Shown: piece by piece, positions 1-64,000 of the stretch
How positions within the stretch are numbered: the stretch's first letter is position 1
Layout: each line of letters starts with the position of its first letter
Assembly: GCA_044228585.1 (NCBI GenBank)
Contig: JBGAUP010000001.1
Span: 5,855-69,854, forward strand
DNA from: Runella sp.
Lineage (GTDB): Bacteria; Bacteroidota; Bacteroidia; Cytophagales; Spirosomataceae
Reading direction: 5' to 3'
DNA length: 64,000 nt
The notes under the pieces: model-generated
What the model saw: only the letters and a program-made list of their open reading frames with translations
Databases searched by the model: none
Told to the model about the DNA's origin: nothing
Position numbers and translations under genes: made by a program

Positions 1-67
1 CAGCCGTAGAAAAACGACCTTGAATGGCGGTAATAAATAACTGAAACGTGGAAAAGAGATTTCCCAA

Positions 68-475
68 TTACGCTTTTTTGAGCTTTGATGCTTCGTATAA
101 GCCATTCCCAAACACCAATAGCAGGATAATAGGCATCAGCAAGGCCCCTGTTTTGAAGCCTGCCCCCGTCAGGGCGTATGTGCCAGAAGAAAATTTAAAA
201 TAAGTATTGATGAGCAGCCCCGCAGCAGATAAGGTCAACAAACCCAGTACCAAAAGTGCCGTTTGTTTGTTTTTGTTTTGCAAAAATAAGGTAATCCCCA
301 CGGCTATGAGTGTAGTGATGCCTACCGTCGCTAATGCCCGTGGAAAGGTTTTAATCATGTCGTAGTTGTACATCAAGACCCCCAATTTTCCCAATAAGTT
401 GGGGTGTGCCAATAACCAAGCATCGGCTAAGACTAATACGGCCAGAATGAGATAGAAAGAAAGGTTTGATTTCAT
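68..475 (-). CDS. small polytopic membrane protein, function unknown
   Basis: ORF 68..514. The likely start is the internal ATG at 475 (MKSNLSFYLILAVLVL...). Several hydrophobic helices; no family recognised. Confidence 0.55.
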   Translation of the reverse strand: MKSNLSFYLILAVLVLADAWLLAHPNLLGKLGVLMYNYDMIKTFPRALATVGITTLIAVGITLFLQNKNKQTALLVLGLLTLSAAGLLINTYFKFSSGTYALTGAGFKTGALLMPIILLLVFGNGLYEASKLKKA

Positions 476-528
476 GTTGATTTTGTAAGGGTCAAGTACG
501 TATATTGGGGGCAAATATACTCCATTTT

Positions 529-1179
529 ATGCAAGAACATCATCTAAAAGTAGAACGCACAGCGCGGTATTTTACTTTGGGGAAACTCAATGAAAATACA
601 AAAAAAATATGGTTTGTCCTCCACGGTTACGGCCAATTAGCACAGTTTTTTATTAAAAAATTTGAGATACTCAACGATGGACAAACCTTCGTTGTAGCTC
701 CCGAAGCGCTTTCTCGGTTTTATTTGGAAGGAGTTACAGGACGCGTGGGTGCTTCGTGGATGACCCGCGAGGAACGAAACCACGAAATCGCCGACTACGT
801 GGCCTATCTGAATCAGCTCTACGATACCGTTTTGGAAGGGCAAGATGTTTCGGCCATAGAAATCAACGTATTAGGGTTTTCGCAGGGCAATGCTACGGTA
901 TTGAGGTGGCTCAATAACAATCACGTTCGTTGCGATAGATTGGTGATTTGGGCGGGCTTTTTTGCCAACGGCATAGCCGATGTCATTGACCCAATTAAAT
1001 TGGCTAACGTTCCAACAATATTGGCTTATGGCACGCAAGACGAGTATTTGGTACAAATAGATTTAGAGAAATACGAAACGGACATTCGAGCCGCTATTCC
1101 TCATTTGCAGGTCGTGACTTTTGAAGGAAAACATACGGTAGATGGTGTTACCTTAAAGCAAATTGCCGACTCAAAGTAG
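529..1179 (+). CDS. alpha/beta hydrolase (phospholipase/carboxylesterase-type esterase)
   Basis: ORF 505..1179; the likely ATG is at 529. VLHGYGQ oxyanion-type motif and GFSQG nucleophile elbow (G-x-S-x-G). Size about 215 aa. Confidence 0.7.
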   Translation: MQEHHLKVERTARYFTLGKLNENTKKIWFVLHGYGQLAQFFIKKFEILNDGQTFVVAPEALSRFYLEGVTGRVGASWMTREERNHEIADYVAYLNQLYDTVLEGQDVSAIEINVLGFSQGNATVLRWLNNNHVRCDRLVIWAGFFANGIADVIDPIKLANVPTILAYGTQDEYLVQIDLEKYETDIRAAIPHLQVVTFEGKHTVDGVTLKQIADSK

Positions 1180-1190
1180 CGTACTTATAA

Positions 1191-1230
1191 CCCCAGATGG
1201 AACGGATTTTGACATCCGTTCCATCTGGGG
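1191..1230. terminator. perfect 17-bp stem hairpin between convergent genes
   Basis: ccccagatggaacggat (1191-1207) and atccgttccatctgggg (1214-1230) are exact reverse complements with a 6-nt loop. It lies between the stops of two convergent CDS. No clear U-tract. Confidence 0.65.
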
Positions 1231-1239
1231 GGTAGAGTG

Positions 1240-2385
1240 TCAAGAAAATAAACGCTCAATGGTCTTTTCCGAATACCCTCCCGTGGAGGTCATGCCTTTC
1301 CCTCCGATACCCGTAATAATCCGAATGTTTTCGTCCACGTCGTGTTCATAAATTTCGTCGGAAGTTTGGCTATAAAAACCCGACCAACTGCTTTGTATTT
1401 TTTCAACTGGGAAAGTGACAATGCGTTTGGCTTCGTCAATGATTAACTGATTGATGTAATCGTTGTTGTGATACCCTAAATCGTCGGTGTTTCTTGCCCC
1501 CGCATACTCGTGTGAATCTCCTACAACAATTGACCCATCAATAGCTTGTTTAAATAATACATGAATCCCCCACTTTTTGAGCTCTTCGTAGTGCGCTGGT
1601 GTAGTAAGATTTGCGTAAGAAGGCATCTGTTGGAACGATTCATAGCGCCGAATCGTCAAACCTGTCAAAATATTACCTTTCATCAAAAGGTTGGGAAAAG
1701 GTACTGTTTGCATCATTTGTAATTTGCTCACTATCAGCCCACTTTCGGCAAACAATTCGGGGTACAGCATCCGAAACTCGTGTCCGTTACAAACCAATAC
1801 TTTTTCGGCTTCAAACTGCTGACGATTGGTGAGGCGCACGTTTACTTTGCCGTTGGTGGTTTGGCATTCCATCACATTGGCATTATGGAGGTACGTCACC
1901 CCGACTTGTTCAGAACAATAACCGAGTAGTCGTTGCATCAACAGAGGAGAGTCCACCGTTAATTCTTGTGGGAAATAAATTGCTCCTACAGGATACTCTT
2001 TTTGCAAATAAGGGTATTTTTCAAGACAAGCTTCCCGACTCAATAACTCGCACGCGTAGCCCACCTTTTGGTAATAATCGTACAATTCATTGGCCAACTG
2101 CCACTCATCGGCATCGGAGGCGATATAGACCGAGCCATTGTTGCGAACCGTCAAATCTACTTTACTTTGAAGTTCTTGATACAACTCCAGACTCCGTTGG
2201 CCATAATTGAACCATCTTCCTGCTAAACCAGAAGGCACCACTTGTCCAAAATTTCGGACGGTAGCCCCCATGGGGAAATTATCTTTCTCTAACAACAAAA
2301 CCGATTTGTTGCGTTTTGCGGCGTGGTAAGCATGAAATGTCCCCATGATACCCCCACCGACTACAATCAGGTCAAATTTTTGCAT
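1240..2385 (-). CDS. FAD-dependent oxidoreductase, phosphonate-associated clade (TIGR03364-like, recalled from memory)
   Basis: N-terminal Rossmann motif DLIVVGGGIMGTFHAY...LLLEKD, DAO-family length (381 aa), and adjacency to a PhnX-like HAD hydrolase. Confidence 0.75.
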   Translation of the reverse strand: MQKFDLIVVGGGIMGTFHAYHAAKRNKSVLLLEKDNFPMGATVRNFGQVVPSGLAGRWFNYGQRSLELYQELQSKVDLTVRNNGSVYIASDADEWQLANELYDYYQKVGYACELLSREACLEKYPYLQKEYPVGAIYFPQELTVDSPLLMQRLLGYCSEQVGVTYLHNANVMECQTTNGKVNVRLTNRQQFEAEKVLVCNGHEFRMLYPELFAESGLIVSKLQMMQTVPFPNLLMKGNILTGLTIRRYESFQQMPSYANLTTPAHYEELKKWGIHVLFKQAIDGSIVVGDSHEYAGARNTDDLGYHNNDYINQLIIDEAKRIVTFPVEKIQSSWSGFYSQTSDEIYEHDVDENIRIITGIGGKGMTSTGGYSEKTIERLFS

Positions 2386-2461
2386 AAATCAATGAGTTAA
2401 ATACCCGTTTTTCGTATTCTGATATAGTTCACGTAACCCTACCTAAAATCAGAATAACCCC

Positions 2462-3145
2462 TCAAATTACGCCCAACAATTCCGTCAAATTCTCAAAAAT
2501 ATGCGTAGGGTTAGCAGTGGCGAGTTGGGCGCGGGTTTGGGCTCCCGTGAGTACGCCCGCCACGAGTCCACAGCCTGCATTGTGGCCTTCTTCAAGGTCA
2601 ATGGCCGAATCACCGATTTTGGCAACGGCTTTGGGGTCAGGTACACCCGCCAAACGCATGGCTTCCAAAATCATGTCGGGGTGCGGGCGGCCTTGTGTTA
2701 CATCGGAGGCTGTCACGAGGGTATCTACGGTCTGGGGGATAGTCCATCCTAACTGATCCATGAGTAGGTTTGCTACTTCTCGCGAATAGCCCGTATTGAG
2801 AGCTATCTTGATGTTTTGAGCGCGTAAGGCTTCAAACACAGCCTCGGCATCAGGCATGGCGCGGGCGATACCACTGGCGTAAACAGCATCTAACTTTTGC
2901 TTAAAATCTTTATGCACAAACCCCACTACAGTATCGGATGGGGCATTGCTATTTAGGTGCGTAATCACATCTTTAATGGCCTGAAATTTTTCTTTACCTG
3001 CCGCGATTTCCAATACCAATTCTAAAGAGCAGTCATAGCCCGCTTCATTGAGAGCTTGGTGAATGGCCTTGTACACGGCATTTTGCTCGTCTATGGTCGT
3101 TCCTGCCATATCAAAGACCACCAATTTTATCTGATTATGTTCCAT
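2462..3145 (-). CDS. phosphonatase-like HAD hydrolase (PhnX-like, TIGR03351-like)
   Basis: HAD motif I VVFDMAGTT, motif III/IV region KIGDSAIDLEEGHNAG, 227 aa. Co-oriented with and 76 nt upstream of the FAD oxidoreductase. Confidence 0.7.
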   Translation of the reverse strand: MEHNQIKLVVFDMAGTTIDEQNAVYKAIHQALNEAGYDCSLELVLEIAAGKEKFQAIKDVITHLNSNAPSDTVVGFVHKDFKQKLDAVYASGIARAMPDAEAVFEALRAQNIKIALNTGYSREVANLLMDQLGWTIPQTVDTLVTASDVTQGRPHPDMILEAMRLAGVPDPKAVAKIGDSAIDLEEGHNAGCGLVAGVLTGAQTRAQLATANPTHIFENLTELLGVI

Positions 3146-3561
3146 TTGTTCTACGAGACTAATTGAAAAGCAAAAGTATAACTTTACTAAATTAGTTTGT
3201 TTGATTTTATATTAAAGTTTAGTAAAACTTTACATTTTATCGAAATAAATCCTCTTGAAATAGGCAAATATTAATGATAAAAAAATATTATTAGCTGATT
3301 AATAGGATATAATAAGACAAACAGAGTAGTAAACTTCCATAGATATGGAATATTGACAATGTTTAGTTACTGTAAAAAAAACTTAACAAAGTATTTACTA
3401 TAAATTAACTATTTATTATTTTTACTAAACTTATTTTACATTATTTCTGATGGATTCTAAAATAATTATTTTCCTCATAGGTTAAAATGTGAACAATAAA
3501 GCGGAGGAGTTTTCTTTCGCTTTATCCTTTTAAAACACGTCCACCCTAACCTTTCTAAAAT
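3146..3561. promoter_or_regulatory. 416-bp very AT-rich divergent intergenic region with repeated TTTAGTAAA/TTTACTAAA motif
   Basis: Motif copies at about 3183-3193, 3215-3230 (palindromic aagtttagtaaaactt), 3325-3336, 3361-3370 and 3419-3432. There is also a 7-bp inverted repeat ttccata-ga-tatggaa at 3335-3350. Confidence 0.4.
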
Positions 3562-6248
3562 ATGCTTTCTTCTATTTTTCTTACTTTAGTTTTTTTTCCG
3601 TTCCTACTTACAGCCCAAGTTCGTACTGTCAAAACACTGCAAGTACCCAGCCGAACGGAGTTTTGTAAAATAGATACTACGGGTGGCTACTCTGTGCTGC
3701 CCAGCGGACGGCGTGTCACCCCTGCGGGTACGGTGGTACGCATCACCAACGACCCCTTCGGACTGGCCGTTAGTCCCAATGGACAACACATAGTAGCACT
3801 TCACAGTGGTGTGCTATCGCTGATACCCGCCGAAAAACCTTCACAAGTTGTCAGAATCCCCAGTTATGACAAACAAATCCCCGACCCGCTACAAGGAGCT
3901 TCGTTTTTGGGCGCGGTTTTCTCCTCAGATTCCAAAAAGGTCTATTTGAGTGGTGGAGATAAAGGCACTGTCGTGGTTTTTGACGTAGAAAAACAAATAA
4001 AAACCACCGAAGTATCATTGAATCATCCTGTTGATGGGCAAAATTTTGAAGAAAGTTTTACTTCCGACATTCTCCTAAATCCAACCAAAAACGAATTACT
4101 CGCCCTCGACCGCGCCCATTTTCGCTTGGTCAGGATTGATTTAAACACTCAAAAAATTACGGCTTCTATTCCCGTAGGTCGTCAGCCCTTTGGGCTTACG
4201 CTGAGTCCTGATAACAAATATGCTTTTGTAGCCAATGTGGGTTTGTACGAATACCCGCTTGTGCCGGGCGTTACGCCCAAAAACAAAGATACCCTCATGC
4301 TCAAATTTCCCCCTTACGGAACATTTACTAAAGAATCAGTTGAAGGCGTAGAAGTAGAGGGCCGTAAAATCCCAGGATTGGGAAGCCCACTCGCCCCCGA
4401 GGCCATGAGCGTATGGATGATTGACTTGAGTAACAACAAAGTCGCGGGCAAATTTAAAACGGGCCACCAAATTGGAGAAATGATAGAAGAAGCCGAAGTG
4501 GTGGGTGGTGCGAGTCCCAATTCGGTGGTGGTAAGCAAACAATTTGCCTATGTTTCCAATGCCACCAACGACAATATATCGGTGATAGATTATAAAACAC
4601 GCAAAATCGTTGGACATATTCCGCTCAAAGTTCATCCCCAGCATTGACAAATACCAGGCTTAATGCCTTCGGGATGTCCTCACTAAATATTTGCGCAAAC
4701 GCTCTACGTAGCTTTATTGGGTTTCAACGCAGTGGCTGTGGTGGACTTGCCTACGCGCCGCGTCAAAGGATTGATACCTACGGGCTGGGGGCCTACCAAG
4801 GTCAAACTTTCGCCCGATGAAAAACATTTGTACGTGGTATCAGCACGGGGTTTGGGTGCGGGCCAAAATGGAGGGGCAGGCTTTGTAAAACCTGCACGCG
4901 GTACGTATATTGGTGATATTCAGATGGGAACATTTCAGAAAATAGCCGTTCCAAACTCGTTTGAATTACAGAACTTTACCAAACAAGTGTTAAACAATAC
5001 CTTTGAAACACTTGCCATCACGGACGACGGCAAGAATCCATTGCCTGCGTTGCCCAACTTACGCAAGAGTCCTATTAAGTACATTGTATATGTGACCAAA
5101 GAAAACCGCACCTACGACGAAGTATTGGGACAACTTTCTAATGGAGATGCCTCCCTTGCTCGGTATGGCACTAACGTAACTATTACGACCAAAATATTGA
5201 TGTGATGCCCAATCACCAGCGTATCGCCAAACAGTTTGCGTATTCTGATAATTTTTACTGTGATTCTGATGCTTCTATTCATGGACATCATTGGATGATG
5301 GGCGTGATTCCTAATGAATGGGTGGAAGCTAATTCCAACCATTCCAGTACTTTTAACGCTTTCTCAAAAGCCCCAGGCCGACGTTTCCCTAAGGCAACGG
5401 GTGCTATTGACCCCGAAGATTACAATGAAATTGGGGGGCTGTGGGAAGCTTTGGAGCGTAAAAAAATTCCGTTTTATAATTTTGGGGAAGGCAACGAGTT
5501 TGCAGGTGTGGCCGAAGAATGGAACCATTTCGAGTTTGGAGCGCGGCAGCCCGTAGTTTTTCCGTTACAAAAAGCCGTTTTTGACCGTACTTCACGTAAC
5601 TACGCTGGTTTTGACATGAACATTCCCGATTGGCTTCGTATGGACCAATTTGAAAAAGAGTTTACGGAGAAATGGCTGACCCCCAAAAAAGAAGTTCCCC
5701 GTTTGATTGCTCTTCAACTTCCCAACGATCATGGCGCGGGTGTTCGCCCCGAAGCGGGCTATCCGTATCCTCATTCTTTTATGGCTGACAATGATATTTC
5801 GCTGGGACGATTGCTACAATTTCTTTCGCATACGCCTTACTGGAAAAATATGCTTGTGGTGATTACAGAAGACGACCCCCAAGGCGGCGTTGACCACATA
5901 GATGCGCACCGCTCAGTATTGATGATGGCAGGGCCGTACGTTAAGCGCGGACACGTCTCGCATACCCACGCCAATTTTGGCTCTATTTTGAAAGTAATTT
6001 ACAATACATTGGGCGTACCCTACGTCAATCAGTACGATGCGACGGCTTCGTTGTTACAAGATTTTTTCACGGACAAACCCGATTTTACGCCTTACCAGTA
6101 CGTTATCCCAGATACCCAGGTTTTTGATGTGAACAAGGCCATGGATATCTACAAAAAAATGTATAATTGGAAAACGACTCAACCCAGCCCCAAAATGGAT
6201 GACCCCAACGAACAACGAAAAGAACATTATAGACAACAGAACAATTAA
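3562..6248 (+). pseudogene. secreted beta-propeller (YVTN/YncE-like) fused to phosphoesterase (phospholipase C / AcpA family), disrupted
   Basis: Three same-strand ORFs (3562-4647, 4717-5205, 5202-6248) read as one protein. It has a signal peptide, propeller-blade motifs (LSPDNKYAFVANVG, FAYVSNATNDNISVID, LSPDEKHLYVVSARG), then phosphoesterase motifs (VTKENRTYDEVLG, DSDASIHGHHW, ITEDDPQGGVDHIDAHRS). The first two ORFs are in the SAME frame, separated by in-frame TGA (4645-4647) and TAA (4684-4686). The third is offset by one nt at the A4 run 5191-5194. Confidence 0.65.
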
Positions 6249-6249
6249 A

Positions 6250-6813
6250 ATGGCCTTTACTAATCCCATCACCGAAATCCGCCAATTGTTTGAATCACAG
6301 GGTGATGACCAATACTATGGCGAAGACGTAAGTCAGCTCGAACACGCTGCCCAAGGGGCTGATTTGGCGCTTAAAGGGGGCTTTGACAAAGAAATACAGG
6401 CCGCTGCTTTTTTGCACGACATTGGGCATTTGATGCCCGCGGGCATGGAGGAAGAATTAATGGAAGTGTATGGCCGTAAGGACCACGAAGAAATTGCCGC
6501 CGATTGGCTTCGTGAGCGTGGGTTTCCCGAAAAAGTGTGCATTCTGGTGGCCAATCACGTCAATGCCAAGCGGTACTTGACCTTTAAAAATCCCAAGTAT
6601 TTTGCGGGCTTATCCGACGCCAGTCGCAAAACTTTGGAGTTTCAAGGTGGACCCATGCAGGCCGACGAAGCTGCCACTTTTGAGCAAAATCCTTATTTTG
6701 AGCTTATTATTCAGATGCGTCGTTGGGATGAAGCTGCCAAGGTGACGGGGTTGCCTAAGCCTGATTTGGAGAAATATTTGGCGTTGTGCCAGGAGGTGTT
6801 GGAGGGCAAGTAA
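6250..6813 (+). CDS. HD-domain protein, PhnZ-like (phosphonate-operon-associated HD oxygenase family, TIGR03276-like)
   Basis: ORF 6199..6813, with the likely ATG at 6250, directly after the upstream stop. Motifs: YYGEDVSQLEHAAQ, FLHDIGH, NHVNAKRYL, LSDASRKTLEFQGGPM. These match my memory of PhnZ. Confidence 0.7.
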   Translation: MAFTNPITEIRQLFESQGDDQYYGEDVSQLEHAAQGADLALKGGFDKEIQAAAFLHDIGHLMPAGMEEELMEVYGRKDHEEIAADWLRERGFPEKVCILVANHVNAKRYLTFKNPKYFAGLSDASRKTLEFQGGPMQADEAATFEQNPYFELIIQMRRWDEAAKVTGLPKPDLEKYLALCQEVLEGK

Positions 6814-6823
6814 CCATTACAAC

Positions 6824-9388
6824 CTAAAAGTAAATCTTCCGTTTCACCCATTTTTCCAGCTCAACGGCGTGAAATACAACCATTGATAGACCGATACAGA
6901 TGCCAAGTTCTTGTAAACTCAAAGGGGCGGTTTTGAATATATCATTCATAAAAGGCACATAAACAACCCCCATTTGAAGGGAGAAAGTGAGCAAAATAGA
7001 GCCTAATAAGGGTAAATTGCTAAAAATCCCTTGTTTGAAAAGGAAGGTTCTATCGCTTCTTACACCGAGAACATGCCCCAATTGCGACAACGACAGTACC
7101 GTAAAGACCATGGTTTGCCAGTGGGCTAAGTTGTTTTGTAAAGCCCATGCTTGCGTACCAAGTGTCACACCTGCCATCAATAGACCCACCCAAACGATGT
7201 GATAACCTACCCCATCAGCAAAGAGGCTTTCATCGGTGGGTCTTGGTGGTCTTTTCATTACATCTTTTTCGGCCTTTTCGTTGGCCAAAGCCAAGGCGGG
7301 TAGGCCGTCGGTAACGAGATTTATCCATAAAATATGTATTGGAAGCAAAGGAATCGGCATACCGAGCAGCGGCGCGAGAAAAATTGTCCAAATTTCGGCA
7401 CCGTTGCAAGTCATAATGTACTTGACAAACTTACGGATATTGTCGAAGATTCTTCTTCCCTCCCTTACCGCTTTGACAATGGTGGCAAAATTGTCGTCTA
7501 ACAAGATTAAGTGCGCGGCTTCTTTGCTTACATCGGTGCCGTTGATTCCCATCGCTACCCCAATATTGGCAGCTTTAAGCGAAGGGGCATCATTGACCCC
7601 ATCGCCCGTCATGGCGGCAAAATGTCCTTTTTTCTGTAAAGTTCGTACAATGCGCAACTTTTGGTCGGGCGATACCCGCGCGTAAACCACCGTTTGTTCA
7701 ACTTGTTTTAGGAAAGTTTCTTCGTCTATGTGTTGCAATTCTGCCCCTGTCATGACCAAGCCAGTATCGTCTAAAATTCCAATTTCTCGTGCAATCGCTC
7801 TGGCAGTGGCGGGGTGGTCGCCCGTAATCATCACTGGTTTGATGCCAGCGGTTTTACATTCATGGATGGCGTGTTTGACTTCCTCGCGGGCGGGGTCCAT
7901 CAAGCCTACTACTCCCGCAAATTTCAAATTTTTCTCAACCGTATCGTAATTAAACGGTTCGGGCAAGTGATCTAAGACTTGATAGGCATAGGCCAACACC
8001 CGAACGCCTTTGTTGGCCCATTCGTCAGAAAGTATTTTGAGGGTTTCTACCTCCTGTTTGTCTGCTAAAATGGCACTGACGGATTCGCTGGCACCTTTGG
8101 TGATAATTAAAAAACTTTGACCAAAATGATGCACGGTAGTCATACATTTTCGGTCGGAGTCAAACGGCAATTCGGCTACTCTTTCATGTTGGGCGGTTAT
8201 TTGCTGATATTGTTCAAAAGAAAGGGTTTGGACGCTTTTTTCGACCAATGCCAATTCGGTAGATTCGCCAAAAGGCTCCTTATTTTCGTTGAATTTTATG
8301 TCGTGGTTGAGTGCGATGCTCAATTGTAACAAAGACAACGCTGTCTCATTTTTTGAGGTGGTGTTGTCCATCATCTCGACCACCTTCATTTTGTTTTGGG
8401 TCAGAGTACCTGTTTTATCGCTGCAAATAAAGGTAACAGAGCCGAGCGTTTCTACGGCAGGTAATTTTCGGATGAGCGCGTTTTTGGTGGCCAACCGCGC
8501 CGCTCCCCTTGAAAGCGCAATGGTAATGAGTGCTGGTAAGGCTTCTGGAATAGCGGCTACGGCCAAACTGATAGAAAGTAACAAAATTTTGAAGGGGTCT
8601 TCTCCACGTAAAACCCCCGTTACAAATAAGATGGCACAAATCAACAAGATGATGTAAGATAAGTTTTTGCCAAATTTTTCCATGCGTTCTTGCAGAGGGG
8701 TAGCTACTTCTTTTTCTTGCAGCATCCCCGCAATTTTACCCAACTCGGTAGTCATCCCCGTGGCTACTACTACACCTTTAGCGCGGCCATTGGTTACCAA
8801 AGTACCCTTAAAAGTCATGTTGAATTGGTCGCCAAGGGGGATGCTGCTGTCGGGCAAAGCAGCGGTAGATTTGTCAACGGGAATAGACTCGCCCGTGAGC
8901 GACGACTCATCAATCCGCAAAGAGTGGGTTTCTATTAACCGAATATCGGCTGGAACGACGTTGCCTGCCTCGATGACGACGATGTCTCCTGGTACCAAGC
9001 CAGTAGAAGTAATAATGGAGGGCTTCCCCTCTCGGATGACGTGGGCTTGGGTGACAGTCATTTTTTTGAGGGCATCCATGGCTTTTTCGGCTCGGTACTC
9101 TTGGATGAAACCTACAATGGCATTCAACAAAATAATGACGAGGATGATGATAGTGTCGGTCAAATCGCCCATGATACCCGATAACACGGCGGCTGCCGCC
9201 AATATCAATATCATAAAGTCTTTGAACTGGTGCAAAAAAAGCAACCACGCGGGTATTTTCTTTTTCTCTTGCAGTTCGTTGTAGCCGTGTTGGCTTAGTC
9301 GTCGTTGTACTTCTGCCGAAGACAATCCTTCAACAGAGGTGTGAAGTTTAGAAAAAATGCTGGAGATAGATTGGTGGTAGGCGTGCAT
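6824..9388 (-). CDS. cation-translocating P-type ATPase (type II, probably Ca2+)
   Basis: DKTGTLT phosphorylation motif, TGES, MITGDHP, TGDGVNDAPSLK, an N-terminal cation_ATPase_N-like segment. 854 aa. Confidence 0.9.
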   Translation of the reverse strand: MHAYHQSISSIFSKLHTSVEGLSSAEVQRRLSQHGYNELQEKKKIPAWLLFLHQFKDFMILILAAAAVLSGIMGDLTDTIIILVIILLNAIVGFIQEYRAEKAMDALKKMTVTQAHVIREGKPSIITSTGLVPGDIVVIEAGNVVPADIRLIETHSLRIDESSLTGESIPVDKSTAALPDSSIPLGDQFNMTFKGTLVTNGRAKGVVVATGMTTELGKIAGMLQEKEVATPLQERMEKFGKNLSYIILLICAILFVTGVLRGEDPFKILLLSISLAVAAIPEALPALITIALSRGAARLATKNALIRKLPAVETLGSVTFICSDKTGTLTQNKMKVVEMMDNTTSKNETALSLLQLSIALNHDIKFNENKEPFGESTELALVEKSVQTLSFEQYQQITAQHERVAELPFDSDRKCMTTVHHFGQSFLIITKGASESVSAILADKQEVETLKILSDEWANKGVRVLAYAYQVLDHLPEPFNYDTVEKNLKFAGVVGLMDPAREEVKHAIHECKTAGIKPVMITGDHPATARAIAREIGILDDTGLVMTGAELQHIDEETFLKQVEQTVVYARVSPDQKLRIVRTLQKKGHFAAMTGDGVNDAPSLKAANIGVAMGINGTDVSKEAAHLILLDDNFATIVKAVREGRRIFDNIRKFVKYIMTCNGAEIWTIFLAPLLGMPIPLLPIHILWINLVTDGLPALALANEKAEKDVMKRPPRPTDESLFADGVGYHIVWVGLLMAGVTLGTQAWALQNNLAHWQTMVFTVLSLSQLGHVLGVRSDRTFLFKQGIFSNLPLLGSILLTFSLQMGVVYVPFMNDIFKTAPLSLQELGICIGLSMVVFHAVELEKWVKRKIYF

Positions 9389-9391
9389 TTT

Positions 9392-10387
9392 CTATGAAAT
9401 TTGGTAGAGTAAAATCATGTTTACTACGTACAATAAAAAGATGATGAGGGTATCCCAGGCCATTACCATTTTTTTCTCCTTGTTTGGGAAAATAAAACCA
9501 ATAATAGCCGTTGCTACCATTAAGATGACAAAAAATACGGATAACAAATTGACCTCAGAAGCATCTTTGAGCAAATAACCTTTGGTATAAAAGACATCAT
9601 CCAGAAATAAAATGAAGATGTTGAAAATATTGCTACCGAGGAGATTCCCGATCGCCAAATCTGGCGAACCCATACGTACGGCTGCCAAAGAAACGGCAAT
9701 TTCGGGTAAAGAGGTTGAAATGGCCAAAAATAATGTCCCTACAAACGATTTTTCAAGTCCTGTTTCTTCGGCAATGTGTTCGGCAAAATAAGGCAATGCC
9801 AAGGCTGTAATAACAATGATGAGTGCAACAAATGAATAACGAATGATCACCTGTCGTAAGCTAAGGTCATAGTGTTGTTGGGGCGATGTGTTTTCAACCG
9901 TGTGATTGCCTTTTTGGTAGTTGTAAATAGTTTTTACCGAAATAAAATAGATAATAGCGAAGGAGAAGCTGGTGAGACCAATCGAGGGAGTAGTGATAAA
10001 ATCGTCGTTCAAAAATAAGCCTAAGCCCGTCAAAGCCATTAAAATCAAGCCAAAGGCTGCCGCCAGAATATGGCTATGAGACACACTACTGAAAAGCGGG
10101 TGGTCTTTGGGCGTGAATATGTCCATTAATGATAAAATTCCGAGGTTGAAAGCGCAACTACCCAAAATATCACCTAAGGCTAAATCGGCAGACTGAACGA
10201 TGGTAGCGGAGCTAATACCTACCATTAGTTCGGGTAAGGAAGTGACCGTGGACATCAGAATCAGCCCTATCCAAGCTTTCCCCAAGCCCGTTAGATTTGC
10301 CAATAAATCTCCGTAGTGGGAAAGAAGTTTACCAGCAAAAAAGATAATAACAGCACAAAGAATGAAACTAAGGCTATGTAGAAGCAT
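9392..10387 (-). CDS. Ca2+/Na+ antiporter family (CaCA, YrbG-like) membrane protein
   Basis: Two internally repeated halves, each with an alpha-repeat-like motif (GLILMSTVTSLPEL; GTLFLAISTSLPEI), and GNLLGSNIFN. 4 nt from the ATPase stop, so probably one operon. Confidence 0.8.
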   Translation of the reverse strand: MLLHSLSFILCAVIIFFAGKLLSHYGDLLANLTGLGKAWIGLILMSTVTSLPELMVGISSATIVQSADLALGDILGSCAFNLGILSLMDIFTPKDHPLFSSVSHSHILAAAFGLILMALTGLGLFLNDDFITTPSIGLTSFSFAIIYFISVKTIYNYQKGNHTVENTSPQQHYDLSLRQVIIRYSFVALIIVITALALPYFAEHIAEETGLEKSFVGTLFLAISTSLPEIAVSLAAVRMGSPDLAIGNLLGSNIFNIFILFLDDVFYTKGYLLKDASEVNLLSVFFVILMVATAIIGFIFPNKEKKMVMAWDTLIIFLLYVVNMILLYQIS

Positions 10388-10558
10388 AGGTAATGATTTC
10401 AGTGAAGGTTAAGAGAGTAGCAAGATAATTGGAAAAGTATAACCGGGTATTAGAATTTCCTTAGATTTTCAATTAGGAAATCGGAATATGCTAATCTATT
10501 CTACTTTTGTCGTTACGTGTTTCAAGTCACTTTGCCCAATTAATAAATTAAAAATAAC

Positions 10559-11389
10559 ATGAAAACCATTTTAGTGACCACTGATTTTTCGGCTAATTCT
10601 AAAGCGGGTATTCGTTTTGCTATACAATTAGCCTCCCAAACTCCGTGCAAATTGATATTTTATACGACGCTTGAACTTCTTTCCCCGACTTTTTGGCAGA
10701 AGGAGAAAACATTGCGTTTTGTGCAAAATGAAACTCAAAAGGGCAAGCAGCAGTTAGGCCATTTTTTGAGAGACATCTTTAAAAATACCCAAAACGGACA
10801 TCTCAAATATGAATACGAGGTGGAAATGGGTACAGATGTAGTAGGTATGGTTTTGAAATATGCCCAAAAAATCAAAGCAGACTTTATTTGTATGAGTACT
10901 CGGGGGGCAGGTACTTTAAAAAAACTGATGGGTACCAATGCGTCGGCTTTGGTAAATACTTCGCCTATCCCATTGATTGTAGTCCCTAAAAGCTATCGTT
11001 TTAAACCCATTACTAAAATTGGCTACTCTTCTGATTTTGAGAAACTTGATAGTGAGTTGGAGACAGTGAGCCAATTAGCGGCGTTATTTAATGTGGATAC
11101 CGATGTTTATCATTTTGACTATCATATCCACGGTTCAGAAAGGAAAGAAAAACTCAAAAAGTTTCAAGAAAAGTATCAGGGTAAGCCTTTCAATATTTAT
11201 TTACCAAAGTACAATATGGAATATACTCTGGTGGAAAACTTACAAAGGACGATTAAAAATAAAAAACCCTCTATTTTGGTGATGTTTTCTAAAAGTAAAT
11301 TGAATTGGTTTGAGCGTTTATTTTTTTCAGGCTTTACGGCTGGTATGACTTTCGATATTAAAATTCCACTTTTAGCCTATAGAAGATAG
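10559..11389 (+). CDS. universal stress protein (tandem UspA domains)
   Basis: MKTILVTTDFS... start, STRGAG-like motif, PLIVVP, and a duplicated approximately 135-aa architecture. Confidence 0.75.
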   Translation: MKTILVTTDFSANSKAGIRFAIQLASQTPCKLIFYTTLELLSPTFWQKEKTLRFVQNETQKGKQQLGHFLRDIFKNTQNGHLKYEYEVEMGTDVVGMVLKYAQKIKADFICMSTRGAGTLKKLMGTNASALVNTSPIPLIVVPKSYRFKPITKIGYSSDFEKLDSELETVSQLAALFNVDTDVYHFDYHIHGSERKEKLKKFQEKYQGKPFNIYLPKYNMEYTLVENLQRTIKNKKPSILVMFSKSKLNWFERLFFSGFTAGMTFDIKIPLLAYRR

Positions 11390-11403
11390 AATAAACTGAT
11401 GAG

Positions 11404-11435
11404 ACAAAAGCACGGTTTTGGCCGTGCTTTTGTCT
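11404..11435. terminator. bidirectional hairpin terminator
   Basis: gacaaaagcacgg / ccgtgcttttgtc form a perfect 13-bp stem with a 6-nt loop. A-run and T-run flank the stem. It sits between convergent genes. Confidence 0.75.
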
Positions 11436-11454
11436 TAATTTCTCTGATTATCAA

Positions 11455-12399
11455 TTATTTCTCCAACAACATAGCTCCGTAAGAATAACCTCCTCCAAAA
11501 ACAGTAATGACAATTCGCTGACCTTTTTGAAACTTAGGCCAATTTTCGGACAAGCCAATGGCACACCCAGCACAGCCCGTATTGCCGAGGTATTGGATAT
11601 TGGAAAGTAATTTTTCTTCGGGTAGCCCCAACGTATTCATTACGTTCATACTAATTCGTAGATTGGCTTGGTGGGGCAATACATAATCTACGTCTTCTAC
11701 GCTCAATCCACACCTTTCAAGTACTTGTAAACTTGCCTTTGGCATGTAAGTACAGGCATTGATAAACACATCGCGACCAAAAGGCATAATGACACCTCGC
11801 TCGTTGGGGCGCAGTACCACCGCTTCCGTGGCTTTTCCGCTCGTGGCTGCTCCGCCAGTCAATAAAGCACGAATTTGTAAATCTCCCTTGCTGATACGCT
11901 CTTTGGAAATAAGCATGGCTGCCGCTCCGTCGCCCCACAAATGTCCTGATACAGTGTCGGTTTCGTTGTAATAACCCGTGTTGTGTTCTGAAGTAATGAC
12001 CAAGGCTTTGGTCGCTTTATTCATGGCAAAATAGCCTTCTACTACTTCAATGGCGTTAAGTAAAGAAGAACAGGCCGAAGAAATGGTAACGACAGGAATG
12101 TCGGGAATTTCTAAATAATGTTGTACGGCATGCCCCAAGGTGACGATGGCATCGTAAGCGGTGTAGGTAGCACCTACTATCAAATCTACTTCGTTGATGT
12201 CAACTTGAATTTTATCTAACAGTGCCTTTACGGCTTCTACTCCCATCGTATGCGAGTTTTCGGCGGAGGCTGCCTTGCGTCGAAGTTGAATACCCGTGCG
12301 CTGTACAATCCATTCGTCGGACAGGCCATTGAGTTTAGTAAAATGTTCGTTATCAACTACTTGTTCGGGCAAGTAGTGACCGACCTGATGAAGAAACAT
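11455..12399 (-). CDS. 3-oxoacyl-ACP synthase III-like (FabH/KAS III family)
   Basis: Catalytic Cys context ISSACSS, His in LPHQANL, Asn in YLGNTGCAG. 314 aa. Confidence 0.85.
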   Translation of the reverse strand: MFLHQVGHYLPEQVVDNEHFTKLNGLSDEWIVQRTGIQLRRKAASAENSHTMGVEAVKALLDKIQVDINEVDLIVGATYTAYDAIVTLGHAVQHYLEIPDIPVVTISSACSSLLNAIEVVEGYFAMNKATKALVITSEHNTGYYNETDTVSGHLWGDGAAAMLISKERISKGDLQIRALLTGGAATSGKATEAVVLRPNERGVIMPFGRDVFINACTYMPKASLQVLERCGLSVEDVDYVLPHQANLRISMNVMNTLGLPEEKLLSNIQYLGNTGCAGCAIGLSENWPKFQKGQRIVITVFGGGYSYGAMLLEK

Positions 12400-12651
12400 A
12401 CAGTGGTTAGTTTAAACCTATACTTTTAAGGCCGAAAGTTAAACATTTCGTAGAAAACGTAGTACAAATTATTGAAATCTTTCAATAAAGTCATTGATAG
12501 GTACAATTAAATCGAATGTCAATGAGCAAATTTTGAGGCGATTAAGTTCAGAGAGAGGAGTTCAAAAAATAAAATCTATCCAAGAAATAATGTTCGGTGA
12601 GGGAAAGTACCGTATTTTTGCCCAACATCAACCACCGTCGAACTGTCGCCA

Positions 12652-13608
12652 ATGCAGCCTACCAAATTATTAGTTGTTGTTCCTTGCTATAACGAAGAAG
12701 AAATTCTCGCCAAAACCCACTATACGCTACAAGCGTACCGTGGCCGCTTGGTGGCCGAAGGGGCGATTTCTCCCGAGAGTCGGCTGTGTTTTGTAAATGA
12801 CGGTAGTCGTGACCGAACTTGGCAATTGATTGACGAAATTTGCCAAAAAGACCCTTATAGTATCGGGGTGAAACTTTCCCGTAATTTTGGCCATCAAAGT
12901 GCTATTTTGGCAGGGCTGATGCATCATTCTGCCGATTTTGATTGTTTTGTAACCATAGATGCCGATTTGCAGGACGATGTAGAGGCCATTGGGCAGATGA
13001 TTGAGCAACATCGCCGTGGCGCCATGGTTGTGTATGGAGTGCGCGACGACCGCAGCAGTGATACTTGGTTTAAACGCACCACCGCCGAATCTTTCTATAA
13101 AATGATGCGTTGGATGGGCGTACCTGTGGTGTTTAATCATGCTGATTTTCGTTTAATGGATCGGCGTATTTTGGAAGAATTTGCCAACTTCAAAGAAGTA
13201 AATCTGTTTTTGCGGGGTATTATTCCCTTGATTGGCTTTCGTTCCGAAAAAGTTTTTTACAAACGTTTTGAGCGCGAAGCGGGTGAAACCAAATACCCAC
13301 TCCAAAAAATGCTGCTTTTTGCTTGGAACGGGGTTACTTCGTTCAGTACGTTTCCGATGCGCTTGGTTCTTTACTTCGGAGTTCTCAATTTTCTCATTGC
13401 CATTGTCATCGGGTTTTATATCGGCATTTCTTATTTGTTTGGTAGTACCGTAGCAGGTTGGACTTCGATTGTACTCCCTATGACGTTTTTTAGCGGAGCC
13501 AATATGATTGCTATTGGGTTGATTGGAGAATACGTTGGTAAGATTTATGAAGAAGTAAAGGGACGGCCAAGGTATATTATTGAATCAGTAGTGAGGAGTG
13601 AGGAGTGA
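12652..13608 (+). CDS. GT2 polyprenyl-phosphate glycosyltransferase (GtrB/ArnC/DPM1-like)
   Basis: VVVPCYNEE, VNDGSRDRT, SRNFGHQSA, IDADLQDD, plus two C-terminal TM helices. Confidence 0.85.
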   Translation: MQPTKLLVVVPCYNEEEILAKTHYTLQAYRGRLVAEGAISPESRLCFVNDGSRDRTWQLIDEICQKDPYSIGVKLSRNFGHQSAILAGLMHHSADFDCFVTIDADLQDDVEAIGQMIEQHRRGAMVVYGVRDDRSSDTWFKRTTAESFYKMMRWMGVPVVFNHADFRLMDRRILEEFANFKEVNLFLRGIIPLIGFRSEKVFYKRFEREAGETKYPLQKMLLFAWNGVTSFSTFPMRLVLYFGVLNFLIAIVIGFYIGISYLFGSTVAGWTSIVLPMTFFSGANMIAIGLIGEYVGKIYEEVKGRPRYIIESVVRSEE

Positions 13609-13614
13609 GAAAGG
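13587..13614. repeat. heptamer array, GTGANNA family (3-4 units)
   Basis: gtgagga gtgagga gtgagaa (13591-13611). It spans the last codons (VVRSEE) and the TGA stop (13606-13608) of the GT2 gene. Confidence 0.6.
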
Positions 13615-13656
13615 AGTTTATGACACGCAATTAACCATTCACGGATAACAGAAGCA

Positions 13657-15102
13657 TTGATGCTAAAAACCTTACAAAAACCTATATTTCAAGACCTATT
13701 CAACGTTGGATTGTTGGCCGTGGCGGTGGTGCCGTTGTTGATGTTATCGTTGTATAATCACCCTTCGCCTGTTGACGATTATTGCTACATAGATACCGTC
13801 TTTAAATACGGTTATTTTGAAGCCATGAATTATTATTATACGGGTTGGACGGGGCGTTATTTTGGTATTTGGCTCAATCACTCCAATCCGCTGATTGTAG
13901 AATGGGCTGGTGGGTTCAAACTACTTTCTTTTTTGCTAATTCTCGGAGTGGTAAGTAGTATGTATCTGCTAATCAGTGCGTTGTTTTCTAAGAGGAGTTC
14001 TCTCAGCGCTTTAGGGCTAACGGGCGCAATGCTTCTCCTGTTGGTTCTTAAAATCATGAGTGTGGTAGAGGCTTTTTATTGGATGGCGGCTTTTGTGACT
14101 TACACAGTACCGAATATTTTGACGCTTTACTGGTTAGTGGTTATGATTCGCTGGTATCAACTACCCAGTGGAATGTTTCAGAAATTAACGGCGATTTGGG
14201 CTGGTTTTTTGGTGTTTGCGGTGATTGGGTGCAGCGAAACCAATCTTACAATCATGGTTTTACTGGTTTTAGGTTGGTTTGGTTATCAATTGGTGATTCA
14301 TCGAAAATGGGATTGGTTTGCCGTATTTTTAATCGGAGTTGCCGTATTTTCCTGTTATATTTTCTTTTCTTCTCCTGGCAACGCACAACGTTTGGGAGGC
14401 AATCCAGAAGGACGAAATTTTACGCTTTCGACGTTTCAGTCTTTCAAAATGTTGCTAAAATTAGCCTTAGATTGGGTGTTTCTTACTCCTTTATTGGTAT
14501 TCACTATTTTATGGATTGCGGTACTGCCCAAAATCTTTGAAGCAGAAGGAAAGCAGAATCATTATTTTTCAGTGCCGCCTTGGGCAGCTGCGTTGGGCTA
14601 TTTGGGCGTGCTTTTTGTGCAGATTTTTCCCTCTTACTACGGAATTGGTATTGAGCCTGCGCCTCGTGTCATCAATTCGGTATATCTGTATTTCTTGCTT
14701 GGATGGTTTTATAACGTGGCTGTCTTGTTCAAATTTATATACGATAAAAATTGGCTTGGCGCCCAAAAATGGTATTTTCCACCTTCTATCAAGGCGGTAT
14801 TGGCTGCGCTTATCTTGGTGAGTGCCTTATTTAGTCCCAATTTAAGAATGGTTTATGGGGATTGGTTACGTGGACGTGCCGCCGCCTACGATGTAGAATT
14901 GAAAGAACGCTACGCTTACATCAAAAAAACACCTGGCGATACAGTGTATGTAGTTCCTTTGAAATCAAAACCACAATCTTTGTTTATGGACGATGCCAAC
15001 GCCGACCCCAAACATTGGTGGAGCAAGTGCATGGGGGGGTATTTTGGAAAAAAAGCGGTTGTTTTAAGAAGAGAAGAATCTACAGTAAACGTTAAACAGT
15101 AA
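13657..15102 (+). CDS. large polytopic membrane protein, putative GT-C-like glycosyltransferase
   Basis: About 11-12 hydrophobic helices. Acidic DD motif (NHPSPVDDY) in the first predicted loop after TM1. Position directly after a GtrB-like GT2. The family assignment is an inference. Confidence 0.5.
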   Translation: MMLKTLQKPIFQDLFNVGLLAVAVVPLLMLSLYNHPSPVDDYCYIDTVFKYGYFEAMNYYYTGWTGRYFGIWLNHSNPLIVEWAGGFKLLSFLLILGVVSSMYLLISALFSKRSSLSALGLTGAMLLLLVLKIMSVVEAFYWMAAFVTYTVPNILTLYWLVVMIRWYQLPSGMFQKLTAIWAGFLVFAVIGCSETNLTIMVLLVLGWFGYQLVIHRKWDWFAVFLIGVAVFSCYIFFSSPGNAQRLGGNPEGRNFTLSTFQSFKMLLKLALDWVFLTPLLVFTILWIAVLPKIFEAEGKQNHYFSVPPWAAALGYLGVLFVQIFPSYYGIGIEPAPRVINSVYLYFLLGWFYNVAVLFKFIYDKNWLGAQKWYFPPSIKAVLAALILVSALFSPNLRMVYGDWLRGRAAAYDVELKERYAYIKKTPGDTVYVVPLKSKPQSLFMDDANADPKHWWSKCMGGYFGKKAVVLRREESTVNVKQ

Positions 15103-15119
15103 ACCATCTGACGATACTA

Positions 15120-16838
15120 TTGAACTCATCAAGAAAATATATCATCTTCGCCTTTATTCTGCTTCCTATTGTTGTGTTTTATGGCTTTAGTATAGCTTAT
15201 AGCACCAATATTCCGTGGTTTGATGACATTGAAAATATTCCCTATTTTCTTTCCCGTCTGCTTGACGCCCCCACTTGGTACGAACGTGCCGAGGCATTTT
15301 TGCGCCCCAACAACGAGCACCGTGTTTTGAGCGCACGGCTCATTGTCTATTTCAATTATTTGTTGACCCACCAACTCAACTTTCGGGCATTGGCACTGAT
15401 CGGAAACCTAACGGTACTTGGTATTTTCTTGCTCCTAACAAGCGCTTATTTGAAAAATAGCGGACGGCTTCTTTATCTCATTCCTGCTGCATTTTTTATT
15501 TTCAACTTACAATTTTACAGCATGACGTTTATGACGATCATGTCGCTTCAGTATCAGTTGATTATCTGCGAGGTATTTTTGAGTCTGTATTTATTGGTTA
15601 AACCTTCCCGTTTTAGTTTTGGAGCAGCCATTTTGGTGGCAATCTTAGGTACATTCAGCATGGGAAATGGTTTGATGGTTTGGCCAACAGGGGCGCTTAT
15701 TCTACTCTATTTAGGACACTGGTCACGCTTAAGTACTTGGTTGATTATCGGCGTTTTATCCATTGTGGGGTATTTTTCGGGCTATGCTTTTGTGCAGGGC
15801 AACGACGAAGGATTTCTGTATTTCTTCCAGCATCCATTCAAAGTCATCATCGGTTTCTTTGCGTTTGTAGGCGGGATTTTGGATTGGTTTCCCCGAATTA
15901 CATTTGAAAAACGGATGCTTCTTCCTGTGTTGGGCGGACTGTTTATTGTTGTTTTTTTTCTGTTCTATACCCTCGGAATGGTCGGTATATCAGCACGTTG
16001 GCGTACTTTGGTTTCTCCCAAACTTACCAAATTTTACCTACGAATTCCTTATTTCAGAAACATAGAGCCGCGTTGGGGTGCATTTTGGGTAGGGTGTTTT
16101 GTGTATTTGTTGATTAACAGCGCATTGGTGGTGTTTTTTCGTACGCGCTTTGATTATCAATTGGTGCTTTGGGCCACCTACAAAATTTATCCAGGAACGC
16201 TCATGGCATTAACCGTCCTTTTAGTTTTGCAAATAATCGCTCCAGCACGACAAAAAGTGGGACTCATACTGTTTACTGGAGCCGCTTTACTTTCTTGGTT
16301 ATCTTCCTATTGGCATTTTATACCACAAGTACAACAAGACCGCAAACAACGATTGGCTTTTGCCTTCAATCAACAGCGCAACGACGTAGGATTAGGCGCT
16401 GAAAAGAATTCCAATTTTGCTCAATTTATTGTCGCCACCTTGGACAGTGCCGAGTCCAAAGGGTTTTACAAATTGCCTGCTCCTTTGCTTGACCCACAGG
16501 AAAAAGGGATTGAAAAAATATTGCGCGACAGTACATTGAAACTGCCGATAACAACCGTAAATGTGAATGACCAAACTAACACATTGGTAATCAGCAATGA
16601 AACGCTTGAGTACATCGAAGGAAAAGAAACTGGAGTGTTTATCACGTTGACCTCACCCCGTCATTTTTACATTTTTTCGGCAGCTCCTAATCAGGCATTT
16701 CACAATCCTCAAAAAGGATTTCAGATTTATTGTCCTAAAGGTGTTTTGTATAACGAAACCTATCAAATTGGGGTTTGGGTTGTGCAAAAAAGTGGTAATC
16801 AGATTTACAAAACCAGCCAAAACGTAAGATTACCGTGA
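15120..16838 (+). CDS. large polytopic membrane protein with C-terminal soluble domain, putative GT-C-like glycosyltransferase
   Basis: TTG start (no in-frame ATG nearby). DD motif (IPWFDDIE) after TM1. More than 10 helices, then an approximately 150-aa non-hydrophobic tail. Followed by a second GtrB-like GT2. Confidence 0.5.
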   Translation: MNSSRKYIIFAFILLPIVVFYGFSIAYSTNIPWFDDIENIPYFLSRLLDAPTWYERAEAFLRPNNEHRVLSARLIVYFNYLLTHQLNFRALALIGNLTVLGIFLLLTSAYLKNSGRLLYLIPAAFFIFNLQFYSMTFMTIMSLQYQLIICEVFLSLYLLVKPSRFSFGAAILVAILGTFSMGNGLMVWPTGALILLYLGHWSRLSTWLIIGVLSIVGYFSGYAFVQGNDEGFLYFFQHPFKVIIGFFAFVGGILDWFPRITFEKRMLLPVLGGLFIVVFFLFYTLGMVGISARWRTLVSPKLTKFYLRIPYFRNIEPRWGAFWVGCFVYLLINSALVVFFRTRFDYQLVLWATYKIYPGTLMALTVLLVLQIIAPARQKVGLILFTGAALLSWLSSYWHFIPQVQQDRKQRLAFAFNQQRNDVGLGAEKNSNFAQFIVATLDSAESKGFYKLPAPLLDPQEKGIEKILRDSTLKLPITTVNVNDQTNTLVISNETLEYIEGKETGVFITLTSPRHFYIFSAAPNQAFHNPQKGFQIYCPKGVLYNETYQIGVWVVQKSGNQIYKTSQNVRLP

Positions 16839-16872
16839 TTTTAGAGGTCTTTTTCCTAATTTTACCCTGAAT

Positions 16873-16907
16873 TTGTCACTCATTACTCATCACTTGTCAC
16901 TTGTCTT
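16873..16907. repeat. heptamer array, GTGANNA family on the opposite strand (5 units)
   Basis: ttgtcac tcattac tcatcac ttgtcac ttgtctt. The TTG start (16901) of the next GT2 lies in the last unit. Confidence 0.6.
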
Positions 16908-17887
16908 TACCTCAAATCTCCATAGTCGCGCCGCTTTATAACGAATCTGAGTCGTTTCCGCACTTAGTACAAAGGCTTACTCAACTCATGGATAGTCTTC
17001 AGTTGAGGATTGAAGTTGTATTGATTGATGACGGTAGCCGCGACAATACTGCCATACAGATGCGACAAATTGCGCTGACGGACACGCGTTATCATTGCGT
17101 ATTCTTGTCGCGCAATCACGGACACCAATTGGCTTTGACGGCAGGATTGGCCGCTGCCAGAGCCACCGAAGCGTTGTTCGTTATTGACGGCGATTTACAA
17201 GACCCGCCCGAATTGTTACCCGATTTCTATCAAAAAATGCAGGAAGGCTACGATGTGGTGTATGCTGTAAGGCGGAAGCGCAAGGAAAATTTCATCAAAA
17301 AAACGGGTTATTTCCTTTTTTATCGCTTGCTAAAATCTATTTCTTACGTAGATATTCCGCTTGATAGCGGTGATTTTGCCCTCATTAGCCGACGTGTGGC
17401 CGATGTATTGAATCAGATGCCCGAAGAAAGCCGCTTCCTCCGAGGAATGCGCTCGTGGGTGGGTTTTAAACAGACTGGTTTTGAATATGAGCGCAGCGAA
17501 CGCGTAGCTGGTGAGTCAAAATACTCCTTCAAACAACTATTTCGACTGGCCTACAACGGAATCTTTAATTTTAGTGAGTTTCCTATCAAATTCATGACAA
17601 GGGCTGGGGGAGTGGCGATTGGTATTGCGCTGGTATATTTCGTCATTGTTATTATCAAAAAACTGTTTTTTGCGGGAATCATTGAGGGTTTTACGGCTTT
17701 GTTGTTCGTTATTATCCTATTCAGTGGTGTACAACTCATGTCTTTGGGCATCATTGGCGAATACGTGTTACGCATCTTTTTTCAATCCAAGGGTCGCCCG
17801 TTGTATGTGGTAAAAGAGGAGATTGTGGAAGGTGCCTTGAAAGAACCGCAAAACAGAAAAACCGTAAAACAGAAAAAGGTAGATTGA
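16901..17887 (+). CDS. GT2 polyprenyl-phosphate glycosyltransferase (GtrB/ArnC-like), second copy
   Basis: ISIVAPLYNE, IDDGSRDNT, SRNHGHQLA, IDGDLQDPPE, and C-terminal TM helices. The start codon is TTG. Confidence 0.8.
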   Translation: MSLPQISIVAPLYNESESFPHLVQRLTQLMDSLQLRIEVVLIDDGSRDNTAIQMRQIALTDTRYHCVFLSRNHGHQLALTAGLAAARATEALFVIDGDLQDPPELLPDFYQKMQEGYDVVYAVRRKRKENFIKKTGYFLFYRLLKSISYVDIPLDSGDFALISRRVADVLNQMPEESRFLRGMRSWVGFKQTGFEYERSERVAGESKYSFKQLFRLAYNGIFNFSEFPIKFMTRAGGVAIGIALVYFVIVIIKKLFFAGIIEGFTALLFVIILFSGVQLMSLGIIGEYVLRIFFQSKGRPLYVVKEEIVEGALKEPQNRKTVKQKKVD

Positions 17888-17943
17888 TTTTACATTTCCT
17901 GCTAAGTCCGTACGCTTTTACATTTTACATTTTTCGGTTTTAA
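17888..17943. repeat. weak heptamer-phased array (TTTTACA units)
   Basis: ttttaca at 17888, 17916 and 17923 (offsets are multiples of 7). The units between them are degenerate. Immediately upstream, the 3-prime end of the CDS holds a 16-nt direct duplication ccg(c/t)aaaacagaaaaa. Confidence 0.35.
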
Positions 17944-17948
17944 AAACC

Positions 17949-19400
17949 ATGCTATTCAATTCAGTTCAGTTTTTACTGTTTTTTATTGTCGTTACCCTTG
18001 CGTATTACAGCTTGCGTTGGAATATGCGTTGGCTATTGTTGCTATTGGCGAGTTGTTATTTTTACATGGTTTTCAAACCGATTTACATTCTAATTCTGTT
18101 TGCAACTATTGTTATTGATTACTTCGCTGGGCTTTGGATTGCTTCGGCTTCGGGAGCGCGACAAAAATGGCTTCTGGTACTGAGTATTATCACCAATGTA
18201 GGGATATTGGCCGTCTTCAAATACTTTGATTTTTTTGCCGAAAGCTTCAATGCCGTCAGTTGGAAAATGGGGATTGCCTGGAGTTTGCCCATTTTAAAAC
18301 ACCTAAATCCTGATTTGATTTTACCCATTGGCCTATCGTTTCACACCTTTCAGGCGATGAGCTATACCATTGAGGTATATCGTGGTAACCAAAAAGCCGA
18401 ATCCCATTTCGGGATTTATGCTTTGTACGTGATGTTTTATCCGCAGTTGGTAGCAGGGCCAATCGAACGTCCTCAGAATGTACTGCACCAATTCCACGAA
18501 AATCATCCGTATGACTGGGAAAACGTAAAGGCAGGACTCATGAGAATGGCGTTTGGCTTTTTCAAAAAAGCGGTCATTGCCGACCGACTTGCTTTGATGG
18601 CAGGGCCTGCTTATTTAGATCCTCAACACCATAATGGACTAACATTATTGGTGGCCACCTTTTTTTATACCTTCCGAATTTATTGCGATTTTTCGGGCTA
18701 TTCCGATATTGCTTTAGGTGCGGCGCAGGTGATGGGTTTCAAGTTGATGGAGAATTTTCGTACGCCTTATTTTTCTAAATCCATTTCGGAATTCTGGGGG
18801 CGCTGGCATATCTCGCTCTCTACTTGGTTTCGCGATTATTTATACATTTCACTGGGAGGAAACCGAGTGGGCGAAGGTAGGGCCTATTTCAATCGTTTTA
18901 CGGTGTTTTTGGTGAGTGGACTCTGGCACGGGGCCAGTTGGAATTTTATCATTTGGGGCGGCCTACACGGGCTTTATTTGGTAGCGGCTTCGGTGCGGGA
19001 TAAATACCTCAAACACTGGGATATCAGGCTGCCTCAAAGTGCTTGGTACGGTTATCTGCAAGTAGTCATCACGTTTTTGTTGGTGATGCTAACGTGGGTG
19101 TTTTTTGCCGTAGGCGACAATCCTAAACTGACCGTGGGTGAAGAAGTCAGAAGTTCATTTTTGATTCTGAATAAGATGGCACATTTGTCGCTGTCAGAGC
19201 CTATTCAGTCGGCACTCAATGTAGTGGAAATGTGGTTTTGTGTGGTGCTGATTGGGATTTTATTGGTGAAAGAACACTATGTCTTGCATATTCCTACAAC
19301 CAAAAATGCTACGTTTTGGATGTTGTTCCTTGCAATTTCCATAGCCAGTTATTTCTTTGGCGTTTTTGATTCTAATCAATTTATTTATTTTCAGTTTTAA
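17949..19400 (+). CDS. MBOAT family O-acyltransferase (AlgI/DltB-like)
   Basis: Polytopic, with the conserved His region WGRWHISLSTWFRDYLYISLGGNR and SGLWHGASWNF. Confidence 0.9.
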   Translation: MLFNSVQFLLFFIVVTLAYYSLRWNMRWLLLLLASCYFYMVFKPIYILILFATIVIDYFAGLWIASASGARQKWLLVLSIITNVGILAVFKYFDFFAESFNAVSWKMGIAWSLPILKHLNPDLILPIGLSFHTFQAMSYTIEVYRGNQKAESHFGIYALYVMFYPQLVAGPIERPQNVLHQFHENHPYDWENVKAGLMRMAFGFFKKAVIADRLALMAGPAYLDPQHHNGLTLLVATFFYTFRIYCDFSGYSDIALGAAQVMGFKLMENFRTPYFSKSISEFWGRWHISLSTWFRDYLYISLGGNRVGEGRAYFNRFTVFLVSGLWHGASWNFIIWGGLHGLYLVAASVRDKYLKHWDIRLPQSAWYGYLQVVITFLLVMLTWVFFAVGDNPKLTVGEEVRSSFLILNKMAHLSLSEPIQSALNVVEMWFCVVLIGILLVKEHYVLHIPTTKNATFWMLFLAISIASYFFGVFDSNQFIYFQF

Positions 19401-19454
19401 TCACGCCAAGTTACCATTCTCTGCCCCTTAGTGTCTTTGCGCGACTAACAATTC

Positions 19455-20006
19455 TTACGTTTTTGACTTCCTTATCCTTATCGGATTATACCAAAGGAAA
19501 AAGCCACTGATTGTCAATAGAATAAGGCCGATTCCGAGGAGAGAAGTATAGATGAGTTTGATGGGGTCGTTATCGGTTTTGACGAAGTAGTCCACGATAG
19601 AGCCGTCGTGGATTTTTTCGATAATGTCCGAAGTTCGGGTAGCTTCTGAGACAATTTTTCCTGTCTTGCAATCAATTTGTAAGTCAGTAAAATGGGAAAC
19701 AAATACGATTTTAGCCACTCCTTTTTGAGGCCTAACGTCAATTCTATCAATTTCGGGAGATGCTCCGTGGTTGCGGGCATAATGCTCAGCAATGTGCTGA
19801 ATACTATCAAGACTTATCCACTGGGCCGACTGGGATGTTTCCCCCTTTTGGGTGGGGGGCAATAATGCTGTCTGTTTTTTCCAACCTAAAAGCAGTCCCG
19901 TAATACCAATTGTTAGGAAAAATAACAATAAGGGAATCGCTACCCATTTGTGGAGTTTGCGGTATAACCGAGTACTAACGGCGAGGTTTGAGGGTTTTGG
20001 TTTCAA
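19455..20006 (-). CDS. PepSY-associated TM helix / PepSY domain protein
   Basis: LHKWVAIPLLLFFLTIGITGLLLGWKK N-terminal helix, a soluble middle section, a C-terminal TM helix. 183 aa. Confidence 0.65.
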   Translation of the reverse strand: MKPKPSNLAVSTRLYRKLHKWVAIPLLLFFLTIGITGLLLGWKKQTALLPPTQKGETSQSAQWISLDSIQHIAEHYARNHGASPEIDRIDVRPQKGVAKIVFVSHFTDLQIDCKTGKIVSEATRTSDIIEKIHDGSIVDYFVKTDNDPIKLIYTSLLGIGLILLTISGFFLWYNPIRIRKSKT

Positions 20007-20023
20007 AGCGGTAGCAGATGTGG

Positions 20024-20920
20024 TTACAATTGTCCCGCTAATATCGCAATTCCTTCGCTAAAACTATGTGGTTCATAACCTAAAATTGCGCGCGCCTTAT
20101 CCAAAACGAAACCTGTACGGGCAGGGCGTTTGGCAGGTTGGGAGAAATTGGAGGAATCAGCTTGGGTAATCAGGCTTTTGTCCAGCTTAAAATAGTCAGC
20201 TGTCATTATTGCCATTTCGTAGGGAGTCAGAAAATCCTTTCCCGAAATATTAAAAATGCCTTCGGCTTCCTTGTTGGCAATCAAGTAACAGCCCATCGCT
20301 AAGTCTTCTGCTAAAGTAGGAGTACGCCATTGGTCGGTGACCACTTTGATATTTTTACCTTCTTCCAACGATTTTTTGACCCACAAAATAATGTTTGACC
20401 GCGACATATCGTAGGCAATGCCATAAACCAACACTGTACGGGCAATGGCCCAACGAATATTGGAATGTTGCACCAGCTTTTCAGCGGCGTATTTACTCCA
20501 GCCGTAAAAGCTTAATGGATTGGCCTCGCCCGCTTCAGTATAAGGACCAGCAGCACCATCAAAGATAAAATCGGTAGAAACATGACAAAGAAAAATATCA
20601 TGTTTTCTACATTCGTCAATAAGATGCTGAACTGCGGTTACGTTCTGTGCCCAGCAAGCTTCTTTTTCAGACTCACATTGATCTACGTTGGTCATGGCTG
20701 CCCCGTGAATAATGGCATCGGGTTCTGTTTTTTCAATCACGGAGGCCACTTCGGTTCGATTGGTAATGTCCATTGGGAAATAATCGTACCCTTCTTTAAA
20801 AGGCAGACGATTTTCGCCACGTGCAGTAGCAATGATTTTAATATGGGGCTGTTGTAGGAGTAATTCTACCAATTTTTGTCCCAACAGGCCGTTGGAACCA
20901 GTAATAAGGATTGTTTTCAT
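20024..20920 (-). CDS. NAD(P)-dependent SDR, dTDP-4-dehydrorhamnose reductase-like (RmlD family)
   Basis: ORF 20024..20959; the likely start is ATG 20920 (MKTILITGSNGLLGQ). YGWSKYAAE catalytic Y-x3-K. About 298 aa. Confidence 0.8.
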   Translation of the reverse strand: MKTILITGSNGLLGQKLVELLLQQPHIKIIATARGENRLPFKEGYDYFPMDITNRTEVASVIEKTEPDAIIHGAAMTNVDQCESEKEACWAQNVTAVQHLIDECRKHDIFLCHVSTDFIFDGAAGPYTEAGEANPLSFYGWSKYAAEKLVQHSNIRWAIARTVLVYGIAYDMSRSNIILWVKKSLEEGKNIKVVTDQWRTPTLAEDLAMGCYLIANKEAEGIFNISGKDFLTPYEMAIMTADYFKLDKSLITQADSSNFSQPAKRPARTGFVLDKARAILGYEPHSFSEGIAILAGQL

Positions 20921-20936
20921 GGCTACAAATATATAA

Positions 20937-20999
20937 CCACGTAGGCACAAAGAACACATAGTTTCAAAAGTTTTCTACGTGGCCTTTGTGCCTATGTGG
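20937..20999. repeat. imperfect palindrome (REP-like hairpin or terminator)
   Basis: ccacgtaggcacaaag (20937-20952) versus ctttgtgcctatgtgg (20984-20999), 15 of 16 complementary. It lies between the OM beta-barrel gene stop and the rmlD-like start. Confidence 0.45.
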
Positions 21000-21024
21000 G
21001 GTTGGAAGTAAAGCTGTATGTCCA

Positions 21025-23871
21025 CTACCGGAAGTTCCGTAGTGTGTAGGTGAATGTCATCATATAGTATCGCTGCAAAACGCGGGTTTGGAGGTCTTCG
21101 ATGTAGGTTTCGGTCACAGTACGGCTGATACTATTATTTTGGCCTAATACGTCAAACGTGCTCAATTTTAGCTCTCCAGCTTTGTTTTTGAGGAACTTAT
21201 AACCAACCGCCGCATTCCAAAGAGTGAAGTTGAGGTTGAAATCTTGTCCTAAGCCCGTATAAAACGTGTGGTTGAGGTTGGTATTGACAAAGAATCCACT
21301 TTTGGTGACCCAATTGATTTTGAAGTTGCTGTTTTGAAAATAGTAGGTTCCGTCCAAAGCAGGTTGCAAGGTGTTTTTGACGGTGTTATAGTTCCCATTT
21401 AACGATAACGTAAAATCAACCTGCTCACTAATATTGCTACTCAAGACCAAACCACCAGTAATTGAATGGGTATTAGAGGTGTTTTGGACGTTGTTAATCA
21501 AACCAATCGTGCGGGTATAGCCCGTTCCTACATTGAAATTCAGATTGCTCTTGATGGCCGTAACGGGTAGTCCATACGTAATAAACGAGCGAACATTCCA
21601 GTTGCCATTCACGTTGACGGGCTGGCTAAACTGCGATCCTACTCTGAGTGGAAATCCCGCAACGATGGTGTCTTTGGTGGCGATAAACGTAGTATTGCTG
21701 ATGTTGTTTTGAGTAAACGAGCCATTCAGGTTGATAAAAAAGCTACGCGCTGTTTTGGCGTTGGTCACGCCGTAACGAATAAAAACACTTTGGTTGTACT
21801 CTTGTTTCAAGTTGGGGTTACCCGTCTTCAAAAACAGTGGATTGGAGTTGTCAACTACATTTTGCAGTTGGCTGATAGAAGGAGCATTAGTAGAAGTGCG
21901 GTAATTGATTCGTAAACTACTACCATCGGTACCTCGATACATTAACATAGCCGAAGGGAGGAGATTGTCGAAAGTGCGCTTGATTTCAAATTGGAGTGGG
22001 TAGTTTTGTTTTCCACTCAACTGTGCGTTCTGGTAATTTAGTTCTGCCGTTACCATTGTTTTTTTGATACGAAGGCGATAGCTACCTCCTACCCGGTTGG
22101 TGATGTAGGTATTATCAAACTCGTTGGAAAGGCGTAAATCAGGGGTGCTGTATTCGCTGGTGGACTGATTGTAGTTGTAAGTGTCTCGGTCAGAGTAGTT
22201 TTTGGTATAGGATGGCGTGTAATTCAACTGCAACTGACCAGTTCTTCCGATGTTCTCTGTGAATGAGATATTACTCGAAATTGTGTAGCCATTTGCTTTG
22301 GTATCGGTTTGTTGATCGGTTATTTGTAAAGAATCGGCAGTTTTACGGCCAAAATAGTTATTAATGGACTTTAATAGCGATTCACCTGTTCGGTTATTGG
22401 CCGAGGTGTTGAGCCCGACCGAGATAGTCCGTCCGATTTTTCCAAAACGATGTCGCCACAAGATGTTATTTCCCCAATTGTAACCATTGTTTTGCGATTC
22501 CCTATTGGTTTGGGTTCGGTTCAACAGGGACCATTCATAGGTTATTTGCTCCCAAAACAAACTGCTGTAAGCGGTATTGTCTTGAAAACTTAGTCGAGGT
22601 GTAATGATAATAGAGTTTTTGGTATTGATAGTGTATTCGAGGCGGGCGTTCAAACGGTGATTGTCGTTGTTGTTAGTAGAAGTAAAACCTTCATTATAAA
22701 GCTGTCCAGGGCCTTCGGTAGTGAAAAAAGTCCTTGCCAATGCGCTGGTATTTTCGTTTTTGGCGGCATTGAAAAAATAGCTACCGCTCACTTTCCATTT
22801 TTTGCCCCAATTGTCGGAATAATTGAGTCCAATGGCGTTGGTGCGGGTAATACCTCCTTGTTGGCCTGTCAAGAAGTTGCTGGCGTTGTTTCCCCCGCCG
22901 CCAAAATTTCCACCCCCACCTCCTTGGCCTCCGCCGCCACGATTACCTCCTTGGCCACCGCCACCACCACGAGTACCACCTTGACCCCCGCCGCCAGAAG
23001 ACCCCAATACGCCCAGCAAGTCTTCGTTTCCAAAGTTTTGCTGATTGATATTGTTGCTCATGCCAATGACCGAAATCCGTGTATCTTTCTTAAAATAGTT
23101 GGTACTTCCTCCTACCATGTAGCGATTGTCAGTACCATATCCCGCATATACTTTTCCAAATTGGCCATTGTTACGGTCAGAACGGGTGACGATGTTGATG
23201 GTTTTGGTCGTTTGTCCATCGTCGAAACCCGTAAACTGCGATTGGTCGCTGAGACGGTCAAAAACCTGAATTTTGTCAATCACTTCGGCGGGCATATTTC
23301 TTAGTGCCAGCGTGGCATCATCCCCGAAGAAATCACGGCCATCTACTGTTACTTTCTGAACATTTTCGCCTTGGGCTTTCACTTGACCGTTTTCAATGGT
23401 GATGTTGGGCATTTTTTCCAACAAATCTTGGGCATTGGCATCTTTATTCACCTTAAACGCGCTGGCGTTATAGACGGTGGTATCTCCCTTTTGCTCAACC
23501 CGCTCGGCTACTCCTTTTACTATCACATCTTTCAGCAATTGTGCGTCAGGCTTTAGTTGTATCTTTCCAAGGTCAGGATTTCCACGGCGGAGATTGATCC
23601 GCTGTTCGACAGATGTATAACCAATGAATGAGGTTATTAAGCGATAGCCTGCCACAGGAATATTTTTAAATATAAACGCACCAGACGTATCGGCTACCAC
23701 TCCAAAGCGTTTTATGGAGTCGGCACTGTTGATGAGAAGTACATTGGCTCCAATCAAGGCAGATTGGTCGTTGGCATCTACGACTCGACCTTTTACTTCC
23801 ACGTTTTGGGCAAATAGGAGGCCTGCCGATAGGAAGAAGAAGAATAGAAAATAGTAGCGTATGGGCTTCAT
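21025..23871 (-). CDS. outer-membrane beta-barrel protein (CarboxypepD_reg domain plus TonB-receptor-like barrel) with Gly-rich insert
   Basis: ORF 21025..23964; the likely start is ATG 23871 (MKPIRYYFLFFFFLSAGLLFAQ signal peptide). VKGRVVDANDQSALIGANV carboxypeptidase-regulatory-like domain. C-terminal aromatic residue (...LRNFR), long beta-strand-rich body. Gly-rich stretch GSSGGGGQGGTRGGGGGQGGNRGGGGQGGGGGNFGGGGNN. Confidence 0.8.
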   Translation of the reverse strand: MKPIRYYFLFFFFLSAGLLFAQNVEVKGRVVDANDQSALIGANVLLINSADSIKRFGVVADTSGAFIFKNIPVAGYRLITSFIGYTSVEQRINLRRGNPDLGKIQLKPDAQLLKDVIVKGVAERVEQKGDTTVYNASAFKVNKDANAQDLLEKMPNITIENGQVKAQGENVQKVTVDGRDFFGDDATLALRNMPAEVIDKIQVFDRLSDQSQFTGFDDGQTTKTINIVTRSDRNNGQFGKVYAGYGTDNRYMVGGSTNYFKKDTRISVIGMSNNINQQNFGNEDLLGVLGSSGGGGQGGTRGGGGGQGGNRGGGGQGGGGGNFGGGGNNASNFLTGQQGGITRTNAIGLNYSDNWGKKWKVSGSYFFNAAKNENTSALARTFFTTEGPGQLYNEGFTSTNNNDNHRLNARLEYTINTKNSIIITPRLSFQDNTAYSSLFWEQITYEWSLLNRTQTNRESQNNGYNWGNNILWRHRFGKIGRTISVGLNTSANNRTGESLLKSINNYFGRKTADSLQITDQQTDTKANGYTISSNISFTENIGRTGQLQLNYTPSYTKNYSDRDTYNYNQSTSEYSTPDLRLSNEFDNTYITNRVGGSYRLRIKKTMVTAELNYQNAQLSGKQNYPLQFEIKRTFDNLLPSAMLMYRGTDGSSLRINYRTSTNAPSISQLQNVVDNSNPLFLKTGNPNLKQEYNQSVFIRYGVTNAKTARSFFINLNGSFTQNNISNTTFIATKDTIVAGFPLRVGSQFSQPVNVNGNWNVRSFITYGLPVTAIKSNLNFNVGTGYTRTIGLINNVQNTSNTHSITGGLVLSSNISEQVDFTLSLNGNYNTVKNTLQPALDGTYYFQNSNFKINWVTKSGFFVNTNLNHTFYTGLGQDFNLNFTLWNAAVGYKFLKNKAGELKLSTFDVLGQNNSISRTVTETYIEDLQTRVLQRYYMMTFTYTLRNFR

Positions 23872-24059
23872 GGTGTATGGTTTTTCTCTATTTGAAAGAT
23901 AAAATAGCAAAAAGTTTAGCCTACTGATTTCAAAAAGCGATGAAATGGCATAGAACACCGACAATATACAGACTATTTACCGATAAAGATTACACTTAAA
24001 ATACAGGATTTGATTAGGTTTGGTTTTTCAAACACTTTTTATCAAAAATACTCCTATCT

Positions 24060-24983
24060 ATGAACCGCCGTCACTTCTTTCAACAAGCTACTCTTGGTAC
24101 TGCCGTCTTGGCCGCTCCTCAAACCAGTGTACTGCCTCCTATCAAAGAGGTAACACCTTTCAAACTTGGCCTTTCTACTTACTCGTACTGGCATTTTAAA
24201 ACGCCCAAAGTACCCATCGAAACGGTCATTGACGAAGCCGCTCGTTTGGAGATAGAAGGCGTAGATATTCTGCACCGCCAAATGGATAGTGAAGACAATG
24301 CCTACCTGCAAAAACTCAAACGCCACGCCTTTGTCAACGGCGTGGACTTGATTTGCCTTTCGATACACCAAAGCTTTGTGTCGCCTGATGCTGCCGAACG
24401 CCAAAAAAACATTGACCATACCCTGCACTGCATCGAATTGGCCTACAAAATGGGTATTCCGAGTGTGCGGCTTAACTCAGGACGTTGGAATACGATTAAA
24501 TCTTTTGATGAGTTGATGGCCAAGCGCGGTATAGAGCCGATTTTGCTTGGCTATACCGAAGACGACGGTTTTAAATGGTGTATTGACAGCATCGAAAAAT
24601 GCCTCGCCAAAGCGGCGGAATGTGGGGTAATGCTTGCCCTTGAAAACCATTGGGGACTTACTTCTACGCCCGAAGGTCTCCTGCGTATCCGCAAAGCCAT
24701 TGATTCGCCTTGGTTGGGTGTTTTGTTGGATACAGGCAATTTTTTGGAAGAGCCTTACGCCAAACTTGAAAAAGTAGCACCTATCGCAAACTTTATACAA
24801 GCCAAAACCTACTACGGCGGCGGTGAATGGTACACGTTAGATTTGGACTACAAACGCATTATGAACATTCTGCGCCAAGCCAACTACAAGGGATACATTG
24901 CGCTGGAATTTGAAGGGAAAGAAGCTGCCGAAACGGGCGTTCGTAAAAGTATCGCTATGCTCCGCGAGGCTATGAAAGTCTAA
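24060..24983 (+). CDS. sugar phosphate isomerase/epimerase (xylose isomerase-like TIM barrel) with TAT signal
   Basis: MNRRHFFQQATLGTAVLAAP twin-arginine leader. LALENHWG and DTGNF motifs typical of AP-endonuclease-2/TIM-barrel proteins. Confidence 0.8.
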   Translation: MNRRHFFQQATLGTAVLAAPQTSVLPPIKEVTPFKLGLSTYSYWHFKTPKVPIETVIDEAARLEIEGVDILHRQMDSEDNAYLQKLKRHAFVNGVDLICLSIHQSFVSPDAAERQKNIDHTLHCIELAYKMGIPSVRLNSGRWNTIKSFDELMAKRGIEPILLGYTEDDGFKWCIDSIEKCLAKAAECGVMLALENHWGLTSTPEGLLRIRKAIDSPWLGVLLDTGNFLEEPYAKLEKVAPIANFIQAKTYYGGGEWYTLDLDYKRIMNILRQANYKGYIALEFEGKEAAETGVRKSIAMLREAMKV

Positions 24984-25534
24984 CGCCAATCCCACGCTAC
25001 TATGTTCCAAAGGTCAATGTAGTCTTGATGAACGTGAATTGTCTGGAATCCCACGCGCTCGTGTGCTCGCATGGATCGGGTATTTCTTGCGGCAATTTCG
25101 GTTACGCAAAGGTCAAAATCGGCAGCGAATTGTTTTTTGTGTTGGGCATAAAGTCCATCAAAAACCCCCTGTCCACGGTGCGACTGTGCCACGCAAATTT
25201 GTCCCATGACATAATAGCGATAATCACTCATGGGCTTTCCCTGCCATTCCAAACCCGAAATGATGTCGAACATAGGAACCAGTTCTGGTACCAATTGCCC
25301 AAACGTCCGAGGCATAACCAAGGCATAGCCCGCCAATGTGTCTCCATCTTTGGCAATAATTTGCGGGAGGGCGTCATTCATTTTTTTGACGGCTTCAAAC
25401 GAGTGCTCTACTGTCGTAAATCCTTGGTCTTGCTGGTACTCCGTAGGGGTGTTTTTATACAGATTTTGGCGTTGTAAAGCTAAGATTTGACGTAAATCTT
25501 CGTCTGATTGTGCAGTCGTATAGGTAATAGGCAT
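24980..25534 (-). CDS. GNAT family N-acetyltransferase
   Basis: ORF 24980..25663; the likely start is ATG 25534 (MPITYTTAQ). Acetyl-CoA binding region QSHRGQGVFDGLY. Confidence 0.7.
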   Translation of the reverse strand: MPITYTTAQSDEDLRQILALQRQNLYKNTPTEYQQDQGFTTVEHSFEAVKKMNDALPQIIAKDGDTLAGYALVMPRTFGQLVPELVPMFDIISGLEWQGKPMSDYRYYVMGQICVAQSHRGQGVFDGLYAQHKKQFAADFDLCVTEIAARNTRSMRAHERVGFQTIHVHQDYIDLWNIVAWDWR

Positions 25535-25662
25535 CTTAAAATTTCTTGATTTTGTCACCCTGAAAGGGTCTTTATCGTTCAGACAAAAGTAACAATACGC
25601 CTTTAGCAAGCCAAATAAAGGTTTTATCTTTGCCCAATACCCTTCAACAAACCTAAAATTCA

Positions 25663-27042
25663 ATGAAAAAATCGCTTTCTTTGCCCCGTTTACTTTTTAC
25701 CCTTTTCACTTTCACCTTTACCTTTACCCTTTTCACTTCATCCACCCTTTCAGCCCAATACCCCATCCTTCCCGAACGGGAACGTGCTCGTGTAGTAGAT
25801 GAAATTTTAGAAGACCGTTTCACCAACCTTTTGCCTCAGCTTATGCGTCGTGAAGGGGTTGATATGTGGATTATCATCTCCCGCGAATACAACGAAGATC
25901 CCGTGATGCGTACCATGCTTCCCAGCACTTGGTTGTCGGCACGAAGACGGACAATTATGATGTTTTACGACGCAGGTGGGGCAAAACCGCTCGAAAAACT
26001 CGCCATTGCTCGCTACGACGTAGGAAATTTGCTCAAGGGAGAGTGGGATATCAATGTTCAACCTAATCAGTGGTTGGCATTGTCTAAAGTAATTGAAGAG
26101 CGTAACCCCAAAAAAATTGCGCTTAATTTCTCCAAAGATTACGGCCACGCTGACGGACTCACTTACACCGAACACAAGGAGTTTATGAGTGTGCTGCCCG
26201 AAAAACAAAAAGCGAAGATTGTCTCTGCCGACCGTTTGGCGGTGGCGTGGTTAGAAACCCGCAGTGAAAAAGAAGCGGCTATTTATCCCATGATTTGCCG
26301 TATTTCGCACGATATTATCCAAGAGGCATTTTCCGAAAAAGTAATTCACCCAGGCGTTACTACCACCGACGACGTGGTGTGGTGGATGCGCCAACGTGTT
26401 ACCGATTTAGGGTTAGAAACATGGTTTCATCCTACGGTGGACATTCAGCGCTTCGACCCTGAAAACTTTGATCATTTGCGCACTTTCTCCAAACGCCCTG
26501 CTAAGCAAGTCATTATGCCAGGGGATTTGCTTCACTGTGATTTTGGCATTACGTATTTGCGCCTCAACACCGACCAACAGCAAAATGCCTATGTATTGCG
26601 CCCCGGAGAAAGTGAAGTACCCGATTTTCTGAAAAAGGCTTTGGCCCAAGGCAATCGCCTGCAAGATATTCTTACTGAAAAATTTAAAACGGGTACGACA
26701 GGCAACAAGATGCTGTTGGAGGCACTTGAACAAGCTAAGAAAGAAGGGATTACGGGGAGTATCTACTCTCACCCCATTGGCGTACACGGCCACGCGGCAG
26801 GCCCGACGATTGGCATGTGGGACCAACAGCAGGGAGTAGCAGGGCCAGGCGACTATCCTTTGTTTCCCAATACGGCTTACTCGATTGAATTAAATGCCGC
26901 TGTCGAAATAGCCGAATGGAAGAAAACCATTCGTATTATGCTCGAAGAAGATGGCTATTACACGGCAGATGGCTTTCATTACTTAGATGGACGCCAAAAA
27001 GAGATTTTTACCATTCCTCGGAATTTGGAGAAAGTAAAATAA
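25663..27042 (+). CDS. M24 family metallopeptidase (Xaa-Pro aminopeptidase-like), secreted
   Basis: Signal peptide, then a creatinase/prolidase-like N-domain and a pita-bread domain (LLHCDFG, HPIGVHGHAAGP, SIELN..MLEED). Confidence 0.8.
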   Translation: MKKSLSLPRLLFTLFTFTFTFTLFTSSTLSAQYPILPERERARVVDEILEDRFTNLLPQLMRREGVDMWIIISREYNEDPVMRTMLPSTWLSARRRTIMMFYDAGGAKPLEKLAIARYDVGNLLKGEWDINVQPNQWLALSKVIEERNPKKIALNFSKDYGHADGLTYTEHKEFMSVLPEKQKAKIVSADRLAVAWLETRSEKEAAIYPMICRISHDIIQEAFSEKVIHPGVTTTDDVVWWMRQRVTDLGLETWFHPTVDIQRFDPENFDHLRTFSKRPAKQVIMPGDLLHCDFGITYLRLNTDQQQNAYVLRPGESEVPDFLKKALAQGNRLQDILTEKFKTGTTGNKMLLEALEQAKKEGITGSIYSHPIGVHGHAAGPTIGMWDQQQGVAGPGDYPLFPNTAYSIELNAAVEIAEWKKTIRIMLEEDGYYTADGFHYLDGRQKEIFTIPRNLEKVK

Positions 27043-27051
27043 CACCTCACT

Positions 27052-27084
27052 AATCCTTACAGGTTTTTGAAACCTGTAAGGATT
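27052..27084. terminator. perfect 15-bp stem hairpin between convergent genes
   Basis: aatccttacaggttt / aaacctgtaaggatt with a 3-nt loop. Confidence 0.75.
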
Positions 27085-27089
27085 AACCT

Positions 27090-29420
27090 TTAATCAGGCA
27101 ATACGCCTTTTTTCTGACGCTTAGAAATAGAAAGAAGTAGGGCAGGAAGGAGAATCAAGTTGGTACACATAGCCACTAACAAGGTGATTGAGACCATCAC
27201 TCCCATAGCGGCTGTTCCTCCGAAACTGGACGCGGCAAAAATGGCAAATCCACAAAAGAGGATAGCCGCCGTATAAATCATACTCAATCCTGTTCCAAAA
27301 ATCGCCTCCGTTATCGCTTCCGAAGCGGTACGCCCTTTTTGATAAATTTCTTGCCGATAGCGCGTTAAAAAATACACCGTACCATCAGAAGCAATCCCAA
27401 ACGTAATGCTAAAAATCAGGATGGTAGTAGGCTTAAAATAAATGTCAAAAAATCCCATAATCCCTGCTGTTAAAGCCAACGGAATCAGACAGGGGAGTTT
27501 TGATAGAAGAATGATGGGAATAGACCGAAAAAGTACCATTCCTACCAAAGCAATCAAAATAATCGCAATCAGAAGACTTTCGTACAAATTGCTCAGTAGA
27601 TAATCGTTGCTTTTCAAAAACACCAAACTATGCCCCGTGAGGCTTACTGTGTAGTCTTTGGGATTAAAAATAGAATCTACTTTGGGCCGAATTTGCGCCA
27701 TTAACTCTTTGATGCGCTCCGAGCCTACGTCGGCCATTTGAAAACTTACCCGCGTGATACTGCGGTCTTTGTTGAGAAACGAATTGAGCTGATTGGCACC
27801 GGTGCTATTTTGGCCTTGGACAAAGTCCGATAATTTAGAAAGTTCCATTGCTCCAGGCAGCACATAATACTTAGCACCACCGCCACGGTAGGCTTGATAC
27901 AAAAATCGTGATGCTTCGACTGCCGATACAGGTTTTGAAAACTCTTGATAATCAGCAAGGGCGTTTTGTAATGCCTTGATTTTGTACAATGTTCGTGCTT
28001 GATTGCCAAAAACGCCATTGGGCTGCTTGGTATCAATCATCACTTCAAAAGGTAGTACTCCGTTGAAGTTTTTCTCAAAAAATCGTAAGTCCACATAAAC
28101 TTGGTCATTCTTGGGGAGGTCATCCACGACGTAGCCAATGGCCTTGATTTTGGTCATTCCATAAGCCGAAATCAGAATAATGATAACCATAACCCAGTAG
28201 ATATCCCTGCGACGGTGGTGTACCAACCAATTGACTTTTTCGAGAAATCCTTTGGCCCACTTTCCGTCTAAATGCCGTAAATGACGTGGCTTCGGAATAT
28301 CCATGTAATGCAACGTGATAGGTAGTAGCACCAAACAAAGTACATAAGTAACCATCACACAAATGGCAGCTACTACCCCAAACTCCACCAATAACGAGCT
28401 ATTGGTAAAATAAAACACCCCAAATCCAATGGCGGTAGTAATATTTGCTAAGAAAATAGACAGCCCGATTTGTTTAATCATCTCGGTGATAGCCTCATCT
28501 TTTCTTCCGTGGGTTGTAAGTTCCAACTGGTACTTATTAATCAAAAAGATGCAATTGGGTACACCAATCACAATCAAAAGTGGGGGAATAAGCCCTGTGA
28601 GTGCCGTAATTTTATAGCTAAAAAGTTGAAGCGTACCCAGCGAAAAAATAACCCCAATCAATACGACCCCAATAGACAGAAGGGTAAGTCGGAATGAACG
28701 AAAAAAGGCCCACAGGATAAAAGCCGTCACCAGCACTGCCAGCCCCATGAATAGTTTCATTTCGCCCGATATTTTCTTCATAATCGTCGTGCGAATAAAT
28801 GGCATCCCCGAATAATGCAATTCGGTTTTATGTTTTACTGCAAACTCATTGGCCAACGAAACAATATCTTCGACGATGGCAATTCGACGCGAAGAGTTCA
28901 ACGCTTTTTCATTGAAAGTAACGAGAATAAGCGTAGCATTGGTTTTAGAATTTAGGACTAATCCTTCATAAAACGGCAAATTCATCACTCCCTTTTTGAG
29001 ACTATCCATCTCTGCTTGAGTGGTGGGGGCTTTTTGAAGAATAGGGCTAAAGTCAAATCGGCTGAGGCTATCGTTCCGAACTACCTTGTACAAATGTCCC
29101 AGCGAAAGTACGTTTTTGATTCCTGTGGTTTCTTTGATTTTTTGAGCAAGCCCGTACCAATCCTTGAATTTATTGAGTTCAAATAGATTGGGGTCTTGCC
29201 AACCAATGACCATGACGCCACCGTCTTCGCCAAACAACTTCCGAAAGTCTTGGTATTCTTTCTCCGTAGGGTCATTGGAAGGAAGAATGCGTGCAAACTG
29301 ATAAGAAAGTTCGATTTTACTACCTTCATACCCCATAAAAGCTGTTGAAATCAGTATGAAGGCGACCCAAGCGAGCCGATAACGAATAATATAATGAGCA
29401 ATTTTACTCCACATAGACAC
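27090..29420 (-). CDS. RND superfamily transporter (MMPL/HpnN-like, 12 TM with two periplasmic loops)
   Basis: 776 aa with a duplicated 6-TM architecture and large loops. Sterol-sensing-like TM blocks. No adjacent adaptor gene. Confidence 0.8.
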   Translation of the reverse strand: MSMWSKIAHYIIRYRLAWVAFILISTAFMGYEGSKIELSYQFARILPSNDPTEKEYQDFRKLFGEDGGVMVIGWQDPNLFELNKFKDWYGLAQKIKETTGIKNVLSLGHLYKVVRNDSLSRFDFSPILQKAPTTQAEMDSLKKGVMNLPFYEGLVLNSKTNATLILVTFNEKALNSSRRIAIVEDIVSLANEFAVKHKTELHYSGMPFIRTTIMKKISGEMKLFMGLAVLVTAFILWAFFRSFRLTLLSIGVVLIGVIFSLGTLQLFSYKITALTGLIPPLLIVIGVPNCIFLINKYQLELTTHGRKDEAITEMIKQIGLSIFLANITTAIGFGVFYFTNSSLLVEFGVVAAICVMVTYVLCLVLLPITLHYMDIPKPRHLRHLDGKWAKGFLEKVNWLVHHRRRDIYWVMVIIILISAYGMTKIKAIGYVVDDLPKNDQVYVDLRFFEKNFNGVLPFEVMIDTKQPNGVFGNQARTLYKIKALQNALADYQEFSKPVSAVEASRFLYQAYRGGGAKYYVLPGAMELSKLSDFVQGQNSTGANQLNSFLNKDRSITRVSFQMADVGSERIKELMAQIRPKVDSIFNPKDYTVSLTGHSLVFLKSNDYLLSNLYESLLIAIILIALVGMVLFRSIPIILLSKLPCLIPLALTAGIMGFFDIYFKPTTILIFSITFGIASDGTVYFLTRYRQEIYQKGRTASEAITEAIFGTGLSMIYTAAILFCGFAIFAASSFGGTAAMGVMVSITLLVAMCTNLILLPALLLSISKRQKKGVLPD

Positions 29421-29525
29421 GGGTACTTTTTATGAAGCCGCAAAGATACTCAGCCTCGTGTTGATTTGACCCAAAAAAGGAAGGATAATTACGAGATTGC
29501 ATCTAAAAATTGAATTCACGTTTAC

Positions 29526-31556
29526 TTATTTGTAGGGAAAAAACAAAACGGCGTCGGCTACCACTACGCCATCCGCATTTTGATTCGTGATTTCTACAAA
29601 ATTGTTGTTTCCTTTTTCAAAGGAGTACGTTCCTAATTTTATCCAATCATTGACTTGGGTTTGGGAGGCCAAAGAGACTTCTTCCACTTTTGCCTCGGCC
29701 TTCACCCTAACGGTGGTTTTACTCGCTTTGGCCTGATCCGCCGCTTCTCCAGGATTGCCACCCCCGCCAACGGGGCTTGGATTGTAGATATAGACCTCAT
29801 ACAACCCCGTTTTGAGAATTTCGGGCGTAAAACGTACGCTATTTTTTTCTTTTCCTTTCGAGTCATCCACCAATTGGGTCGCTGCATATTTACCACCTGT
29901 TTTGAGAGTTTGCCATTTTCCCGTTGTCGTCACTTTGGTGGGTGTTACATCATTGTCCAGCAAAATTTCGGCTTGGCTACCGTCCATGAGCGGGTTGGTC
30001 AGCAGCGTATTTTGCAATTGGGCTACGTCTATTTCCTGAATGGGCTTTTGGGTATCAATGGCGATTGCTGCCGCTACCGCCGAAGCTTGCGCCAACGCCA
30101 TAAATACGGGTTCCATACGGATAGAGCCATAGGCGATGTGAGTGGCTGAAAGGCAAACGGGAACAAACAAATTTTGGCAATCGGCTTTTTTAGGAATCAG
30201 TGACCGATAACTGATAGGGTAGGGGGGAAATCCCCCCACTTGCACATCCCCTTCATTGCGAACTTCCATTTTGCCCGTTTTTGGGTTTTTGACGATGATT
30301 CGCTGGCAATTGTGGGAGTCCATGGTATAAGCAGCCAGTCCGATTCCGTCCTTGACAACCTCACGGCCTTCGCAATTGTGTTGTGTCATGACATACGCGC
30401 CAACCATACGCCGGGCTTCTCGAACGTAAATCTGATGACTAAAATGGTCATTGTCTAAGTATTCGTCTTTGGGATACCCCCATTGGAGCATCTGTTGCCG
30501 AAGGTGCTGAGGCATCCGCGGGTCATGACCCACAAAATATAAGAAGCCTTTTGTATATTCTTCGTGTTCTTGGATGATTTTCTTACGGGTTGCATAATCT
30601 GCTTCCGCATAGTGGTGATTCATGCCAATCATATCGGTTGAAAAACCACCTTTGTTGTTAATGTCTGTCTTAGAGTTGGGCATATCGGCAATGTGCATAA
30701 CGCCCCAATTAATGTGTGGAGGTTTTTCTATCGCCACCTGACGTAGCAGCAACTCATATTTTGTTGAATCATAACCCACAGGGCGTGTTATGGGAATCTG
30801 ATTTGAGGGATCTTTCGTTAAACACAATCGAAAATTATACGTTTGTAAGAGTTTATCCCCCGTACCATTAGGAGCCAAAGTGGCTGTCGAAATCCCCCAC
30901 AACAGGCCACTTGAAGGATTGCCAGGTATTTTGTAAGGGTCAATTCCTTCGGGAAACTGATGTTTATCCAGCATTTGGACTCCGTTCCAAGTTTCGTTAT
31001 ATTGGCTATTGGCCTCTCTTCCCACTACGTAACTCACGCCTGCTTTGGCCATCAAATCGCCTTCATAGGTACAATCAATAAACATTTTCGCTTTGACCGT
31101 TCGTATTCCCTGACCAGAACCATTGGAAGGTTCAACCGTAATTTCCTGAATTTTACCCCCTGTTTTTACCGCTGACACTAAACGATATTCGTACCAAACA
31201 GGAATGTCCCCTTTCTTCACATAGTCCTTGAATAGATTTTCAGCCACATGAGGCTCGAATGTCCATTGCTCAAATTTGCCATAATGTTGTCCAATCTGAC
31301 GGTAAAAATTTCTCGCAATTCCAGTAATGGCATATTTGTTTCCAATGTCTGTTTGTCCCAGTCCTCCTGAACTTAGCCCTCCCAGGTGCTTTCCAGACTC
31401 AATAAGTAGTACTGTTTTTCCTGCTTTTTTAGCCGTGTAAGCGGCAATAACACCTGCTGATGTACCGCCGTACACACAAATATCGTAGGTTTGGGCAATA
31501 GACGAACTAAGAAAGAAGAAGAGAAAAGAAAGACAAAGAAAAAAGCGTGTTTTCAT
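29526..31556 (-). CDS. secreted FAD-dependent oxidoreductase (FAD_oxidored family) with C-terminal beta-sandwich-like domain
   Basis: Signal peptide, dinucleotide-binding motif DICVYGGTSAGVIAAYTAKKAGKTVLLIE, 676 aa, and a Gly-rich linker before the last approximately 100 aa. Confidence 0.75.
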   Translation of the reverse strand: MKTRFFLCLSFLFFFLSSSIAQTYDICVYGGTSAGVIAAYTAKKAGKTVLLIESGKHLGGLSSGGLGQTDIGNKYAITGIARNFYRQIGQHYGKFEQWTFEPHVAENLFKDYVKKGDIPVWYEYRLVSAVKTGGKIQEITVEPSNGSGQGIRTVKAKMFIDCTYEGDLMAKAGVSYVVGREANSQYNETWNGVQMLDKHQFPEGIDPYKIPGNPSSGLLWGISTATLAPNGTGDKLLQTYNFRLCLTKDPSNQIPITRPVGYDSTKYELLLRQVAIEKPPHINWGVMHIADMPNSKTDINNKGGFSTDMIGMNHHYAEADYATRKKIIQEHEEYTKGFLYFVGHDPRMPQHLRQQMLQWGYPKDEYLDNDHFSHQIYVREARRMVGAYVMTQHNCEGREVVKDGIGLAAYTMDSHNCQRIIVKNPKTGKMEVRNEGDVQVGGFPPYPISYRSLIPKKADCQNLFVPVCLSATHIAYGSIRMEPVFMALAQASAVAAAIAIDTQKPIQEIDVAQLQNTLLTNPLMDGSQAEILLDNDVTPTKVTTTGKWQTLKTGGKYAATQLVDDSKGKEKNSVRFTPEILKTGLYEVYIYNPSPVGGGGNPGEAADQAKASKTTVRVKAEAKVEEVSLASQTQVNDWIKLGTYSFEKGNNNFVEITNQNADGVVVADAVLFFPYK

Positions 31557-31611
31557 GTGGTGATTAGATTTGTAAGAAAAAGGGGCAAAGCTTTGAAAGT
31601 TACTTTTGAAA

Positions 31612-31645
31612 TACCAGTAGTCAAACCATGGGTTTGCTACTGGTA
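31612..31645. promoter_or_regulatory. 15-bp stem (one bulge) hairpin/palindrome in the divergent intergenic region
   Basis: taccagtag-t-caaacc atg ggtttg ctactggta. It lies 56 nt upstream of the minus-strand FAD oxidoreductase start. Confidence 0.35.
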
Positions 31646-31910
31646 CTATTATTTCAGCGCACGTTTAAATTTTGAAAGTAGCGGGGTGCATAACTTATGA
31701 GTAATAATGACTTGAGGAGTAAGCGTCAAGGCATCACAAGAAAGAAACGGGCTTTTAAAGGTACAAATCACCATTTTGCAAACTTTCCTTGTAATTTTGG
31801 GGTTAATTTAGAATCAAAACAATCTACACAAAATAGTTAATCGTTTTAGATAAGCGACTATACTCGCTCTTGAGTTTGACAAAGGGCGATTAACGGATAA
31901 CGTAAACATA

Positions 31911-33017
31911 ATGGGTGATTTAACCATCAATAAAGAGAAGATTCTTCAAGCGCTCAGTACGGTACAAGAGCCAGACTTAAAAAAAGACCTCGTAACCCTC
32001 GGTATGATACGCGACGTGGAAACGGGGATTGATACCGTGTCTTTTACGGTGGTCTTGACTACCCCCGCGTGTCCCTTGAAAGAACTCATTCGGAAAGACT
32101 GTACCAATGCCATTCATCGGTTTTTTGGCGACCACATTCGCGTAAATATTAACCTGACAGCTGACGTGACTACGACCCGTACGGGTGGCCCAGTAGTGCC
32201 ACAGGTGAAAAATATCATCGCAGTAGCGTCGGGTAAAGGGGGGGTCGGAAAGTCAACTGTTACGGCCAATTTGGCCATGGCTCTTTATCGTTCGGGGGCA
32301 AAAGTAGGGATTTTGGATGCGGATATTTACGGGCCTTCGATGCCCGTGATGTTTGGGGCGGAAGACATGCAACCTCGTATCGTGACGCGTGACGGGCGTA
32401 ACATGATGGTACCCATTCAGCAGTGGGGCATTAAACTCATTTCGATGGGCTTTCTCGTTCCCCCCGACAGTGCTACCGTTTGGCGTGGCCCCATGGCAAG
32501 TACTGCCCTTCGTCAGCTCATTGGCGATGTAGAATGGGGTGAGTTAGATTATTTATTGATTGATTTACCACCAGGTACCAGCGATATTCACCTCACGCTT
32601 GTGCAGGCCTTGCCCGTGACGGGGGCGGTAATCGTAACGACTCCCCAAAAAGTGGCTTTGGCCGATGCCATCAAAGGTTTGGCAATGTTCCGTCAACCGC
32701 AAATTAACGTCCCTGTGCTGGGAATCGTAGAAAATATGGCCTATTTTACACCCGCTGAACTGCCAAACAATAAGTATTATTTGTTTGGGAAAGACGGAGG
32801 AAAACAACTGGCTGAGAAATTTGATGTACCCGTTTTGGGTCAAATTCCACTCGTGCAAGGAATCCGCGAAGGGGGCGACGAAGGCCGTCCCGCGTACTTG
32901 AGTAATGATATTATTACAAAAGAGGCGTTTCAGGAAGCAGCCGAAAATTTAGCCCAACAAGTAGCGATTCGTAATGCAACTTTGGCCAAAACCAAGCAAG
33001 TGGAGATTAGGGTGTAG
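31911..33017 (+). CDS. apbC: Mrp/NBP35 family iron-sulfur cluster carrier ATPase
   Basis: N-terminal DUF59-like domain, deviant Walker A SGKGGVGKST, and ENMAYF. 368 aa. Confidence 0.9.
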   Translation: MGDLTINKEKILQALSTVQEPDLKKDLVTLGMIRDVETGIDTVSFTVVLTTPACPLKELIRKDCTNAIHRFFGDHIRVNINLTADVTTTRTGGPVVPQVKNIIAVASGKGGVGKSTVTANLAMALYRSGAKVGILDADIYGPSMPVMFGAEDMQPRIVTRDGRNMMVPIQQWGIKLISMGFLVPPDSATVWRGPMASTALRQLIGDVEWGELDYLLIDLPPGTSDIHLTLVQALPVTGAVIVTTPQKVALADAIKGLAMFRQPQINVPVLGIVENMAYFTPAELPNNKYYLFGKDGGKQLAEKFDVPVLGQIPLVQGIREGGDEGRPAYLSNDIITKEAFQEAAENLAQQVAIRNATLAKTKQVEIRV

Positions 33018-33023
33018 TGTTTT

Positions 33024-33103
33024 AGTCCACAGTCTTATAGGTATAGATAATATCTTGACTGTGGGCGGCAAACTGTGGGCTATGGACTGCCAACTTTTGA
33101 CTA
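33024..33103. repeat. heptamer array, NNGACTG family, with an inverted left arm
   Basis: agtccacagtc (33024-33034) is inverted relative to gactgtgggcg (33057-33067). Units ttgactg tgggcgg caaactg tgggcta tggactg ccaactt ttgacta (33055-33103). Located just after the apbC stop. Confidence 0.6.
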
Positions 33104-33145
33104 TAAACCCAAAAAAACGCATATTAGCGGATTAATTCATAAGAA

Positions 33146-33409
33146 ATGGAAACTTTCATCGAAGATTCACTCAAAACACGCGTCGAAAAAGCCCTCAATA
33201 GCATTCGCCCTTATTTGGAAGCTGACGGCGGCAATGTGGTTGTCAAAGAAATAACGGAAGACATGATAGTAAGACTTGAACTCATGGGTTCTTGTAGTTC
33301 ATGTCCCATGTCTTCGATGACTTTTAAGGCGGGATTAGAGGAAGCCATCTTGAAGTCAGTTCCTGAAATCAAGAAAGTAGAAGCCTTAAATCTTACCCCT
33401 GCGTACTGA
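33146..33409 (+). CDS. NifU C-terminal domain (Nfu-type) protein
   Basis: IRPYLEADGGNV and the GSCSSCPMS CxxC motif. 87 aa. Confidence 0.85.
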   Translation: METFIEDSLKTRVEKALNSIRPYLEADGGNVVVKEITEDMIVRLELMGSCSSCPMSSMTFKAGLEEAILKSVPEIKKVEALNLTPAY

Positions 33410-33418
33410 TTGCTGCTT

Positions 33419-34525
33419 TTACTTCCACCATTCTTTTGTTGGATAATTGCCATTAATCTCCACTTTTTCCCCAATCATTGGGGTTGTAATGGCTTGATTC
33501 AATGCTTTAGCATGCTTCACTACCCGCTCAATGGGTTCTGTCCAAGGATGCAGCCCCAACGTAAATTTGCTCCAGTGAACAGGTAAGAGTACTTTGGCGT
33601 TGAGTTCGGTGGCAACTTGCGCAGTTTCTTCGGGCATGAGGTGAATGTACTTCCAGTATTCGTTGTACTGGCCACATTCCAAAATGGCTAAGTCAAAGGG
33701 GCCATATTTTTCCCCGATTTCCTTAAAATGAGTATCGTAGCCCGAGTCACCGCCCACGTAAATGTTGTGGTGGGGTGTTTTTAGAATAAAGGAAGACCAC
33801 AGCGTTTGTCCTCGTTTAAAACCTCTTCCTGAAAAGTGACGGGCAGGAGCTGCCGTGAGTTCTAAGGTGCTATCAATGGCTACTTTTTGCCACCAATCCA
33901 ACTCCGTAATTTGGTCTTCGTCGTAGCCCCAATGTCCTAAGTGAGCACCTACTCCCAACGACGTGATTACCTTTTTTACTTTAGGCTTGAGCTTTTTGAC
34001 CGTCTCATAATCTAAGTGGTCATAGTGGTCGTGGGTGATGATAAGTAAGTCTAAATCAGGAAAATCATCTATGGAATAAACGTTGCTTCCTGCATAATTT
34101 GAACCAAAAAAAGAGACGGGAGAGGCGTAGCCGCTGAAGACAGGGTCAACCAAAATATTTTTGCCTGCGATACGCATAAAGTAAGAAGAGTGTCCAAACC
34201 AGACAATGACGGGTTTGTCAGACTGAATGTTTTTTAAGTCTGTTTTTACCGAGGGGAGTGGTTGGTCTGGCTCTTTGTTTTCAACCTTTGGGATATATGC
34301 TTTCAGAATGTCCCAGTAGCTAACGCCCTCGGCCAAATCGGGGGTTAGGCTTTGGTTTTGAAAAGCATTGTTTTGGAATTGGGGTGATTTTTTGAGACGT
34401 TCAAGATGCTTTCCTGAAGGATTGCGGCCAAACTGCGGTTGTTTCATATACAAATACACAACCGACGGGACAGTTACGATAACAATCACTAAAGTTAACA
34501 TTGTTTTTCTGAGTTTGCGGGACAT
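33419..34525 (-). CDS. MBL-fold metallo-hydrolase (NAPE-PLD-like)
   Basis: ITHDHYDHLD metal-binding motif and an N-terminal TM/signal anchor. 368 aa. Confidence 0.8.
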   Translation of the reverse strand: MSRKLRKTMLTLVIVIVTVPSVVYLYMKQPQFGRNPSGKHLERLKKSPQFQNNAFQNQSLTPDLAEGVSYWDILKAYIPKVENKEPDQPLPSVKTDLKNIQSDKPVIVWFGHSSYFMRIAGKNILVDPVFSGYASPVSFFGSNYAGSNVYSIDDFPDLDLLIITHDHYDHLDYETVKKLKPKVKKVITSLGVGAHLGHWGYDEDQITELDWWQKVAIDSTLELTAAPARHFSGRGFKRGQTLWSSFILKTPHHNIYVGGDSGYDTHFKEIGEKYGPFDLAILECGQYNEYWKYIHLMPEETAQVATELNAKVLLPVHWSKFTLGLHPWTEPIERVVKHAKALNQAITTPMIGEKVEINGNYPTKEWWK

Positions 34526-34605
34526 GAGCTGACTGATTGGAGGGAGTCATTGGTTTGTACATAATCGAATGTTTTCCGACAAAGTTCATCGCAAACTTGC
34601 CTTTT

Positions 34606-35130
34606 TTACCGTATCCAGTCTCGCAGCAATCCTTTGTGGTCGTTTTGGAGAAGAAGCTCAAATAAACGAACCGTGGCGGCAGCATCGCCCATGGCGCGGT
34701 GTTGATTGGTGTGTTGGATTTGCAAATCTCGGCAGATGTTGCCCAAACTGTATGACTTATAGCCAGGAAAAATCTTGCGGCTTAGTTTCACCGTACAGAG
34801 GGTATCTCGGTTGAAATAGGTATCGAGTCTGCCAAATTCTCGTTTTACAAAACCGTAGTCAAACGTGACGTTGTGCGCTACAAATGCAGCATCGTAGGTC
34901 ATGCGGTGTACTTCATCGGCGATTTCTTCAAAAGTAGGGGCATCTTTCACCATTTGATTGTCAATACCCGTGAGTTGAGTAATAAAATTCGGTATCCAGC
35001 ACTGCGGATTGACTAAACTTTGGTAAGCATCCACTACTTGCCTTCCGTCGTGGCGGACAATGGCGATTTCGGTAATGCGGCTTGTAGCGTGTGTTCCGCC
35101 CGTGGTTTCAATATCAACAATTGCAAACAT
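34606..35130 (-). CDS. DnaQ-like 3-prime to 5-prime exonuclease domain protein
   Basis: ORF 34606..35217; the likely start is ATG 35130 (MFAIVDIETTGG, ExoI motif). FVAHNVTFDYGF (ExoII) and HRAMGDAAAT (ExoIII). Confidence 0.8.
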   Translation of the reverse strand: MFAIVDIETTGGTHATSRITEIAIVRHDGRQVVDAYQSLVNPQCWIPNFITQLTGIDNQMVKDAPTFEEIADEVHRMTYDAAFVAHNVTFDYGFVKREFGRLDTYFNRDTLCTVKLSRKIFPGYKSYSLGNICRDLQIQHTNQHRAMGDAAATVRLFELLLQNDHKGLLRDWIR

Positions 35131-35247
35131 AAAGAAGTAACTATTTCGCAAAATACGGGAAAAAACCCGATACGATACGGGAAATTTCCCGTTGTTCCGC
35201 ACTTCCCAATCACGCATTTTTGCAGGGTACTTTACAAACCCTCCATC

Positions 35248-35598
35248 ATGACAACGCTTGAACTTACTCAGATGCCCAATGGCTTAGTGGGTATTCGATT
35301 GCCGATACTCACAGACAAAGTGTTCGTTCCTTTAAATGAGATTATTCGTCTCGAAGGTCAGCGAAATTACACACTTTTTGTTCTAAATAGTGGCAAAAAA
35401 ATCTTGGTAGCCAAAACCCTGCGACTTTTTGATGAGCTATTTCCCTCTACTTTTGTGAGAGTCAGCCGTGGCTGTATTATCAATATGTCTTTCCTTATTT
35501 CGTTAAAAGAAGGAAAGTTTCTCCTAAAAGACGGTTTTGAAATACCGATTTCACGAAGGAGAATAAAGCATTTTGAAGCAGTTCGACAAGCTGCTTAG
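35248..35598 (+). CDS. stand-alone LytTR DNA-binding domain protein (no receiver domain)
   Basis: ORF 35020..35598, with the likely ATG at 35248. LytTR signature IIRLEGQRNYTLFVL...TLRLFDELFPSTFVRVSRGCIIN. 116 aa. Confidence 0.7.
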   Translation: MTTLELTQMPNGLVGIRLPILTDKVFVPLNEIIRLEGQRNYTLFVLNSGKKILVAKTLRLFDELFPSTFVRVSRGCIINMSFLISLKEGKFLLKDGFEIPISRRRIKHFEAVRQAA

Positions 35599-35602
35599 GT
35601 CG

Positions 35603-38600
35603 TCAACGCCCACAAATCTCCCGAAAATCACAGTATTGGCAAGCTGTAAGATGGTCGGTTTTACGGAAAGGTTCATCAGGATTAAGTAGGGTGTCAACAA
35701 TAAAACGTTGAAGGTATTTTTCGGAATTTACCACGTATGATTCGGCATCCGAGTTTTCGTCAAAACGCAGGGGATTGTTAACAAAACCTTTTTTGATGTT
35801 TCGTAAAGAATAAAAACCTGACGTTACTTCGTAGTTGTCTAAATGAAATTCTCGACCTCGCAGGCGGAGGCCACGTTCGCGTAGCATTTGTTTGTAAATT
35901 AAATACTGGTACAGCCACAACTGCCTGATTTTCTCATGGTTGGAGTTGTTTCCTGAAGTCATAATACCCTCCAACTTTTCGGGGGTTACTTTGGGGAGCT
36001 GTTCTATTTTTCCCGTTTTGTAGTCGGCTACGCGAATCGTATTGTCCAATAATTCTACACGATCAATTTTACCAGCTATTTTTACCATCAACACTTCATT
36101 CCCCAGTGGCACGGCTACGGTAGCCGTTAGTTTTTGCTCGGTAGCCAATACGACCAATCCATCGTTGCGCTTGTGTTGTTCTTGCAGAAAATCCACGACC
36201 GTTTGTTCCGCGACTTGGTACAACAAACGGTTGATGCCTGAATCGGCATCGTAACCTCTAAACATCTTTTCAAATTCTTCGCGGAGAATTACCTTCACTT
36301 GCTCATCGCTAATGGGTTTGTTTTCCATTAAATACTCAATATCAATGCGTTCGAGTACTTTGTGAATCCATGAGCCAAAATCAGCGGCTCCCATGCGCTC
36401 TTCTACTTCCTCGTCTTCGGCAACCCCTGCCACCCGACTAAAATAGTATTGAAGCGAGCATTTTAAATATTGGTTCAGGTGGGTAGCATACAAACCGTCT
36501 TTGGTTAATATTCCCCGCAAAAAATCTAAGATTTCGGGTGTTTTGGGTACTGTCCAATCGCTTATGGAGGCGTGTTTTTGGTTTAGAGTTTCGGGTTTGG
36601 CGTTTACTGTTTCGGGTTTACTATTTACAGTTTCGAGCTGACTGTTGACTGTTGACTGTTGACTGCTAACCGTGGACTGTGGACTGCCAACTGCCGACTG
36701 CTGACTCTCCTGAAACATGACTACGTGTTCCGTAAACTGGATATTTCCGTTTGATTTCGGGACAAGTTCGTGTTCTAATTGTAAAATAAAGCGACTTTTT
36801 TCTCCGCCGTTGTAAGTGTTTGGGTCGGTGACATAAACGAGGTGAACTTCGTGGGCGCGTTGGAGCAAGCGATAAAAATGGTACGACATCACCGCGTTTT
36901 GGTCACTATATACGGGCAAACCCGCTTCGCGGGCTATGTCCCACGGAATGAGCGAGTTTTGACGTTTGGTACTTGGAAAAACTCCTTCATTCATCGAAAG
37001 AATTATGACACGCTCGAAATCCAAAGCGCGGGTTTCGAGCATCCCGATGATTTGTAACGGGCTGACGGGTTCGCCACTAAAAGGAATGCGCGTTTGGCGG
37101 ATAAGCTCGTACAAAAACGCCTTGAAAGTGCGAAGATTGAGTTTTTCGATGTGTTCGTTGCTCAGGGTAGTTTCGAGTTGTTTGAGCAGGGTATAAAACA
37201 GATACAAATACTCGGTTTCAATGGCATTTTGGGTATCTTTATATACTTCTCGCAACAAGTCAATGAGTTGGTAAAGCACCTTGATAACCGAGTGTGGATG
37301 GTCGTCCCAACGGGTAAAAAGGGTTTTGAAAAGGGGGTGATTCTCGCCCCACTCAAACAGCTGTTTTGGATCAAGATAGACGAGATTGCGTTGCTGTATT
37401 TCTCGAATGGTAGTTTGAATAATACTGGACGCCGTGCTGTCGCGGTGTTGTAATTCCAAAAATTCATATCGTCGAATGAAGGGATGGTTCAACACTTTTT
37501 GAACCGTTCGGTGGTTGAACTTAGGAATTTTTAGGTTACGTCCGTCTTTGGCGCGAAACTCTGCCATCGTAAACTGGAGTTCAAATAAAGAGTCAACCAG
37601 CGTGAATAACAGTGAATTACGGAGGGTAAGCCCCATGGTTACGTTCAAATCCGTGATGGCTTCATCCAAGCCATTGAGCATGGGTACGAGCAAATTTTCG
37701 TCGGCCAGTACAATACCTACGGGGCGTTTTTCGGTACCGCCTTGCCCTTCATCGCACCATTGGCGATAAAGTTCACCCGCTACTTTGGCTTGCATAGAGG
37801 CATTAGGAACAGCATACACGTGAATATCTTTGGGGGTGTCCAGCAAATGATTTTCAGTCCATTTCCACTCGCCCGACCAAGCGGCATCGCGGTATTTGCG
37901 CAAGGATTTTCCGCCTTCGGCCAGCGGGTTTTCGCGCATGTAATAAAAATCACTATCCCATAGAATTTCGGCGCATTTGGCCTTGATAAGGGTTTTGATA
38001 ATGGTTTCTTCGGCCAATGTTAGCGCATTAAAACCAATGAAATAGTAGTGAGTAGTGAGGGGTGAGGAGTGGGGAGGTGTATCTTCTGCCGATTGCTGAT
38101 TGCCGATTGCCGATTGCTGATTGCCGATTGCCGACTGCCGACTGTCAACTGCCGACTGTGGACTGTTAAGCAAAAGCTCAAACGCATTTTCGGCCAAAGT
38201 CCGATAGGCCATACCACGATAGGCGCGGTGCCGAGATTGAAGGTCTTCCCTAAAAAGCCGATATACTTCTCGTAGATTGGCGAATAGTTCAAAATATCCT
38301 TTGAGGCGTTCGGAGTCGGTGGTCATTCGACTTTTGGGCCAGTCAATTTGCCAGCGTTCAATCGCTTTGGCTTCGGTGATATAGTTGAAAAGATAATCAG
38401 GGTCAATCAGGTACTGGTCAATTTGGTCAATATCACGCAACAGCATCGTTCCCCACTGCAAATAGCGGTCGAAAGTGATGTTTTTATCCACTTTTTTGAA
38501 GATGTCGTATAACTCAAATAGTAAACTAACATTATCCGAAATTTCCACTTGGCATCTTTGGGCTACAAAATCATCAATAGCCACTACTTCAGGCGCTAAA

Positions 38601-38752
38601 AAAGGGCGGTCAGCGCACTGCGCTAAGGCTCGCTTAAAGAAATAACCAGCGCGTCGAGTAGGGAGAACAATACATAGTTTGTCAAGTGATTGAAGGTCTG
38701 GATATTTATCAAAAATATACCGTGCCGATTTTTCTAAGAATGACTCAAGCAT
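35603..38752 (-). CDS. PD-(D/E)XK nuclease family protein, AddB/RecB-exonuclease-like, with two repeat-encoded inserts
   Basis: 1049 aa. The C-terminal nuclease core has RVADYKTGK and a Cys cluster (...TACQYCDFREICGR). Two low-complexity segments are encoded by heptamer arrays. Confidence 0.75.
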   Translation of the reverse strand: MLESFLEKSARYIFDKYPDLQSLDKLCIVLPTRRAGYFFKRALAQCADRPFLAPEVVAIDDFVAQRCQVEISDNVSLLFELYDIFKKVDKNITFDRYLQWGTMLLRDIDQIDQYLIDPDYLFNYITEAKAIERWQIDWPKSRMTTDSERLKGYFELFANLREVYRLFREDLQSRHRAYRGMAYRTLAENAFELLLNSPQSAVDSRQSAIGNQQSAIGNQQSAEDTPPHSSPLTTHYYFIGFNALTLAEETIIKTLIKAKCAEILWDSDFYYMRENPLAEGGKSLRKYRDAAWSGEWKWTENHLLDTPKDIHVYAVPNASMQAKVAGELYRQWCDEGQGGTEKRPVGIVLADENLLVPMLNGLDEAITDLNVTMGLTLRNSLLFTLVDSLFELQFTMAEFRAKDGRNLKIPKFNHRTVQKVLNHPFIRRYEFLELQHRDSTASSIIQTTIREIQQRNLVYLDPKQLFEWGENHPLFKTLFTRWDDHPHSVIKVLYQLIDLLREVYKDTQNAIETEYLYLFYTLLKQLETTLSNEHIEKLNLRTFKAFLYELIRQTRIPFSGEPVSPLQIIGMLETRALDFERVIILSMNEGVFPSTKRQNSLIPWDIAREAGLPVYSDQNAVMSYHFYRLLQRAHEVHLVYVTDPNTYNGGEKSRFILQLEHELVPKSNGNIQFTEHVVMFQESQQSAVGSPQSTVSSQQSTVNSQLETVNSKPETVNAKPETLNQKHASISDWTVPKTPEILDFLRGILTKDGLYATHLNQYLKCSLQYYFSRVAGVAEDEEVEERMGAADFGSWIHKVLERIDIEYLMENKPISDEQVKVILREEFEKMFRGYDADSGINRLLYQVAEQTVVDFLQEQHKRNDGLVVLATEQKLTATVAVPLGNEVLMVKIAGKIDRVELLDNTIRVADYKTGKIEQLPKVTPEKLEGIMTSGNNSNHEKIRQLWLYQYLIYKQMLRERGLRLRGREFHLDNYEVTSGFYSLRNIKKGFVNNPLRFDENSDAESYVVNSEKYLQRFIVDTLLNPDEPFRKTDHLTACQYCDFREICGR
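36581..36707. repeat. heptamer tandem array inside the CDS: GTTTNNN x8 then NNGACTG x10
   Basis: gtttaga gtttcgg gtttggc gtttact gtttcgg gtttact atttaca gtttcga (36581-36636). Then ctgactg ttgactg ttgactg ttgactg ctaaccg tggactg tggactg ccaactg ccgactg ctgactc (36638-36707). On the coding strand, 36641-36665 reads CAGT(CAACAGT)3. Confidence 0.85.
38042..38169. repeat. heptamer tandem arrays inside the CDS: GTGANNA x5 then NNGAYTG-family x12
   Basis: aatagta gtgagta gtgaggg gtgagga gtgggga (38042-38076). Then ctgccga ttgctga ttgccga ttgccga ttgctga ttgccga ttgccga ctgccga ctgtcaa ctgccga ctgtgga ctgttaa (38086-38169, 84 nt). This includes a perfect 21-nt duplication at 38093-38134. Confidence 0.85.
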
Positions 38753-38906
38753 ATAAAATCGCTTTTTTTTAATTCTTTTTGAGGTGGGGTTTATCTATAC
38801 TTTTTTTACTTTTCGTCGCTAAATTTCACAATTATAGCCATTATTCCTGCTTTTGTTCTTTTTTTTTGGTGCGAAACTTTAATCGTTTTTTAATTTCGCG
38901 GCAACA

Positions 38907-38933
38907 TTTAGTAAAAATTATTGTTTTACTAAA
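38907..38933. promoter_or_regulatory. perfect 10-bp inverted repeat TTTAGTAAAA-N7-TTTTACTAAA upstream of susC
   Basis: tttagtaaaa (38907-38916) and ttttactaaa (38924-38933) are exact reverse complements, 48 nt upstream of the SusC ATG. Same core as the motif repeated in 3146-3561. Confidence 0.4.
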
Positions 38934-38980
38934 AAAAGTAACAACACCATTTTGTTCAACTAAAAACCAAACTAAATCTC

Positions 38981-41900
38981 ATGCGTAAAATTTTACTGGC
39001 AAGCTTCGGCTTGTTGTTGACGCTTGTTGTCCAGCTTCGGGCACAAGAGCGAACCGTTACTGGTACGGTTACCAGTAGTGATGACGGGACTACCCTTCCA
39101 GGGGTAAGTGTGGTGGTCAAAGGCACAACCCGTGGTGCTAACACAGATGGACAAGGGAAATACAGTATTAGTGTACCTTCCAACGCCCAGTTGGTGTTTA
39201 GTTTTGTGGGTTTTGAGAAACAAGAAGTGGCGGTTGGGAATCGTTCAACGGTCAATGTCAGTCTAAAAGTAGATGCTACCGAACTTACTGAGGTAGTAGT
39301 TACGGGTTATGGTGGGGCTTTGAATAAGCGAGAAATCACGGGTGCTATCTCAAAAGTCAAAGGTTCGACGATTGAGAACATGCCAATTCAGAGTTTTGAC
39401 CGTGCTTTACAGGGACGTGCGGCAGGGGTACAAGTTTCGGCTGCCAATGGAGTACCAGGAGGCGCAGTGCAAGTTCGTATTCGTGGGGTAGGGTCTATCT
39501 CGGCAGGGAATGATCCCCTTTACATTGTAGATGGGGTACAGTTGAATAGTAACAACAACTCTTCATTTACAAGTTCTAATCCGCTCAACTTCCTCAATCC
39601 CAACGATATTGAGTCTATGGAGGTGTTGAAAGACGCTGCTGCAGCCTCTATTTATGGGTCTCAGGCTGCCAATGGTGTCATCATTATCACTACAAAAAAA
39701 GGAAAAGCAGGTAAGACTAAGTTTGATTTCGACTATTACAAAGGAGTCGTGGAGCCTATTCAATATCTGAACGTATTGAATAGCCAGCAGTGGATTCAGA
39801 TGCGAACCGAAGCTCTATTTAATCAAAACTCGGCTTCAAATTCAGCCTACACTGTTCAGCAAGCACGTACGGCGGCTTTGACGAGTATTAGATTAGCAGG
39901 GGATTTGAGTGAGTCTCAAATTGCAGCACTCCCTACCTACGATTGGCAAAGGGCGGCTTTCAAAACGGGTAGCATCAATAATTATGAGTTGAAAGCTAGC
40001 GGAGGTAACGATAAGACTACTTTTTACTGGTCGGGTTCATTGAATAATCAGGATGCCAACTTGATAAATGTAGATTTCCAACGTGCTACTACCAGTCTTA
40101 AGGTAGATCATAAAGTAAATGCTAAATTTTCATTTGCAGAATCACTGAATTTCAGTTCGACTAAGTCGTTAGGACAATTTGGTGGACCTACTGGAGGGTC
40201 GTTTTTAGGTCTTTCATCTTTTTCTTCCCCCCTGATGTTGCCAACAGTGCCTATTTATAAGGAAGATGGTAGCTATTTTGGTACACCTGCTGAAGGTGGT
40301 ACACCAGGTATTTTGAATCAAAACATCATCATGGTGAGTGAATTGAACAAAATTCAGGCTGTAGTAAACCAAGTAGTTGGAAATTTGACCGCCAATTATA
40401 AATTTACAGACAACCTTACTTTGCGGGCTTTGGCAGGTTTGGATTATCGTACAATCAAAGGAGATAATTTTACCGATCCACGTACACCAGATGCTTTCAA
40501 CGTAAATGGTCGTGCTTCATTTCAATACAACCAAAATATCAACTTCCTCACCAATGCAACCTTAAACTATAACAGAACTTTTGCGGACAAGCATGGAATA
40601 GGAGCGTTGGTTGGAGCTGAGTACCGAAGCGATGTAAACGAAGGATATAGTGGTACGGGCGAAGGATTCCCAACCCCAGATTTTATTTATTTGAGTTCTT
40701 CAACTAACTACACTGCTTTGGGTGGTTTTTGGACTGGGTTTCGTAAGAATGCTGTTTTTGGCCAATTAAAATATGACTTTGCCAACAAATATTACTTCAG
40801 TGCCATTGGTCGTTACGATGGTTCGTCGCGTTTTGGTAAAAATAATCGTTTTGGTTTCTTCCCATCGGTTTCTGCTGGTTGGTTGTTGTCAGAAGAGTCT
40901 TTCTTGAAAAACAGTAAGGTAATCAATCAGTTGAAAGTACGTGCCAGCTACGGTTCTACGGGTAACGACCAAATCGGTAACTTCCCTTCTCTTGGAACGT
41001 ACGTAGGAGGAGCTAACTATAACGCAGTCAGAGGTATTGCCGTAACTACCTTAGCTAATGCCGACTTACGCTGGGAACGTAACGTAGAGTTTGCGGCTGG
41101 TCTTGATTACAGTATTTTAAACAACCGTGTCTATGGACAAATTGATTATTTTGATCGTACCAGCAAAGATTTATTGTTGGCGCAGCAAGTACCGACAACC
41201 AGCGGTTTTAGCGCCATTACTTCTAACGTTGGAGAAGTGAAAAATAAAGGTTGGGAGTTTGAAATCAATACGGTAAACGTAAAAACACCTAAGTTTAAGT
41301 GGGAAACTAATTTCAATTTTACAATGATTGACAATTACGTTTCTAAACTTTATGATGGAATTAGACCACAGGCAAACAAAGATAGCTTGATTTTGATTAC
41401 TGCTGCTGCGTCGGGAGTAAACCGTACCTTTATCTTAGGAAAACCTGTATATGCAAACTATACAGTTGAGTATGCGGGGGTAAATCCTGCAACGGGTCGG
41501 GCGATGTTCTATGATGAAAACGGTAACATCGTCTATAACTTCCGTAATCCAGGTGACTTGAAATATTTTGGTTCAGAACTGTCGAAGTTTTACGGTGGGT
41601 TTACCAATACGTTGGCTTACGGAGGCCTTGAGTTGTCAGCGTTTTTCCAATATGATTTTGGACGTAAAGCCTTTAACAACCAAGGGTCATTCTTGAGCGA
41701 AAACGGAAACCGTAATTTTAACACTCTTACGAGTGTGTATGAGCGCCGTTGGCAAAAACCAGGAGATATTACTGATGTACCACGTCCTTACAATGGAGCT
41801 GCTGAGTTAAGAGGAGCAAGCTACATGTCGGGTACACGAACATTGGAGGATGCGTCTTATATCCGTTTGAAACAGGTGAATTTATCGTACAACATTCCTC

Positions 41901-42082
41901 AAAATCTTCTGCTTAAGACGAAGTTTTTGCGGACTGCACGGGTATATGCGCAAGCACTCAACTTGCTCACTTGGACTAAGTGGACTGGTTACGACCCTGA
42001 GTTTATCAATTTGGGAGCGGGAAATAACGGGGTTGTACCCCAGTCACGTAGCTACACATTCGGTGTATCTTTCGGTTTTTAA
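38981..42082 (+). CDS. susC: SusC/RagA family TonB-linked outer membrane protein
   Basis: Signal peptide, CarboxypepD_reg domain (VTGTVTSSDDGTTLPGVSVVVKGT), plug motifs (IESMEVLKDAAAASIYGSQAANGVIIITTKKG), and the C-terminal ...YTFGVSFGF. Confidence 0.9.
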   Translation: MRKILLASFGLLLTLVVQLRAQERTVTGTVTSSDDGTTLPGVSVVVKGTTRGANTDGQGKYSISVPSNAQLVFSFVGFEKQEVAVGNRSTVNVSLKVDATELTEVVVTGYGGALNKREITGAISKVKGSTIENMPIQSFDRALQGRAAGVQVSAANGVPGGAVQVRIRGVGSISAGNDPLYIVDGVQLNSNNNSSFTSSNPLNFLNPNDIESMEVLKDAAAASIYGSQAANGVIIITTKKGKAGKTKFDFDYYKGVVEPIQYLNVLNSQQWIQMRTEALFNQNSASNSAYTVQQARTAALTSIRLAGDLSESQIAALPTYDWQRAAFKTGSINNYELKASGGNDKTTFYWSGSLNNQDANLINVDFQRATTSLKVDHKVNAKFSFAESLNFSSTKSLGQFGGPTGGSFLGLSSFSSPLMLPTVPIYKEDGSYFGTPAEGGTPGILNQNIIMVSELNKIQAVVNQVVGNLTANYKFTDNLTLRALAGLDYRTIKGDNFTDPRTPDAFNVNGRASFQYNQNINFLTNATLNYNRTFADKHGIGALVGAEYRSDVNEGYSGTGEGFPTPDFIYLSSSTNYTALGGFWTGFRKNAVFGQLKYDFANKYYFSAIGRYDGSSRFGKNNRFGFFPSVSAGWLLSEESFLKNSKVINQLKVRASYGSTGNDQIGNFPSLGTYVGGANYNAVRGIAVTTLANADLRWERNVEFAAGLDYSILNNRVYGQIDYFDRTSKDLLLAQQVPTTSGFSAITSNVGEVKNKGWEFEINTVNVKTPKFKWETNFNFTMIDNYVSKLYDGIRPQANKDSLILITAAASGVNRTFILGKPVYANYTVEYAGVNPATGRAMFYDENGNIVYNFRNPGDLKYFGSELSKFYGGFTNTLAYGGLELSAFFQYDFGRKAFNNQGSFLSENGNRNFNTLTSVYERRWQKPGDITDVPRPYNGAAELRGASYMSGTRTLEDASYIRLKQVNLSYNIPQNLLLKTKFLRTARVYAQALNLLTWTKWTGYDPEFINLGAGNNGVVPQSRSYTFGVSFGF

Positions 42083-42123
42083 TGTTGATAACAAACTCGT
42101 TATTCATTTATCTTTTTTGTCAG

Positions 42124-43578
42124 ATGAAACTACATAATTCTTATATATTCAAAGTAACTCTTTTGAGTTCGATGTTCTTGGTAGCATCGTGCAGCGATAC
42201 GCTTGACGTAAAGCCTCGCTTGCAGATAGATTCTGCTACTGCGCTAACGAGCGAAACGGCAGTGAATGCTGCCGTAAACTCTGTGTATGACGCCTTACAG
42301 AGTACATTTCTTTATGGTCGCGATTTAATAGCTATTCCAGAGGCTCTCTCTGATAACGGACGAGCTACCAACAAATCGGGGCGTTTAGTACCTGAATGGC
42401 AAAACCAGCCAGGTTCACATTTAGCCAACTGGTCACAAGCATATTATGCTATTAATCAAGCTAACCTGATTTTGAAGGCATTGCCAACAGTAACTATGTC
42501 GCAGGCTAACAAAGATAATGTGGAAGGGCAATGCTTATTTCTGCGTGCGTTATTGTACTTTGATTTGATGCGAGCTTATGCCTATGTGCCCAAAGCTATT
42601 ATATCGCAACAAGACCGTGGTGGTGTACCTATCATTTTGGATGGTGTTTTAGATTTATCACAGGTAACTCGCCCTAACCGTCCAAGTGTTGATGATTGTT
42701 TTAAACAAATCAACACCGATCTCGCCAATGCAATCACTAAATTGGCTAACGTGGCCGTGTCTCGCGCTCCATTTTATGTGACTCGCGGTGCTGCTCAAGC
42801 ACTTGCTTCTCGCGTAGCTTTGTATGCGGGTGATTGGACAAATGCCAGCAAATTTGCTACCGATGCGCTTGCTTCTGGCGTAGGAAGATTCCAGACGACA
42901 GCAACGTATGTTTCTTCGTGGAGAACGGCGTCTAACCCAGAATCTATGTTTGAAATTAACTATCAAACTAACGAAAATATTGGTGTAAATACTTCACTTC
43001 AAACCACTTATACTACCTTAGTGCAAGTGGGTAATCGGACTCAAACGGGTGGGTTTGGTGATTTAGTGCCAACGGCAAGTTTGCTGGCAGATATGGAAGC
43101 TGAAAAAAATGCAGCAGGTCAAGTGCTGGATGTACGTCGTCAGCTTTACGAACTTGGAACCGCAGGGCGTGGTACGGCAGAGATTGAATGTACAAAGTTT
43201 TTAGGGAAGAATGGCCAAGTAAACTTGGATAATATTCCTGTTATTCGTATTTCAGAAATGTATTTAAATCGGGCTGAAGCTAATTTCAACTTACAAAATG
43301 AGACAGAGGCACTAAAAGACCTAAACGTAATTCGTACTCGGGCAGGCCTTCCAGAAGCCAAAGATTTAACAGGAACTGCGTTGCTGAATGAAATTTTGAA
43401 ACAACGTCGTATCGAATTGGCATTTGAAGGTTCTCGCTTTTTTGACCTAAAGCGTTTAGGACGTACGATTGTTAAAGCTCCTGCCAATCTCGACTTTACT
43501 GATTTCAAGGTCTTAGCAAGGATTCCTGTTTCCGAAATAGCCATAAATCCTAATCTGCGTCAAAACTTTGGTTATTAA
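42124..43578 (+). CDS. susD: RagB/SusD family nutrient-binding outer membrane lipoprotein
   Basis: ORF 42082..43578, with the likely ATG at 42124. Lipobox LVASCSD and TPR-like helical body (FLRALLYFDLMRAY, RISEMYLNRAEA, ILKQRRIELAFEGSRFFDLKR). Confidence 0.9.
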   Translation: MKLHNSYIFKVTLLSSMFLVASCSDTLDVKPRLQIDSATALTSETAVNAAVNSVYDALQSTFLYGRDLIAIPEALSDNGRATNKSGRLVPEWQNQPGSHLANWSQAYYAINQANLILKALPTVTMSQANKDNVEGQCLFLRALLYFDLMRAYAYVPKAIISQQDRGGVPIILDGVLDLSQVTRPNRPSVDDCFKQINTDLANAITKLANVAVSRAPFYVTRGAAQALASRVALYAGDWTNASKFATDALASGVGRFQTTATYVSSWRTASNPESMFEINYQTNENIGVNTSLQTTYTTLVQVGNRTQTGGFGDLVPTASLLADMEAEKNAAGQVLDVRRQLYELGTAGRGTAEIECTKFLGKNGQVNLDNIPVIRISEMYLNRAEANFNLQNETEALKDLNVIRTRAGLPEAKDLTGTALLNEILKQRRIELAFEGSRFFDLKRLGRTIVKAPANLDFTDFKVLARIPVSEIAINPNLRQNFGY

Positions 43579-43597
43579 CATTTAAGCAATCAAAATC

Positions 43598-44065
43598 ATG
43601 AAGAAAATACTTTCAACTATTGCCTTACTTAGTACCCTTTTTCTCACGGGTTGCTTTGAAGACATCAACCGGACTTACAACGGCCCTACGCTTGTCGAAT
43701 TTAATCAGGCAGTTATCACTGCTCCTGGCGTAGGAGTTACTTATCCACTCATTAGTGTTAATCGAGGCGTAGGAGTGCAAACCTCTCGTATTAATTTAGT
43801 GGGACCCCAACGTGCCAATGCAGAAACAATCAAGGTATCTATTGATCCTGCAACAACTGCTACCGAAGGGACGCATTTCAAACTCGTTAGCAATAATGTT
43901 ACTATTCCTGCTAATGAGAGTTTTGGTAATTGCCAAATTGATATTTTGGCGGCACCTGCACAAGCAGGAAAAACAGTGAATGTAGTGTTGGTATTGGAAG
44001 GAAATGGTACCGACATTAAACCAAACGAAAACTTTAAGAAGTTAGGTTTTACAATTAGGCTTTAA
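43598..44065 (+). CDS. small lipoprotein accompanying SusC/SusD (possibly DUF4843-like; family not confirmed)
   Basis: Lipobox LFLTGCFED. 155 aa, beta-rich. 20 nt after susD. Confidence 0.6.
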   Translation: MKKILSTIALLSTLFLTGCFEDINRTYNGPTLVEFNQAVITAPGVGVTYPLISVNRGVGVQTSRINLVGPQRANAETIKVSIDPATTATEGTHFKLVSNNVTIPANESFGNCQIDILAAPAQAGKTVNVVLVLEGNGTDIKPNENFKKLGFTIRL

Positions 44066-44083
44066 GTGGACATTCATTGCTCA

Positions 44084-44124
44084 AAACAAAAAAGCGATGC
44101 CTTCAAAGCGTCGCTTTTTTGTTT
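44084..44124. terminator. hairpin terminator after the Sus locus
   Basis: aaaaaagcga / tcgctttttt form a perfect 10-bp stem, extended by inner g-c pairs and outer aaac/gttt pairs. T-run on the 3-prime side. Confidence 0.75.
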
Positions 44125-44272
44125 CAGTTAGCCGACACAATACTCAAATTCGTCGTTAGTAAAATCAAATTTGCCCATTTTTTGTTAAATATGCCGTATA
44201 ATAAGAGAAGTTAAGAAGCTCGACTTTCGGCGGTAAGTTTCGATACGTACTCTTCAATACTATTTCACAATC

Positions 44273-45386
44273 ATGAATAAGTCTATAAAAACTATTTTAA
44301 CAGTCATTGTTATTTTATTGATTACGGGTTTGGCTTTTTATCCACGCTTGAAAGAATATATTGTTAAGAAAGAGGAAACAGGAGTAGCAAAAAATGCAGG
44401 TAAGGCAGGAGCAGGTGGTGCAGGAACACCGGGAGGTGGTGCAGCTCCGATTGAAATAATGGTAGTTACCAATCAACGTATGGAAGAAAAAATCCTCTCA
44501 ACAGGTACGATTATTGCCAATGAAGAGGTAGAAATACGCAGCGAAATAGCAGGACGGGTAACTTCTATTAATTTCAAAGAGGGGGATTATGTCAAAAAAG
44601 GAACAGTTTTGATTCGGATCAACGACGCTGATTTACAGGCTCAACTCCAAAAGCTAAAATACCAGAAAAAATTGGCCGAAGTAAACGAAGAGCGCCAAAA
44701 ACGCCTCCTCGAAAAAGAAGCCATTAGTCAGCGTGACTATGACATCAGTTTGACCAACTTGAACAGTATCAACGCCGACATTGAAAACCTCCAAGCCCAA
44801 ATCGCTAAGACAGTCATCAAAGCACCGTTTGACGGGTCAGTGGGCTTTGCGCTACATCAGCGAAGGGAGTTATACCAACAATGCCACGCGGATTGCTACT
44901 TTGACCAACGTGAACCCAGCCAAGATAGATTTTTCTGTACCTGCCAAATATGCCAACATCGTGCGGAAAGGAACCTCTATTACCTTCTCGACTGAAGGGG
45001 GGGACGAAAAATATTACGGTACAGTTTATGCCGTTGAGCCTAAAATTGACCCCAGTACGCGTACGCTTACACTCCGCGCAACAAGCCCGAACGGTAGTCG
45101 TAAACTCGTGCCAGGGTCGTTTGCACGGGTAGAGATTATACTGAGTGCCAAGGCCAATGCGATTGTAGTACCTACGGAGGCGGTGATTCCTAATTTACGC
45201 GGACACAGTGTGTTTGTGGTGCGTAACAACAAAGCCGAGTCTGTTTTGGTTGAAATTGGTACACGCAACGACAAAACAATCGAGATTATCAAAGGGTTAA
45301 GCGTAGGCGACACGCTCATTACGTCAGGAATATTACAAGTAAAACCTGGCGGAGAGGTAGATATTAAGGCTGCTGGTGGCCAGTAG
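44273..45386 (+). CDS. efflux RND periplasmic adaptor (MFP), interrupted by an apparent +1-nt frameshift at 44846-44848
   Basis: ORFs 44273-44995 and 44781-45386. Removing one T from the TTT at 44846-44848 joins ...IKAPFDGSVG to LRYISEGSYTNNATRIATL.... The product has a lipoyl/beta-barrel adaptor architecture. Confidence 0.8.
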
Positions 45387-45502
45387 TTTGGGTGTTTACA
45401 GTTCAAGGTTTGTGTTGAAAAAACTGTAAATCTAATAACTTAAAACCAAAAAACTCCTCAGAAAATCCCCCTTTGGGGGCAAGGGGGCTAAAATGAAAAA
45501 AA

Positions 45503-48500
45503 ATGGCTTCACTATCAACAACCAGCATTCAGCGACCCGTATTGGCAGTGGTAATGTCGCTGATTATCATCATTTTTGGTCTTATTGGGTTTTCTTATTT
45601 GGGTGTACGTGAGTATCCGAGTGTTGACCCACCCGTTATCAACGTCATGACTAACTATACGGGGGCCAATGCCGAAATCATCGAATCACAAATTACGGAA
45701 CCCTTGGAAGAGTCTATCAACGGGATTTCGGGAATAAAGACCCTCTCGTCGGCCAGTCGCGATGGTCGAAGTGTCATTACGGTTGAATTTGATTTAGGAG
45801 TAGATTTAGAAACCGCCGCTAACGACGTTCGCGACCGGGTTTCGCGTTCGTTGGGGCTATTGCCGCGCGATATTGACCCACCGATTGTCTCTAAAGCAGA
45901 TGCCGATTCCAACCCCATTTTCTTCATGAATGTAAAAAGTGGGCGCTCGTTACTCGAACTGACCGATATTGTAGAACGACAAGTAAAAGAGCGCTTGCAG
46001 ACGATTCCAGGGGTGAGTTCGATTCAAATATGGGGCGAGAAACGCTATGCAATGCGTATGTGGATTGACCCACTCAAATTGGCTTCGTATCGGCTTACGG
46101 CCATTGATGTTCTCAATGCACTTACGCGTCAAAACATTGAACTTCCTTCGGGGACCATCGAGGGGGCTACCACCGAACTTACCGTAAGAACGCTGGGGCG
46201 ATTGACTACTGCGGAAGAATTTAACAACTTGATCATCAAGGAAGAATCCGATCGCGTAGTGAAGTTTAAGGATGTAGGCCGCGCCGAATTAGCCCCTGAA
46301 AACGAACGTACACTGATGCGCCGTGATGGGGTTCCGATGGTGGGAGTGGCGGTAGTACCTCAGCCTGGAGCTAACCAGATTGCGATTGTGGACGAAGTGT
46401 ATAAGCGTTTTGAGCAAATCAAAAAAGACTTGCCCGCTGATATTACTCCCGCAATAGGTTTTGACTATACACGATCGGTACGCCGCTCCATTGAAGAAGT
46501 AGAAGAAACCATCATTACAGCCTTTATTTTGGTGGCATTGATTATCTTCATCTTTTTGCGCGACTGGCGCAGTACCATTATTCCGCTCACGGCGATTCCT
46601 GTATCGTTGGTAGGTACGTTTTTCTTAATGTACGTGATGGGCTTCTCTATCAACGTTTTAACACTCCTTGGGATTGTACTTTCGATTGGTTTGGTGGTGG
46701 ACGATGCCATTGTGGTATTAGAAAATATTTATACCAAAATTGAGGAAGGGATGGCACCCCGTAAAGCTGCGATTGAGGGGTCAAAAGAAATTTATTTTGC
46801 GATTATATCCACTACAGTTACGTTGGCGGCGGTGTTTTTGCCCATTATTTTCTTACAGGGGGTTACTGGGCGTCTGTTCCGCGAGTTTGGGATTGTGGTA
46901 GCGGGGTCGGTAATTATTTCAGCCTTTGTATCGCTGACACTTACTCCCATGCTCAGCTCTAAATTGTTGAAAACACGCCATAAACAGCCGTGGCTATACC
47001 GAGTGACAGAGCCCTTTTTTAAATGGCTCAACAACGCCTACGAGTCGTCTTTGGCAGGTTTTATGCAAGTACGCTGGTTGGCGTGGGTACTCATGGCAGG
47101 GTTTATCGGGATTATTTACGCGCTCTTTAAATACGATGCTATTCCTTCTGAATTGGCTCCGATGGAAGATCGCCGCGGTTTTAGGGTATCGCTGACGATG
47201 CAGGAAGGGGCTACGTTTGATTTCACCGACCGTTATTTGCAAGATTTTGCTAAGGTGGTGGTAGATGAAGTAAAAGTCAATGAACGCGATGCGCTTATCA
47301 CCATTACAGCCCCAGGCTTTTCGACCAACGCCACCAATACGGGTTTTGTGCGCGTGGTACTGAGTGAGCCAGAGATGCGTCAGCGTTCACAAATGCAAAT
47401 TGCGGATGCTGTGCAAGCAAAAGTAAAGAAAATCTCGGGTGCTAAATCGTTTGTGCTTCAAGACCCTACGATTCAAACAGGCCAACGAGGTGGTAGTAGC
47501 TTCCCCGTATCGTATGTAGTGCAAGCTACCAGTTATGAGAAATTGCGTTCAGTGATTCCAGAATTGATGAAGCGGGTCAACGAAAGCCCGATGTTTGTAG
47601 GTACTGACATCAACCTTAAATTTACTAAACCCGAAATTCGTCTCGAAATTGACCGTGATAAAGCTCAAAACTTAGGCGTTTCAATCCAAGACATTGCCCA
47701 AACGTTACAACTGGGGTTGTCAGGACGTCGTTTTGGCTATTTTTTAATGAACGGAAAACAATACCAAGTGATTGGCCAAATTGACCGACCCGACCGCAAT
47801 GACTTGATGGACTTAAAATCACTGTTTGTCAAAAGTAACCGTGGAGAGCTGATTCAGTTGGACAACTTTGTGAAACTAACCGAGCAAAGTTCACCCCCTC
47901 AATTGTTCCGTTTCAACCGCTCGTCGGCGGCTACAATTACGGCAGGATTGGCCAATGGAGTTACGCTGGGCAAAGCTTTGGAAGAAATGGACAGAATCGC
48001 CAAAGAAGTATTGGACGAAACTTATACCACGGCCTTAGACGGACAGTCGCGGGGTTGAAAGATAGTTCATCGAGCCTTCTTTTTGCGTTCGCCTTGGCTT
48101 TGGTTCTCATTTACTTAATTTTGGCCGCGCAGTTTGAGAGTTTTATGGATCCCGTTATTATCTTACTTACTGTGCCTTTGGCGGTGTGTGGGGCGTTGTT
48201 GTCGTTGTGGGATTTTAGCCAAACCCTCAACGTATTTAGCCAAATTGGTATCATTACCTTGGTGGGTCTTGTGACTAAAAACGGGATTTTGATTGTGGAG
48301 TTTGCCAATCAACGCAAAGAAACGGGGATTAGCAAGATGCAAGCGGTGAAAGAAGCCGCGGCGGCACGTTTCCGCCCTATTGTCATGACGAGTTTGTGTG
48401 CTATTTTGGGGATTTTGCCTATTGCCTTAGCCTTGGGAGCAGGTTCCGAAAGTCGCGTTTCAATGGGTATCTCGGTGGTAGGGGGGTTGTTATTTTCTAC

Positions 48501-48612
48501 CATTCTCACGCTTTATATCATTCCAGCTATTTATTCTTATTTGTCAGCCAATCATAAGCCCAATGCCGACACGAAAGCAGATATGCCCGAGCTGACAGAA
48601 CAAGATGCTTAA
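45503..48612 (+). CDS. efflux RND permease (AcrB/HAE1-like), interrupted by an apparent 1-nt deletion at 48051-48056
   Basis: ORFs 45503-48058 and 48055-48612. Adding one nt in the GGGG/TT run joins ...ALDGQSRG to LKDSSSSLLFAFALALVLIYLILAAQFESF. The typical RND motifs VVDDAIVVLENI and GILIVEFAN are present. Confidence 0.85.
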
Positions 48613-48647
48613 TGTCTTTTTAGTTTTCCATACCGTTTCATGATGTG

Positions 48648-48676
48648 GCCCCTGCTGAAAAGCGGGGGCTTTTTTA
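48648..48676 (+). terminator. rho-independent terminator after the RND pump
   Basis: gcccctgct GAAA agcgggggc (9-bp stem with one G-U pair and a GAAA tetraloop), followed by TTTTTTAT. Confidence 0.8.
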
Positions 48677-48804
48677 TATTACGTAAAGGCCATGAGGGGT
48701 GTGCTTACACAAAGCCACTGGGTAAAATATACAATTAGCAGTTGAGTAAAAGTTTTCAAGTATTTGATTGTGTCTTATCAATTTGATTATCAGGTACTTG
48801 AGGT

Positions 48805-48870
48805 CTTCCCTGTCGGCCGAGACGGCCAGGGTACGGTACGCCGTCGCGGGCCTGTGCGGTACCGTGAGGA
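48805..48870. other. GC-rich double-hairpin island in an AT-rich spacer (candidate small structured RNA or REP-like element)
   Basis: Hairpin 1: ccct-gtc-ggccg aga cggcc-aggg (48808-48831). Hairpin 2: acggtac ... gtaccgt (48833-48839 and 48859-48865). Neither side has a U-tract and there is no adjacent same-strand gene start. Confidence 0.25.
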
Positions 48871-48927
48871 TTTAGGTGGTGCTACTTAAAAGAAGAATTT
48901 GGGGAAGAACTTTTATAGTATCTCTAT

Positions 48928-49872
48928 TTATGACCTTGGGATAACTCTACTTTTACGACTCCAATAAAAGGCGATGGCAGTCCCTGATAGAATGTGCCAA
49001 ATACTCCACCAACCCGCAATGATAGCCATTCCTCCCAGAGGTAAGTCCGTCGGGAAAACGGCAGGGTTGAATAGTAACGCCAATCCCAAACCTGAGTTGT
49101 GAATGCCCGTTTCGATGCTCAGGGTACGGCGGTTTTGGGTAGAAAGTCCAAACAGCGTTCCCATGCCATAACCTGTCACTAACGCGATGGTGTTTTGGAG
49201 CAATACGACCACAAAGACGTAGCCAATGTGATGAATAAAAATATCAAAATTTTGGGTGAAGGCAATGACGACCAAGGCGATGAAAAACAACAGCGATAAA
49301 ATGCGGAATGGCTTTAGAAGAAATTCGGCAACCTTCGGTAAATAATAGGAACAAAGCATTCCTAATAACATGGGTGCTCCCAATATCAACGATACAGATT
49401 TGAGTAGTTCGCGCCAATCCAAGGATAAGGGCCGAACCAAAGAACTGCTTTGGGCGTACAGATTACCCCAAAAAGTAAAGTTGAAGGGTGTCATGATTAC
49501 GGCCAACATCGTACTGATGGCTGTAAGGCTCACTGCCAAGGCCACGTTTCCTCGGGCCAGAGACGTAATGAAATTGGAAATATTACCCCCTGGGCAGGCG
49601 GCTACGAGTATCATTCCCAAGGCGACACCTACGGTGATGTTATCGCCCAAGGCCATGACAAGTAAAAAAGTAGCAGCGGGCATTACTACCGCTTGACTCA
49701 ATACACCTGCCAGCAGTTGCTTTGGGTTTTGAATAAGACTATTGAAATGGTGGGGTTTAATATCAAGTGCGACCCCAAACATCATCAACGATAAGGCGAT
49801 ATTGACAGTAGCCGAGCTTTCGGCTGAAAAATTGAGGCGAATGTAATCTAAGGCAGCTAACGATTCTTTCAT
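48928..49872 (-). CDS. bile acid:Na+ symporter (BASS/SBF) family transporter
   Basis: ORF 48928..49923, with the likely ATG at 49872. About 10 TM helices. Motifs GMILVAACPGGNISN and SIETGIHNSGLGL. Confidence 0.8.
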   Translation of the reverse strand: MKESLAALDYIRLNFSAESSATVNIALSLMMFGVALDIKPHHFNSLIQNPKQLLAGVLSQAVVMPAATFLLVMALGDNITVGVALGMILVAACPGGNISNFITSLARGNVALAVSLTAISTMLAVIMTPFNFTFWGNLYAQSSSLVRPLSLDWRELLKSVSLILGAPMLLGMLCSYYLPKVAEFLLKPFRILSLLFFIALVVIAFTQNFDIFIHHIGYVFVVVLLQNTIALVTGYGMGTLFGLSTQNRRTLSIETGIHNSGLGLALLFNPAVFPTDLPLGGMAIIAGWWSIWHILSGTAIAFYWSRKSRVIPRS

Positions 49873-49879
49873 CAGGTAT

Positions 49880-50491
49880 TTATAGGTCAATTTTGGGTAG
49901 CGATAAGCGGTACTTGACGGCAATTAGTCGGACAATAATAATCAATAATACGCATCCAAAGCTTATCCATTGGGTATGAATGTCGTAATAATCCAACAAT
50001 ACAAATACCACCGCGCCAGCCATGCAAGCCGTAGCGTAAATCTCTTTTTGAAAAATAAGCGGTAGTTCATTGATAAGCGTGTCTCGAATCACTCCCCCAA
50101 ACACTGCCGATACCATGCCCAGAATAATGGCCGCAAAGGGATTAACCCCGTTTTGAAGTGATTTTTGGACGCCAAGTATGGTATAAACCCCAATCCCAAC
50201 GGTATCCAACAAAAAAATGATTTTATGAAGGCGAAGAATCACCCGCTTAAACAAGACCGTAATGATGACTCCTAAAGTGATAAAAATGAGGTAATTCATG
50301 TCTTTTACCCACGCCAAAGGATAGACACCGAGGGTTACATCGCGGAGGGTTCCTCCCCCAATAGCCGTAATAAAGCCCGTAAAGAATACCCCAAATAGGT
50401 CTTGGTACATTTTTTTATCGGAAGCAGCCAAGGCTCCTGATATGGCAAAGACCAAAACGCCAATCATATCAATAGAATAAGGTAAGGACAT
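49880..50491 (-). CDS. trimeric intracellular cation channel-like membrane protein (UPF0126/YadS family)
   Basis: ORF 49880..50521, with the likely ATG at 50491. Two UPF0126 repeats (VFAISGALAA...GGGTLRD and VSAVFGGVIRD). Confidence 0.8.
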   Translation of the reverse strand: MSLPYSIDMIGVLVFAISGALAASDKKMYQDLFGVFFTGFITAIGGGTLRDVTLGVYPLAWVKDMNYLIFITLGVIITVLFKRVILRLHKIIFLLDTVGIGVYTILGVQKSLQNGVNPFAAIILGMVSAVFGGVIRDTLINELPLIFQKEIYATACMAGAVVFVLLDYYDIHTQWISFGCVLLIIIVRLIAVKYRLSLPKIDL

Positions 50492-50662
50492 ATTTTTTGG
50501 TAGAAATGTACTTAAATACAAAGTAACGAGAAAGGCGAATGAGAAACCAATTTTTACTTTTCATCAATTATTTTTTACTCTTCATGCAACCTTTCCCGTT
50601 GAATTGACATCTTATTCCTGAATTTAGCAGCATGAAAACAAAATCAGCAATCCAATAGTAGG

Positions 50663-50726
50663 CAGTTTGCAGTCGGCAGCAGGCAGTGAGTATTACTGTA
50701 AACTGTGGACTGCAGACTGACAACTT
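50663..50726. repeat. head-to-head heptamer arrays (CAGTNNN x4, spacer, NNNNACT(G) x4)
   Basis: cagtttg cagtcgg cagcagg cagtgag | tattact | then taaactg tggactg cagactg acaactt. Located in the divergent promoter region between the UPF0126 gene and the OM beta-barrel gene. Confidence 0.65.
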
Positions 50727-50842
50727 CGCTCCAAACCGTTTGTCAAGAAATTTAAACCGTTTATGTAAAAAAAGGTAGCTTGTATTGCAAAGTACCATAA
50801 TTTTGGAGCGGTAATTAATAACAGCCATTTTAAACAATAGCC

Positions 50843-53287
50843 ATGAAAACTTTTATTAGTGTTGCGACAGCTATGCTGTTGTTGTGTTCTTCTGCATTTG
50901 CGCAGTCTTCTCTCAAGGGAAAAGTATCGGGTGAAGTTCAAGAAAAATCTGCAAAACCCCTTCCATTTGCTACGGTTCTGTTGCTTCATGCCAAAGACTC
51001 AACTTTGGCCAAAGGAGCCATTTCGAGTGAAACAGGGCATTATGAATTTGAAAATGTGGCGCTTGGACGTTATTTGGTTTCAGCTACCATGATAGGCTAC
51101 CAAAAAGCCTTTTCAGCTCCCTTTGACATCAATGAAAGTCAAACCCTGCTGACAGTCCCTGCGCTACAAGTGGCCGAAAATACCCAAACGCTCCAAGAAG
51201 TAAAAGTAGTGACCAAAAAGCCGTTTGTAGAACAACAGATTGACCGTATGGTGGTCAACGTTGAAAACAACATTGGCTCGGCGGGCGGTACGGCCTTGGA
51301 GGTGTTGGAAAAAGCACCAGGTGTGACCGTTGACCGTCAAAACGACCGTCTCCAATTCAAAGGTCGTCAGGGCGTGATGATAATGCTTGACGGGAAATTG
51401 CAACAAATTTCGATGCAAGACCTGATGAATATGCTGCAAGCTATGCCCAGCGACAACGTCGAGAAAATTGAATTGATTTCCAATCCCCCCGCCAAATATG
51501 ATGCCGCAGGCAATACGGGACTCATCAACATCGTACTAAAGAAAAACAAAAACTTTGGAACAAACGGTAATTACACGCTCGGAGCAGGTTACGGACGATA
51601 TGAAAAACTTAACGGTTCATTAGGTCTTAACTACCGCAACGCCAAATACAACGCTTTTGGTAACGTAAGCCTTTTTCACGCGCGTTTTCAGAATACCCAA
51701 GACATTGACCGTACCATTGCTTACAAAGACCAAATTACCTATATGGACCAAAATAGTCCGAGGGTAGGCAATCCCCAAAATTTAAGTTTCCGTGGTGGAG
51801 TGGACTTTTTTGTAAGTAAAAAAACAACAATTGGGGTATTGGCTACTGGTTTTGTGAACCAGTTCAAGATGAAAGGAATTTCAAGCACCGATTTTCGAGA
51901 CAAGACCCAAACTTTGACCAGTAGTTTTGAAACGGATGCCCGTAATCATAATCGCCTAAATAACTACACTGGGAATATCAACTTAAAACATGATTTTGGG
52001 AAAGGCCGTGAATTAACTGCTGATGCCGATTATTCGTACTTTGATGGAAATTCGGGTAATGACCTCAATACTACTTATTATAGCCCCACTAATGTCGTGA
52101 CGAGCAAGGAAGTTTTTCGGAACATCATGCCCTCGACTATCAGCATTGCGGGTGCAAAAGTTGACTATATCCACCCCCTTAAAAAAGGTAAACTTGAAGT
52201 AGGAGCGAAAAGTAGCTTCGTAAATTCGGATAATAATATGCGTTTTGAAACCCAAATTGACAATCAGTGGGTTTTGGATCCATCTCGCTCTAATCACTTC
52301 ATTTACAAGGAGAATATCAACGCTGCTTACACTAATTATAGTACGAAACTCAACAAAAAAACGCAACTTCAATTAGGATTACGTGCCGAACACACCCATT
52401 CGGAAGGTAATTCGGTGACGTTGAATAACATCGTTGATCGCAACTACGTCAATTTGTTCCCCAGTGTATTTGTGTCGCGGACGTTAGATACCAATAACGT
52501 TTTGAATGTGTCGTTTAGTCGCCGTATTGACCGCCCAAATTACCGTAATTTGAACCCATTCCAGTTCTTTTTAGATCCCTATACTTTCCAACAGGGAAAT
52601 CCCAATTTGCGTCCTCAATTTACCAACTCGTTTCAGATTACGCACGTTTTCAAAGGAGCTTTTTCGACTACCTTGGGTTACAGCCGTATCAACGACGTGA
52701 TTGCTGACCAGATTCCAAAACAGATTCCTGAGGAAAACAAAACGTACGTGACTACCGAAAACCTTGACCACCAAGACAATTATAACTTGACGTTGAGCAT
52801 TCCGATTCCTATCAAGAAATGGTGGACAATGCAAAACAACATCAGTGCGTTTTACAACCGTTACCGCTCATTCTACTACGGGGCTGACTTGGATTTGGGG
52901 CAGTTTGGAGCAACCGTGTTTATGATGAACAACTTCACTCTTCCCAAGGGCTACACGGCTGAGTTGAGTGGCTTCTGGAATTCACCTACGCAGTACAACA
53001 TTCTCAGAGCGCAAGCACAGGGACAAATCAGCGCAGGTTTTGCCAAGTCGTTATGGAATCGTAAAGCATCTTTGCGTCTAAATGTTCAGGACATCTTTTT
53101 CTTGAATCGCTTTGCAGGAACTGTTAAATATCAAGATTTAAACTTCCGCGTGATGTCGCGTTGGGAGAGCCGTCAGGTACGCTTGTCGTTTACGTATCGC
53201 TTTGGAAATCAGAATGTAAAGGCCGCCCGTCAGCGGAGTACAAGTACCGAAGATGTACGTAATCGGGCTAATTCAGGACAAAATTAA
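50843..53287 (+). CDS. outer-membrane beta-barrel protein (CarboxypepD_reg plus OMP_b-brl_3-like), paralogous in architecture to 21025-23871
   Basis: Signal peptide, LKGKVSGEV...ATVLLL regulatory-like domain, plug-like region (VEKIELISNPPAKYDAAGNTGLINIVLKK), long barrel. 814 aa. Confidence 0.8.
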   Translation: MKTFISVATAMLLLCSSAFAQSSLKGKVSGEVQEKSAKPLPFATVLLLHAKDSTLAKGAISSETGHYEFENVALGRYLVSATMIGYQKAFSAPFDINESQTLLTVPALQVAENTQTLQEVKVVTKKPFVEQQIDRMVVNVENNIGSAGGTALEVLEKAPGVTVDRQNDRLQFKGRQGVMIMLDGKLQQISMQDLMNMLQAMPSDNVEKIELISNPPAKYDAAGNTGLINIVLKKNKNFGTNGNYTLGAGYGRYEKLNGSLGLNYRNAKYNAFGNVSLFHARFQNTQDIDRTIAYKDQITYMDQNSPRVGNPQNLSFRGGVDFFVSKKTTIGVLATGFVNQFKMKGISSTDFRDKTQTLTSSFETDARNHNRLNNYTGNINLKHDFGKGRELTADADYSYFDGNSGNDLNTTYYSPTNVVTSKEVFRNIMPSTISIAGAKVDYIHPLKKGKLEVGAKSSFVNSDNNMRFETQIDNQWVLDPSRSNHFIYKENINAAYTNYSTKLNKKTQLQLGLRAEHTHSEGNSVTLNNIVDRNYVNLFPSVFVSRTLDTNNVLNVSFSRRIDRPNYRNLNPFQFFLDPYTFQQGNPNLRPQFTNSFQITHVFKGAFSTTLGYSRINDVIADQIPKQIPEENKTYVTTENLDHQDNYNLTLSIPIPIKKWWTMQNNISAFYNRYRSFYYGADLDLGQFGATVFMMNNFTLPKGYTAELSGFWNSPTQYNILRAQAQGQISAGFAKSLWNRKASLRLNVQDIFFLNRFAGTVKYQDLNFRVMSRWESRQVRLSFTYRFGNQNVKAARQRSTSTEDVRNRANSGQN

Positions 53288-53316
53288 AAATTTAGTTTAG
53301 GTTAAGAAAACGTCGG

Positions 53317-53352
53317 AAAGCCGAGCTTCATTTGAGGCTCGGCTTTTTATTT
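53317..53352. terminator. bidirectional hairpin terminator
   Basis: aaagccgagc / gctcggcttt form a perfect 10-bp stem, followed by TTTTATTTT. It sits between convergent genes. Confidence 0.8.
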
Positions 53353-53362
53353 TGAATAGCAC

Positions 53363-54286
53363 TTACTTGATCAAACTATTCCCTTTTGCAATGATTTTTT
53401 CTAACTCAGCCACTTCTGCGTCGGTCGGCATGACCAACGGGGGTCTTACGTCCCCTGCGCTTCTCCCAATAAGTTTTGCGCCAGCTTTTATCAAACTGAC
53501 CGCATAGCCGTTCTTTTTACCTCTTAATCTTACCAAAGGAATATAAAACTCTCGGGTGATAGTGGCTACCGTTTCTTTATCTCCTGCTCTCAGGCTCGCG
53601 TAAAATTGATTAGCCAATTCAGGTACAAAATTAAATGCCGCCGATGAATAAGTATTTACCCCAATAGAAAGGTAAGCTTCGGCGATGATTTCGGCAGTAG
53701 GAACGCCACCAATGTAAGATAATCGGTTGCCAACCGACTTGATGGTATCGTTGAGTTCTTGCATATTGCCTGTGCCATCTTTCAGGCCAATGAAGTTGTC
53801 ACAAGCATCCGCCAATTTTTGAATGTAGTCGCTCGATAATACCCCATTGGCACGGTTGTAGTAAATTACTGGTAAACTCGTGTTTTGAATAATTGCCTTG
53901 GCGTAGGCGTAGATACCATCTTGTGGACATTCGGTCAGGTAGGGGGGCATGAGTAATAGTGCGTGGATACCAGCTTTTTCGGCAATTTTTGCGAAAGCAA
54001 TGGCCTCTGGGATGCTACGGCCTACGCTCGAAACGACGGGAACTTGTTCTTGAACGGCTTCGGTCGAAACTTCCACGATGTTTCGGTACTCGCTCTCCGA
54101 CAATGAGAAAAATTCCCCCGTTCCTCCCGCCACAAATACCGAAGATACTTTGTGACTAACAAACCATTCTACTCTTTGGCCGAAAGTATCGGCCTTAAAT
54201 TGTCCCTTTTCGTCTAAATCGGTAATCGGGAAGGACAGCAAGCCGTCTTCGAGGGCTGCTCTTATTTGTGTGAGTGATAATGACAT
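53363..54286 (-). CDS. kdgD: 5-dehydro-4-deoxyglucarate dehydratase (DapA/NAL family)
   Basis: GLLSFPITDLDEKGQFKADTF...VFVAGGTGEFFSL closely matches my memory of KdgD N-termini. 307 aa. Adjacent to garD. Confidence 0.8.
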   Translation of the reverse strand: MSLSLTQIRAALEDGLLSFPITDLDEKGQFKADTFGQRVEWFVSHKVSSVFVAGGTGEFFSLSESEYRNIVEVSTEAVQEQVPVVSSVGRSIPEAIAFAKIAEKAGIHALLLMPPYLTECPQDGIYAYAKAIIQNTSLPVIYYNRANGVLSSDYIQKLADACDNFIGLKDGTGNMQELNDTIKSVGNRLSYIGGVPTAEIIAEAYLSIGVNTYSSAAFNFVPELANQFYASLRAGDKETVATITREFYIPLVRLRGKKNGYAVSLIKAGAKLIGRSAGDVRPPLVMPTDAEVAELEKIIAKGNSLIK

Positions 54287-54317
54287 GGAATTATGGTTTT
54301 GTGGTTATATTTTTCAG

Positions 54318-55847
54318 TTAAGTTAGTGGCCCTGGATTAAACAACACCAGGTCGTTATGGATACCGATGCGGTCGGCGGCCACTTTTTTAGTGCCACTTG
54401 CTACTTCAAGAATGAGTCGAAACAATTCCCAGCCCATTTCTTCAATAGTTTTTTGACCAAAAGCAATGGAACCCGCATCAAAATCAATTAAATCGTGCCA
54501 GCGATTTCCTAATTTTGAATTGGAACTTACTTTGATAACGGGCACTTCTTTGAGTCCGTACGGCGTACCTCTGCCCGTGATAAAGACGTGCATATTCATG
54601 CCTGCGGCCAATTGTAGCGTGCCACAAACAAAATCGCTGGCGGGTGTTGCTACAAAGTGTAATCCTTTTTTGGTTACCTTTTCACCGGGTGAAATCACCT
54701 CCACAATCGGACTTGTTCCCGATTTGGCAATGGAGCCTAACGCTTTTTCTACTACATTGCTCAGGCCTCCTTTTTTATTACCAGGCGTTGGATTAGCACT
54801 CCGATCGGCATAACCATTTTTTAGGTACTCGTCGTACCATTTCATTTCATCCTTGAGCTTTTGGGCTACCTCTGGAGTCGCAGCCCTGGGTATCAACAAA
54901 TGGATGGCATCGCGTACTTCGGTAACTTCCGAAAAAAAGACTGTACCGCCCGCCCGCACAATCAAATCGGCGGCGAAACCTGCCGCGGGATTACCCGTAA
55001 TGCCCGAAAAAGCATCGCTACCGCCGCACTGCATACCTACCACCAAATCGGCAGCGGAACAAGTTTCACGCTTTCGTTCATTAAGCTTTTGCAAGTGCTT
55101 CTCGGCCAATGCCATAATGCCCTCAATCATCTCTTCAAACCCATTGAAGTTTTCGTCTTGGAGGTACAGAATGGAGTGGGTATTGCCAGCAGGAACCAAT
55201 TTTTCGGGTCTAAGTTTTTCACAACCCAATCCCACTACCATTACTTCGCCGCCGAAGTTGGGATTTTGGGCAATATTTTTGATGGTTCTAATCGGAATGA
55301 TGGCAGCGGGTGCATCTATGGCGATTCCGCAGCCGTAGCTATGGTTAAAAGCCACGACATCGTCCACGTTGGGATAGGCGGGTAACAACTCTTGCTTGAT
55401 TTTTTGGGTAATATACTGCGTAATACCTGCTACACACTGAACGCTTATAGTAATGCCCAAAATATTTTTTGTGCCAACACTTCCGTCCGCGTTTCGGTAG
55501 CCTTCAAAAGTAAACCCTTCGAGGGGGATGATGGAGGGTGTTTTAGGCTGTGGCAGTGGTATCGAATCCAAATCGGGGGGCTGCGGTAAGACAATTTTGC
55601 TTTCGTCAATCCATTCACCTTTTTTGAGTTGAGTTTTGGCATAACCGATGATTTCCCCGTAGCGTATCACCTTTTCACCTTCATTGATGTCAACCAAGGC
55701 TACTTTATGTCCCATGGGAATATCCTGTTGTAAAACTACTTCATTCAGTACTTTTGCGCCTTTTTTTAATCCAGTTAAATTGCATACAATCCCGACGTTG
55801 TCGGTGGGAGAGGTCTTAATAACAATATTTTCGGTCATGGTTGACAT
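54318..55847 (-). CDS. garD: galactarate dehydratase (UxaA/GarD family)
   Basis: SAF N-domain and [23 protein letters not shown]...[18 protein letters not shown], nearly as in E. coli GarD as I recall it. Confidence 0.85.
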
Positions 55848-57283
55848 TTATACCAGAGGAAAAAATTTTGATAAAATCATGATGATAAAAAGCCCCGAAA
55901 AGCCCATGACAGTAAGCAAATACGAGAAAAATCGAAGGGTTTCTTTTTCGTGCATTCCTGACATTTTTGTAATAATCCAAAAACCACTGTCGTTCATCCA
56001 AGGGAAAATTTTGGAGCCACACCCAATCACCAATGCTAAATATACGGGATGAAATCCCAGCCCATTGGCTCCTTGAAGTCCGCTCATTACCCCGATGGAG
56101 GTTACCATGGCCACAGTAGCAGAACCTTGGGCTGTACGAACTACCAGAGTAACAAAGAAAGCCAGAGGCAAGATAGCCGCTTGATAAGCCCCCGCGTAAT
56201 GGCTAATACTGCCGCCGATGTTTGTCTGTTGGAGCATTTGTCCAAAAGTTCCCCCTGCTGCAGTAATCAAGATAATCATGCCCGCGCTGGTGAGCGACTC
56301 GGTAATGTATTTCTCAAATTTTTGGTAATCTTTGGTTTTTGTCCAAAGTAGATACAATGCTACAAAAGCCGAGATAAACAAGGCAATATTGCTGTCGCCA
56401 ATGACTTTAAAAACGAATAAAAGATTTTTTTGGGATGTGCTGATTTGTGGGCCTTTGACATCAATCATCATTTCCAGAAAGGTATTGCCCGTAATCAATA
56501 CAATAGGTAACAGAATAGGAAGCAGCGAGAGCCAAAGAGGAGGTAGTTGGGTTTGGTTTACTTCGCTACTTTCTTTGAGTTCTTCAATGCTAATGTCGGG
56601 GGTGTCTCGCATGGGTAATTCCCATTTTTTATTGGCCCAGAGGGCATACAGATAGCCACAAAATACAGTAAATGAACCTACAATAATCCCCGCGACCATC
56701 ATTACACCCATATCTACGCCCAGTTCTTGGGCTACAAACAAGGGCCCAGGCGTAGGGGGAACTAAGGAGTGAGACATGGTGCCTCCCGCCATAACCGCCA
56801 TCAAATAAAGGCTAAATCGCTTAGGGTTTCTAATGCTAATGGACTTTACTAAGGGAATCATTAAGTAAAAAACGGTATCAAAAAAAACGGGGATACCCAA
56901 CGTAAAACTTCCCGAAAGGAAAGCCAAGGAAGCATTTTTGGGACCAGTGATTTTAAATAAACTTCGGATAATCCTTTCGGCTCCCCCGCTTTTCATCAGT
57001 GCCGAGCCAATGATAGACGCAAGTAAGATGAGGATGCCAATTTTACCAACGGTATTTCCGAAGGCGTTGGCAAGTCTCGTGCCTATCATTTGCTGGGAAG
57101 CTTGCAATACTTCGGCTTCTTTCAGACTACTTGCAAAGCATAATCATAGATTTGGGATGAGGAGGTCAATATCCCCGTCACCAATGCCGCAAGTAGGAGG
57201 GCTATGACGGCATTGAGCCTAAAGTAAATAATACAACCCAGGACGATTAAGATACCAATAAATACAATTAAAATGGGAGCCAT
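55848..57283 (-). CDS. GntP family permease, interrupted by an apparent 1-nt frameshift between 57125 and 57143
   Basis: ORFs 57122-57352 (real start ATG 57283, MAPILIVFIGILIV...) and 55848-57107. The second frame is open back to 57143. The only homopolymer in that interval is A3 at 57135-57137; one extra base there gives ...DYAFASSLKEAEVLQASQQMIG.... Confidence 0.75.
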
Positions 57284-57435
57284 CGAATACAGGAACAGGT
57301 TTAGGACTAAATGATGCAAGGTGCTAAATAGTTTTGATAAAAGACGAACCAAAAAGAAATTATACTTGTAAAAATGAACTTATCCTTCTTTTCCTTTGCA
57401 CGGAACATAAATACAAAAGTCGGTGTTTTTGCTCC

Positions 57436-59190
57436 ATGGAAATACTCTACCGCTACCTTCGTCCCTACTGGAAACTCATTCTTGTAGCCCTTACTTTGGC
57501 CGCTATCAACCAGATTTTCTCGCTACTCGATCCCTACATTTATCGTTTGGTGATTGACCGCTATGCGTCTAATTTTAAGAATTTTACGGAAAGTGAATAC
57601 ATTTGGGGTATTCTCAAATTTGTAGGCTTGGCCATTGGCGCGGCGATGGTGTCGCGTATTGCCAAAAACTTTCAAGATTATTTTATTAGTGTCATTACGC
57701 AGCGCGTCGGAACTCAGATTTATACCGATGGTATCAAACATTCGTTGGCCTTGCCTTACCAAGTGTTTGAAGATCAGCGTAGTGGGCAAACCTTGGGCGT
57801 GTTGCAAAAAGTAAAAACCGATACCGAACGCATGATTACGTCGGTGGTCAACGTGGTGTTCCAGTCGGTGATTGGCATTACCTTTGTGATTATTTATGCT
57901 TGGAGCATTTATTGGCCTATTGCCCCCGTTTATTTTTTGACTATTCCTGTGATTGCGTGGCTGAGTTCGGTACTGAGTAAACGTATCAAAAAAATACAGA
58001 CCAAAATCGTGGCCGAAACCACCGCTTTAGCAGGGAGTACTACCGAATCGCTACGCAATATTGAACTGGTCAAAAGTCTTGGCCTAACCGACCAAGAAAT
58101 CAAACGCCTCAATGGGAATACCGAAAAAATTCTGGGTTTGGAGTTGCGCAAAGTCAAATTTGTTAGGACGTTAGGTTTTGTGCAGGGGACTACCATCAAT
58201 TTTCTGCGGAGCTGTATTGTGGCCTTGATGCTGTGGTTGATTTTTAAGGAAGTGCTCACCATTGGGCAATATTTCTCGTTGCTGCTGTATTCATTTTTTA
58301 TTTTTGGGCCTTTGCAAGAATTGGGAAATGTCATCCAGTTGTATCGTGAAGCCGAAGTCTCGCTCAACAACTTTCGGGATATTTTGAGTAAACCTATTGA
58401 AGCTAAGCCTGCCCAACCTGCTCAATTGACGCGTATTGAAAACATAGCTTTTAATAGTGTTTCTTTTAAGCACCTCACTGCGGCGCGACCTGCTTTGCGA
58501 AATGTTGATTTTGAAGTGAAAAAAGGAGAAACGATTGCTTTTGCGGGGCCGTCGGGAAGTGGTAAAACCACGCTTATCAAATTGCTCGTTGGGCTGTATG
58601 ACCCCGAACAGGGGAGTATTTCCTACAACGGCATTGACAGCCGAGAGATTGATAAGGACGAATTGCGAGAGCAGATTGGTTTTGTTGCGCAGGATGCCCA
58701 ATTGTTTTCGGGAACGATTCGCGAAAACTTACTTTTTGTAAAACCTACCGCAACCGATGCAGAATGCTTGGAAGTACTACAAAAATCAGCCGCGTATTCA
58801 CTCATCAATCGCGCGGATAATGGTTTAGACACGGTCATAGGAGAAGGCGGAATGAAGGTGTCAGGAGGCGAAAAACAACGTTTGTCTATTGCCCGTGCAC
58901 TGCTACGCCATCCTAATCTATTGATTTTCGACGAAGCCACTTCTGCCCTTGATTCATTGACCGAAGAAGAAATTACGCAGACCATCCGCGATTTGTCGCG
59001 TAATCAGCAGCATATCACCGTCTTAATCGCCCATCGTCTCAGTACCATCATGCACGCCGACCGTATCTTTGTCTTGGAAAAAGGCAAAATAGTAGAGTCA
59101 GGAAACCACGAAGATTTATTGATTCAGAAAGGATTGTACTACGCCATGTGGCGTCAGCAAGTAGGAGAAAGTGAAACGGTTAGTTCGTAA
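57436..59190 (+). CDS. ABC exporter, fused TMD-NBD (MsbA/ABCB-like)
   Basis: ORF 57334..59190, with the likely ATG at 57436. 6 TM helices, then Walker A GPSGSGKTT, signature VSGGEKQR, Walker B LLIFDEATSALD. Confidence 0.85.
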   Translation: MEILYRYLRPYWKLILVALTLAAINQIFSLLDPYIYRLVIDRYASNFKNFTESEYIWGILKFVGLAIGAAMVSRIAKNFQDYFISVITQRVGTQIYTDGIKHSLALPYQVFEDQRSGQTLGVLQKVKTDTERMITSVVNVVFQSVIGITFVIIYAWSIYWPIAPVYFLTIPVIAWLSSVLSKRIKKIQTKIVAETTALAGSTTESLRNIELVKSLGLTDQEIKRLNGNTEKILGLELRKVKFVRTLGFVQGTTINFLRSCIVALMLWLIFKEVLTIGQYFSLLLYSFFIFGPLQELGNVIQLYREAEVSLNNFRDILSKPIEAKPAQPAQLTRIENIAFNSVSFKHLTAARPALRNVDFEVKKGETIAFAGPSGSGKTTLIKLLVGLYDPEQGSISYNGIDSREIDKDELREQIGFVAQDAQLFSGTIRENLLFVKPTATDAECLEVLQKSAAYSLINRADNGLDTVIGEGGMKVSGGEKQRLSIARALLRHPNLLIFDEATSALDSLTEEEITQTIRDLSRNQQHITVLIAHRLSTIMHADRIFVLEKGKIVESGNHEDLLIQKGLYYAMWRQQVGESETVSS

Positions 59191-59224
59191 CTAAACAGAG
59201 TTAAGATAGATTTTAGTGTAACCT

Positions 59225-60151
59225 ATGAGACACCTACTAATAGATACCGATACAGGCTCGGACGATGCCGTGGCACTACTGATGGCCATGAAAGCCCCCA
59301 ATGTACGCATTGAGGCTATTACGATTGTAGCGGGCAACGTTCCTGCCGATAAAGCCTTGCAAAATGCCCTCTACATGGTGGAGCTGTGCCAGTACGAAAC
59401 GAAGGTGTATTTGGGTGCAGAAAAGCCTTTGATTCGTCCGCTGTTTACGGCGCAGTTTGTGCACGGCGACGACGGTATGGGCGATATTGGCTTAGACTTA
59501 CAAGGACGTGTGCCGCACCCAGGTCATGCCGTGGATGCCATCATTGATATGGTCAATGCTTTCCCCAACGAAATCGAGATTATTACGCTCGGTCCCTTGA
59601 CCAACCTCGCGTTAGCACTGGCTAAAGCTCCCGAAATTGCTCCAAAAATTAAGTCATGTGTGATTATGGGGGGCATTGGGATGGGGTATGGCAACGTAAC
59701 ACCCGTATCGGAGTACAATATTTGGGTAGATCCCGAAGCGGCTCAGATGGTATTTCAGTCGGGGATGAAAATGACGATGGTAGGCTGGGATATTTCCATC
59801 AAATACGCGGCCTTTGACCAACAGGCTACTGCCGAATTGCGTACACTTCAAAAACCTTTGGCTGATTTTGTAGTGGACATTCAAGGGGCAAAAGCGCGGT
59901 TTACTGCCGAAAATTCGGGAAAGTTGGGTTTCGATTTACCCGATCCCATTACAGTAGCAGTGGCGTTGGATAGAAGTGTGGCGACTGATGTGCGAAGTCT
60001 GTACGTAGAAGTGGCGCTGGGGGAGGGGCTTACGCGCGGACAAACCATCGTAGATCATACCAATATCCTTAAAAAAGAACCTAATATAGAGGTAGTGTTG
60101 GAGGCGTCGCGAGATAAATTTTTGAAAATGCTCTATGATTCGTTTGATTAG
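59225..60151 (+). CDS. nucleoside hydrolase (IUNH family)
   Basis: N-terminal DTDTGSDDAVAL aspartate cluster. 308 aa. Confidence 0.85.
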   Translation: MRHLLIDTDTGSDDAVALLMAMKAPNVRIEAITIVAGNVPADKALQNALYMVELCQYETKVYLGAEKPLIRPLFTAQFVHGDDGMGDIGLDLQGRVPHPGHAVDAIIDMVNAFPNEIEIITLGPLTNLALALAKAPEIAPKIKSCVIMGGIGMGYGNVTPVSEYNIWVDPEAAQMVFQSGMKMTMVGWDISIKYAAFDQQATAELRTLQKPLADFVVDIQGAKARFTAENSGKLGFDLPDPITVAVALDRSVATDVRSLYVEVALGEGLTRGQTIVDHTNILKKEPNIEVVLEASRDKFLKMLYDSFD

Positions 60152-60162
60152 ACACCTTACTT

Positions 60163-61038
60163 ATGAAAATCCTCAACTTTGGCTCGGTTAATATTGATTA
60201 CGTATATGGCGTACCACATTTTGTGAAGCCTGCTGAAACCATTGCCAGTCAGTCGTATGAGGTGTTTATGGGGGGCAAAGGCTGCAATCAAAGTGTGGCT
60301 TTGGCGAAAGCAGGCGCTAATGTATTTCATGCTGGAAACATCGGAAACGATGGCTTGTGGATTAAAAACCAACTGGACGCGTGGGGCGTTGATACCCGTT
60401 TTCTGTCTCTGACTGATGGCCCAACGGGCCATGCCATTATTCAGGTCGTACCCGAAGGACAAAACGCTATCATTATTCATGGCGGGGCTAACCGAGCCGT
60501 AACGTCATCGCAAATCAGAAATGTGTTGAGCCATTTTAGCCAAGGGGATATTTTATTGCTTCAAAATGAGATAAATCAAATCCCTGAAATCATCGAATCG
60601 GCTTCCGCCCAAGGCATGAAAATCTTCTTTAATCCTGCTCCCATGACTTCGGATGTACATCAATTTCCGTTAGATAAAATTGATGTTTTTATCATTAATG
60701 AAGCGGAAGGGGAAGAATTAACCGGGCAAACCTTACCTGACGAAATTTTGAAGGAAATGAATGGGCGTTTTCCTGAGGCTGCTACGCTATTGACGCTGGG
60801 CGAAAAAGGGGCAATTTATGCGCACCAAATGGCCCGTGTTGAAATAGCAGCCAAGAGAGTAAAAGCCATTGATACCACGGCGGCAGGAGATACCTTTATT
60901 GGCTATTTTTTAGCTTCGTGGGCCTCTGGGAAAAAATTGAGAGAATGTTTAGACGTTGCTACCGAGGCATCAGCCATTTGTGTGACCCGAAAAGGTGGAG
61001 CCGTTTCTATTCCAGATAAAAGCGAAGTACTCGTATGA
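60163..61038 (+). CDS. rbsK: ribokinase (PfkB family)
   Basis: GGKGCNQS and DTTAAGDTFIGYF motifs. Adjacent to the nucleoside hydrolase. Confidence 0.8.
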   Translation: MKILNFGSVNIDYVYGVPHFVKPAETIASQSYEVFMGGKGCNQSVALAKAGANVFHAGNIGNDGLWIKNQLDAWGVDTRFLSLTDGPTGHAIIQVVPEGQNAIIIHGGANRAVTSSQIRNVLSHFSQGDILLLQNEINQIPEIIESASAQGMKIFFNPAPMTSDVHQFPLDKIDVFIINEAEGEELTGQTLPDEILKEMNGRFPEAATLLTLGEKGAIYAHQMARVEIAAKRVKAIDTTAAGDTFIGYFLASWASGKKLRECLDVATEASAICVTRKGGAVSIPDKSEVLV

Positions 61039-61047
61039 ACAAAAAAT

Positions 61048-61076
61048 GAGTCGGCAAACCACAAGGAGGCCGACTC
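61048..61076. terminator. hairpin between convergent genes
   Basis: gagtcggc / gccgactc form an 8-bp perfect stem with a 13-nt loop. Confidence 0.55.
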
Positions 61077-61099
61077 AAGTTAGTAGAACAAACTAATAT

Positions 61100-61549
61100 T
61101 TAGTCTTTTTTCCCGATGAGAGTAACTGCTCCCAGTGAAGGATCAATCACATAAAGGGTCAATAACGAACTGCTATACATTCCAATTTTAGAAGTACCAA
61201 TATAGGCTTCGATTTCGCCAGTAGTGGCTTTCTTTAATGTTACTTCTCCAGAATCAGTTACTCCGCTGGTAATCTTGCCAGCTTTGTCTTTGATTGATTG
61301 GGTAATTTTAGCCGTCACCTTATCATCTGCTACTTTGGTGACCACTACCGTACCCGAACGCGTAGAACCCGATGAAGGGTCAGTGAGAGGCAAATCAGCA
61401 GTAAGACCGCTAAATTGGAGTTTAGTGAGGGTATAACTACCCGCCACTTGGTCGCCCATCGAAGGTTCAGGTTCGTTTTTGCTACAAGAAATGAAAAATA
61501 CAGTTGCAAACAATAACAACAGGAGGGAGGTGAAGCGCGAGTGTTTCAT
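61100..61549 (-). CDS. small lipoprotein, function unknown
   Basis: Lipobox FFISCSK. 149 aa, beta-rich. Confidence 0.6.
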   Translation of the reverse strand: MKHSRFTSLLLLLFATVFFISCSKNEPEPSMGDQVAGSYTLTKLQFSGLTADLPLTDPSSGSTRSGTVVVTKVADDKVTAKITQSIKDKAGKITSGVTDSGEVTLKKATTGEIEAYIGTSKIGMYSSSLLTLYVIDPSLGAVTLIGKKD

Positions 61550-61739
61550 AATTAATTGGTTGTTAGAGGTGGAAATAATGGGTTAATGAAAAAGTATGAA
61601 TTCTTAACAAAGTTAGAAAAACAAATTCGATTTGAAACACCTCTTTTATTTAACGGTTTTATCGCGATTCTATTTGCCTTTTTGCGGGCGTCTTCGTAGT
61701 ATTGTACAGCCGCTTCCACTTTCAAACTATACTTAGACA

Positions 61740-63047
61740 ATGTTTAACCGCCGTCAATTTTTGGGTTCATTAAGTGCTGCTGCTGGCGCCATGACCCTGC
61801 CACCCTTTTTAGCCCCTGCCGAAGCCACTGCCTTTGAGCAAATGAATCGTCAAATGGCGTCTCTTTCGCCCGTCGAAGTTGCTCAAAATGAAGATTTTTG
61901 GGCGTGGGTGAAGACTGAATTTACCGTTTCGCCCAACTTGCTCAACCTTAATAACGGGGGCGTATGCCCGCAACCGCGCTCCGTACAAGATGCCCACATT
62001 CGGTTTTATCAGTATTGCAACGAAGCTCCCAGCTACTACATGTGGCGGATTTTAGACCAAGGACGGGAATCATTGCGCTCAAAATTGGCCGACTTGGCAG
62101 GGTGTGATGCCGAAGAAATTGCTATCAATCGCAATGCCACCGAGGGATTAAACACTGTCATTTTTGGGCTGGATTTAAAGCCTGGCGATGAGGTGGTATT
62201 GACCAAACAAGACTATCCCAACATGATAAATGCGTGGAAACAACGCGAAAAACGCGATGGCATCAAGTTGGTATGGTTGAATCTGGACTTACCCCAAGAA
62301 AATGATGCCTATTTTGTAGATAAATTTGTGAGTGCGTTTACATCACGTACCAAGGTGGTGCACATCACCCACATGATTAACTGGATTGGGCAGATTCAAC
62401 CCGTACGAAAAATTGCGGATGAAGCTCATAAAAGAGGAATCGAAGTGATTGCCGATGGTGCCCATACGTTTGCGCTGTTAGATTTTAAAATTCCCGATTT
62501 AGGCTGTGACTACTACGCTACAAGCCTGCACAAATGGCTTTGTGCGCCGTTTGGAAGCGGTATGATGTATGTAAAAAAAGACAAAATATCGAAGGTATGG
62601 GCGTTGTTGTCGAACAACGAACCCGATGGCCCCGATATTCGTAAGTTTGAGAGCTTAGGAACGCGTTCGTTTGCCTCAGAGATGGCCATTGGAACCGCCG
62701 CTGACTTTCAGCTTTCGATTGGTGCGGCGCGCAAACAAACCCGTGCGCACTATCTCCAACGCTATTGGACGGACAAAGCCCGCCAAATCCCTGGTGTAAA
62801 AATACACACATCGCCCGACCCAAAATACGCTTGCGCTATTGCGTTGGTGTCGGTAGATGGCCTGAAAACTTCAGAATTGGATGGACAACTCCTCAATAAA
62901 TACAAGATTCATACAACGGGTATCGAATGGGAAAACATCAAAGGTGTGCGTGTAACGCCGCATGTGTATCACACACCCAAAGACCTTGATCGGCTGGTAA
63001 ATGCGCTGGATGAAATTTCGTCGGCTACCCGGAAGAAGAATGGTTAA
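61740..63047 (+). CDS. aminotransferase class V-fold PLP-dependent enzyme with TAT signal
   Basis: MFNRRQFLGSLSAAAGAMTLPP twin-arginine leader. ATSLHKWL contains the PLP-lysine context typical of class V enzymes. 435 aa. Confidence 0.8.
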   Translation: MFNRRQFLGSLSAAAGAMTLPPFLAPAEATAFEQMNRQMASLSPVEVAQNEDFWAWVKTEFTVSPNLLNLNNGGVCPQPRSVQDAHIRFYQYCNEAPSYYMWRILDQGRESLRSKLADLAGCDAEEIAINRNATEGLNTVIFGLDLKPGDEVVLTKQDYPNMINAWKQREKRDGIKLVWLNLDLPQENDAYFVDKFVSAFTSRTKVVHITHMINWIGQIQPVRKIADEAHKRGIEVIADGAHTFALLDFKIPDLGCDYYATSLHKWLCAPFGSGMMYVKKDKISKVWALLSNNEPDGPDIRKFESLGTRSFASEMAIGTAADFQLSIGAARKQTRAHYLQRYWTDKARQIPGVKIHTSPDPKYACAIALVSVDGLKTSELDGQLLNKYKIHTTGIEWENIKGVRVTPHVYHTPKDLDRLVNALDEISSATRKKNG

Positions 63048-63070
63048 GAAAGTTTTGTGAAGTGATTCGG

Positions 63071-63107
63071 CGCGTCGGTCGGCTATGATAGCTAACCGAC
63101 GCGTTTT
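63071..63107 (+). terminator. bipartite hairpin plus T-run
   Basis: cgcgtcgg / ccgacgcg (8 bp) enclose an inner gctat-g-atagc stem, followed by TTTT. Confidence 0.65.
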
Positions 63108-63116
63108 GGTCTAAAA

Positions 63117-63239
63117 CTATTTTGTTTCAGCTTTTTTTCCTGTGGTAGCAGCAGGCGTTTGTTTTTTTGAAGGGCGCGATACACCGTAAGAACCACGCCA
63201 GATTTTACCTTTTCTTGTTTTTACGTCTCCTTTTCCCAT
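63117..63239 (-). CDS. 30S ribosomal protein Thx (40 aa; below the ORF-track length cutoff)
   Basis: Hand translation of the minus strand gives [40 protein letters not shown]. The MGKGD..T.KGKIWRG.YG core matches Thx as I recall it. Confidence 0.8.
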
Positions 63240-63377
63240 AATAAATGAATGTTATAAGAGTTTAAAGATGAATAAAACGCACAAATTTAAAAACGGGTAG
63301 TTTTTACTTCAAATATTTTTTAACTCTTCTGTAACAATTTTCCTTTCTCCGCGACTTATTGGTAAAATAACGAATGC

Positions 63378-63863
63378 ATGAATGAAGAAGCGTTCTTGAA
63401 GATTTTACGGGTTAATCAGGGTATTTTGGTGAAAGTGTGTACGATGTACTGTACTGATGCCGAGTCACGCCGCGATCTTTATCAAGAAATTGTACTTCAA
63501 TTATGGCGAGCGTTCCCGAAGTTTCGCGGGGAGGCCAAAATGAGTACATGGGTCTATCAAATTGCGCTCAATACGGCCATCACCGATTACCGACGCAGTC
63601 GTAAACACGGAGTTCGGGTAGAAATCTCCGAACACCTTACGCAGATTCCCGACGATGCTACCACTGCCGATTGGCAAGAACGAGTTCAGTGGCTACATCT
63701 GGCTATTAATACGCTATCAGACGCCGAAAAAGCAGTAGTGATGTTGTATTTAGAGGAAAAAAGCTACGACGAGATTGCCGAGATTGTGGGTATCACTCCA
63801 GGCAATGTACGGGTGAAAATGCACCGAATTCAAGAAAAATTGCGCAAACTCAAAACTGCCTAA
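63378..63863 (+). CDS. ECF-type RNA polymerase sigma-70 family factor
   Basis: Region 2 (YQEIVLQLWRAFPKFRGEAKMSTWVYQIALN) and region 4 (MLYLEEKSYDEIAEIVGITPGNVRVKMHR). Confidence 0.85.
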   Translation: MNEEAFLKILRVNQGILVKVCTMYCTDAESRRDLYQEIVLQLWRAFPKFRGEAKMSTWVYQIALNTAITDYRRSRKHGVRVEISEHLTQIPDDATTADWQERVQWLHLAINTLSDAEKAVVMLYLEEKSYDEIAEIVGITPGNVRVKMHRIQEKLRKLKTA

Positions 63864-63866
63864 GTC

Positions 63867-64000
63867 ATGGAATTGGATGATTTGAAAAATACTTGGAAAC
63901 GAGTGACCGAAGCCGAAAAACAACATTATGAGGTTTCGGAAAATGCGCTCCATCAAATGATTAAACAGCGGTCAAGTAGTTTGACGGATAAAATGCTGCG
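63867..64000 (+). CDS. partial CDS downstream of the ECF sigma (possible anti-sigma or membrane partner), truncated by the window end
   Basis: ATG at 63867, 4 nt after the sigma stop. Reads MELDDLKNTWKRVTEAEKQHYEVSENALHQMIKQRSSSLTDKML...; open to the window end. Confidence 0.4.
   Translation, partial: MELDDLKNTWKRVTEAEKQHYEVSENALHQMIKQRSSSLTDKML

Follow-up and report, generated by a model that had tools for sequence, protein, structure and literature searches.

Heptanucleotide repeats in prokaryotes

Heptanucleotide repeats are the commonest class of long SSR in many prokaryotes, and inside ORFs, stop codons confine them to a single orientation and to positions that tolerate them (PMC4679880, PMC4692102). 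The cyanobacterial STRR or LSSR heptamers (Mrazek et al. 2007, via PMC4679880 and PMC4692102) are tandem 7-nt repeats that occur at many loci, lie mostly in intergenic DNA, are abundant in particular lineages, form several unit families per genome, and vary in copy number between strains. All of these properties are shared by the arrays described here, which were found in Runella (Bacteroidota) in a window of 64 kb, that is, the whole stretch of DNA that was analysed. The Runella arrays differ from the STRR in that their units are degenerate (CAGTNNN) and not one fixed heptamer, and in that they are translated, being located at two sites well within a conserved multi-domain enzyme. They are tandem with at least three copies, dispersed over several loci including intergenic ones, and polymorphic in copy number between strains, which places them in the heptanucleotide SSR or STRR/LSSR class. 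The units of the cyanobacterial STRR1, STRR2 and STRR3 are CCCCAGT, TTGGTCA, and CAACAGT. Most Runella array units differ from these; CAACAGT, which is present as (CAACAGT)x3 on the minus strand of the site 1 CAGT-core array (36641-36665), may correspond to STRR3 of Calothrix.

The TAACTGA repeats of Beggiatoaceae, Cyanobacteria, and five Bacteroidetes have an ACTG/CAGT core in common with the Runella arrays (MacGregor 2015, PMC4679880). They likewise carry stop codons in one orientation, and copies inside ORFs are confined to the opposite orientation, at sites that tolerate them. TAACTGA arrays are mostly located directly upstream of start codons, where a role in translational regulation has been proposed, and their in-ORF cases are mostly protein-terminal (PMC4679880), whereas the Runella arrays lie mid-gene in inter-domain loops. 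The Bacteroidetes with TAACTGA repeats also hold "other heptamer direct repeats", and assemblies often break at such arrays (PMC4679880). The Runella arrays do not belong to this family, as the window contains no match to tandem TAACTGA (TAACTGATAACTGA) with up to one mismatch.

Borg tandem repeats are also fast-evolving in-ORF repeats that add low-complexity, presumably disordered segments, but they lie on archaeal extrachromosomal elements, and selection for the disordered regions that they create has been reported (PMC9879509). The Runella unit has 7 nt, and the frame is kept by three-unit steps alone. In the Borgs, in-ORF repeat units are reportedly divisible by three. Phase-variable SSR loci, such as the tetra- to heptanucleotide loci of Haemophilus and Neisseria (PMC2651432, PMC12721329), also combine a unit that is not a multiple of three, in or near a gene, with slippage-driven changes in copy number. 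In such contingency loci the tracts are long and perfect and usually lie close to the 5' end of genes for surface structures or restriction-modification, and ON and OFF alleles coexist. In contrast, the Runella tracts are interrupted and lie mid-gene in a repair nuclease, and the alleles found are in frame only. It is likely that dispersed heptanucleotide repeats slip at the DNA level at this locus, and that selection lets three-unit steps pass in those loops of an AddB-like nuclease that are permissive.

The AddB-like nuclease gene

The C-terminal part of the nuclease (aa 756-1047) matches PF12705 (E 2e-30), the RecB-family PD-(D/E)XK domain. The residues of the catalytic D...D-x-K motif, here D...DYK, are invariant across 42 orthologs (D897, D910, Y911, and K912). 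Four cysteines that are also invariant in the orthologs (C765, C1038, C1041, and C1047) form a Cys-X(n)-CxxCx5C pattern, with one Cys ahead of the nuclease core and CxxCx5C behind it, which in terms of sequence would correspond to the Cys4 Fe-S staple of AddB; this pattern is reportedly typical of the AddB Fe-S cluster (Yeeles et al. 2009). A Foldseek search with the AlphaFold model gave the AddB chains 4cej_B and 3u4q_B as top matches (E about 2e-17, about 1200 alignment columns, TM about 0.4), followed by RecC, AdnA, and UvrD. The N-terminal part is predicted to have a degenerate SF1 helicase-like fold. The relationship to AddB is drawn from this fold search, since a PDB profile search with the 42-sequence alignment gave no match at E ≤ 0.01.

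Compared with AddB of the B. subtilis AddAB (PDB 3U4Q, 4CEJ), the Runella protein is alike in its full-length fold, its C-terminal RecB-type nuclease domain, and its cysteine pattern, but it is 11-12% identical and carries two lineage-specific loops encoded by repeats. The NCBIfam addB models match it weakly (72 bits against a cut-off of 486 for TIGR02786, and 27 against 904 for TIGR02773), and no UvrD/AddA-like partner gene was found among the ORFs scanned in the window. For these two reasons, it is named AddB-like and is not treated as a curated AddB equivalog.

Codon differences between two related strains (L014 and L015) are 46 synonymous and 5 non-synonymous, which indicates purifying selection on the nuclease gene. 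With an intact ORF, invariant AddB-type motifs, and a dominance of synonymous changes, the gene is, judging from its sequence, not a pseudogene.

Repeat arrays within the nuclease gene

The nuclease gene carries two heptamer blocks (Table 1). A first-pass annotation of the window had placed both in the same nuclease ORF, and this was confirmed, with site 1 (36581-36706, aa 683-724) about 1.4 kb from site 2 (aa 195-237).

Table 1. Positions of the nuclease gene and of the heptamer arrays in the window
Feature	Position	Strand	Remarks
AddB-like PD-(D/E)XK nuclease gene	35603-38752	-	Intact ORF, 1049 aa; hosts both repeat sites
Site 1 AAAC-type heptamer or 14-mer array	36581-36636	-	Encodes LETVNSKPETVNAKPETLN; lies in the linker that directly precedes the nuclease domain
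Site 1 CAGT-core heptamer array	36637-36706	-	Encodes aa 683-706, SQQSAVGSPQSTVSSQQSTVNSQL; TRF period 7, 6.9-10 copies
Site 2 CTCAC-type heptamer array	38042-38076	-	Encodes aa 226-237, PPHSSPLTTHYY
Spacer between the two site 2 families	38077-38085	-	9 nt, non-repeat
Site 2 CAGT-core heptamer array	38086-38169	-	About 11 units; encodes aa 195-223, LNSPQSAVDSRQSAIGNQQSAIGNQQSAE
Perfect period-21 run	38087-38134	-	48 nt, 2.3 copies of a three-heptamer block; lag-21 identity and exact-duplicate test
Intergenic CAGT-core family pair of short arrays, inverted	50656-50726		50657-50687 (+), 50695-50726 (-)
Degenerate intergenic ACTG/CAGT-family array	33055-33104	+	
AGTGAGG x3, reverse complement of the CTCAC family	13584-13616	+	3' end of a GT2 glycosyltransferase ORF

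The minus strand of site 2 reads ...NSPQSAVDSRQSAIGNQQSAIGNQQSAEDTPPHSSPLTTHYYF..., in frame with the 1049-codon ORF. The coding-strand units of its CAGT-core array are TCGGCAG, TCGGCAA, TCAGCAA, TTGACAG, and TCCACAG. TRF detected a period of 7 at 38087-38141 (7.9 copies, 89% matches) and a period of 21 at 38086-38165, and the longest fully homogeneous period-7 run is about 20 nt, which is less than three units. The perfect 21-nt duplication that had been reported was recovered as an exact repeat of the 21-mer TTGCTGATTGCCGATTGCCGA at 38093-38134, and the period-21 run extends further than this. The run encodes SAIGNQQ-SAIGNQQ-SA; thus QSAIGNQ appears twice in the protein, and amino-acid mapping confirmed both copies in frame. 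This run is the latest duplication within the site 2 array.

Other details of the first-pass annotation required correction. It counted exactly 84 nt of NNGAYTG in 12 units; the array is real, but it consists of 10 exact units and one unit with one mismatch (38089-38165), and 12 are reached when fuzzy edge units are included. Similarly, the block described as five copies of GTGANNA is a heptamer array, but its TRF core (38047-38076) has about 4.3 copies with 82% matches, and the register was off by one. The coding-strand units of this CTCAC-type array are CCCACTC, CTCACCC, and CTCACTA, the last of them twice. The two families had been described as abutting, which is incorrect because the spacer lies between them.

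According to the ortholog alignment and the AlphaFold model, the CTCAC-type array runs into the conserved YYF(I/V)GFNAL strand (E235-239). Adjoining HYYF is a candidate proto-repeat, ACTCACTACT, which would represent growth in situ as an alternative to the insertion of a module. DNA folding of the site 2 arrays gave no structure (-6.8 kcal/mol, z +2.1), and a hairpin or cruciform role for site 2 was rejected on this value, as was the idea that the two families are complementary arms.

The AlphaFold model shows aa 198-231 and 681-731 as coil between confident helices and strands, with a pLDDT <50 that could partly stem from the shallow, gapped alignment of 42 sequences. One of the lengthened linkers is a loop within the helicase-like N-terminal region; the other joins this region to the nuclease domain. 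As modelled, the inserts lie outside the conserved core structure, and the loops that host them are disordered and permissive; a placement in the conserved core, which had been named as a sign of a pseudogene, was not borne out. The orientation of the arrays in the gene is forced, because their antisense strand carries stop codons in all three frames at both sites.

Dispersal of the repeat families

The pattern (CAGTNNN)2CAGT with up to one mismatch has 18 matches in the window against 0.15 expected, and the CTCAC pattern has 5 against 0.03; strict lag-7 arrays had zero occurrences in shuffled sequence. CAGT-family arrays are found in intergenic DNA, and the AGTGAGG array provides the TGA stop codon of the glycosyltransferase ORF. 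As these unit families are not confined to genes in the window, the repeat is a phenomenon at the level of the DNA. A promoter and terminator scan around the inverted intergenic arrays revealed nothing notable, and the window has no match to any Rfam family.

The tandem repeats of 389 kb of Runella loci are dominated by period 7 (42 arrays), and these arrays are concentrated in the sub-clade of the window, with nearly none in other Runella loci. An independent example from a metagenome contig is the MutL gene of locus L078, in which a CAGT array and an ACTCATC array lie in frame in an inter-domain linker. (TCGGCAG)x3 was detected in at least 120 metagenome contigs, mostly of 60-70% GC, where long stop-free frames are common and ORF assignment of these arrays is therefore unreliable. 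Homologous pairs were sought among 120 metagenome loci for a comparison of coding and non-coding step sizes, and two were found.

An unlikely alternative to growth in situ is that a compound module is copied or mobilised into new sites, in which a CAGT-core array is followed, after a short spacer, by a second array that is often inverted, with site 2 as its stop-free version. The order of CAGT array, spacer, and CTCA-type array is common to site 2 and the MutL linker. Within 150 nt downstream of the (TCGGCAG)n arrays of the metagenome contigs, an inverted ACTG-type array follows in 26 of 127 cases and a CTCA-type array in 4 of 127. The window itself holds an inverted pair with a hairpin of -36.7 kcal/mol (50657-50726, z -4.4), and CTCACTG is the reverse complement of CAGTGAG, a CAGT-family variant seen in L011 and L102. 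However, terminal repeats, target-site duplications, and an associated transposase were not seen, and the site 2 arrays are not complementary, as their folding value shows. In addition, units at one site vary by species, and the CTCAC array merges with the native conserved HYYF codons, which suggests local seeding.

Variation among orthologs and strains

Both inserts are missing from the orthologs of Dyadobacter, Spirosoma, and Telluribacter (968-999 aa), that is, outside the Runella-like clade, and both sites are hypervariable within Runella. Runella species with 70-86% identity keep their inserts at these two positions. The heptamer units differ between species at the same site, and the peptide sequence and length of the inserts vary even among close relatives.

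Over 3.1 kb, 51 substitutions (about 1.6%) and two indels in total separate the strains L014 and L015. Each indel is exactly 21 nt, with one in each array: site 2 has (TCGGCAG)x6 in one strain and x3 in the other, and site 1 shows a three-unit difference of AAACTCG-AAACAGC-AAACCCT. This pair bears out the earlier suggestion of frame-preserving three-unit changes. The ortholog alignment that the first-pass annotation had proposed also gave the clade-restricted, hypervariable pattern above, and the idea that the gene tolerates common arrays agrees with families that are dispersed in the genome and with a gene that has two insertion-tolerant linkers.

In ten ortholog clusters (≥90% identity), every internal indel is located at one or other of these sites, the step seen most often being 7 aa. 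In the heptamer-rich clusters, the 21-nt step accounts for 4 of about 9 internal indels; steps of 6, 12, 2, and 5+5 aa also occur, so other or composite events contribute besides the three-unit change. The R. limosa group has further 7-aa indels, which are probably non-independent. The valid test here is the indel step between alleles; absolute array lengths taken modulo 21 carry no information, as the arrays have fuzzy edges that grade into native codons.

An unlikely reading is a protein-level adaptation, in which the repeats QSAIGNQ, QSTVSS, and PETVNxK would be selected as tunable flexible linkers, for example for the reach of the nuclease domain or for partner contacts. In that case, the period of 21 nt would stem from selection on the peptide and not from filtered DNA slippage. 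Both sites are inter-element linkers, where length could matter, and the inserts persist at both of them across Runella species. In the R. limosa group, site 1 also accepts VLDTSFVDER, an unrelated repeat of 10 aa (30 nt), at x1, x2, or x3. These points are set against an underlying period of 7 nt, the same units in intergenic DNA, peptides that are unconserved among close relatives, and three related genera whose orthologs are entirely without inserts. No evidence for positive selection on the inserts was found.

The arrays could also form a contingency locus, where a gain or loss of one or two units reversibly switches the nuclease off and creates subpopulations with altered recombination, repair, or phage susceptibility, but this is very unlikely. 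A unit of 7 nt necessarily shifts the frame, the arrays vary in length between strains, and a second DNA-repair gene, MutL of L078, bears the same arrays. Two metagenome scaffolds (L136 and L137) have N gaps exactly at the site 2 array, which is compatible with population heterogeneity. In contrast, all ORFs of the full-length loci L001-L011 and L013-L015 are intact, with no out-of-frame allele among them, and the closest strain pair shows 21-nt indels only, so that coexisting in-frame and out-of-frame alleles were not seen in these assemblies. The arrays are interrupted by variant units with fewer than three perfect units in a row, and they lie mid-gene and not near the 5' end. The one ortholog with frameshifts (L012, a MAG) has them outside the arrays, where they are probable sequencing errors or the mark of an unrelated pseudogene. 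A short ortholog, P0128 (797 aa, from ortholog aa 260 to the end), was considered as an OFF allele and rejected, because an N run lies exactly at the site 2 array in both contigs and the truncation is a scaffold gap. The other short cluster members, on contigs of 1-2 kb, are probably fragments.

It is highly improbable that the CAGT-core arrays, which typically have a second and often inverted array beside them, are an actively propagated cross-phylum module that favours disordered linkers of DNA-repair proteins, such as the AddB-like nuclease and the L078 MutL, with slippage of one or two units reversibly losing repair. If true, a propagated module in repair linkers would mean mutator or hyper-recombination contingency switching in environmental Bacteroidota.

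Also very unlikely is an assembly artefact, in which the copy number and the perfect duplication would reflect a short tandem repeat mis-assembled in a metagenome contig: the protein is a database singleton and other assemblies fail at the site 2 array, leaving N gaps, but the perfect period-21 stretch is just 48 nt, which is shorter than typical sequencing reads, the ORF remains in frame, and independent assemblies of related strains show like arrays at the same sites with 21-nt differences.

Proposed mechanism and significance

DNA-level slippage filtered by selection would proceed as follows. STRR/LSSR-type heptamers of the CAGT-core, CTCAC, and AAAC types, abundant in one Runella sub-lineage, would have become established in two disordered loops of the nuclease. 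The length of the arrays would then change in the DNA, with replication slippage or unequal recombination as the most likely process. Since 3 does not divide 7, a change of one or two units would put a gene that is under purifying selection out of frame and would be removed. A change of three units (21 nt, 7 aa) would be the smallest whole-unit change that survives, and heptapeptide repeats such as QSAIGNQ x2 would arise as a by-product. The encoded low-complexity segments are probably near-neutral, with neutrality taken as an assumption. The short homogeneous 7-nt tract counts against slippage, as classical single-unit slippage has a poor substrate in a perfect tract of less than three units. 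In addition, the recurrence of CAGT-core heptamers across phyla exceeds what slippage alone explains.

The locus is a clear but ordinary case of a known bacterial repeat class and represents no new mechanism or system. It documents STRR-like heptamers in Runella, together with a natural allele pair that differs by 21-nt steps. For annotation, it serves as a warning that assemblies break at such arrays and that the result can look like a truncated gene, as with the N gaps in L136 and L137. The locus illustrates how a repeat that is not a multiple of three can persist in a conserved gene, through three-unit steps, one stop-free orientation, and disordered loops, and how a DNA-level repeat creates novel heptapeptide low-complexity segments.

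Heptamer arrays in the nuclease gene

In-frame heptamer arrays occupy two sites of one AddB-like nuclease gene, and the perfect 21-nt duplication described there in the first-pass annotation was borne out. The 21-mer TTGCTGATTGCCGATTGCCGA is duplicated exactly at 38093-38134, within a perfect period-21 run of 48 nt (38087-38134) whose unit pattern is A-A-B-A-A-B. In this CAGT-core stretch, TRF detected repeats of period 7 (7.9 copies, 89% matches) and of period 21. The arrays previously described as 12 units of NNGAYTG and five of GTGANNA are both present, but their counts are lower: across 38089-38165 the first has, in that register, 10 exact units plus one with a single mismatch (about 11 heptamers), and the second 4.3 copies of AGTGAGG at 82% matches. 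The two families are adjacent and not strictly abutting as had been claimed, because a 9-nt spacer separates them. In the frame of the gene, site 2 encodes LNSPQSAVDSRQSAIGNQQSAIGNQQSAEDTPPHSSPLTTHYY (aa 195-237).

The heptamer signal is far above chance. In the window, the pattern (CAGTNNN)2CAGT with at most one mismatch gave 18 matches against 0.15 expected, and the CTCAC pattern gave 5 against 0.03. Strict lag-7 arrays were absent from shuffles, and none were found at other lags.

Coordinates of the nuclease gene and of heptamer features in the window
Feature	Position	Strand	Description
AddB-like gene	35603-38752	minus	single intact ORF, 1049 codons
Site 1	36581-36706		aa 683-724; CAGT-core units (including CAACAGT x3), then AAAC-type units
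Site 2, AGTGAGG array	38047-38076		TRF
Site 2, spacer	38077-38085
Site 2, CAGT-core array	38086-38169	read on plus
AGTGAGG x3 (CTCAC-family reverse complement)	13584-13616		overlaps end of GT2 glycosyltransferase ORF 12652-13608
Degenerate array	33055-33104		outside genes
Inverted pair of CAGT-family arrays	50657-50726		intergenic, upstream of TonB-dependent receptor gene

Host gene and organism

The protein carries a C-terminal PD-(D/E)XK domain (PF12705, E 2e-30), and addB models match it weakly, below threshold. An AlphaFold2 model from 42 orthologs (mean pLDDT 75.8) has its best PDB matches in the AddB chains of B. subtilis AddAB (4cej_B and 3u4q_B, E ~2e-17), followed by RecC, AdnA, and UvrD. 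C765, C1038, C1041, C1047, D897, and D910-Y-K912 are invariant across orthologs; these cysteines and the D...D-Y-K residues match the Fe-S and nuclease signature typical of AddB. The gene is named AddB-like because no AddA-like gene was found among the ORFs scanned in the window.

Runella species (Spirosomataceae, Bacteroidota) provide the closest genomes (top match 84% protein identity), and the neighboring SusC/SusD, RND pump, and glycosyltransferase genes fit an ordinary Bacteroidota chromosome. One RND pump gene (AcrB, 45503-48612) is seemingly split into overlapping ORFs (45503-48058 and 48055-48612), and its ortholog at locus L014 is a single 1037-aa gene. Possible explanations for the split are a sequencing error, a frameshift, or a pseudogene.

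Comparison of orthologs and alleles

Orthologs of Dyadobacter, Telluribacter, Salmonirosea, Rhabdobacter, Arundinibacter, Tellurirhabdus, and Spirosoma (968-999 aa) lack the inserts at both sites in the alignment. In the Runella clade, both sites hold inserts that vary widely in length and sequence, proteins range from 977 to 1095 aa, and the peptide themes QSAVGS, QSTVSS, and PETVNxK recur in many inserts.

The absolute array length modulo 21, proposed in the first-pass annotation as a test, is invalid, since the ends of the arrays grade into native codons; the valid test is the step size between alleles. The genes for orthologs P0002 and P0003 (loci L014 and L015) are separated by 51 substitutions and just two indels, both of 21 nt and one per array. 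Site 2 has (TCGGCAG)x6 versus x3, and the site-1 indel is AAACTCG-AAACAGC-AAACCCT. These indels support the reading of the duplication as a frame-preserving three-unit expansion. Among the differing codons, 46/51 are synonymous and 5/51 non-synonymous, indicating purifying selection on the gene that carries the repeats.

Across ten ortholog clusters (≥90% identity), all internal indels fall at the two array sites. In heptamer-rich clusters, 4 of about 9 indels are exactly 7 aa, the rest being 6, 12, 2, and 5+5 aa. In the R. limosa group, site 1 differs by 7 aa in several members, which are probably not independent cases, and gaps of 9 and 3 aa occur as well. A 10-aa (30-nt) unit, VLDTSFVDER, is present there once, twice, or three times (P0013 cluster, R. 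limosa group, ≥90% identity), so tandem repeats with other unit lengths are also tolerated in the linker. The orthologous gene of MAG ABC1.30 (L012, 10001-13054) contains two or more frameshifts, one of them near 11497, outside the heptamer arrays; these are probably long-read or assembly errors, or belong to an unrelated pseudogene.

Position of the inserts in the predicted structure

In the AlphaFold2 model, the only long segments with pLDDT <50 are 198-231 and 681-731, both coil, besides three shorter loops; the low pLDDT partly reflects the gapped alignment. Confident elements bracket site 2 (H190-195 and H199-202, then strand E235-239) and site 1 (E671-677 before, H739-751 after). Site 2 is a loop running into the conserved YYF(I/V)GFNAL strand, and site 1 is a linker some 30 residues ahead of the Pfam nuclease domain. 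On these grounds, both inserts are predicted to avoid the conserved core, so the refuting condition named in the first-pass annotation, inserts lying in conserved core secondary structure, is not borne out. Their lack of counterparts in other genera and their low-complexity composition point in the same direction.

The same repeat families elsewhere

In 389 kb of Runella loci, period 7 (42 arrays) far outnumbers every other tandem-repeat period; it is concentrated in the sub-clade of the window and scarcely present in several other Runella loci. The intergenic inverted pair has a predicted RNA hairpin of -36.7 kcal/mol (z -4.4). The TGA stop of the GT2 glycosyltransferase ORF sits inside the AGTGAGG array, so a copy-number change would alter the C-terminus of the protein. 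T-rich heptamer arrays in the window (25696-25738, TTTACCC/TTTTCAC) and at locus L010 (21343-21378, CTTTGCC) lie 12-33 nt inside annotated ORF 5' ends (M24 peptidase in the window) and could belong to leader or signal regions or precede the true start codons.

A metagenome contig of 47% GC (L078) carries a MutL gene (3862-5757) that contains, in frame, a CAGT-core array and then ACTCATC x5. These arrays (~5098-5200) lie in the disordered linker between the DNA_mis_repair and MutL_C domains. Their two-family order matches site 2 of the nuclease gene, again in a DNA-repair protein.

Origin and mechanism

An origin of the repeat at the DNA level is indicated by the periodicity of 7 nt and by the same unit families outside genes. 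A pure heptamer array in frame cycles through all three unit phases and yields one 7-aa repeat in any phase; it is therefore viable only if no phase on that strand contains a stop codon. Stops occur in all antisense frames of both arrays, so their orientation in the gene is forced. MacGregor makes an equivalent argument for TAACTGA repeats (PMC4679880).

In the mechanism favoured here, dispersed heptanucleotide SSRs would grow and shrink via slippage or unequal exchange. The allele comparison shows that under purifying selection on the gene only three-unit (21 nt) changes survive, and the alignment and model show that arrays persist only in loops tolerating length change. The A-A-B-A-A-B pattern is taken as the footprint of the latest three-unit duplication. 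The earlier interpretation is thus supported by allele comparison, alignment, and model.

A less likely rival, an origin by insertion of a compound module into the sites, is suggested by the recurrence of CAGT array, spacer, and second array in the same order in the MutL linker. Moreover, 26 of the 127 arrays listed from metagenome contigs seeded with (TCGGCAG)x3 have an inverted partner within 150 nt. However, the two site-2 arrays are not complementary, and no mobile-element hallmarks were seen. Selection at the protein level for linkers of tunable length is a possible but less probable rival, given the 7-nt periodicity of the arrays, the units found between genes, and the complete lack of conservation of the inserts. 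Assembly error is unlikely, since the perfect stretch is only 48 nt. Phase variation, in which one-unit frameshifts switch the gene, is very improbable, because the tracts are interrupted and mid-gene and no out-of-frame allele was found among the orthologs compared.

Relation to known repeats and significance

The arrays belong to an already known class of repeat and do not form a new system. Among long SSRs, heptanucleotide repeats form the most abundant class in many prokaryotes (Mrazek 2007, cited in PMC4679880 and PMC4692102). The nearest described families are the STRRs of cyanobacteria and the TAACTGA repeats known from Beggiatoaceae, Cyanobacteria, and some Bacteroidetes. A functional analogue is provided by Borg tandem repeats, which create disordered regions (PMC9879509). 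The Runella arrays differ from what has been described in host genus and in their degenerate CAGT-core units; no TAACTGA tandems occur in the window. They also differ in position, since they sit at two sites well within a conserved repair enzyme. In-ORF heptamer repeats reported before were mostly at protein termini (PMC4679880), and SSRs are generally depleted mid-gene (Lin and Kussell, cited in PMC4692102). A literature search of limited coverage found no paper on heptamer repeats of this kind in Runella.

Heptamer arrays of this kind break short-read assemblies. In two independent ENA scaffolds of a related Runella (L136 ~3800-3900 and L137 ~1040-1140), a run of N lies exactly at the site-2 array, so gene callers report a 797-aa truncated nuclease; this product was rejected as a frameshifted allele because of that gap. 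The locus is a tidy natural illustration of the three-unit quantum for a 7-nt repeat within a gene.
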